Positions 1 through 17,008 of a stretch of 17,008 nucleotides of DNA are shown in pieces (the stretch's first letter is position 1; each line of letters opens with the position of its first letter). Location of the stretch: NCBI GenBank assembly GCA_041288045.1, contig JBGGMM010000245.1:1-17008 (forward strand). The letters run 5' to 3'. Both the position numbers and the translations under genes were made by a program. This stretch comes from Pseudobdellovibrionaceae bacterium. Lineage in GTDB: Bacteria; Bdellovibrionota; Bdellovibrionia; Bdellovibrionales; Bdellovibrionaceae. Under the pieces are notes generated by a model that was not told the origin of the DNA, did no database searches, and worked only from the letters and a program-made list of their open reading frames with translations.

Positions 1-759
1 CATAAAAAAGGCTCTTTCACGGGAGCTGTCGCTGATAAGGCAGGTCTTTTTGAAGTGGCTGACGGCGGGACCTTGTTTCTAGATGAGGTTGGTGAATTGC
101 CGCTGACCATTCAGGTGAAGCTCTTGCGGGCAATTCAGGAAAGAGTGATTCGCCGGGTGGGAGCGACTGATGACATCAAAATCGATGTTCGGATTTGTGC
201 TGCCACCAATCGGGAACTTGAAGAAATGGTCAAAGACGGAAGCTTTCGTCAGGATCTCTTTTATCGTTTGAATGTGATCAACATCAAAACTCCGTCCTTG
301 CGCGATCGTCGTGATGATATTCCTCTTTTGGCCAATCACTTCTTAAAAAAATACAATGACCGCCTGACCAAAACCATTGGTGCCATCAGTGCCGAGGCCA
401 TGGAAATGCTCAAAAAATATGATTATCCAGGAAACGTGCGAGAACTGGAAAACATCATTGAGAGAACGGTGGCGCTGGAAGGCGGAGCGACGATTCTTCC
501 TGAAAGCTTGCCGCCTTTTGTGAACACTCCAACCGGACGAAAGATGGCCTCTTCACATGAAATTGAAATTGGTGAGGATGGCATTGATCTCGATCGGGTT
601 ATGGGACAAATCGAAAAAGAGCTTTTGGTGAAAGCCATTCATGCCACCAATGGTGTGAAGAAAAAAGCTGCCAAGCTTTTGCACATCACTTTCCGCTCGA
701 TGCGCTACCGTGTTGAAAAATACGGTTTGGGTTCAGCGGATGATTTGGATGATGAATAA
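1..759 (+). CDS. pilR: Sigma54-dependent activator, PilR-like (5'-truncated by the window edge; AAA+ and Fis-type HTH)
   Basis: Frame 1 is open from base 1 ([29 protein letters not shown]). It carries the GSFTGA sigma54-contact loop, Walker B (LFLDE), [11 protein letters not shown] and [10 protein letters not shown]. The C-terminal [21 protein letters not shown] matches the PilR-type FRSxRYR signature. Confidence 0.75.
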
Positions 760-2339
760 TCCCGTTTCAGGACAGTGCTGACTTTTTGAATCAGTTTGTC
801 TTTATCCAAGGGCTTTGTCAGAACATCGTTACAACCCGATTTCAGGCATTTTTTCAAATCTTCTGAATTAGAAAATGCAGTCAACGCGAGAATAGGGCTT
901 TGATTTCCCTGGGCTCGGATCTTGGTTGTTGTCTCATAGCCATCCATGCCCGGCATCTGAATGTCCATCAAGACCAAATCAAATTGGCTGGAATTCAAAA
1001 TATCAAGCGCTTTAGATCCATTGGTCACAGTGACCACATCCAAATTCAAAGGGCGCAAATACATTTGCAACAGAGTGAGATTGTCCTTGCAGTCATCAAC
1101 CAGCAAAACCTTCGAAATTGGTTTCATTTCAGAAGGCAGGGGTTCTATTGTTTCAACTGCAATTTGATCACAAGAATTTTCAAGCACTGGCAAGGAGGGA
1201 GCCAAACTATGGTGAAGATGCAAAGTGGCTTCAAACAAACTTCCGACTCCGGGCTCCGAGTGAACCAAGCGCAGATCTCCGTCCATCGCTCGGACGATTT
1301 CCCGAGAGATCACAAGACCTAGGCCGGTTCCGCCATAGTGACGGGAAGTCGAAGAGTCCGCTTGCATAAAAGGTTGAAACAGCCGAGCTGATTGCTCTTT
1401 GGTCATTCCAAGTCCACTGTCTTGAACTCGCAAGGTCAAAAGACTTTGCTGGGAATCCTGTCGTTGAAGGTCGAAACTGAGAGAGACAGTGCCTTTCTCT
1501 GTGAATTTGATAGCGTTTCCTGCCAGATTCAGAAGGACCTGTTTGATTCGACTGGGATCACCAAAAAAAACAGATTCTTGGAAATTGAGCTGGTGAAAAT
1601 CCAATTGAATCCCTTTTTCGGAAGCTTTCAGAGTCAAGGTTTTCTCAACGTCAATGAGAAGCTCCTGCAGATTGAATTCGATTTTTTCAATTGCGATTTT
1701 GTTGGCTTCCAGTTTTGAAAGATCCAAAATATCATCAATCAATCGTTTGAGAAGCTCACCATTTCGTCGAATGGCGGACGAAAAATCAGCCTGCTCCTGA
1801 GGAGTCAGTTCTCCTTGTACCAAAAGTTCTGAAAATCCAAGGACAGCTGAAAGAGGAGTCCTAATCTCGTGAGACATATTGGCAAGAAATCGACTTTTTG
1901 CAATGGTTGCCGCCTCGGCATCTTTTTTGAGCTTTTCCAAAAGGCGTTTTTGCTGATGAAGCTCGACGAACACTCGGACCTTGCTACGGACTGTGTGCGC
2001 GTTCAAAGGCTTGAAAAGAACATCGACGGCTCCCGTTTCGTAGCCTTCAAACAAAGTGGCTGAATCTTGCGCTTGGGCCGTGACGAAAATAATTGGCAGA
2101 TTTTTGTACCTTTGAACTCCACGAATGAGTCGTGCGAGCTCAAATCCGGTCATGACCGGCATCTGGACATCCAAAAGGGCAAGGCCAAAATTCTTTAAAA
2201 CCAAGAGTTCGAGCGCTTCATCGGCATTGGAGGCAGAGTGAACTCGAATGTCCGGCTCTGATAGAAGAGATTTCAAAGCAATGATATTTTCAGGGCGATC
2301 ATCAACAATGAGAATGTCAGTCGGCGTTAAGCTTTCCAT
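705..2339 (-). CDS. Cytoplasmic hybrid histidine kinase (REC-HisKA-HATPase_c-REC)
   Basis: N-terminal REC (ILIVDD...LALLDVQMP...FKP), H-box [17 protein letters not shown]-box [11 protein letters not shown]-boxes DSGLG and YGGTGLGL, and C-terminal REC (LLVDD...LVLMDIQMP...LTKP). No transmembrane segment. RBS AAGGAGGT at 2350-2343 lies inside cheB. Confidence 0.93.
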
Positions 2340-2917
2340 TCTACCTCCTTGCGAATTGAGCTGGCTAAGAAATTTCGGATGTCCTCAAGCTTGAGAATAA
2401 AATCAGGGCGAAACAACTGGAGAGCCGAAGCTGGCATGGCTGAAGCGGCGGCTTCCATCGGATCTTGAACGACAGTTCGGCCCCCGTTTTTATGAATGGC
2501 CAAGAGGCCAGATGCTCCGTCTTCATTGGCACCCGTTAAGAGAATTCCAGTGAGATTTTTCTGAAAAACCAATGAGGCAGATTCAAAAAGCACATCGATC
2601 GAAGGCCTGGAATAATGCACGGGTTCTTCTTGTGAAAGAGAGAAAGTCTGATTTTCTTCGATCAGCAAATGGTAGCCCGCTGGCGCAAAGTAAATCGTTT
2701 GGCTTTCAATCTGCATTTTATCCTGAGCTTCCTGGCAGCGAATTCCAGACCCTGGCTGGAGAAGCGCAGAAAACTGCACGTCGGAATGCTCTGGTAAATG
2801 TAAGACTACCACAATCGGAGTCGGCAGTCGGATCGGAAAGGAATTGAGTATTTTTTGAATTGCGGCGACCCCACCGGCAGAAGCGCCGATGACGGTCAAA
2901 GACTCACCGTTTTTCAC
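2327..2917 (-). CDS. cheB: Stand-alone CheB-type protein-glutamate methylesterase (no REC domain)
   Basis: Catalytic triad motifs GASAGG (Ser), VLHLP (His) and LTGANEDGA (Asp), plus RPSIDVLFES. It is 196 aa, catalytic domain only. The GTG start overlaps the cheR stop (GTGA at 2917-2914). Confidence 0.92.
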   Translation of the reverse strand: MKNGESLTVIGASAGGVAAIQKILNSFPIRLPTPIVVVLHLPEHSDVQFSALLQPGSGIRCQEAQDKMQIESQTIYFAPAGYHLLIEENQTFSLSQEEPVHYSRPSIDVLFESASLVFQKNLTGILLTGANEDGASGLLAIHKNGGRTVVQDPMEAAASAMPASALQLFRPDFILKLEDIRNFLASSIRKEVEWKA

Positions 2918-3780
2918 GAGGGCCTCCGTTTCGAATTTTCAAATAGAGACTCACCACCCAATTCAAATGTCGGTTTCTTTTGGTAACAGTGTTGTTTTTC
3001 ATCCAGAACAGAAAAATGCTGATAGGACTGGGAAAATCTCAGATTCTCTTTGCTGCCGATCCCCAGAAAACCACGTTCGATCAGAGATTCCTGGAACAGA
3101 TGAAAAACCCTGTTTTGCAGGTTCTGATCAAAATAAATCAAAACATTGCGGCAGATGATCAGGTGGAACTCGGCAAATGGAGCGTCAGTGGCCAAATTGT
3201 GTTCAGAAAAAACCACATTGTCGCAGAGGCTAGAGTCAAAAATCGCCGAGCCATAATTGGATGTATAATAGTCAGATGGCGGATTTTTTCCACCGCTTTG
3301 AAGATACTGTCGAGTGAAAGACTGCACGGCTCGGTTGTCGAAAATTCCGTCCCGGGCTTTTTGCAAAGAGGCAGGATTGATATCCGTTGCGAAAATTGTT
3401 GTTTTCTCAAAAAGACCCGATTCCTTTAGCAGAATAGCAAGACTGTAAAGCTCCTCGCCAGTGCTGCAACCAGCAACCCACATTTGCAAGGAGGGATAGG
3501 TGGCCAGTACCGGAAAAATTTTTTCTCGCAAAGCTTTGAAAAAAAGAGGATCCCTGAAAAATTCTGTCGTGCCAATTGTCATTTGTGAAAGGATTCGGCG
3601 AAAGGCTGTCCGATCCTGCAGAAGGAGCTGCAGAAGCTGCAAGAGGTTTTCACATTTTTCTCTGTCCAAAATGTTGCCCAAGCGTCGATCGAAAGAGGCC
3701 TTTGAGTAGTGACGGAAATCATACCCGTACTTCAAAAAAACCCCTTCAATAAATAGTTGGCGCTCCACTGGATCAATCAT
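2914..3780 (-). CDS. cheR: CheR-type protein-glutamate O-methyltransferase
   Basis: Motifs YGYDFRHY, TEFFRDP, WVAGCSTGEELYS, ATDIN and CRNVLIYFD. Start placed at ATG 3780 (288 aa). GTG 3786, which overlaps the upstream TGA, is an alternative. The track start at 3813 lies inside the upstream gene. Confidence 0.93.
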   Translation of the reverse strand: MIDPVERQLFIEGVFLKYGYDFRHYSKASFDRRLGNILDREKCENLLQLLQLLLQDRTAFRRILSQMTIGTTEFFRDPLFFKALREKIFPVLATYPSLQMWVAGCSTGEELYSLAILLKESGLFEKTTIFATDINPASLQKARDGIFDNRAVQSFTRQYLQSGGKNPPSDYYTSNYGSAIFDSSLCDNVVFSEHNLATDAPFAEFHLIICRNVLIYFDQNLQNRVFHLFQESLIERGFLGIGSKENLRFSQSYQHFSVLDEKQHCYQKKPTFELGGESLFENSKRRPS

Positions 3781-3782
3781 TC

Positions 3783-6700
3783 TCACAAAAAGATCCCTTT
3801 CGGTGTCAGCCAAACCCGCATCACAGAGAGAAGATTTCCGAGATTCAAAGGCTTAGCCAAATAATCATTGGCTCCAGCTTCGATGCATCTTTCCTGATCC
3901 TCTTTCATTGCTTTGGCGGTCAAAGCGATGATTGGCAGATCCCGAAACTGGCTCTGCTGGCGAATGCGCCGAATCGCTTCGAGGCCATCCATTTTGGGCA
4001 TCATCAGATCCATCAAGACTAAATCTGAATCCGGGTGGAGGCTGAGCGATTCAAGAGCTTCAAGTCCGTTTTTGGCAATTCGCACCGCCAGCCCCTTGCT
4101 TTCAAGAGCGCTGGTCAGGGCAAAGACATTTCGGAGATCATCGTCAACTAATAGAACTGTTTTGCCTTCAAAGTTTTTCTCTTGCGATCTTAGGTGCTGC
4201 AGGATGTCCTGCTTTTCCTGCGGCAAAAGGGATTCGACTCGGTGAAGGAAAAGATTCACTTCATCCAAAAGCCTTTCTGGTGAGCGGGCTCCTTTGATGA
4301 TGATGCTTTCTGAGTACTTCCTCAGAGTTTGCTCTTCTGTTCTTGTCAGATCCTTGCCTGTGTAAATCACAATCGGAGGAACCGAAACTGGCAAAGAATT
4401 GATGCGTTCGAGGAACTCAAAACCCGACATATCCGGTAAATTCAAATCCAGAATGATGCAATCCACAGATTGGCTTTCGACTTTCGAAAGGGCGTCCTGA
4501 CCTGTACCTGCGAGCAGAATTTCGGTGTCTTGTCCAGCCACCAGCTGAGCCACGGCTTCTCGTTGCCTTTCATCGTCTTCGATGATCAAAAGATTTTTCA
4601 CTCTTTTCTCAATCATTGCTTCAATACGAGTCAGCGCCGATCGAACCTTATCTAACGTCACCGGCTTGCTGAGATATCCCAGAGCACCCATCCGAAGGGC
4701 ATTGGTCTGATATTCAAGTGCTGAAATCATGTGAACTGGAATGTGCCGAAGCTTTGAGTCCTGTTTAATGGCTTCAAGCAATCCAAGTCCGCTCATCCCT
4801 GGCAACTTGATATCAAGCAGAATGGCCGTGGGACAATGCAATTGCAAAACCTGCAAAGCCACTTCCGACGAATCCGCTTCAATGGCTGAAAAGCCATAGG
4901 ACTCCACGGTTTCAGCCATGGATTTTCGGAAAACCCGATCGTCTTCGACAATCAAAATCGAATTTCGTTCATTCCCCAAATTTTTCAGAGCCGCTTTTGC
5001 GGTTTCTTGAACTTCATGATTTTTTTGCTCAACAAAAGGTTTGGCTGCTGTCTGAGGCCGGCCTGGAAGGACAGTCTGGGCGGGAAGGGCTTCGGATTGG
5101 AAGTGCAAGGGCAGAATCAACGAAAACTCACTCCCCACATTCTCTTGGGATTGCAGTTCAATTTGACCTCCGAGCAGCGAAGCCAGTTCTCGTGAAATTG
5201 TTAGGCCCAGGCCGGTGCCTCCGAATTTTCGGCTGACACTGCCATCGGCCTGTTCAAATGCTTCAAAAATCAAATCTTTCTTTTCCTCTGGAATTCCTGT
5301 TCCTGTGTCTTGAACAGAGATTCGGATTCTTCCTGGGTCGCCAGTTTGCAATCCCGCTTTCAGCCGGACTTGGCCTTTATCCGTGAATTTGATGGCATTT
5401 GAGAGAAAATTTCTCAAAATCTGTTCCAAGCGCATGGGATCTGATTGCAATTGAAAATTTTGAAGTTCGGGCGCGATCTCAATTTGAAGATCGATTTTTT
5501 TGCTGCTCGCTTGAGGTTCAAAAGTATTTTTCAAGCGTTCGAAAAAATGACCCAGGGCAAACTTCTCGATACGCAATTGAAGTTTGCGAGCTTCGATTTT
5601 AGAGAGATCCAAAATATCATTGATGAGATTCAGAAGATCATTGCCAGAATTGTACATGGTTTTGGCAAAATCTTTTTGCTGATCGGTGAGATTTTTTTCT
5701 TTGTTCTCAATCAGCAAAGTCGCCAGAATCAAAAGACTGTTGAGAGGAGTTCTCAGCTCATGCGACATTTTGGCCAGAAAGTCTGATTTGTACTGGCTGA
5801 TCTTTTCCAGATCCTGAGCTTTTGTCTCGAGAGAATTTCGAGATCTTTCCAGTTCTTCATTTTGGCGGTGAACGATTTCTTGCTGAGCTTCCAAAGCGCG
5901 GGCCTGCTGCTCCAATTCTTCGTTGTTGGTGCGAAGTTCTTCTTGCTGGGTCTGCAGTTCTTCGGCTTGTTGCTGCGTTTCTTCCAGCAGCAGTTGGAGG
6001 CGAGACTGATACAATGTCGAATTCAGATTGACTGCCAGAGGTTCGCGAACTTCTTCGAGTAGCTGCAGGTGATTTGGATCCGGCACTTTTAAAAATGCCA
6101 ATTCAATCACGCCGAGAGGCATTTTCTGAAACTGGAGCGGAACAAAAGTTAAAGCCGTGGGCGAGGCAGAAACCAGGCTCGAAGATATTTTCAAAGAATC
6201 AGATGGCAGATCCTGAACCATCCAAATATCGTCTTTTTTGAGAGCTTCGGAAACCAAAGTGCTGTTTTCAATTTGCTCAGGCGCTGAAAGTAATCCTTGG
6301 ACTTCAGGGCCAGCGAATGAAGCTACTCTTTTCAGTCGGCCACTGTCTTTCAAATAGAGATTTCCGGCCAGGGCTCCGCAAGTGTGAGCCAACTGGGTCA
6401 ATGCTCCTTCGCAGGCTTTTTCGAGACTGTTTGTTTTAGCCAAGAAGAGTGAAATTTCATTGGCTTTGGTGTTGAGCCATGCCTGCAAATTTTTATTTTG
6501 AATTTCAATGAGATTTTTTCTTTCATTGCGGATGATCAGCCAATAGGCCAGCAGAATCAAAGTCAAAGTCAGCGCAAAAGAGCCGATCACATTCCATTGA
6601 AAAAGACTGCGGCTTTTTTCTGCGGATTTCGTGCGAGCGGCCAGCAAATCAGTTTCATTGTCGCGAATTTTTTGCAATTGGTTTCTGAGAACCTCCATTC

Positions 6701-7154
6701 GGATGAATCCCATCTCGAAGGCGGCTTTGCGATTTTCGACTGAAAGCCGCCTGTAGTTGGAAAGCTTCTCAAGCGGCTCCATTCGGGCTTTGATGGCCAC
6801 TTCCAGAGATTTGATATTTCTCTGTTGTTCGGGGTTATCGGCCGTGAGTTCTTTCAAGCGTGTCACGTGTTTCCACACGAAGACGCTTTGCTGCTGATAG
6901 GGGACCAGGTAATCCGGTTGTCCCATCAGAACATATCCACGAATCGAGCTTTCGGACTCGGAAATAGAGGAGTGGACAGCAGAAAGCTCCTCAAGCACAT
7001 CATGAGTCTTTCGCACCCAGCCCTCTTGATTGCTGACGTTTTGAAAGTTGTTGTAAAGGTACCAGACATTCAAACCCAAGATGGTGATGAACAAAGCGAG
7101 AAAGAGATGAATCCCCAGGATTTTTGTCTCTGATTTATTAAAAACTGGGTTCAT
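3783..7154 (-). CDS. Membrane hybrid sensor kinase: TM-CHASE3-TM-GAF-coiled coil-HisKA-HATPase_c-REC-REC-REC
   Basis: Two hydrophobic segments flank the CHASE3 motifs (WVRKTHDV...[19 protein letters not shown]...LTADNPEQQ). These are followed by a GAF-like segment (VPL...LGVIELA), H-box [26 protein letters not shown] and FGGTGLGL. Three RECs have an intact acidic pocket, Asp and Lys (LLDIKLP, ILDLNLP, LMDLMMP). The start overlaps the Hpt stop (ATGA). Confidence 0.93.
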
Positions 7155-7459
7155 GATTCATCTCCTAGGAAAGAAGCTGGGCGAGGATGACTGTCCACCC
7201 AGTTGGTGAAATCAACGGCCAAAAAGCGAAGTTGATTGAGATTTTTTTCTTTTGCCGAATTTTCCATTTTTTCGCCAAGACTTGAGAGTTCAGGAAAGCC
7301 GAAGGAAACTCCATTGCCTTTCATTCGATGACCAATGCGGCTGATTTCCTGAAAATCAGAAGTTTTCAACGATTTTAAAAAACTTTTCAGCTCTTCATGC
7401 CGGCGCAAGATGAACTGGTTTTTCAGTTCGTCAGAGAGGAAGGGGGGATTGTTGCTCAT
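7151..7459 (-). CDS. Stand-alone Hpt (histidine phosphotransfer) protein
   Basis: About 102 aa and helical, with the Hpt motif [28 protein letters not shown] 7459 is preceded by AAGGA. The stop overlaps the sensor kinase start. Confidence 0.85.
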
Positions 7460-8843
7460 TTTCAATTTCCTTCAGCTTCCGATAGAGAGTTTTTCGATCC
7501 ATGGCCAGTTCCTTAGCGGTTCGATCCCGCTGACCTTGGTTTTTCTTGAGGACTTCCAGAATGTATTTTTTTGTCAGTGATTCCAATGTCCAGGCGCCAG
7601 CGAGAGCCTCGCTCATGGGTGGCTGAACTGATTTTGCCAAAGCCACTGATTCGTTCGGTAAAGAAGTGTCGCCCAGCTCAATCAGGTCCATGACCTGAAC
7701 TTGCGGTTCTTGAGCTAAAATCACGGAGCGCTCGATGGTGTTTTCAAGTTCCCTGACATTGCCTTTCCAGGGGTGTTTCAAAAGCCATGTAATGGCCTCA
7801 CGAGAAAAACTTCGGGCTGGTGATTCGTTGAGAGTGGCGTATTTTCTGAGGAAGAATTCTGCCAAAGGTAAAATATCTTCCTGCCTTTCACGCAGTGGCG
7901 GCAGGCTCAGTGGGATGACATGCAATCGAAAATAGAGATCCTCGCGGAAGCGGTGGTGAGCGACTTCGGTTTTGAGATCTCGGTGAGTGGCTGAAATGAT
8001 GCGAACATTCAGGTCGCGCTCTTGGTTTTCGCCGACGCGTTTGACTTTCCGTTCTTGAATCACTCGCAACAGTTTCGCTTGTAAAGGCAAACTCATATCG
8101 CCAATTTCGTCCAAGAAAAGAGTTCCGCCTTCCGCTTCTTCAAAGAGTCCGATTTTATGATCGGAGGCGCCGGTGAAGGACCCTTTGGCATGACCAAAGA
8201 GTTCGCTTTCCAAGAGATTTTCAGGAATGGCAGAGCAATTGATGGCAATAAAGGGTCCGTCTTTTCTGGGGCTCATTTGATGAATGGAGCGAGCGAGGAC
8301 TTCTTTGCCAGTGCCGCTTTCCCCCCAGATGGCAATATTGGCTTGGCTTTTGGCCACTCGCCTGGCGAGATCCAAGACTTTTAAAAAGGCCGGGCTTTTG
8401 CCCTTGATCTGTCCAAGGCCTGTGCCTTCTTTCAATTGAATGACGGATTTAAGGACTTGGTTTTCTGATTCCAAACGGTGAAATCGCAAAGCTCTTTCAG
8501 CGGAAATTTGCAATTGCGAATAGTTGAGAGGTTTCACCACATAATCAATGGCTCCGGCAGAGATGGCTTGCATGGCCGTTTCTACATCGCGATCTCCAGT
8601 GATCAAAATGACCGGGATGAGCAATTGGTTTTCCTGCAATTTCTGAATCAATTGAATGCCTGAAATTTTTGGCATTCTCAGATCCACAATCACCAAATCG
8701 GGGGATTCCTTCTTTTTGAGAAGGTCCTTCAAGCTGACTTCGGCGTCTTCGGAAATCATCACTTGGTGATCCTTCTGTCGAAAGAAGGCTGCGGTCATTT
8801 CTGCTAATTCGAGGTCGTCGTCGATAATAAGAATTTTTGCCAT
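7431..8843 (-). CDS. NtrC/AtoC-family sigma54-dependent response regulator (REC-AAA+-Fis HTH)
   Basis: REC (KILIIDDD...LVIVDLRMP...VVKP), Walker A GESGTGKE, ESELFGHAKGSFTGA, Walker [16 protein letters not shown] and HTH TAKELAMDRKTLYRKL. ATG 8843 is preferred over TTG 8873 because the REC domain starts immediately after it. Confidence 0.93.
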   Translation of the reverse strand: MAKILIIDDDLELAEMTAAFFRQKDHQVMISEDAEVSLKDLLKKKESPDLVIVDLRMPKISGIQLIQKLQENQLLIPVILITGDRDVETAMQAISAGAIDYVVKPLNYSQLQISAERALRFHRLESENQVLKSVIQLKEGTGLGQIKGKSPAFLKVLDLARRVAKSQANIAIWGESGTGKEVLARSIHQMSPRKDGPFIAINCSAIPENLLESELFGHAKGSFTGASDHKIGLFEEAEGGTLFLDEIGDMSLPLQAKLLRVIQERKVKRVGENQERDLNVRIISATHRDLKTEVAHHRFREDLYFRLHVIPLSLPPLRERQEDILPLAEFFLRKYATLNESPARSFSREAITWLLKHPWKGNVRELENTIERSVILAQEPQVQVMDLIELGDTSLPNESVALAKSVQPPMSEALAGAWTLESLTKKYILEVLKKNQGQRDRTAKELAMDRKTLYRKLKEIENEQQSPLPL

Positions 8844-8984
8844 AGTGGGGCGCTTTGTATCAGCGCGGGGCAATGGAGATCAAGTCTTCTTGCTTCATCG
8901 GTCAAAATTCCTTTTTTGGGGCATGACTAAATGAATCAAAATCTAAAATTCACCTTCAAATGTAAATTAAGTGGTTTTTAAGGC

Positions 8985-9000
8985 TGGCCAAGCTTTTGCC
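8985..9000 (+). promoter_or_regulatory. Putative sigma54 (-24/-12) promoter for the DUF1328 small-protein operon
   Basis: TGGCCAAGCTTTTGCC has GG at 8986-8987, exactly 10 nt of spacer and GC at 8998-8999, with both TGGC and TTGC elements. The predicted +1 near 9011 is followed by RBS AAAGGAG (9022-9028) and ATG 9035. A sigma54 activator gene starts divergently about 140 bp away. Confidence 0.75.
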
Positions 9001-9034
9001 TTTGTCATGAATCAAACTTTGAAAGGAGTTTTTT

Positions 9035-9217
9035 ATGCTTCGAGCAGCTATTTTGTTTTTTGTACTCGGTCTGATTGCCATTTTATTTGGCGCTAACGGC
9101 ATTGCCGGACTTTCGATGGAAGCAGGAAAGATGCTGCTTTTGGTCTTCGTCGCTTTGGCAGTGATCAGCGTGGTCATTAACCTTGTGACAGGCAAAAAAC
9201 CCCCTCAAGTCTTTTGA
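9035..9217 (+). CDS. DUF1328 / UPF0391 small membrane protein (YtjA-like)
   Basis: MLRAAILFFVLGLIAILFGANGIAGLSMEAGKMLLLVFVALAVISVV follows the DUF1328 pattern of two TM helices joined by FGxxGIAG. Strong RBS. Confidence 0.9.
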   Translation: MLRAAILFFVLGLIAILFGANGIAGLSMEAGKMLLLVFVALAVISVVINLVTGKKPPQVF

Positions 9218-9282
9218 GGATTTGAGGGTGCCTTTCTCTTTTTCCTTCACTCAGCGCGTAATTCAATCAAAGGGAGGTCTTT

Positions 9283-9753
9283 ATGATGAAAACCCAATCC
9301 GCATCTGCAAAAGCCAAAAAGCATGTGCTTCTGGTCGACGATGATCTTGAGTTTTCTTCATGGCTTGCTTCATGTTTGGAAGCCCAATTCAATGTCCAAG
9401 TCACACGAGCATCCAGTGGCTACACGGCGATGAATGAGCTTTTGGACCGCTTCTTCAGTCTTGTCATCTTAGACTGGGACTTGGCAGGAATGAGCGGTTT
9501 CCAAGCACTGAAGCAAGTGGACCAAGCCCTGGAGCTTGAAGATCGACTGCCGTTGCGTGAAGTGGAATCGCGAATCCCGGTAGTGGTTCTTTCCGGGCAT
9601 GAGCCCAGCAAGATCAAATCCGCTAAGCGAGAGAAAAAGCATTTCCGGATTCACAATGTTCTTTCAAAACGTCATGGGATGGAGCATTTGTGCGAGGCCA
9701 TCGGCGCCCTGCTCAATCCCGAGCCAAACGAAAATCAAAAAGTCGCAATTTAA
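9283..9753 (+). CDS. Single-domain response regulator (REC, CheY-like)
   Basis: [15 protein letters not shown] (phospho-Asp), VVVLSG and VLSK. No output domain. RBS AGGGAGG precedes the ATG. Confidence 0.85.
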   Translation: MMKTQSASAKAKKHVLLVDDDLEFSSWLASCLEAQFNVQVTRASSGYTAMNELLDRFFSLVILDWDLAGMSGFQALKQVDQALELEDRLPLREVESRIPVVVLSGHEPSKIKSAKREKKHFRIHNVLSKRHGMEHLCEAIGALLNPEPNENQKVAI

Positions 9754-9767
9754 AAAGGAGTTCGCTT

Positions 9768-10055
9768 ATGAAAATGTCACAAGTTCTGATTGGTTTCGCT
9801 TTGACGGCTGGTCTTACATGTTCAGCAGTTGCTTCCGAATCTCTCGGCGAAAAGGGAAGTGCCACAGCCAACGACGTCAAGCGGTCTGCAAAAAAAGGAT
9901 GGAACCGAACCAAAGAAGCATTTTGTGCTGAAGGTGATGTCACTTGCGCCGCTAAAAAAGCAAAAAACAAGGTCGGAGAAGGTGTTGATTACACCAAAGA
10001 CAAGGGTCATGAAGTGAAAGACTCTGTCGACTCTGATGAGAAAGCTCGGGAGTAA
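9768..10055 (+). CDS. Small secreted Lys/Ala/Glu-rich protein (LEA/CsbD-like composition) with a CxxxxxxC pair
   Basis: RBS AAAGGAG (9753-9759) precedes ATG 9768, giving 95 aa. Signal peptide MKMSQVLIGFALTAGLTCSAVA is followed by a highly hydrophilic mature part containing CAEGDVTC. Confidence 0.8.
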   Translation: MKMSQVLIGFALTAGLTCSAVASESLGEKGSATANDVKRSAKKGWNRTKEAFCAEGDVTCAAKKAKNKVGEGVDYTKDKGHEVKDSVDSDEKARE

Positions 10056-10058
10056 AAG

Positions 10059-10214
10059 ATGTCCAAAAATCCTTACGGAAACTCCAGTCGCCGAGGAAGA
10101 TCGAGCTTTCTACTTCTCACAGTGGTCGCTCTGATCCTCGCAACAGGAATTTGGACCTACACTTACACTCATTATATCGGAGCAAGCACTTCGGTGACCG
10201 AAGCCGCTCGATAA
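10059..10214 (+). CDS. Unannotated 51-aa single-pass membrane peptide
   Basis: Translated by hand: MSKNPYGNSSRRGRSSFLLLTVVALILATGIWTYTYTHYIGASTSVTEAAR*. It starts 3 nt after the upstream TAA with a GGGAG RBS in the end of the upstream gene. A basic N-terminus precedes one hydrophobic helix, and the ORF fills the operon gap. Confidence 0.65.
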   Translation: MSKNPYGNSSRRGRSSFLLLTVVALILATGIWTYTYTHYIGASTSVTEAAR

Positions 10215-10269
10215 AAACTGAGCTTGTTTGAAAATTTCAACTGCAACCCAACAAACAAAGGAGATCATC

Positions 10270-10443
10270 ATGGAAAATACAAATAAGAATTTCACTCACA
10301 AAGTCGGTGATGCCATCGAAAAAGCAGGTGAAAAAGTTTCTGATATGGGAGCACCCAAAGTTGGGAACCGAATCACAAATGCAGGTGATAAAATTGAGCA
10401 CTCTCAAGATGAAAAACCTGCTGATCTTCCTGAAGAAGCTTAA
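10270..10443 (+). CDS. Small hydrophilic peptide (hydrophilin/CsbD-like composition), 57 aa
   Basis: RBS AAGGAG (10258-10263) precedes ATG 10270. The sequence MENTNKNFTHKVGDAIEKAGEKVSDMGAPKVGNRITNAGDKIEHSQD contains an internal repeat KVG-x5-AG[E/D]K. Confidence 0.75.
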   Translation: MENTNKNFTHKVGDAIEKAGEKVSDMGAPKVGNRITNAGDKIEHSQDEKPADLPEEA

Positions 10444-10479
10444 AAGCTCATTTTCAGGCAGTCTCTGTCGGTAAGACTC

Positions 10480-10517
10480 GATAAGGCCCTCAAGAAAGAG
10501 GGCCTTATCTATTTTTT
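10480..10517 (+). terminator. Rho-independent terminator of the small-protein operon
   Basis: Perfect 12-bp stem GATAAGGCCCTC / GAGGGCCTTATC with a 6-nt loop, followed by TATTTTTT. Confidence 0.88.
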
Positions 10518-10599
10518 AGGCACTTCTCTCGGTCTCAAGTCGCATGGATTCACCTTCAGCGGGAATGTAAATCGCAAAATAGTCACTTGAGGTGAAATC

Positions 10600-11544
10600 A
10601 TGAAAACAGTTTTTCTTTTCTCTGTGATTTTATGGAGTCTGAGCAGTGCGGCCGAATCTCCAATTTCATTCAATAAAGAGGGAAATTGCCGAATGGACCT
10701 CGAAGATCCCTATTCGCCGGATGCGCGCATGCCGGGAAACGGCCCCTATGCTGGCCAATGTTTAGACACCCGGGGAGTGCGCGCCATTCAGATTCTTGAT
10801 TCTCAGCTTCTCAACAAATTTCAGACGGCGGCTCGTCCAGGCTCCATCATCGTTGCTAATTTCAAGCACAACCATCAATTTTGGATCGCTGAAATTCCAA
10901 CATCGGAAATCAAAGAAGTTTTCATGCAACAAGAAGTCGGAAAAGAAAATATTCCGATTCACCACCAGGCCCGATTTGTTTTTAACGAGGGAAAAGGAAT
11001 CCGCTTATTCCCGCAAAAGAAATCTCAAGAAGCTCAATTCAAGGAACCAGTTCTGGTCAAAGACTTTGTGGTCACTGCTATTGGCCTTAGGCCCGCGGAA
11101 CTGGCTGGAACTCCGTTTAGCCCCTTGAAAGGTCTCAAAAAATCCTATGGTCAAGGGATTGGTTTTGCTTCCATGGATGATACTTGGAAATACGACACTC
11201 TTCCTTTGGAGCATGATCTGCTTCAGTTTCGCCTGAAAATGACAGACAAACAGAAAGAAAAGCTTGTCAAATTTTACATCAAGCGATCTGACAAAGTTCG
11301 CGAGAGTCTAGAGTATCATTCTGTTTACGAAAATTGTGTCAGTGAGCTTTTCCAAGGGTTTGCCAAAGTGGCAAAAGTGCAAAAACCATTTTCTGGAAAA
11401 TGGACCAACGCTAAAGGCGACACTCAATATGTGCCTTGGAACACTTTGGAAAAGCTGAAGCTTTATAATCTCATCGATGATGAATACGGCAGTCGAATTT
11501 CGAATATCAGTGTCGAGTATAAAGATCGGCAGGCGACCAAGTAG
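10600..11544 (+). CDS. Secreted protein, possibly DUF4105/Lnb_N-like (Cys-His hydrolase or acyltransferase fold)
   Basis: RBS GAGGTG and signal peptide MKTVFLFSVILWSLSSAA. The HHQARFVF and YHSVYENCVSELF segments resemble the His...F and Y-x5-NC motifs of DUF4105. The family call rests on motif recall only. Confidence 0.6.
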   Translation: MKTVFLFSVILWSLSSAAESPISFNKEGNCRMDLEDPYSPDARMPGNGPYAGQCLDTRGVRAIQILDSQLLNKFQTAARPGSIIVANFKHNHQFWIAEIPTSEIKEVFMQQEVGKENIPIHHQARFVFNEGKGIRLFPQKKSQEAQFKEPVLVKDFVVTAIGLRPAELAGTPFSPLKGLKKSYGQGIGFASMDDTWKYDTLPLEHDLLQFRLKMTDKQKEKLVKFYIKRSDKVRESLEYHSVYENCVSELFQGFAKVAKVQKPFSGKWTNAKGDTQYVPWNTLEKLKLYNLIDDEYGSRISNISVEYKDRQATK

Positions 11545-11584
11545 GCGAGGGCCTCAGGAGAACACAGGGTTCTCACTTTGGAAC

Positions 11585-11607
11585 CTGTCACGGCAAAGCC
11601 GTGACAG
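11585..11607. terminator. Perfect 10-bp hairpin overlapping the lyase stop codon (possible bidirectional terminator or 3' stabiliser)
   Basis: CTGTCACGGC-AAA-GCCGTGACAG lies between convergent genes. Neither side has a clear U-tract. Confidence 0.45.
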
Positions 11608-14149
11608 TGAAGTTGGAAACCGTATGTGAGCCCGTTGCAGCATAATGAACGACATTGTTCAGCTGAGTCACTGCGGCTTGCTCGGTGCGGAAAGCGAAAT
11701 TATTGGCGAGCAGGACTTCAGTACCGCCTGACGGAGTGACATAGACGCTGTACCTATGAGTTGCTAGATCCACTCGCATGCGAATCGCATAGGCCTTTCC
11801 CGCTATGTAGCGGAGGCTGCTCGAGGCGTTGTAGGCTGAACCATTCCGAGCGTCCATCAAACCCTGAGGGTTGAAGCGGACGACAGCAGCAATTTTAGCA
11901 AAGTTCGAAGCTGCTCCGTAGGAAAGACCAGTCAATGCATCGATGGCAGCTCCATTCGGAGTCATTGTGAATTTGGCTTCGAAAGCTTTGGTTTGAGCCG
12001 TGAAGCTTGTGTTTTTCCAAGTGGTATTCGAAGTGATGCCCGATGAAGGCGGAGTCGTTGTGCCTGTTGAAGTCACTGTCTGAGTGACGCTGCTTCCGGC
12101 CATGCGACCACCTGGCAAAACAAAAGACAGGGTCTTATTGACTGAGCCTGTGAGAATCACACTCACAGTCATAGCCTTACTTTCAGGGCTGGCGACGCTG
12201 ATTTGCATTGGGCTCACGACTTCATTCACGAAAACTGCGACTTTTTGATTCACCTCCAAAGAGAGAGTCGGGTGAATGGTGATTTTCCCTGGTACATAGA
12301 AAATGACACCGGCCGCTTTTAAGGAATCATTGCGAACAGCTTGTCGGCTGGTCGAATTTTCGATCACTCGAACTGAAGTTGAATTGTAGTTTTGCATTGT
12401 CGCAAGTGAGGCTCCTGGAACAATAATGTAATCATAGGAAGCATTGGTTGGTTTCACTCCATGATCCAGCCATAGACTGAAAATCCATTTTGAAATCGAA
12501 GTGGTCGACCCGGCTGAATTGATTTTTCTCCAGGAACCAGTTTGCAGGGCATCTTTGAAATTCACACCTCGAGGATGTGGAAAGACGTAACCGACATTGT
12601 CATGATGAATCCATTTGGGAGAGTTCAACACTCTCTGTCCACTCGTTGCAACAGCGCCTGGATCAGCATCGCTATTGCCGATGGTGACATTGCCTCGTTT
12701 GTAGACTTGATTCAAAGTGGTGTTAATTGTGTAAGCAGAACTGCTGGTGATCCCTGCTCCCAAAGCGACGACTTCATCGCGGAAGAAGAACCAAGCTTTT
12801 TTGCCGGTAACTCCATCCCAGTTCAGTTGAAAACCAGAAGCACCGTACATTCCAGTCGAGACTCCGCCGGCGAAAGTGACAGAGCTCTTTGTGCCCCAAG
12901 TGGGTGGCAAAGGAATCGTTGTCTTATAAGGTGAAGTGACTCCGGGAACTCGAGCGAAATCCCAGACAGGCCAAATATCAGAATATTCAAGACCATCTTT
13001 GTTGATAGTCATCGCTCCTTGGGTCAGGTAGTAGCCCTGCGCATTTTCTCCATTCCCGTATTCGTGGCAATCCACCAAAACCGAGCAGGTCTTCACACTG
13101 ACAAAGTAGCCACCGCGGCGGTGCGCATGGTAATTTGAAAGCCAGAAATTTTTATTCCCGATGAGGGCGGCGTCATTGCCACCTTGAATGTGACTTTTAA
13201 AATTTTGAAATTCTGCCTTTCGTGGAGTTGCGAGGCTGATCATTGCATCTAGAGCTGTGATAAATCCCGGTTTGACAACTTGAGCTTGGGGTCTGGAAAA
13301 GCCTCGACCGGCCGAAGCCATATCCCATTGATTGCGACGAATCATCCACTGTGAGCCATCCAAAAGCAGAGACGAAAAATTATTCACTGTGGTCGAAGTG
13401 AAGGCTATCGAAAGACCCGAAATTTTCTTCATCCAATAGCTAATATCCATGACAAATTCTTGTCCATAGCCTGAATTGTAAAGTTGTCGTCCGTGCTGGT
13501 GAAAGCCGAAATCCTGACGAATTCCCTCTAAATCTGAAAGAGCCACAGTGCCTTGGATCGCGGTAAGAGCTCTTTTGACTTCTGTGAGATTGTGTTTTGC
13601 GCGCAGGATATTGATGTGAATAAAAATCCCGGCAATCCAGACCCGGTTCTGGCCCACGTAGAAAGTTGAGTTGTAATCCGCATTGTTGGAAAGTTCGATT
13701 CCGCTATTGATTTGAGCTGCGGTCAAATCTGGCTCCATCAAAAGCAGAATGCGAGTGATCAGGCGGGGAGCATTGATGATGGTCTGCCACCAATTGGGGT
13801 GAGTCAATCGTTTCTGCAACCAAGAGTCATAGCCCCGAATCACTGCCAATCGAACTGCCGAGTTCTGATAAAGCGAAGTGCCGGGTTTATGATAGGCCAC
13901 AGCCATCGTCCAAACCCGATTGAGGTGTTCAACGGCTGGCCAGAAATTCCAATCTGTTGGAGTGGCATAATCGATATTCGACCAGGAGCCATCAGACAAT
14001 TGACTGGTGAGATAGGTGTTGGCACTGGCGGTAGAGACAGTCGCAATATAATCAGCTTTCATACGAGAGCTGAGTGTGTCGATGTCATCTGCCTGCGCGA
14101 AGGCGAGACCAATAAAAAAACTGATGAGAAAAAGGAGACAAGCTTTCAA
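11588..14149 (-). CDS. Secreted polysaccharide lyase family 8 (chondroitin AC / hyaluronate / xanthan lyase family) with an extra C-terminal beta-sandwich module
   Basis: Signal peptide ending AFA or AQA. PL8 motifs: NWWQ, GQNRVW, FHQHGRQLYNSGYG (catalytic His and Tyr 9 residues apart), GRGFSR, GENAQG, WDFARVPGVT, KKAWFFF, TTLNQ, WIHHDNVGY and LDHGVKP. A Thr/Ser/Pro linker leads to a domain of about 145 aa. TTG start. Confidence 0.92.
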   Translation of the reverse strand: MKACLLFLISFFIGLAFAQADDIDTLSSRMKADYIATVSTASANTYLTSQLSDGSWSNIDYATPTDWNFWPAVEHLNRVWTMAVAYHKPGTSLYQNSAVRLAVIRGYDSWLQKRLTHPNWWQTIINAPRLITRILLLMEPDLTAAQINSGIELSNNADYNSTFYVGQNRVWIAGIFIHINILRAKHNLTEVKRALTAIQGTVALSDLEGIRQDFGFHQHGRQLYNSGYGQEFVMDISYWMKKISGLSIAFTSTTVNNFSSLLLDGSQWMIRRNQWDMASAGRGFSRPQAQVVKPGFITALDAMISLATPRKAEFQNFKSHIQGGNDAALIGNKNFWLSNYHAHRRGGYFVSVKTCSVLVDCHEYGNGENAQGYYLTQGAMTINKDGLEYSDIWPVWDFARVPGVTSPYKTTIPLPPTWGTKSSVTFAGGVSTGMYGASGFQLNWDGVTGKKAWFFFRDEVVALGAGITSSSAYTINTTLNQVYKRGNVTIGNSDADPGAVATSGQRVLNSPKWIHHDNVGYVFPHPRGVNFKDALQTGSWRKINSAGSTTSISKWIFSLWLDHGVKPTNASYDYIIVPGASLATMQNYNSTSVRVIENSTSRQAVRNDSLKAAGVIFYVPGKITIHPTLSLEVNQKVAVFVNEVVSPMQISVASPESKAMTVSVILTGSVNKTLSFVLPGGRMAGSSVTQTVTSTGTTTPPSSGITSNTTWKNTSFTAQTKAFEAKFTMTPNGAAIDALTGLSYGAASNFAKIAAVVRFNPQGLMDARNGSAYNASSSLRYIAGKAYAIRMRVDLATHRYSVYVTPSGGTEVLLANNFAFRTEQAAVTQLNNVVHYAATGSHTVSNFTVTALP

Positions 14150-14397
14150 AGGACCCCCGAGTCGTTACACGACAAAAAAATAGATGAATGCGTCCCCTCG
14201 GCTCTGAGTCATTGCAGAGTTGGGGCCAAGTCTTTCGGTTTACTGAATGGATTTGAGGCTTATCAAAAATTCGACAGCTGGCAAATCTCTGAGATTGAAT
14301 TTGCTAAGAGTAGAGAATGAGATGAAATTCCATCTGAACATCATTTTGACTCTCGCTATGAAGTTCGACGCGAGAAATTCGGATGAAATTGTCTCCA

Positions 14398-14412
14398 GTC
14401 TCATTCTGAGAC
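14398..14412. promoter_or_regulatory. Dyad GTCTCA-N3-TGAGAC, candidate protein-binding site
   Basis: Perfect 6-bp inverted repeat with a 3-nt spacer, about 250 bp upstream of the PL8 gene. Confidence 0.4.
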
Positions 14413-14450
14413 AGAACTTCTGTTGTGAGCCCACAGCAGGAGCTCGTTGA

Positions 14451-14468
14451 TCGCTTGAGCTCAAGCGA
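14451..14468. repeat. Perfect 18-bp palindrome
   Basis: TCGCTTGAGCTCAAGCGA is its own reverse complement. Confidence 0.8.
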
Positions 14469-14633
14469 CTGGACTTTGATGCAAAGAGATAGGGTCTGAT
14501 TGCAACTGTCGGTATTTTCAAACCCTTTTCACGCCTCATGATCCAAGGTGGAGCGATCCTTACAGCATTGGGGAGCGAATCCAACACGGATGCCATGGTC
14601 GGCATGGGTCTTTTGTTCCAAGAGTCAGTAAAG

Positions 14634-14996
14634 TTACTTTGGTTGAAAGAGCTCGATCAAATTTCCGGATGGGTCTTCGCACAGTATCTGTGACCCGCCC
14701 GGGCCTGAGAGGATCGAGTTTCTGAAAACCACTTTTTCTGATTTTAATTTTTCTACAAGGGCGGGGAGATTGCTGACTGTCAGCACGAAGCGATTCCAGC
14801 CCCCAGGCTCAGGCTTGCGGCCATCGGGCATAGGCTGAGCGGCCGAAGACATCGGAGCCGCTAGCCACAGTGTTAAATCCTCTTTGCGAAGAATAGCCAT
14901 GGCAGGCCCAAACTGCTGTTCGAGCTCAAATCCCAAATGCTGAGTGTAAAACTGAATCGAAGTTTCTAAATCTTTCACCAAATAGCGAATGGCCAT
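14634..14996 (-). CDS. VOC family protein (glyoxalase / bleomycin resistance / dioxygenase superfamily)
   Basis: MAIRYLVKDLETSIQFYTQHLGF...PGGWNRFVLTV...GPGGSQILCEDPSGNLIELFQP. ATG 14996 has a GGGAG RBS and gives 120 aa. Confidence 0.92.
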   Translation of the reverse strand: MAIRYLVKDLETSIQFYTQHLGFELEQQFGPAMAILRKEDLTLWLAAPMSSAAQPMPDGRKPEPGGWNRFVLTVSNLPALVEKLKSEKVVFRNSILSGPGGSQILCEDPSGNLIELFQPK

Positions 14997-15118
14997 GTCT
15001 GACTCCCGAGGGTGGTTTGATTTGCAGGGTATCACATGCAAAGTCGAGAAAGCACAGGTTAATGGTCAATTCTGCGCCCAGTTCAAATAATTGAATCTGA
15101 AAAAAACTTCGGTTGCTC

Positions 15119-15150
15119 AAGCCCATCAATCCTGATGGGCTTTTGTTTTT
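15119..15150 (+). terminator. Rho-independent terminator with no evident upstream plus-strand gene
   Basis: 10-bp stem AAGCCCATCA / TGATGGGCTT with loop ATCC, followed by TTGTTTTT. Confidence 0.75.
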
Positions 15151-15261
15151 GTGATGATGTTCGGAAATGCGAACAATCGCCTTCAATCGATTTGCCGCTG
15201 ACAGAAACGGGACCTGGTACCCATGGATCTCGAATTGCAACCTGACTCCTGAAGTTTAGAA

Positions 15262-15372
15262 ATGGATCTCAACTTTCAATATGGAAAAAAAAAAAAAAAA
15301 GTGATGACGATATTGGGCTTGCTGCTGACTGTTTCGACAGCTTTTGCGGCGAATACAGTCCAGCTTTTTTGA
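15262..15372 (+). pseudogene. 36-codon signal-peptide-only ORF containing an A16 tract (gene remnant or mini-protein)
   Basis: Translates as MDLNFQYGKKKKKVMTILGLLLTVSTAFAANTVQLF*. It has a basic n-region, a hydrophobic h-region and an AFA cleavage motif, then stops after 7 residues. Confidence 0.45.
15285..15300 (+). repeat. A16 homopolymer
   Basis: 16 consecutive A, by far the longest homopolymer seen in the window. Confidence 0.9.
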
Positions 15373-15431
15373 ACGCTGTTAATAACTCAATCAATTTCTT
15401 GTGAACGAAATTTAATAACGAAAGGAATTTT

Positions 15432-15761
15432 ATGCGTCTTCTATTCATTTTGGCTTCGACAATCTTAGTCCAATCGGCGATGGCTGTACCTCCCCAGGGT
15501 GCAAGAACTCCTAAGGATGGTCTGATTTCAAATACTGATTACCAAGGCTTGGTTGAAGGAATTCAAGACAGTGGTTTAACAGTGGTGGTTCAAGAAATGA
15601 ATCAAATGGATTTGTCCTCTGTGCTTGTCAAGAAGTGCTCTGGCGGAAGTCGCTCTGGAGTGATATTCGCTGTTCACACTGTCGATGCAGCCGGAGATGT
15701 CATTAGAACGAATTATTTTGGCACCACCGAGCTCGCCGAAAACATGAAGCAGTGCCAATAA
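15432..15761 (+). CDS. Small secreted hypothetical protein (109 aa, two Cys)
   Basis: RBS AAAGGA and signal peptide MRLLFILASTILVQSAMA, followed downstream by a terminator-like hairpin. Confidence 0.8.
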   Translation: MRLLFILASTILVQSAMAVPPQGARTPKDGLISNTDYQGLVEGIQDSGLTVVVQEMNQMDLSSVLVKKCSGGSRSGVIFAVHTVDAAGDVIRTNYFGTTELAENMKQCQ

Positions 15762-15784
15762 CACTGGCTTTCAAAGGGAACAAG

Positions 15785-15822
15785 AGCACCTGAGGCCGTA
15801 AGGTTCAGGTGCTTTGGGTTTC
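15785..15822 (+). terminator. Probable terminator between convergent genes
   Basis: AGCACCTGA...TCAGGTGCT stem, extended by CC/GG around a GTAA tetraloop and followed by TTGGGTTT. Confidence 0.65.
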
Positions 15823-15931
15823 GAAACTCCGAGATGGAATGGATTAACGGTGCTTGCGGAGTCGAGCGCTATTTGTGTTGGTAACATGGCATTTTTAATA
15901 CATGCCCGATCCGTAGATTGACCTATGGAAA

Positions 15932-16720
15932 TTACTCGAAATTAAAAAAGTTCTGGTCCTTTAAAAATTGAAAGAGATCCTTTGAGTATTTGATATGGGA
16001 TTCTTTTGTGTACTTCGCTTTGGTGTATATTTGTGCCAGATTTTGAGCGCCGACTGCATCGATTCTTCTCTTCAAGTCGGGATCGTTTACGTACCTGGCA
16101 TAACCGGACTTTTCTTTTTGAGAATAGATTTTAGCCAAAGTTTCTTTGCAATAATTTGTGTAGGTTTCATAGTGAACAATCCCATCCATTGGTAAACGGT
16201 CTTTCAATTGCGGAATTTCGTTTGCATAACCTAAACAAAAACCAACGACAGGGACTACATTTTGAGGACACTTCAGGATTTGTGCGATTTCAGCAGTGCT
16301 GGCCAAAGTCGTTCCTAAATAACAAATTCCAAGTCCTTCGGCTTCTGCGGCAAGTGCTGCGTTTTGTGATGCAAGAATGGCATCGATACTAGCAATCATA
16401 AAGCTCATAAAATTATCAAAGTTTTCAGGAGCCTCGTTATGCTGAAGCCATTTTCTCATTCGATTAAAGTCTGCACAAAAAGTTAAAAATACTGGAGCTT
16501 CAGTGACCATACTTTGATTAAAGTGGGGCTTGAGAAGTTCGGCTTTCAAAACTTCCGAAGTCGTTACAATAATAGAATAAGCTTGCATATTTCCTGAACT
16601 AGAAGCCCTCGTAGCTGCATTTAAAATGCGATTTAAAACTTCATCCGGAACTTTTCTGTTTTGATAAAGCCTGATCGATGTATGAGACATGATCAGGTCA
16701 TAAGCGGAATTTTGCTTCAT
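15932..16720 (-). CDS. Nitroreductase family protein (NfsA/Frp-like NADPH-flavin oxidoreductase)
   Basis: SHTSIRLYQ (FMN binding), ASSSGNMQAYSII, FCADFNR, IDAILASQNAALAAEAEGLGICYLG and KDRLP. Confidence 0.92.
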   Translation of the reverse strand: MKQNSAYDLIMSHTSIRLYQNRKVPDEVLNRILNAATRASSSGNMQAYSIIVTTSEVLKAELLKPHFNQSMVTEAPVFLTFCADFNRMRKWLQHNEAPENFDNFMSFMIASIDAILASQNAALAAEAEGLGICYLGTTLASTAEIAQILKCPQNVVPVVGFCLGYANEIPQLKDRLPMDGIVHYETYTNYCKETLAKIYSQKEKSGYARYVNDPDLKRRIDAVGAQNLAQIYTKAKYTKESHIKYSKDLFQFLKDQNFFNFE

Positions 16721-16722
16721 TC

Positions 16723-17008
16723 TTAGAGTTCCGCTTTTTTTATCGCAACAAATTCGCCCAAAATTTGACCGTTTTCTAGCGTGGCTTGACCTTTAATTGT
16801 TGAGTCTTGAAGGCCCATTTTAATTTTGGCGTAGTCTTCACGCAAAATCCGCCCGTCATAGTGAACAGTATAATCCTGACCATTTTCATGAGCTACGATA
16901 TCAAAAGAAAAATGACAGCTTGAATCTCTGTAAGAACAAAATGCATTTCCATCAAGGGGCGAAGTGAAAGTATTTGGAACTTCGATACTTCCTTCGATTC
17001 GACCGTTA
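16723..17008 (-). CDS. Hypothetical protein, 3' portion (5' end outside the window)
   Basis: Not in the ORF track. A minus frame is open from 17007 to TAA 16725-16723 (...NGRIEGSIEVPNTFTSPLDGNAFCSYRDSSCHFSFDIVAHENGQDYTVHYDGRILREDYAKIKMGLQDSTIKGQATLENGQILGEFVAIKKAEL*). It ends 2 nt before the nitroreductase ATG, consistent with an operon. Confidence 0.75.
   Translation of the reverse strand, partial: NGRIEGSIEVPNTFTSPLDGNAFCSYRDSSCHFSFDIVAHENGQDYTVHYDGRILREDYAKIKMGLQDSTIKGQATLENGQILGEFVAIKKAEL

Follow-up and report, generated by a model that had tools for sequence, protein, structure and literature searches.

Methylation of a sensor kinase has been studied in one case, the hybrid kinase RsbK of Bacillus cereus, whose mark has no eraser. 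In the report on this system (Chen et al. 2015, PMC4574943), an in vitro assay with 14C-SAM is described in which RsbM methylates the S-helix of RsbK, and methylation and the REC domain together are stated to repress sigma-B. RsbM is described there as an orphan enzyme with no cognate methylesterase, deletion of cheB left sigma-B unaffected (data not shown there), and control of RsbK by demethylation was called unlikely. The same report cites a 2012 paper for 127 RsbK-like kinases in 10 phyla, and its supplement S3 lists Bacillales homologues only. The RsbM result is repeated in the accessible text of PMC12848376 and PMC10950880.

Two related classes, MAC1 and MAC2, have been defined and termed uncharacterised in the portions available of PMC6943060 and bioRxiv 10.1101/2022.05.07.491037 (Wuichet and Zhulin 2010, via these sources); the preprint's label of "experimentally uncharacterised" for MAC proteins appears to overlook RsbK. 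The principle of kinase-helix methylation is already known from RsbK and RsbM, and the class is already predicted as MAC2. The cfcABCDE operon of Pseudomonas putida likewise starts with a CHASE3/GAF hybrid kinase (CfcA, PP_3761), followed by a non-chemotaxis cheR and cheB (CfcB and CfcC) (accessible text of PMC4951495 and PMC6849547). According to PMC4951495, mutating the remaining cfc genes, among them cheR and cheB, left the crinkle phenotype in place (unpublished results there), and the cheR/cheB pair is reported to have no part in chemotaxis. The sections consulted of PMC4951495 and PMC6849547 do not mention methylation of CfcA, and the review PMC8846402 is silent on CfcA. A search covering mostly open literature retrieved no paper on CheB acting on a histidine kinase.

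Here we analyzed an operon in a 17,008-nucleotide stretch of DNA from a Pseudobdellovibrionaceae bacterium (GCA_041288045.1, contig JBGGMM010000245.1), referred to as the window; its source genome (G000) is 83% complete. Like RsbK-RsbM, the operon encodes a CHASE3/GAF kinase with an S-helix, HisKA-HATPase and C-terminal REC domains, with a CheR-type methyltransferase encoded next. Genome G577 has a sigB cluster whose kinase is 896 aa long; the H505 and D827 of this kinase agree with the residue numbers in PMC4574943, so it was taken as an RsbK orthologue. The window kinase aligned with it over 907 positions at 30% identity (E 3e-97), rising to 55% in the last REC domain, and the window CheR was 44% identical to the RsbM orthologue, profile A2 placing both among its high scorers. 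The Glu-Glu (EE) pairs of the orthologue lie 74, 67, 60, 53 and 39 residues before the phospho-accepting His and those of the window kinase 74, 67, 60, 53 and 32 residues before it, so that the ladder keeps the same S-helix register and four offsets are common to both. Unlike RsbK, the window kinase has no HAMP match and carries three REC domains rather than one, and its operon also encodes a REC-kinase and a CheB that has no receiver. It is not a strict RsbK-M-Y sigma-B module: the neighbours encode an Hpt protein, a sigma-54 activator and the REC-kinase, with no RsbY or rsbV-rsbW-sigB.

The MAC2 features found in the window were a coiled-coil kinase, separate CheR and CheB genes, and the absence of CheA, CheW and MCP (in a genome 83% complete); no difference was found from the published description, by which the class was assigned. 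The output of the cfc system is the diguanylate cyclase CfcR (accessible text of PMC4951495), unlike the probable output of the window, and CfcA was likened to the window kinase by description only.

The likeness to chemoreceptor adaptation lies in the same enzyme families and in Glx pairs repeated every heptad along the surface of a coiled coil. Unlike in a chemosensory system, no MCP signalling domain, CheA or CheW was found in the 83% complete G000, the CheB receiver is absent, so that the classical phospho-feedback loop is missing, and most of the window's pairs are without the small-residue consensus of chemoreceptor sites. The operon probably works like RsbK-RsbM and shows the testable features of that type as well as those of MAC2; it belongs neither to the sigma-B modules nor to the chemosensory systems.

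The operon and its Glu-Glu ladder

The features of the operon are listed in Table 1. The kinase consists of a transmembrane segment, CHASE3 (aa 45-176), a second transmembrane segment, GAF (aa 242-376, a call below the Pfam cut-off), a 77-aa coil, HisKA (aa 456-522), HATPase and three REC domains. Its two hydrophobic segments lie near aa 12 and 190, and the phospho-acceptor residues are H465 in HisKA and D781, D903 and D1049 in the REC domains. No NCBIfam model scored above its cut-off for the operon proteins.

Table 1. Coordinates of the operon features in the window
Feature	Position	Strand	Details and basis
NtrC-type sigma-54 activator (REC, AAA+, Fis HTH)	7431..8873	minus	co-oriented, upstream
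Small Hpt protein (H46)	7151..7465	minus	stop overlaps kinase start
Hybrid sensor kinase, membrane	3783..7154	minus	1123 aa; RsbK/CfcA type; ORF and domain search
Glu-Glu ladder, GAF-to-HisKA signalling helix (aa 391-434)	5853..5984	minus	sequence
CheR-family methyltransferase, RsbM/MAC2 type	2914..3813	minus	domain search; motifs
CheB methylesterase, stand-alone, 196 aa	2327..2917	minus	methylesterase domain only, without receiver
REC-HisKA-HATPase-REC kinase, cytoplasmic, operon's last gene	705..2339	minus	domain search

The preliminary description of this DNA had placed EE pairs at relative positions 1, 8, 15, 22 and 43 of the helix between GAF and HisKA, cheR and cheB directly behind the kinase gene, and no MCP, CheA or CheW in the window. 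All three points were borne out. The pairs start at aa 391, 398, 405, 412 and 433 (nt 5984, 5963, 5942, 5921 and 5858) and fall in a single mod-7 class; cheR and cheB directly follow the kinase gene, their ends overlapping; and none of the three chemosensory proteins was encoded among the 14 window ORFs scanned. When the 77-aa linker was shuffled 100,000 times, five EE pairs in a single register appeared in 2 of the 100,000 shuffles, and in 45 of 100,000 when the a/d core was held fixed. The ladder exceeds chance expectation. No DNA-level repeat was seen by eye in the coil region.

With the stripe of leucines (L400, L407, L414 and onward) set as position d, the EE pairs occupy heptad positions b and c on the outer face of the coil, which we take to be the positions of chemoreceptor methylation sites as well. 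The consensus of those sites is Glx-Glx-x-x-Ala-Ser/Thr, and among the window's EE pairs its small residues are present only around 405. In an alignment of 59 cheR-linked kinases, E406 and L407 were invariant and E405 was at least 90% conserved.

The catalytic motifs of CheR are intact (FFRD with R87, GCSTGEE, TD with D144, and CRNVLIYF); the true start of cheR is perhaps about 30 nt inside the listed ORF. The CheB triad S13, H40 and D133 is also present, and was invariant in 7 aligned CheBs. Profile scores separated this CheR type (at least 236 bits) from chemotaxis CheRs (at most 187 bits), one fragment excepted. The Hpt protein is a probable phosphorelay shuttle, and the sigma-54 activator, judged from gene position alone, is the probable transcriptional output of the kinase. 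The downstream REC-kinase was considered as a CheR substrate and ruled out, there being no EE ladder ahead of its H-box; it is retained where cheR and cheB are lost.

Kinases with and without an adjacent cheR

Homologues were collected with a kinase-core profile from which the coil was excluded (13 rows, five of them without an adjacent cheR). It was run on 1136 genome slots in six phyla, the unpublished genome G093 being left out, and 199 genomes matched. Of the 199 genomes, 160 were scored with a second profile built from this CheR type; G000, G001 and G018 were classed from separate searches. The 246 kinase loci were reduced to 223 by removal of 3 in which no H-box was found and 20 that had no GAF right before the linker or were cut; 18 of these 20 came from genomes with this CheR elsewhere and 2 from genomes with other CheRs. 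The GAF domain was located by profile, and the EE register was fixed in advance from the window.

Kinases with an adjacent cheR had a mean of 3.56 in-register EE pairs (n=102). The mean was 0.87 where this CheR was encoded elsewhere in the genome (n=52), 0.48 where the genome had only other CheRs (n=48) and 0.62 where it had no CheR (n=21). Runs of three or more pairs were present in 69/102, 6/52, 0/48 and 0/21 of these groups, respectively, that is, in 0/69 kinases from genomes without this CheR type. Off-register EE pairs were flat across the groups (1.8-2.2), as was glutamate content (18-21%). The in-register excess with an adjacent cheR had the same direction in all six phyla, and in the 46 genomes with both kinds of kinase the cheR-linked one had more pairs in 43, fewer in 2 and the same number in 1. 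Equal conservation of the EE heptads in homologues with and without cheR and cheB, which the preliminary description had named as evidence against its proposal, was not what this comparison gave: homologues lacking this CheR kept the ladder less often.

The association had exceptions in both directions. No two consecutive pairs were found in 9 of the 102 cheR-adjacent kinases, one of which merely neighbours the cheR of another kinase. Two or more consecutive pairs were found in 18 of the 121 non-adjacent kinases, half of which (9) belong to genomes that encode this CheR at another locus, and two consecutive pairs in 9 of the 69 kinases from genomes without this CheR. Four loci with a full ladder and no cheR (L014, L017, L018 and L020) were considered as a refutation and rejected, their genomes holding a close CheR elsewhere (278-316 bits); they came from a first homologue scan, which yielded mainly unrelated hybrid kinases and was not used in the counts.

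Four second kinases of Bacillota (L177-L180, in G228, G637, G609 and G500) carry three or four in-register pairs without an adjacent cheR; their genomes hold this CheR elsewhere, and they are candidate substrates in trans. In a Bdellovibrionota clade (L244, L247, L250, L254 and L327), cheR is kept, the kinases have one or two in-register pairs and the operon CheB is absent; this is possibly a module in decay.

The linker between GAF and HisKA ranged from 35 to more than 112 aa, and 222 of the 223 lengths belonged to one mod-7 class; the helix thus lengthens and shortens by whole heptads, as read from these sequences.

Kinship was taken into account in two ways. In an independent-pair test on supported branches (7 pairs), 3.4 had the same direction and 0.0 the opposite, which was not significant (median P = 0.25). 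When genomes without this CheR served as the reference, clade contrasts over all branches, unsupported ones included, gave 10 up, 0 down and 2 ties; the same contrast on 25 resampled trees gave 10-15 up and 0 down. Against all non-adjacent kinases, 12 contrasts were up, 3 down and 2 tied. The association between ladder and cheR is consistent, yet based on about a dozen events.

One of these events is a joint loss. In G001, G018, G1104, G1090 and G1153:C73, the gene of the next REC-kinase lies directly after the kinase gene, and the linker is 35 aa long, with six heptads missing and zero in-register pairs. These five form one clade, and the co-loss of the coil and cheR/cheB is a single event; G1021, the sister of the clade, retains the 77-aa linker, cheR and cheB. 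Apart from this clade, G992 (L366:6796-7584) has a CheR remnant, possibly a pseudo-enzyme, that lacks FFRD, GCSTGEE and CRNVLIYF; the kinase next to it has no in-register pair.

Predicted complex of CheR with the kinase helix

Two copies of kinase aa 372-523 were modelled with CheR and SAH using our own alignments. The complex scored 0.64 and the best control 0.00; the mark used for reading such scores is reached by 116 of 157 solved pairs and 2 of 215 mismatched pairs, and is a rough guide for a model with its own alignments and a ligand. The prediction runs agreed in at least 89% of contacts, with a partner pLDDT of at least 90. The footprint of the modelled CheR covered one helix, kinase aa 390-412. 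E405 was in contact with CheR I80, T82, N223 and I226, and E406 with S40, R43 and I80; R43, N223 and I226 were invariant in 62 CheR homologues. The model supports binding of CheR on the ladder helix, and the prediction may reflect memory of a related structure. Six solved CheR sequences, judged by name only, included none listed with a substrate helix, which makes the predicted complex useful. On the conservation of the pair, the predicted contacts and the RsbK precedent, E405/E406 is the most likely candidate for the methylation site, with E398/E399 as a possible second.

Other candidate substrates in the source genome

Profile searches of G000 (83% complete) for MCP, CheW and the CheA dimerisation domain gave zero matches; each of these families was matched in 8 of 14 control genomes. 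Eight flagellin matches were present in G000, and 6 of 7 genomes of the same genus have MCPs, carrying 4-21 each. The organism is possibly a swimmer that has lost chemotaxis, as far as an assembly 83% complete can show. Among the operon-bearing genomes 22/80 had no MCP, or 24/86 when six more surveyed genomes are included, and the operon CheR was the sole CheR match in 14 of these 24. The near-complete genomes G009 and G033 retain this CheR and have no MCP. Methylation by this CheR of an MCP encoded elsewhere, which had been named beforehand as a ground for rejecting the kinase as substrate, found no counterpart in G000 or in 24 of 86 operon genomes, in none of which an MCP was detected.

Three consecutive heptad-spaced EE pairs occurred in 3 of the 2925 G000 ORFs of at least 150 aa, and all three are CheR-linked kinases. 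The genome has three CheR domains and three CheB domains, one of each in the window operon, the C113 operon and the C89 fusion. The fusion (G000:C89:1706-5500, plus strand) is a MAC1-like protein of 1264 aa, CheB-CheR-coil-kinase-REC, with seven consecutive EE heptads at aa 701-743. The paralogous operon (G000:C113:15479-23798) encodes CheR, CheB, a REC-kinase and a CHASE3-GAF kinase that has six in-register pairs; a sigma-54 activator-like gene is divergent from it. A further family member (G000:C209:1551-7049, minus strand; 1832 codons, poly-HAMP-like) has a 63-aa linker with zero in-register EE pairs and no adjacent cheR, and serves as a natural negative control.

Proposed mechanism and alternative explanations

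The anatomy of the locus, the intact catalytic motifs, the co-occurrence of ladder and cheR and their co-loss are observed. Reversal by CheB aside, it is highly probable that the kinase is a CheR substrate and the ladder its methylated site. The preliminary description had proposed reversible methylation of the kinase by CheR and CheB; the part that concerns CheR is well supported by the homologue survey, the failure to detect MCPs, the predicted complex and the RsbK precedent, and reversal through CheB is plausible. Its weakest step is chemotaxis-style adaptation or memory, because CheB has no receiver, 22/80 operons lack a CheB gene and RsbK needs no methylesterase to function (accessible text of PMC4574943). 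The best explanation, which we consider reasonably likely, is a module of the RsbK-RsbM (MAC2) type plus a methylesterase, in which methylation of the kinase ladder is set by CheR and CheB.

In such a module, the segment from GAF to HisKA in the kinase dimer would form a continuous two-helix coiled coil with leucines and polar residues in the core and the EE pairs outside, as the sequence pattern suggests. The co-encoded CheR would dock at aa 390-412 and transfer the methyl group of SAM to a ladder glutamate, most likely E405/E406, a step to which conservation, the predicted complex and the RsbK precedent point. Neutralisation of charge may then alter coil packing and damp signalling, the sign of the effect being borrowed from RsbK, in which methylation represses the output. 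The receiver-less CheB would strip the methyl groups, so that the balance of CheR and CheB may act as a slowly adjustable threshold of the phosphorelay, which probably runs via Hpt to the sigma-54 activator and the downstream REC-kinase.

A stronger form of this explanation, with CheB, would be adaptation in a transcriptional phosphorelay, CheR and the receiver-less CheB sensing whether the kinase helix is packed in its on or off form, adding or removing methyl groups to match, and giving integral feedback without phosphorylation of CheB. We regard it as unlikely. If it were true, the number of heptads, with linkers from 35 to more than 112 aa, would set the range of memory, and this flagellated organism, in which three such kinases but no chemoreceptor were detected, would direct all of its protein carboxyl-methylation through kinases.

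A one-way brake as in RsbK is a rather unlikely alternative: methylation by CheR would quiet the kinase, the REC domains would release it, and CheB would be an accessory or a Gln deamidase. It agrees with the RsbK precedent, where no cognate methylesterase exists and cheB deletion had no sigma-B effect (accessible text of PMC4574943), with the window CheB, which has no REC domain, and with the CheB-less operons (RsbK-like ones among them), which still average 2.9 in-register pairs per kinase. However, a distinct operon-type CheB is kept right after or near cheR in 58/80 operons from five phyla, its triad is invariant in the aligned sequences, and kinases of operons with CheB have more in-register pairs, 3.8 vs 2.9 (P = 0.01, kinship ignored).

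Glu at position c was found at 52-57% in every group of kinases, and Glu at position b at 41% with cheR vs 19-23% in the other groups. Part of the EE pattern is therefore structural, since c is equal with or without CheR and only b rises. It is improbable that the whole ladder is structural, forming a charged outer face of the coil while CheR and CheB bind it but leave it unmodified, or have a different protein as their target. Glu is frequent at c and e in all groups, linker lengths change in whole heptads, there are few supported independent contrasts and some CheR-less kinases retain two pairs, all as a structural ladder would have it. Against this, cheR is tracked by a single register, with off-register EE and overall glutamate content flat, a ladder is missing from the downstream kinase, RsbK is methylated (accessible text of PMC4574943), and the CheR motifs are kept: 52/62 homologues match all four strict patterns, most of the remainder differing at one residue.

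That CheR and CheB serve chemoreceptors missing from the incomplete assembly, as the flagellins of a genome 83% complete and the MCPs of its genus might suggest, is very improbable in view of the empty searches of G000, the separate score class of this CheR, its retention in the MCP-less, near-complete G009 and G033, and the report that the P. putida pair plays no role in chemotaxis (accessible text of PMC4951495).

The explanation we prefer, kinase methylation set by both enzymes, would if true mean that reversible methylation tunes a two-component system, and it would bear on the origin of chemotactic adaptation. CheB is present in most operon copies (58/80), and our search found no test of CheB on a kinase. 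The locus is a small, clean system for such work: it has three soluble components and few candidate residues (E405/E406 and E398/E399), and no competing chemoreceptor was detected. Natural negative controls are available in the EE-less poly-HAMP paralogue of G000 and in the relatives that lost the coil and the enzymes together.

Other features of the window

Matches in a promoter scan were at the level of chance (7 vs 7.1 expected), as were those in a terminator scan (14 vs 11.3 expected). The end of a second sigma-54 activator (1-759, plus strand) converges on the operon, the ORF ends overlapping at 705-759, and a stand-alone REC protein (9283-9753, plus strand) is encoded divergently from it. 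Two small ORFs (9690-10055 and 15432-15761, both plus strand) have signal-peptide-like starts and no Pfam match. A probably secreted protein of 314 aa (10600-11544, plus strand) has a partial Lnb_N match, and the ORF at 11588-14149 (minus strand) encodes an 853-aa family 8 polysaccharide lyase with a likely signal peptide and a weak C-terminal carbohydrate-binding match.
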